DNA from: an uncultured archaeon
GTDB lineage: Archaea > Iainarchaeota > Iainarchaeia > Iainarchaeales > CSSED10-239
NCBI GenBank assembly: GCA_964586355.1
Contig: CAZPGO010000049.1
Coordinates: 1 to 10,260 of the forward strand
Reading direction: 5' to 3'
Length of the DNA: 10,260 nt
Positions within the stretch are counted from its first letter, which is position 1, and every line of letters starts with the position of its first letter. The position numbers and the translations under genes were made by a program. Below, in pieces: positions 1 to 10,260 of the stretch. Below the pieces are notes generated by a model, which worked only from the letters and a program-made list of their open reading frames with translations, did no database searches and was not told the DNA's origin.

Positions 1-1
1 A

Positions 2-1240
2 GAATGTTCTGTTATTCCAGAAAATGGAGAAATTTATTATTTAGAACATTTAGCATATATTGATACAAATGCAGATACCTTATCTGGATCATATACATTG
101 ACGAGAAATCTTGATTTTTCAGATTCTGATAGCTATTGTGATAATTCCTATATGCAACAATGGACAGAAGGAGAAGGGTGGGAACCTATAGGATCACAAG
201 AAGCTCCATTTACTGGAGAATTTAATGGTGATGATTACACGATAAGTAATTTATATATTAATAGACTTTTAGTAGATAATCAAGGATTATTTGGTTTAAT
301 ATCTAAAGCAACTTTAGAAAATATAAGCTTAGAAAACATAAATATTACAGGAAAAAATACTTGTGGAGGGTTAGCTGGTGGTGCTATGGGAACACCTTCA
401 GAAAACCTACAAATCAACTCTATTTTTTTAACTGGCTCTGTTTCTGGAAATGATTTTGTAGGAGGGTTATTTGGTTTTTTAACTAATGTATCAACCACAC
501 TTAATTGTGAATTTAATGGATCTGTTACTGGAAATGAATATGTCGGAGGATTAATAGGACATATTTCTAATAATTATTTAAATGAAATAAATACAGTTCT
601 AAAAAGCAAAAGTATAGGAAATGTTTTTGGTAATGATTATGTGGGGGGCTTTATTGGATATTCTTATGGAAAAAATATTTCTATATTAGAATCTTTTTCT
701 AATAGCAATGCTACTGGTGGTTTACGTGTTGGTGGTTTTATAGGTCAAAATTATTTAGCTGATTTCTCTAAATGCTATGCAACTGGTAATGTTTATGGAA
801 ATGGAATCTTAGGTGGTTTCTTAGGTATAAATGCAGGAGGCCTAATTTCAAATAGTTATGCACTAGGAGATATAACTCTTTATGTATTAGATGATATGTA
901 TCTTGAAAGTGCTGCTGGTTTTGTCACATATTCATATTTAGGTGGTGCAAGTATAACAAAATCATATTCTACAGGTAGCATAATTTATGAAAATAATACT
1001 AATCCGACAGATAAAGGGTTCTCTATTGACTCAGTAAGTGAAAATTGTTATTGGAATATAGACACTTCTTCACAATCAACTAGTGGTGAAAATGAAATAG
1101 GACTAACAGATTCTCAAATGAAAAACTCAGACTCATTTGATGGGTGGGATTTTGAAACTGTTTGGGCAATAGATCAAGGGAATAGTTATCCTTATCTAAT
1201 AGATAACCCTCAAGATCCATTACCAGGATCTATAGAATAG
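2..1240 (+). CDS. GLUG-motif parallel beta-helix repeat surface or adhesin-like protein, 5'-truncated at the window edge
   Basis: Frame 2 is open from base 2 (ECSVIPENGEIYYLEHLAYIDTNADTLSGSYTLTRNLDF...), so the TTG at 98 in the ORF track is probably not the real start. The stop is TAG at 1238..1240. Gly-rich motifs recur every 22-30 aa: CGGLAGGAMG, NDFVGGLFGF, NEYVGGLIGH, NDYVGGFIGY, GLRVGGFIGQ, GILGGFLGIN. The module opens with Y-x-L-x-x-(D/N)-(I/L)-D-F ... W-x-PIG ... PFTG-x-F-x-G ... I-x-NL ... GLFG and closes with GLTDSQMKNSDSFDGWDFETVWAIDQGNSYPYL. This matches the layout I know from the Pfam GLUG-motif family of IgA-protease and adhesin-like beta-helix proteins. No homology search was run. 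Confidence 0.85.
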   Translation, partial: ECSVIPENGEIYYLEHLAYIDTNADTLSGSYTLTRNLDFSDSDSYCDNSYMQQWTEGEGWEPIGSQEAPFTGEFNGDDYTISNLYINRLLVDNQGLFGLISKATLENISLENINITGKNTCGGLAGGAMGTPSENLQINSIFLTGSVSGNDFVGGLFGFLTNVSTTLNCEFNGSVTGNEYVGGLIGHISNNYLNEINTVLKSKSIGNVFGNDYVGGFIGYSYGKNISILESFSNSNATGGLRVGGFIGQNYLADFSKCYATGNVYGNGILGGFLGINAGGLISNSYALGDITLYVLDDMYLESAAGFVTYSYLGGASITKSYSTGSIIYENNTNPTDKGFSIDSVSENCYWNIDTSSQSTSGENEIGLTDSQMKNSDSFDGWDFETVWAIDQGNSYPYLIDNPQDPLPGSIE

Positions 1241-1247
1241 AACAAAA

Positions 1248-1445
1248 TTATTTTTTCTTAGAATTAGAAAGAAGCCTTTCTTTTTCTTCTTTAAGTTTTA
1301 CTCTTTCAAAATAATCTGCACTTTTGTAGATCTCATTAAACTTGTCTAGCTTTTTAAACCTTTTTTCAATCTCTTCATGACATTGTTTACAATAGATCTC
1401 AAAGTTACCTATCATTCTTCCGCATCTTATACATTTTTGTACCAT
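1248..1445 (-). CDS. small zinc-ribbon protein (two CxxC knuckles) with a Lys/Glu-rich helical tail
   Basis: The 65-aa ORF reads MVQKCIRCGRMIGNFEIYCKQCHEE.... It has CxxC at residues 5-8 and 19-22, the classic zinc-ribbon spacing. An AAGGTG Shine-Dalgarno-like motif ends about 10 nt upstream of the ATG (minus-strand read: aagaaggtgtaaaataatATG). It has its own upstream AT-rich promoter region, separated from the giant gene by terminator signals. Confidence 0.62.
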   Translation of the reverse strand: MVQKCIRCGRMIGNFEIYCKQCHEEIEKRFKKLDKFNEIYKSADYFERVKLKEEKERLLSNSKKK

Positions 1446-1500
1446 ATTATTTTACACCTTCTTAAATATTATAAATTTTATCTATAGATATTACCTAAAA
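1446..1500 (-). promoter_or_regulatory. putative promoter and RBS of the zinc-ribbon gene (SD-like AAGGTG, TATA-like AAATTTATAATATTT, 12-bp palindrome TATCTATAGATA)
   Basis: The minus-strand read upstream of the ATG at 1445 is ttttaggtaatatctatagataaaatttataatatttaagaaggtgtaaaataat. TATCTATAGATA (plus 1479..1490) is a perfect palindrome. TATA-like words are common in DNA this AT-rich, so the call is weak. Confidence 0.35.
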
Positions 1501-1532
1501 TAAATTTAAATACTTTACTCTTTTTGATAACA

Positions 1533-1580
1533 TATAAAAAAAGGCAAAACACCTTATTTTATGAATCTTTTTTGCCTTTC
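1533..1580 (-). terminator. hairpin plus T-tract, candidate terminator downstream of the giant gene
   Basis: On the minus strand the sequence is gAAAGGCAAAAaagattcataaaataaggtgTTTTGCCTTTttttatatg. This gives a 10-bp stem (1570..1579 pairs with 1540..1549), a 20-nt loop, and a run of 7 T in total. The stem has only 3 G/C pairs and the loop is large, so it is a weak structure. Confidence 0.4.
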
Positions 1581-1633
1581 TAATACTTTTTTAATATTAA
1601 AAGCACCCACAAATAAAACACACAAACTTGGAC

Positions 1634-1640
1634 AAAAAAA
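1634..1640 (-). terminator. oligo-T tract (T7) immediately after the giant gene stop codon
   Basis: The minus strand reads TAA ta TTTTTTT gtcc directly after the stop codon at 1643..1645. Oligo-T tracts are the known archaeal Pol termination signal. The sequence alone cannot show that it functions. Confidence 0.4.
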
Positions 1641-1642
1641 TA

Positions 1643-4600
1643 TTAAAGATCCTTTTTGTTAGATCTTAAATAAACAAACAAAAATCCAAATAAAATAATT
1701 GATATATAAAAGCAAAACAAAACAAAGTTTTTAGGAGCTAAAGGAATATTAAATCCACCAGAACCTCCACTTGTTCCACCACTACCAATATTAAAAATGT
1801 TTCCTGACCCTGTGCTACTTACTTCACCGGTATTAGGATCCTTAGCAAAATACATACCATCCTTAAAAGTATCATTTAAAGGAATCATATGACCATTTTC
1901 TGTATACCAATTACCAGTCTGTGGATCATACCAAAAAGATCCATTCTTTCCTTGAGCAGAGGTTAAGGTCTCAGTATCTCCATTATAGGTTAATCTTGGA
2001 ACACCATTATCAGCAGAAAACTCTAACTTGTGTTCTTGACCATCATCAGTTTTAACAATTATTCCTTCAGGAGTCTGAGTAATATCAGTAATCTTTTGAT
2101 CATATATCTCTCCAGTTTTTTTATCAATAACCTTCATTCTTTGCTCACATTCTGGAGGATCACCAACATAAAAAATAAAAGTTTTTGTTGGGGTATCAAA
2201 CATTTGGAAAGGACCAACATTCTCTAATGCTTTATTCAAATTATCAACATTATCTTTTGCTCTGTCATTATCAGCATCAGGCTGAGCTTTAAAATCTATT
2301 GCAATTTCAGTTTCATCACAACCATTTTGTGCTTTGTTTTCTGTGTTTAATGTAGCTCTTAAACCAGAAATGTCTTTTTCATTTGTAATAGAAGTATACT
2401 CAACCCACATAACATAACTTTTATTTTCAGAATTGTAAATTAATTGGCCTCTTTCAAACTGAACAGCAACATTATAACCAACAAAATCTATATTATCAGA
2501 AACTACAAGTTTTGTAGATCTGTTTCCATTAAAAACAATAGCCTTAGCACCAGAACCTTCAGCGACCTTTCTTGGAGTGCCTTCTGCAACTAATTTTCCA
2601 TTATTTGGAACAATATCATAAGCTGTTGATGGATGAGCATTATTTACCATCTTTACAGGGCCTAAATAATCTATTAGGTTTGTAACACTACCAGGTATCT
2701 CTATGCCTGTTTGATTAAAATACCCGTTTTTTAAACAATTTAAAAAAGAACTATCCTTAACTATAAAATTACCATAACCATCAATCTCAAAAAGATCAGA
2801 ATTACTATCACTTACCGGAATATAACTTAATCTGTGTGGAATAATTTTTGCAGGAATGGATAAATTATCAGCAATAAGACGAACAAAGTCTTTGTTTTTT
2901 GAATCAATTATTGTTTCTTCTACTCCCGTTTCATCAGTAACTTTAAGAGTACCATCTTCTTTATTAATTTCTAAATTAATATTATTTGTTTCATCTTTTA
3001 GTACCTCAACACCCTTATCAGAATAATTACTAGCTCTACACTTTGTGCCAGCACCAAGCTCAACAAAAAACAGGTCACCATTTACTGTGGAATAGGTATT
3101 ACCACCCGTAACTATTTGTGCTTGAGCTATTGGGTACTCAACAAGCTTTTGATCAGCAAAATTTTTAATCTCTTGAGCACCAGCAGAAACTGTTTGTTCT
3201 AGTTCTGTGCCTGCTGTTAGATTTACTAACCCTTCTTCTAATTTATCAGTGCTTTCTGCAATACTTTCAGCGATCTTATTTTTAGAATCAGATTTTACTC
3301 TATCATCTGCTGCTTTTGATACAAATATGTGTGTATAATAACCCTCTTTATCATCAACACATTGATTAATCTCAGGCATAATAAACAAAGCTTGAGGAAT
3401 ATTACTTAATAAAGCAGGAGCTAACCACGTACTTGTATAAGAAGAGACAGCTAAATATGCTATGTGCTCAGCAAGAACCAAAGCACCAGCTGACCTATAA
3501 TCATCAGGCATTACTAAACCTATTGGCATACCCAAAAGTTCCAAAGAATTTAGTTTATCTGCACAAGTTTCTTCATTCTTTTTAGCCATCTCTAAATTAA
3601 TAGAATTCTCTGTTTGTGTATTTGCTAAAACACCATCATAATCTGTGTGATGTGAAAAACTTATTAGGGTTTGACCTTTTTTGTCTAAATTATCTTTTAA
3701 TGTGTTTTCTATAATATAGTTTTGAGTTTTTATGTTTTGAGGAGTTGCATAAGTTATTCTTATACCCTCCAACATACCACTAAATGAAGAACTATCACCA
3801 GTAAATAAATCCACAGAATTTGCATTAGTTTTTGGAGCGCTATTTTCAAGATCTGTAGTTGTGGAAGAATCTGTTGTTTCTTGCGATTCTAAAGACTCTT
3901 GAGAATTTAAAAGATCAGGATCTTCATTTTCTACTGAAAAATTAATTTCTTTTTTTATCTCATCTGTTAGTAAATCATTATCCCCAAACTTATAAGTACA
4001 ACCAGTTCCACAACCAGTACTCATATTATCTGTTATTATTACTATATTATCTACTTCAGATCTTCTAATTTTACCTTCAGTAAGATTAGTTATAAACTTA
4101 TTCATAGATTGACCAATCTGATTATCCATACTACCTGTTAACTCCTTAGTTGCATAAGAAGACCAAAACAAAGCAGAATTAAGATACTTCATAAACAAAT
4201 CCCCTTGATCAGAACCCTCATTTGCAAAAAAATCAACATATGAATCAGAATAAAGAGGGGTAGTTTGATGCTTTATTTGTAAAGAAGTATAAGTTTCTGG
4301 TAACTGTAAAATACTATATTTAGTTAAACCAAGCCTATCTCCAAAAAAAGTATTAAAACCAGACTTTAATTCCCAATAACCAAGATTCCATGCAAAAACT
4401 AAATGATTTCGTGTAAAAAATCTTTGATATGCTGCTCCACTAAACTCCTTCATTTTTTTATTTATTCCACTAATACCTTTACCAGTAACCCACTCCTTAT
4501 TTGAAAGAGTTTTTACCATTTCTTCAGAATTAAAAGAAGCATCCTTAAACTTTTTAGTTAAAAAACCATCATTTATAGAATATGCTGTCTCTATTGGATC

Positions 4601-6736
4601 TAGACCATAAATATCACTGTCTAAATTAGATTTTATAGAATCAAAGACTTCAAATCTACTAATACCCAAAGCCTCTACTTTAGTTTTATTAAACAAATGT
4701 GCAGAGACCTCCACAACCTCATTAGTAGATGGATCAATATACCTTATAAAACCATCAGGTGTTGAATTAGCAAAGGCTTCAACAGCAGTTGTGCCTTTTA
4801 AAACTTGTCTAGTACTATCATTTGGAATAACATTTTGCACTTTTATTTTTTCAACAATAGCAGTAGACCCATCACTAAAAGTAACCTCTACTGGGTCTAC
4901 AAAAGAGGACTTTCCTGCAGCTGATTCATATATAATTTTACCAGTTTTATCATCTACTTTAATGTTTATTTCAAAAGGATCTCCTGCCTTTCTTAAAGCT
5001 TTATCCCCAATACTTGTAGCATCTCCAGAGTTTTTGGAAATAATTTTATTTAAGTTTACTATTTTTTCTGTGTTTGGATCAATCATCTCTCTATTATTAA
5101 CTAAAGCCACAGAATCTAAGCCCTCATCCCAAGAAAAACCCTGAAAAGTATTATTCTTAAATCCTTTCCCTAATTTAACAGCATCAGATGCTGTTGAGAC
5201 AACTGCATCGTATTCAGCAAAGGTTAATCCTTTTTCACCTGTTGTCCAAAGACCAGGAGGTTTGCCTTCAAGTTTAAAATTTTGAATTTTTTTCATTGCA
5301 CTTTTATAAACATCATCATTAACTCTTGCCTCTAATATAGAATTAGCAATTTTAAACTCTTCAAAATATTCTGTTGCAACATCAGTAAATGCATATTTTT
5401 GTGCTTTATTAAAACTATCATTATTTACAATAGCATTATGTAAAAATTCAGAAGTTTTTTTCTTATCAGCAATACCTCCTAAAAACTCCTTCATCTCTCC
5501 ATCAATTTTATACTGTTGAAGATCTCTAAGTCTTATTTCTGGGGTGTTGCGACCAATAACTCCAGAGTTAATATTATTTAAAAAAGCTTCAACATTATGT
5601 CTATATCTTTGAGAAGACAAAGCAATTTTTGTTTGTTGAACTGGGTGTCTTATTAAGTTTGCTGGATCATTTAAAAGATCATGAATAAAACCATTTTTTT
5701 TAATAACACCTGCATTCTCTAATTTTTTTGGAATATAATTAAAAACATTCAATGCCGTTTTATTTTTAAAAATTCTTGCAGCAGTATTTAATATTAATGG
5801 ACTTGCAGAACTAAAGACCATATCAACAGTAAAATACTGATTAAACATTTTATCAAATAAAGAATAGGTGTTAATATAACAATCCTCGCCCCTACATGTT
5901 GTCTGCATCTGAGCTGCAAAAGAATCTGTAAGGGTGTTGTTTTTTATAGCTTTATCTGTGTGCGTATTTAATTTTTCAATATTTAGTCCATTTAGATCAT
6001 TTTCAGGATTGTTTGCAATCTTATTATAATAATTTATTTCCTCCAAAGACATATCACTAAAAACACCAAGATCAATATCAGTAGAATAATCCTTATCTAA
6101 AATTGCTTCTCCTGTTTCTTCTCTTAATTTATTTAGTCCAATAAACTCTAATGCATCTTTTTTTACTATACTTGTTTGTCTCCAAAAACCACTTGCACTA
6201 TTGTTTCTATATAAACCTAAATCTGTTAAATAACAAGCAGCATTTTGAGAAGTATCACATCTTCCAACTCTATATGTACTATCAAGATTAACACCATAAT
6301 AATGGGGACCAATACACACTTTACCCAAAATAGTTGGAATCTCACTAGGATCTATTATTTGGGACGGAATCTCTTTTTTTATTGCAAGATCTCCTGCCTT
6401 AGCATCAGGCTCGGTAAGCAACACTTCATTTCTTTCTAAAACAGACTCTGATTTTACTGGTGTTTGATTAGAAGTAACAACTTCAGCAGAAAAGCCCTTT
6501 AATAGAATAGATCTCCAAAGCTTTTCTACAGACTCTTCAGGAAGCTCAACAGTCATACAACCAGTTCCAGAATCAGCAACAACTTTTTTCTCAGTTACCT
6601 TTGTTTGAGCATCAGCAAAAAAGATGGGCTCTGAATTATTTACTGGCAGATTAAATATCTGAGCATAAATACTGTTAGTAAATAGTATTAAAAAAAATAA
6701 TGTAATTATTTTTTCAGCAGTTTTATTTAGGCACAT
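1643..6736 (-). CDS. giant (1697 aa) secreted, C-terminally membrane-anchored surface protein, no recognisable domain; S-layer, adhesin or host-interaction candidate
   Basis: The ORF is an uninterrupted 5.1 kb. The N-terminus MCLNKTAEKIITLFFLILFTNSIYA|QIF looks like a Sec signal peptide. The C-terminus is a Gly/Ser linker, then hydrophobic FVLFCFYISIILFGFLFVYL, then basic RSNKKDL. By my count the ectodomain has 14 Cys, mostly in close pairs (RC-x8-C, C-x4-C, CGTGC), and about 20 N-x-S/T sequons. An AAGGA motif lies about 14 nt upstream of the ATG, and the gene starts 21 nt after the preceding gene's stop. Confidence 0.93.
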   Translation of the reverse strand: MCLNKTAEKIITLFFLILFTNSIYAQIFNLPVNNSEPIFFADAQTKVTEKKVVADSGTGCMTVELPEESVEKLWRSILLKGFSAEVVTSNQTPVKSESVLERNEVLLTEPDAKAGDLAIKKEIPSQIIDPSEIPTILGKVCIGPHYYGVNLDSTYRVGRCDTSQNAACYLTDLGLYRNNSASGFWRQTSIVKKDALEFIGLNKLREETGEAILDKDYSTDIDLGVFSDMSLEEINYYNKIANNPENDLNGLNIEKLNTHTDKAIKNNTLTDSFAAQMQTTCRGEDCYINTYSLFDKMFNQYFTVDMVFSSASPLILNTAARIFKNKTALNVFNYIPKKLENAGVIKKNGFIHDLLNDPANLIRHPVQQTKIALSSQRYRHNVEAFLNNINSGVIGRNTPEIRLRDLQQYKIDGEMKEFLGGIADKKKTSEFLHNAIVNNDSFNKAQKYAFTDVATEYFEEFKIANSILEARVNDDVYKSAMKKIQNFKLEGKPPGLWTTGEKGLTFAEYDAVVSTASDAVKLGKGFKNNTFQGFSWDEGLDSVALVNNREMIDPNTEKIVNLNKIISKNSGDATSIGDKALRKAGDPFEINIKVDDKTGKIIYESAAGKSSFVDPVEVTFSDGSTAIVEKIKVQNVIPNDSTRQVLKGTTAVEAFANSTPDGFIRYIDPSTNEVVEVSAHLFNKTKVEALGISRFEVFDSIKSNLDSDIYGLDPIETAYSINDGFLTKKFKDASFNSEEMVKTLSNKEWVTGKGISGINKKMKEFSGAAYQRFFTRNHLVFAWNLGYWELKSGFNTFFGDRLGLTKYSILQLPETYTSLQIKHQTTPLYSDSYVDFFANEGSDQGDLFMKYLNSALFWSSYATKELTGSMDNQIGQSMNKFITNLTEGKIRRSEVDNIVIITDNMSTGCGTGCTYKFGDNDLLTDEIKKEINFSVENEDPDLLNSQESLESQETTDSSTTTDLENSAPKTNANSVDLFTGDSSSFSGMLEGIRITYATPQNIKTQNYIIENTLKDNLDKKGQTLISFSHHTDYDGVLANTQTENSINLEMAKKNEETCADKLNSLELLGMPIGLVMPDDYRSAGALVLAEHIAYLAVSSYTSTWLAPALLSNIPQALFIMPEINQCVDDKEGYYTHIFVSKAADDRVKSDSKNKIAESIAESTDKLEEGLVNLTAGTELEQTVSAGAQEIKNFADQKLVEYPIAQAQIVTGGNTYSTVNGDLFFVELGAGTKCRASNYSDKGVEVLKDETNNINLEINKEDGTLKVTDETGVEETIIDSKNKDFVRLIADNLSIPAKIIPHRLSYIPVSDSNSDLFEIDGYGNFIVKDSSFLNCLKNGYFNQTGIEIPGSVTNLIDYLGPVKMVNNAHPSTAYDIVPNNGKLVAEGTPRKVAEGSGAKAIVFNGNRSTKLVVSDNIDFVGYNVAVQFERGQLIYNSENKSYVMWVEYTSITNEKDISGLRATLNTENKAQNGCDETEIAIDFKAQPDADNDRAKDNVDNLNKALENVGPFQMFDTPTKTFIFYVGDPPECEQRMKVIDKKTGEIYDQKITDITQTPEGIIVKTDDGQEHKLEFSADNGVPRLTYNGDTETLTSAQGKNGSFWYDPQTGNWYTENGHMIPLNDTFKDGMYFAKDPNTGEVSSTGSGNIFNIGSGGTSGGSGGFNIPLAPKNFVLFCFYISIILFGFLFVYLRSNKKDL
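1646..1810 (-). other. C-terminal tripartite anchor or sorting-signal-like tail (Gly/Ser linker, NIPLAP motif, TM helix, basic tail)
   Basis: The tail reads GSGNIFNIGSGGTSGGSGGFNIPLAPKN-FVLFCFYISIILFGFLFVYL-RSNKKDL*. Confidence 0.6.
6662..6736 (-). other. predicted Sec signal peptide of the giant protein (residues 1-25, cleavage IYA|Q)
   Basis: The segment has a basic n-region (K5, K9), a hydrophobic core IITLFFLILF, and small residues at -3 and -1 (S-I-Y-A). This is a manual prediction; no predictor was run. Confidence 0.6.
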
Positions 6737-6757
6737 AATTTCTCATAGATTCCTTTT

Positions 6758-7309
6758 TTAGATCAATATTAAATATAATAACAAAGCTAAAATTTTTGGA
6801 AAAATTAAATAAACAAAAAACACACAAATAAAAGTAATTGTTAAACTTAACCATAAATCCAAATAATTTAAACTCTTTTTAGAAGATTTTTTTTTATCTT
6901 TTTGTTTATGTTTAAAATTTATTTTTTCATAAGCAAAAGTGGTTATCATTGCAAAAATTACAACAATTGCTGAAAGTAATAAATTTACAAATAATAATTT
7001 TAAGAGGTTGTATATAAAAAAAATAATTAAATAAAAACCAGAGACCGGAATACTGGTAATAAACAATAATACTATAAAATAGATCAATAACAATATAGCC
7101 AAAACAATATATGTTAAAAAAAACAAAGAAACAATAAAGCTCTTTTTATCTCTAAACTTTAAAAAAGGTTTTTTTAACCAATCAACAATAAACACAAAAG
7201 GTATTGCAAAGATTGCACAAAAAAATATTAACTTTATAAAAAACCATAAATAGTTTAATATTTTTGTGAAAATACTTGACACATTTATTTTAAGAATTGT
7301 AGCATACAT
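6758..7309 (-). CDS. polytopic integral membrane protein (about 5-6 TM segments), unknown function, co-operonic with the giant surface protein
   Basis: The 183-aa product is extremely rich in Phe, Ile and Leu. Hydrophobic stretches include YLWFFIKLIFFCAIFAIPFVFIV, SFIVSLFFLTYIVLAILLLIYFIVLLFITSI, GFYLIIFFIYNLLKLLFVNLLLSAIVVIFAMITTFAY and LWLSLTITFICVFFVYLIFPKILALLLYLILI. A Lys-rich loop (KHKQKDKKKSSKKS) separates them. The stop is 21 nt before the giant gene ATG, and an AT-rich TATA-like element lies about 30 nt upstream of its own ATG. Confidence 0.72.
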   Translation of the reverse strand: MYATILKINVSSIFTKILNYLWFFIKLIFFCAIFAIPFVFIVDWLKKPFLKFRDKKSFIVSLFFLTYIVLAILLLIYFIVLLFITSIPVSGFYLIIFFIYNLLKLLFVNLLLSAIVVIFAMITTFAYEKINFKHKQKDKKKSSKKSLNYLDLWLSLTITFICVFFVYLIFPKILALLLYLILI

Positions 7310-7444
7310 AAAAAAACCTTTTCATAGACATATTATATATTTAAACAAAAGCTTTATATATATTATATTTATTATATATAATTATAGAATTAATATTTTA
7401 TATACCTTTTGCTTAACCTAAAAACAATTAAAAAAAGAAAAAAT
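7310..7444. promoter_or_regulatory. divergent AT-rich promoter region between the membrane/giant-protein operon (-) and the Lys/Glu-rich gene (+)
   Basis: This is a 135-nt spacer that is almost pure A/T. For the + gene, TTTTATATA at about 7396..7404 lies about 41 nt upstream of the ATG at 7445. For the - gene, TTTAAATATATA (minus read of about 7334..7345) lies about 30 nt upstream of the ATG at 7309. The word TATTATAT occurs three times (about 7331, 7361, 7370). These may be low-complexity chance matches. Confidence 0.4.
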
Positions 7445-8086
7445 ATGAACTTAAAAGATATTAAAAGAAGAGAAAGAAGATTTTATAGGAAAATAGAAAA
7501 TGACCAGATAAAATATGATGTTAAAACAGATACAAAAACACCAGAAGTAATACCAAAAGAAAACGCAGACCTGTTATTTTCTGAAGAAAACAGAGGTGCA
7601 GAAAAAAAAGAGATCATAGAAAACATCTTAAAAGAAATAAAAAATAATATTAATCCAGATATTGATGAGATAACAGACATCATATTTGCACAGCTAAATA
7701 ACAGCCATGTAGAAATAGATCAAAAAACTGTCAAAGAAGCTGTATGTAGACATCAAAGAAGAGAAAAAGATCAAACAGAAGAAAAGACCACTAATTTTAC
7801 AGAAAGAAAAAGATTAGAAACAGTAATAGATGATATATTAGATCAACTTTCAAAATCAGACAGTCTAGAAAAAAAACACTTTGAAGAAAAAAATAAAAAA
7901 GAAAAAGATCTATCAGAAGATAAAAGAAACAGAAGATCTAAAAAAGAAGAACCAGAAAAAAAAAAAGATCTATCAAAAGAAGAAAATAAAAAAACCAAAA
8001 AAGAAACACCTATAAAAGAAGATCTAGACACAGAAGATATAGAATCAGATGATCTTGATGAAGATGATCTTGGTTTAAAATTTTAA
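7445..8086 (+). CDS. highly charged Lys/Glu-rich, probably disordered cytoplasmic protein with an acidic C-terminal tail
   Basis: I prefer the ATG at 7445 (MNLKDIKRRERRFYRK...) to the TTG at 7409 used by the ORF track. There is no hydrophobic segment. The C-terminal third is KEKDLSEDKRNRRSKKEEPEKKKDLSKEENKKTKKETPIKEDLDTEDIESDDLDEDDLGLKF. The lysine-rich frame is consistent with AAA/GAA-rich purine-strand coding. Low complexity makes the coding call less secure than for the other genes. Confidence 0.68.
   Translation: MNLKDIKRRERRFYRKIENDQIKYDVKTDTKTPEVIPKENADLLFSEENRGAEKKEIIENILKEIKNNINPDIDEITDIIFAQLNNSHVEIDQKTVKEAVCRHQRREKDQTEEKTTNFTERKRLETVIDDILDQLSKSDSLEKKHFEEKNKKEKDLSEDKRNRRSKKEEPEKKKDLSKEENKKTKKETPIKEDLDTEDIESDDLDEDDLGLKF
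7900..8040 (+). repeat. imperfect 60-nt (20-aa) tandem periodicity inside the Lys/Glu-rich gene
   Basis: AAAGATCTATCA(G/A)AAGA occurs at about 7906 and about 7966, exactly 60 nt apart. A related GAAGATCTAGACA occurs at about 8019. This gives K-D-L-S-x-E / K-D-L-S-K-E / E-D-L-D-T-E at 20-aa spacing. An A11 homopolymer lies at 7956..7966. Confidence 0.45.
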
Positions 8087-8091
8087 TCTAT

Positions 8092-8898
8092 TTAAGGATC
8101 TGAGATTAGCACACAATTTAGCTTTTGTATATCAGATAAAGAATCATCGGATCCAGTTTGTGAAATATCTACAGTAGCAGGCCAGATTGCAAAAGTACTA
8201 TTTACTTGTATATTTGTTTGTGATTCATCAGAAGTATAATGTTGAAAATACATAGGAATTGATGAAGAATAGATCTTATTAGCCTTAGAGATTGTAGATC
8301 TTACATAATCATAACTTATAGGATCGCATAAATAATAATTGTAGGGAGTTTCATTATCAATAGAATAGATCTTTCTATATCTTGGCAATCCGCTTAAATT
8401 TGTTTCCTCCTCAAAATTAGTTAACTTAAGCACAAAGAAAATAAAGTCCTCAGAATAATCATACATATAAAAAACATAATCATAATTGTTTAAGGGTTGC
8501 ATTATAGATTTGATCATATGATATAAATTAAACTTAACTATGTCCCCATAATCTAAATTACCAGCACCATCTACAAGATTAAGAGAATTAATATCAGAAT
8601 CTTCTGCACCAATTACTTGATCAGAATAATAATCATGCTTAATTGCTGTCATTAAATAATCAGTTTCTTGCCCCTGTTGGTAATTAAGATCATAATTAAG
8701 AGGAATAGATGTGTAAAAAATAGTTCTCATGGCAGAATTTGCATACTCCTTAAAATAAAGATCAGAAATGCTTTGATCAACTCTTTCTCCATAAGAAGAA
8801 GAATATCTAAACATTAATACAGCCAAAGTAACAATAATCATTAAAAAAAACAAAGCATCTGTAACTGCTGCTTGACCTTTTCTTTTTTTAAAAAACAT
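8092..8898 (-). CDS. archaeal type IV pilin-like protein with a class III (prepilin peptidase-type) signal peptide and a large divergent globular domain
   Basis: The N-terminus is MFFKKRKG|QAAVTDALFFLMIIVTLAVLMF: a short basic leader, Gly at -1, Gln at +1, then a 22-residue hydrophobic helix. This fits the archaeal class III signal pattern (KGQ-x-x-x-[E/D]-x-x-x-L type). The remaining about 235 aa are rich in Tyr, Asp and Asn and have 2 Cys. It is the last gene of a tight minus-strand operon, 18 nt after the previous stop. Confidence 0.8.
   Translation of the reverse strand: MFFKKRKGQAAVTDALFFLMIIVTLAVLMFRYSSSYGERVDQSISDLYFKEYANSAMRTIFYTSIPLNYDLNYQQGQETDYLMTAIKHDYYSDQVIGAEDSDINSLNLVDGAGNLDYGDIVKFNLYHMIKSIMQPLNNYDYVFYMYDYSEDFIFFVLKLTNFEEETNLSGLPRYRKIYSIDNETPYNYYLCDPISYDYVRSTISKANKIYSSSIPMYFQHYTSDESQTNIQVNSTFAIWPATVDISQTGSDDSLSDIQKLNCVLISDP
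8809..8898 (-). other. class III signal peptide (leader MFFKKRKG) plus the pilin-type N-terminal hydrophobic helix
   Basis: The leader occupies 8875..8898, and the hydrophobic segment QAAVTDALFFLMIIVTLAVLMF occupies 8809..8874. The cleavage position is inferred from the known PibD/FlaK-type substrate pattern. Confidence 0.6.
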
Positions 8899-8916
8899 AT
8901 TTTCTCTTTTTTTAAA

Positions 8917-9414
8917 TTATCTCCAAACAACAACATATAATCTTGCTGGTTTTATATATAGATCTTTTTGAGTAGTTGTGGGATATTGATAAATAATTAC
9001 CTCACTAGAAGTATTTGAAAGAAAAGAAGTAACATCAGAAGAATCACAAACATAAAGTTGCTCATCTTCCCCCTCTCCTTCCTTTAAAATATTTCCTTCT
9101 AGATTTTCTTTAGTTAATGAAACATAATTATCAGAATTTAAATCAAAATCAACCAAAAAAGCATTCCATTTAAACTTAGTATTAACCTTTGAACAAGTTT
9201 TTTTAAAAGTATCAAGATTAAGAATAACAGGTTCCTCTTTCATAATAGCAGAAACCGAAATAGCTTCTGACTTTAAAGAATAAAGATCTGTATTATCTTT
9301 ATAGACATTATAAGTATTTAAAAAAACACTAAAAAATATCATTAAACCTAAGAAAATAGGGATAAGACTTGGAAGATCATCTCCAATTGCACCAATAAAA
9401 CCTTTCTTAATCAT
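8917..9414 (-). CDS. N-terminally anchored pilin-like or pilus-associated protein (165 aa)
   Basis: I prefer the ATG at 9414 (MIKKGFIGAIGDDLPSLIPIFLGLMIFFSVFL...) to the ORF-track start at 9477. The longer form adds 21 non-hydrophobic residues and overlaps the upstream gene by 43 nt. The shorter form leaves a 20-nt spacer and places a basic KKG motif directly before the hydrophobic helix. The ectodomain has 2 Cys and ends in a beta-rich ...LYIKPARLYVVVWR. Confidence 0.7.
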   Translation of the reverse strand: MIKKGFIGAIGDDLPSLIPIFLGLMIFFSVFLNTYNVYKDNTDLYSLKSEAISVSAIMKEEPVILNLDTFKKTCSKVNTKFKWNAFLVDFDLNSDNYVSLTKENLEGNILKEGEGEDEQLYVCDSSDVTSFLSNTSSEVIIYQYPTTTQKDLYIKPARLYVVVWR

Positions 9415-9434
9415 AATTAATTCATATTTTCTGT

Positions 9435-10091
9435 TTAAGTAATATTTGTTATTAGATTTGTAACAGTATTTAGACAATCTAAATCTTCTTCATCATACAG
9501 CTCATCTCTTACCTGATCAAACTCATTACAGGTATAAACATTATTTCTATAAGCACAAGGAAAAAAATAAATGTTTGGTTGACCATTTTTAATCTTTTTA
9601 ACAAAGAAAAACATGGTGTCAATAGATCTAGATTTTAGAGGATCGTAATTTACAAAATTTTCAGAAGATTTGCAGATCTTTTCAGAATCCTCACAATCAG
9701 AACTATAAAGATATATAGGGCCATTAAAATCAATATCATAAGCTGCATATATTGTGTTATTATTTGTTCTTCTATCCATTATTGATAAAACCACTTTGTT
9801 TGTATCCTCATTAACCACATAATAAGAAATATCCAAAACATATTTAATGCTAAACATCTCAGAATGACCATTATTAGTATAAATTTTATCAGGCAGATCC
9901 AATTGTTTAACAGTACAATAACTATTACTCTCAACACCTGTTTTTATCTGCGAACCTAAACTATAAACAAGCTCATAACTCTGTCTTGTTTTCATATTAG
10001 AATTTACTGTAGCCATAAAAAAAATAACTATAGATGCTATTGCAGTAACAAAAATTAAAAGATTCATTTTGGATAAACTAAACTCAATCAT
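9435..10091 (-). CDS. N-terminally anchored, cysteine-containing extracellular protein (218 aa), pilin-like or pilus-associated
   Basis: The N-terminus MIEFSLSKMNLLIFVTAIASIVIFFMATV has a single N-terminal TM helix and no obvious G-1 cleavage site. An alternative start is M9 at 10067. There are 6 Cys after the helix (SYC, SDC-x6-C, FPC-x8-C, LDC). The ATG lies 3 nt after the upstream stop, with a GAGAAGGG motif about 10 nt upstream. Confidence 0.75.
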   Translation of the reverse strand: MIEFSLSKMNLLIFVTAIASIVIFFMATVNSNMKTRQSYELVYSLGSQIKTGVESNSYCTVKQLDLPDKIYTNNGHSEMFSIKYVLDISYYVVNEDTNKVVLSIMDRRTNNNTIYAAYDIDFNGPIYLYSSDCEDSEKICKSSENFVNYDPLKSRSIDTMFFFVKKIKNGQPNIYFFPCAYRNNVYTCNEFDQVRDELYDEEDLDCLNTVTNLITNIT

Positions 10092-10094
10092 AAA

Positions 10095-10259
10095 CTAAAC
10101 CCTTCTCTTTCTTAACAAACAAATTTTTTGAACACCGGTGTTTGATGTAGATCCTTGTTTAAATATTTTATATATACCTGGTCTTATTGATGTTCCAGAG
10201 GGATCTATTGCTTCCCAAAGATCTGTATCATCATCTAAAACTAAACACTCACTATCTGT
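10095..10259 (-). CDS. 3' end of a further upstream gene of the same operon (C-terminal 54 aa only; the start lies beyond the window)
   Basis: The minus frame is open from the window edge: TDSECLVLDDDTDLWEAIDPSGTSIRPGIYKIFKQGSTSNTGVQKICLLRKRRV, then TAG at 10095..10097. It is missing from the ORF track because no start codon falls inside the window. Function cannot be assigned from this fragment. Confidence 0.5.
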   Translation of the reverse strand, partial: TDSECLVLDDDTDLWEAIDPSGTSIRPGIYKIFKQGSTSNTGVQKICLLRKRRV

Positions 10260-10260
10260 T

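Follow-up and report, generated by a model that had tools for sequence, protein, structure and literature searches.

A conserved gene pair encoding a giant membrane-anchored protein and a small membrane protein closes a type IV filament-like cluster of Iainarchaeota

Bacterial type IVa pili carry tip-associated adhesins of the PilY1/PilC family (PF05567), which are encoded in the minor-pilin operon fimU-pilVWXY1E. Large accessory proteins are also encoded in archaeal type IV pilus (T4P) loci: methanococcal Epd loci contain DUF2341 proteins described as “PilY-like” (Makarova, Koonin and Albers 2016, PMC4858521), and the clade 4G loci of Pyrobaculum and Thermoproteus contain a large “S-layer-like” protein with a C-terminal transmembrane (TM) segment (PMC4858521). 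Large PilY-like or S-layer-like accessory proteins of archaeal T4P loci also feature in a recent preprint (10.64898/2026.04.22.720090). DPANN or Diapherotrites are not mentioned in the PMC4858521 survey. Here we analyze a 10,260-nucleotide stretch of DNA from an uncultured DPANN archaeon of the phylum Iainarchaeota (“the window”), which encodes a giant exported protein of a family for which our literature search found no published description.

The window contains both open reading frames of the original prediction as described there: a gene for a 1697-residue protein, hereafter the giant, and upstream of it a gene for a small polytopic membrane protein (Table 1). Hydropathy analysis of the giant identifies a hydrophobic N-terminal segment at residues 10-28 and one C-terminal TM helix at residues 1672-1690 followed by a basic end, bearing out the Sec signal and basic-tailed anchor read earlier from the sequence. 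In the family alignment the signal consensus is ...NSxFA followed by Q or S, which is SPase-I-like and not class III. Of the 16 cysteines of the giant, two fall within its signal peptide or its TM helix. The 14 ectodomain cysteines originally counted are therefore present, but the description of them as mostly short-range pairs does not hold: only three such pairs exist (160/168, 281/286, and 909/913), and the others lie 57-101 residues apart. Ten of the 14 are invariant across 22 diverse homologues (C60, C160, C168, C909, C913, C1058, C1126, C1334, C1473, and C1530). The sequons once taken as evidence of glycosylation number 22, against 20.4 expected from composition; since this equals chance expectation, the argument is void and we dropped it. 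Overall, these features support an exported, C-terminally anchored, cysteine-stabilized envelope protein of a DPANN archaeon.

Table 1. Coordinates of features in the window; residue numbers refer to the giant.
Feature	Coordinates	Strand	Description	Basis
Giant gene	1643..6736	-	1697 aa, exported, C-terminally anchored	ORF and family search
Sec-type signal peptide	6662..6736	-	Residues 1-25; putative cleavage between MCLNKTAEKIITLFFLILFTNSIYA and Q	Hydropathy and alignment consensus
Cys-rich conserved N-terminal region	5837..6586	-	Residues ~51-300; C60, C160/C168, C281/C286	
Variable middle module	4487..5689	-	Residues ~350-750; helical bundle, then alpha/beta unit	
Conserved motif region	3317..4339	-	Residues ~800-1140	Alignment of giant family
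All-beta conserved module	1817..3067	-	Residues ~1224-1640	AlphaFold, pLDDT mostly >90
Tripartite tail	1646..1756	-	Gly/Ser linker, FNIPLAPK, TM helix 1672-1690, RSNKKDL	
Spacer	6737..6757	-	21 nt with AGGA	Sequence
Polytopic membrane partner	6758..7309	-	183 aa, 4-5 TM segments, K-rich loop	
Divergent AT-rich intergenic region	7310..7408	.		Gene order
Highly charged protein	7409..8086	+	225 aa, conserved N-terminal RRxRRFYR	Same place in related loci
Pilin-like protein	8092..8898	-	268 aa, class III signal peptide (KRKGQAAVTDALFFLMIIV)	Orthologues in all full loci
Pilin-like protein	8917..9414	-	165 aa (MIKKGFIGAIGDDLPSLIPIF...); mechanical ORF to 9477	JGI gene-call start
Pilin-series protein	9435..10091	-	218 aa, N-terminally anchored (MIEFSLSKMNLLIFV...), without K-G-Q motif	
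Next pilin-like gene	10095..10259	-	C-terminal fragment at window edge	Similarity by eye

The small membrane gene is a true conserved companion of the giant gene, as had been proposed. A small membrane gene lies directly upstream of the giant in 60 of 68 evaluable loci, with a median gap of 25 nt across those 60, and elsewhere in the locus in seven more, contradicting the notion that the two never co-occur in other genomes. The spacer between them in the window supports co-transcription only, not the translational coupling that had been claimed. We confirmed the 183-aa product as polytopic, and counted four to five hydrophobic segments in place of the five to six TM segments first reported. 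Position and topology are conserved in the partner family, whereas catalytic-type residues are not: among 70 sequences no Cys, His, Arg, Asp, or Glu is conserved (maximum column frequency 0.51), and in distant lineages the protein is as short as 82-84 aa. For lack of such a residue we rejected the partner as a dedicated sortase or protease, and judged from its sequence it is unlikely to be an enzyme.

Searches of Pfam, NCBIfam, and PDB sequences returned nothing significant for the giant or its partner, in agreement with the earlier view that the giant has no recognizable domain. All window proteins were run against Pfam and NCBIfam, 22 family members singly and seven distant members were run against Pfam, and PDB sequences were searched with the giant both as a single protein and as a profile. 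The 22 members show no match to PF05567 or DUF2341 at E-values up to 1, and neither the window protein nor these members match known S-layer families or domains in Pfam or NCBIfam (S_layer_N/C, DUF1608, halobacterial surface glycoprotein, PGF-CTERM). A weak RibLong/YPDG match at residues 583-629, seen in one of the 22 members and under curated cut-offs, was not used. The giant is nonetheless far from the orphan it was thought to be. A first search yielded 38 clusters of homologues and an exhaustive profile search 218 representatives at 50% identity, with relatives encoded by at least 110 species genomes; all but one of the named carriers are Iainarchaeota/Diapherotrites, and identity across the phylum is ~30%. 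No assembly supplies two of the 80 loci that we kept, fitting a dedicated single-copy machine part.

Moreover, the pair does not stand alone as a two-gene operon but forms the terminal module of a conserved, phylum-wide multigene cluster, of which three pilin-like genes lie within the window (8092-10091). In loci L003, L004, L006, L007, L008, and L009 the gene order is putative platform, a pilin-like series of six families, an opposite-strand gene, the small membrane gene, and the giant. HMM scans of the fetched loci found pilin-like genes in 47 of 49, with the pair placed after the pilin series. The linkage is kept in distant relatives of 47-57% GC, and in two of 68 loci the giant and the rest of the cluster have an inverted arrangement. 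Because the opposite-strand gene lies between the pair and the pilin genes, the pair is not in the same transcript, and from the same gene order the promoter of the two-gene unit must lie in the divergent intergenic region 7310..7408.

All six pilin-like families are small and N-terminally anchored, and five carry class III signal peptides, recognized by inspection in seven loci as [KR][GA]Q or KG[FY] ahead of a hydrophobic helix; the motif is present in window ORFs 8092-8898 and 8917-9414. No pilin-like protein matched FlaFind or a curated family HMM. One family of 56-79 aa has no globular domain and a weak Flp match, and this Flp-like pilin is the probable major subunit. The cluster ATPase (~760 aa), which lies outside this window and is adjacent in some lineages only, has PF00437 on record in L006 and L007. 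Its PDB matches range from 1.5e-30 to 2e-21 and include Archaeoglobus fulgidus GspE2 (2oap, 1.5e-30), CpaF (1.8e-27), and FlaI (3e-22); against the NCBIfam FlaI/TadA models, its FlaI match of 2.4e-42 falls below the equivalog cut-off. The 792-aa putative platform protein of L006 matches PF00482 (T2SSF) with an E-value of 3e-5, its 24.4 bits falling slightly short of the cut-off of 25.2, and the L003 orthologue, 43% identical to it, has no PF00482 match. No prepilin peptidase (PibD/FlaK/EppA) was recognized among the recorded Pfam annotations of the loci inspected, and scanning the additional membrane proteins of deep lineages against Pfam gave nothing useful.

Compared with the Methanococcus Epd and bacterial Tad/Flp systems, the cluster shares an archaeal-type secretion ATPase that is close to those named CpaF, TadA, and FlaI, and a short pilin accompanied by several larger pilin-like proteins. 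It differs in that the putative platform is a single ~750-790-aa protein instead of two genes, the ATPase is extended at its N-terminus by ~300 residues, the pilin-like proteins match no curated family, and the pair of membrane protein and giant closes the cluster.

We combined the family alignment with AlphaFold models to divide the giant into regions (Table 1). Conservation peaks in the membrane-proximal C-terminal 700 residues. The N-terminal region, which carries the motif TTCxGENCYINTYSLFDKMFNQYF, is modeled with low confidence. The middle module is the least conserved part of the protein (0.27-0.37 per 50-residue bin) and is modeled at a pLDDT of 70-93. The motif region is as conserved as the beta module that follows it; it contains DFFANxGSDQGDLF, the C909/C913 pair, an acidic and Ser/Thr linker at 935-985, FSHHTDYDG, and CVDDEEGYYxHFF, with D831, D835, D846, E1010, H1030, D1128, and H1136 invariant. 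These motifs may form a metal site. The region is poorly modeled, to which dividing the protein at residue 975/985 before prediction probably contributed.

The all-beta module finds solely beta-propellers as Foldseek neighbors (Kelch, WD40, YWTD, DPP-IV), with PilY1 absent among the 50 matches listed, and the scores are weak (best E-value 1.9e-4, probability at most 0.47, TM-scores below 0.15). Similarly, the C-terminal half gives propeller-class matches alone against the PDB and the viral library BFVD, with poor superposition. A self-comparison with hhalign detected no internal or blade repeats in the module. Given the poor superposition we withhold the claim of a propeller fold and describe an all-beta module only. 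The N-terminal half has no structural neighbor in Foldseek (best E-value 0.12).

The tail ends in a motif, a TM helix, and a basic cluster in almost all of the ~75 complete C-termini listed. The family consensus of the motif is N[IL]P[SL]xPE, which distant relatives keep as LPSWPE, and the arrangement looks like a sorting signal.

Set against PilY1, the giant is likewise a large non-pilin protein with a Sec rather than a prepilin signal, its gene lies at the end of about five minor-pilin-like genes, a conserved beta-rich C-terminal module is preceded by a variable region, and it has conserved acidic motifs that, from the sequence of the giant, could bind metal. In contrast to PilY1, the giant is anchored by a conserved C-terminal TM helix whose adjoining motif resembles a sorting signal, has a small polytopic partner in the membrane, belongs to archaeal monoderm cells, and is transcribed apart from the pilin genes; sequence homology was not detected, and the likeness in fold consists of the weak propeller-class matches. 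With the archaeal T4P accessory proteins the giant shares its character as a big exported protein with conserved cysteines among fast-evolving pilins, and with the clade 4G protein also the C-terminal TM anchor. Unlike them, it belongs to an unannotated family of a different phylum with no DUF2341 or other Pfam match, its small membrane partner is obligatory, and its C-terminal motif is conserved.

The reading that best fits these comparisons is that the giant is a filament-associated anchored adhesin or anchor that resembles PilY1 in gene position and overall layout without being homologous to it. More specifically, we judge it a serious possibility, just short of an even chance, that the pair, transcribed on its own, forms the last module of an Epd/Tad-like type IV filament system conserved across Iainarchaeota, with the giant PilY1-like in role. 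The giant is then the best candidate for the surface-contact part of the filament, and of the two roles first suggested, S-layer or host-contact machinery, contact with a host or surface fits the filament context better, the S-layer half being without specific support. We infer the following arrangement. The giant would be exported by Sec, stabilized by its conserved disulfides, and held at the membrane by the C-terminal helix, with the N[IL]P[SL]xPE motif just outside it. The conserved membrane-proximal part (motif region and all-beta module, ~800-1650) would dock to the filament machinery or a pilin-like complex, and the variable middle module would be distal and ligand-facing, touching a surface or host cell. 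The small polytopic protein could act as a non-enzymatic membrane partner that escorts the giant or positions its anchor. The role of the giant would thereby resemble that of PilY1, which accompanies the minor pilins in bacterial type IVa pili as a large non-pilin adhesin or priming factor. Several findings weigh against this reading: neither sequence nor any convincing structural similarity relates the giant to PilY1 or to an adhesin, the propeller matches are weak, a permanent C-terminal TM anchor is awkward for a location at the tip, the opposite-strand gene keeps the pair out of the pilin transcript, two of 68 loci show the inverted arrangement, and the ATPase is a neighbor in some lineages only.

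The giant might instead be an S-layer or envelope scaffold, the main anchored wall protein of Iainarchaeota. Its place beside the filament genes would then reflect a filament that has to cross the layer or attach to it, comparable to the binding of archaellum stator proteins to the S-layer. Like archaeal S-layer glycoproteins, it combines a signal peptide with C-terminal anchoring, and its large cysteine-stabilized ectodomain, Gly/Ser linker, and phylum-wide occurrence at a single locus per assembly are all in keeping with such a role. Yet no S-layer family is matched, sequons are not enriched, and the invariant His/Asp/Cys/Gly motifs and phylum-wide identity are, to our knowledge, unusually high for S-layer proteins. 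The strict pairing with the partner, together with the tight synteny to the pilin genes, speaks rather for a part of a machine. The large, C-terminally anchored protein of the Pyrobaculum/Thermoproteus T4P locus was itself judged “probably S-layer-like” (PMC4858521), and we take the S-layer reading of the giant seriously while considering it unlikely.

Somewhat less likely again is that the giant is a substrate of dedicated C-terminal sorting, its tail being cleaved and the protein moved to lipid, wall, or filament, with the partner as part of the system. The near-universal tail, distant LPSWPE members included, invites comparison with PGF-CTERM/archaeosortase A and PEP-CTERM/exosortase, which it resembles in having a Pro-containing motif, TM helix, and basic cluster after a low-complexity linker, the Gly/Ser-rich stretch that precedes known CTERM signals. 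Dedicated pairs of sorting enzyme and target are reportedly often adjacent. However, four tails gave no match to curated CTERM models in NCBIfam even at an E-value limit of 10, the motif has one carrier per locus with no second tail among the other ORFs of the fetched loci, and the adjacent 183-aa family, unlike archaeosortases and exosortases, has no conserved Cys/Arg/His (or Ser/His) site in its 70 sequences.

A bolder version of the filament reading, which we regard as a long shot, is a lineage-specific contact apparatus: a Flp-like filament coupled to an anchored protein of 1500-1700 aa with a new fold, which it would deploy or operate. A previously undescribed N[IL]P[SL]xPE-CTERM signal and a dedicated partner would target that protein, and the assembly would serve host attachment or exchange. 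If true, this would be a new class of filament-coupled surface machine and not a PilY1 analogue.

Least probable of these is that the giant works as an anchored ecto-enzyme or as a processing factor dependent on metal, in which residues 800-1140 would form a catalytic or regulatory metal site acting on the envelope, a host surface, or filament subunits: invariant acidic and His residues in short motifs (D831, D835, D846; H1030; D1128, H1136) and conservation matching the beta module speak for it, but neither sequence profile nor fold points to a hydrolase or other enzyme family, the region is modeled with low confidence, and the motifs could equally be structural Ca2+ sites, such as PilY1 is said to have. 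A virus or mobile-element origin is unlikely, given housekeeping neighbors such as AspRS, thymidylate synthase, and SHMT and a synteny that stays stable throughout the phylum.

The giant offers a defined target for asking how uncultured DPANN Iainarchaeota touch surfaces or partner cells: a phylum-wide family with a fixed membrane partner, a fixed place at the cluster end, a conserved motif at its anchor, and a map of which regions are conserved and which vary. Annotators gain HMM-ready families for ~8 currently unnamed genes, and the list of archaea whose type IV filament systems carry large accessory surface proteins grows by a DPANN lineage.

Elsewhere in the window we found no tRNA or Rfam features. 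A sigma-70 promoter scan gave 40 sites against 34.5 expected and is uninformative for an archaeon. The fragment at the window edge, too short to give an HMM match, was assigned by eye to the pilin-like family starting KGQ/KAQ-ASAPFE.

The window (GC ~30%; JGI contig 3300001335 ML8_10003802) carries both predicted ORFs, the 1697-aa anchored surface protein ("giant") and, across a 21-nt spacer containing AGGA, the 183-aa polytopic membrane protein ("partner"). Past the giant's stop codon come an oligo-T run and a hairpin accompanied by a T-tract. Because the opposite-strand ORF intervenes, the pair necessarily has a promoter of its own in 7310-7408, and a two-gene transcription unit is therefore reasonable. 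The original prediction, an orphan operon without recognisable domains, proved largely right as an observation and half right as an interpretation: neither protein has a significant match in Pfam, NCBIfam or PDB sequences, and it is the orphan status that falls, on the evidence of homologues and a conserved gene cluster. A word-indexed search grouped giant homologues into 38 clusters, all "hypothetical", the few named ones being Diapherotrites or "ainarchaeum". An exhaustive HMMER search, with residues 760-1697 as the profile and representatives at 50% identity, recovered 218 family representatives (119 at E ≤1e-30), nearly all of 1200-1700 aa with the conserved part C-terminal. Scanning one genome per GTDB species, we found relatives in at least 110 genomes and kept 80 loci, all from different assemblies, for comparison. 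Named giant loci belong to Ca. Iainarchaeum, Diapherotrites, Forterrea or GW2011_AR10, with a sole exception labelled Micrarchaeota, and include the complete genomes CP045477.1 and CP010424.1 and Ca. Iainarchaeum andersonii. The giant represents a real, unannotated, phylum-wide family with a fixed membrane partner.

One gene order recurs in six contigs of different branches: a 744-792-aa membrane protein, a run of small same-strand genes, one opposite-strand gene (~225-268 aa), a membrane gene (163-183 aa) and the giant. In the related loci L006 and L007 the cluster is adjoined by a ~760-aa T2SSE ATPase matching A. fulgidus GspE2, CpaF and FlaI among PDB sequences and the NCBIfam models FlaI/TadA; an N-terminal extension of ~300 residues precedes the matching region. 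The large membrane protein scores 3e-5 against T2SSF, just below the Pfam cut-off. One protein of ~750-790 aa makes up this platform and may have arisen by fusion of the two genes that specify it in Epd/Tad-type systems. The small proteins form six families. Five bear the signature of archaeal prepilins, an initial [KR][GA]Q or KG[FY] ahead of a hydrophobic helix, and among them a protein of 56-79 aa with a weak Flp match is the likely major subunit; the sixth family has an N-terminal hydrophobic anchor without the K-G-Q motif. Scanning all compared loci with per-family HMMs, we found that the pairing holds in related genomes: among the 68 loci in which the giant gene is complete and preceded by 700 nt or more, the partner gene lies directly upstream of the giant on the same strand (median gap 25 nt) in 60, sits at another place in the locus in seven, and was not found in one. 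Where the upstream sequence extends for 5.5 kb or more (49 loci), the pilin-like series is present in 47. Two distant relatives of 47-57% GC keep the arrangement, with a partner shortened to 82-84 aa and an LPSWPE-TM-basic tail.

Coordinates of features in the window, the giant and related loci
Feature	Sequence	Position	Strand	Remark
GLUG-motif protein, truncated	window	5-1240	+	called ORF 98-1240
Zinc-ribbon protein	window	1248-1445	-	65 aa, CxxC...CxxC
Giant	window	1643-6736	-	
C-terminal tail of giant	window	1646-1756	-	includes pre-TM motif
Hydrophobic stretch of giant	window	~3362-3484	-	residues ~1085-1125
Partner	window	6758-7309	-	
Opposite-strand gene	window	7409-8086	+	225 aa
Pilin-like series	window	8092-8898		
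Pilin-like series	window	8917-9414	-	165-aa family
Pilin-like series	window	9435-10091		
Pilin-like series	window	10095-10259		edge fragment
Conserved island	giant	51-300		Cys-rich
Variable region	giant	350-750		
Conserved island	giant	801-850		DFFANxGSDQGDLF
Variable linker	giant	935-985		acidic/Ser-Thr
Island	giant	1001-1150		FSHHTDYDG, CVDDEEGYYxHFF
Conserved island	giant	1200-1650		
Cluster ATPase	L006	1-1581		
Cluster ATPase	L007	1162-3438	-	
Additional polytopic gene	L006	8437-9357	-	
Additional polytopic gene	L091	4651-6855	-	
Additional polytopic gene	L090	137-2186	-	
Second filament-type locus	L006	16081-19284		
Second filament-type locus	L007	17372-22987		

The window's opposite-strand gene, whose position is kept in most close relatives, accounts for the AT-skew peak of 0.515 at 7501-8000. 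Its Lys/Glu-rich product has a conserved N-terminal RRxRRFYR motif, an acidic C-terminus and, as the sequence is read, no hydrophobic segment, and could be a cytoplasmic regulator. Between the pilin series and the pair, deeper lineages encode an additional polytopic membrane protein on the opposite strand. No Pfam family matches it significantly and the window's clade lacks it; in L090 and L091 its final segment is zinc-ribbon or RING-like (weak matches).

A hydropathy scan of the giant finds only two strongly hydrophobic segments, 10-28 and 1672-1690, the latter followed by RSNKKDL. At its N-terminus the n-h-c layout is that of a Sec signal, with a family consensus of ...NSxFA then Q/S; the signal is not of class III. 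Of 16 cysteines, 14 lie in the ectodomain, as predicted, and ten of these are invariant in 22 diverse homologues; only three short-range pairs exist where most had been thought to be so paired. Sequons, taken earlier as a sign of glycosylation, are uninformative because their count matches composition (22 observed, 20.4 expected). Near-universal in the family is a tail of Gly/Ser linker, N[IL]P[SL]xPE, TM helix and basic cluster. In the 165-aa pilin-like family, a GDDLPSLIP stretch that looks invariant lies between the KG motif and the hydrophobic helix and resembles the giant's pre-TM motif NLPSLPE; the likeness may reflect chance or a common membrane-interface recognition element.

Conservation along the giant comes in islands. 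We modelled the protein as two halves using AlphaFold2 with a 39-sequence alignment. The C-terminal half (mean pLDDT 75) is all-beta at ~1224-1640, mostly >90; the N-terminal half (mean pLDDT 63) is reasonably confident at 300-800, where a helical bundle and an alpha/beta unit are predicted. Model quality is poor in the conserved motif region, partly because the split falls inside it. The Foldseek matches listed for the C-terminal half are beta-propellers only (best E 1.9e-4, probability ≤0.47, TM-scores <0.15), as they are in a viral structure library; Foldseek found no structural neighbour for the N-terminal half, and no internal repeats were detected in the giant. Given the weak propeller scores and lack of repeats, we call the predicted C-terminal module "all-beta, propeller-like at the local level" and nothing beyond. 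Just N-terminal to the CVDDEEG motif, the ectodomain contains a conserved, moderately hydrophobic stretch, AGALVLAEHIAYLAVSSYTSTWLAPALLSNIPQALFIMPE, under the TM threshold and predicted helical at low to moderate confidence, which may form a buried core or interact with the membrane.

On the best-supported reading, the pair serves an Epd/Tad-like type IV filament as its surface module, the giant being identified by its gene context as an accessory surface component. The giant would be exported via Sec and locked by disulfide bonds, with its C-terminal helix as the anchor; the membrane-proximal half, itself conserved, would interact with the conserved machinery (pilin-like complex, platform or partner), and contact would be made by the variable middle module, pointing outward. 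It resembles PilY1 in gene position, in having a Sec rather than a prepilin signal, and in pairing a conserved C-terminal beta module with a variable upstream region; unlike PilY1, it has a TM anchor, and homology between the two is unsupported. A 2016 survey of archaeal T4P loci, which does not mention DPANN or Diapherotrites, describes large accessory proteins, namely DUF2341 "PilY-like" proteins and a C-terminal-TM "S-layer-like" protein, and also remarks on conserved cysteines (PMC4858521). A 2019 review shows DPANN T4P "dark-matter" islands generically only (PMC6393860). A 2026 preprint reclassifies archaeal TFF systems and places a remotely PilY-like adhesin in subsystem 4A/B (10.64898/2026.04.22.720090); the giant family is described neither in the parts of it consulted nor in the further literature searched.

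Two rival readings are compatible with the filament module. One takes the giant as an S-layer-like envelope protein. The other takes it as a substrate of a C-terminal sorting system of unknown type: the tail is like exosortase/archaeosortase signals in architecture, no curated sorting-signal model matches it, and no other ORF in the compared loci has a tripartite tail. The third rival is an anchored metal-dependent ecto-enzyme; E1010, H1030, D1128 and H1136 are invariant in the 1001-1150 island.

The partner is indeed polytopic, with 4-5 hydrophobic segments by hydropathy scan rather than the predicted 5-6 TM. A word-based search returned only two close relatives; positional equivalents align end to end and share its topology, and the family HMM retrieves 70 of them. 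No C, H, R, D or E column exceeds 0.51 in these 70 sequences, which makes an enzyme (sortase or protease) unlikely; it more plausibly has a structural or escort function.

Downstream of the giant, the truncated window protein has three GLUG motifs (Pfam 1.3e-13), weakly resembles ZmpA/IgA1-protease in its N-terminal region, and is putatively another surface or adhesin-type protein. Related loci have no counterpart at that position; AspRS follows the giant there, and since the window lacks the AspRS gene, a local rearrangement has taken place. The zinc-ribbon protein is kept downstream of the cluster in locus L004 (59% identity, after the AspRS gene), and locus L008 has a 78-aa gene at its position. 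Many genomes have a further filament-type locus, distinct from the first, a few kb downstream of the giant (3-6 kb in many of loci L027-L085). In L006 and L007 this second locus comprises a T2SSE ATPase of shorter length, one or more T2SSF-type platform genes and a gene of the PAC2 family; most of the remaining loci showed just the second ATPase match.
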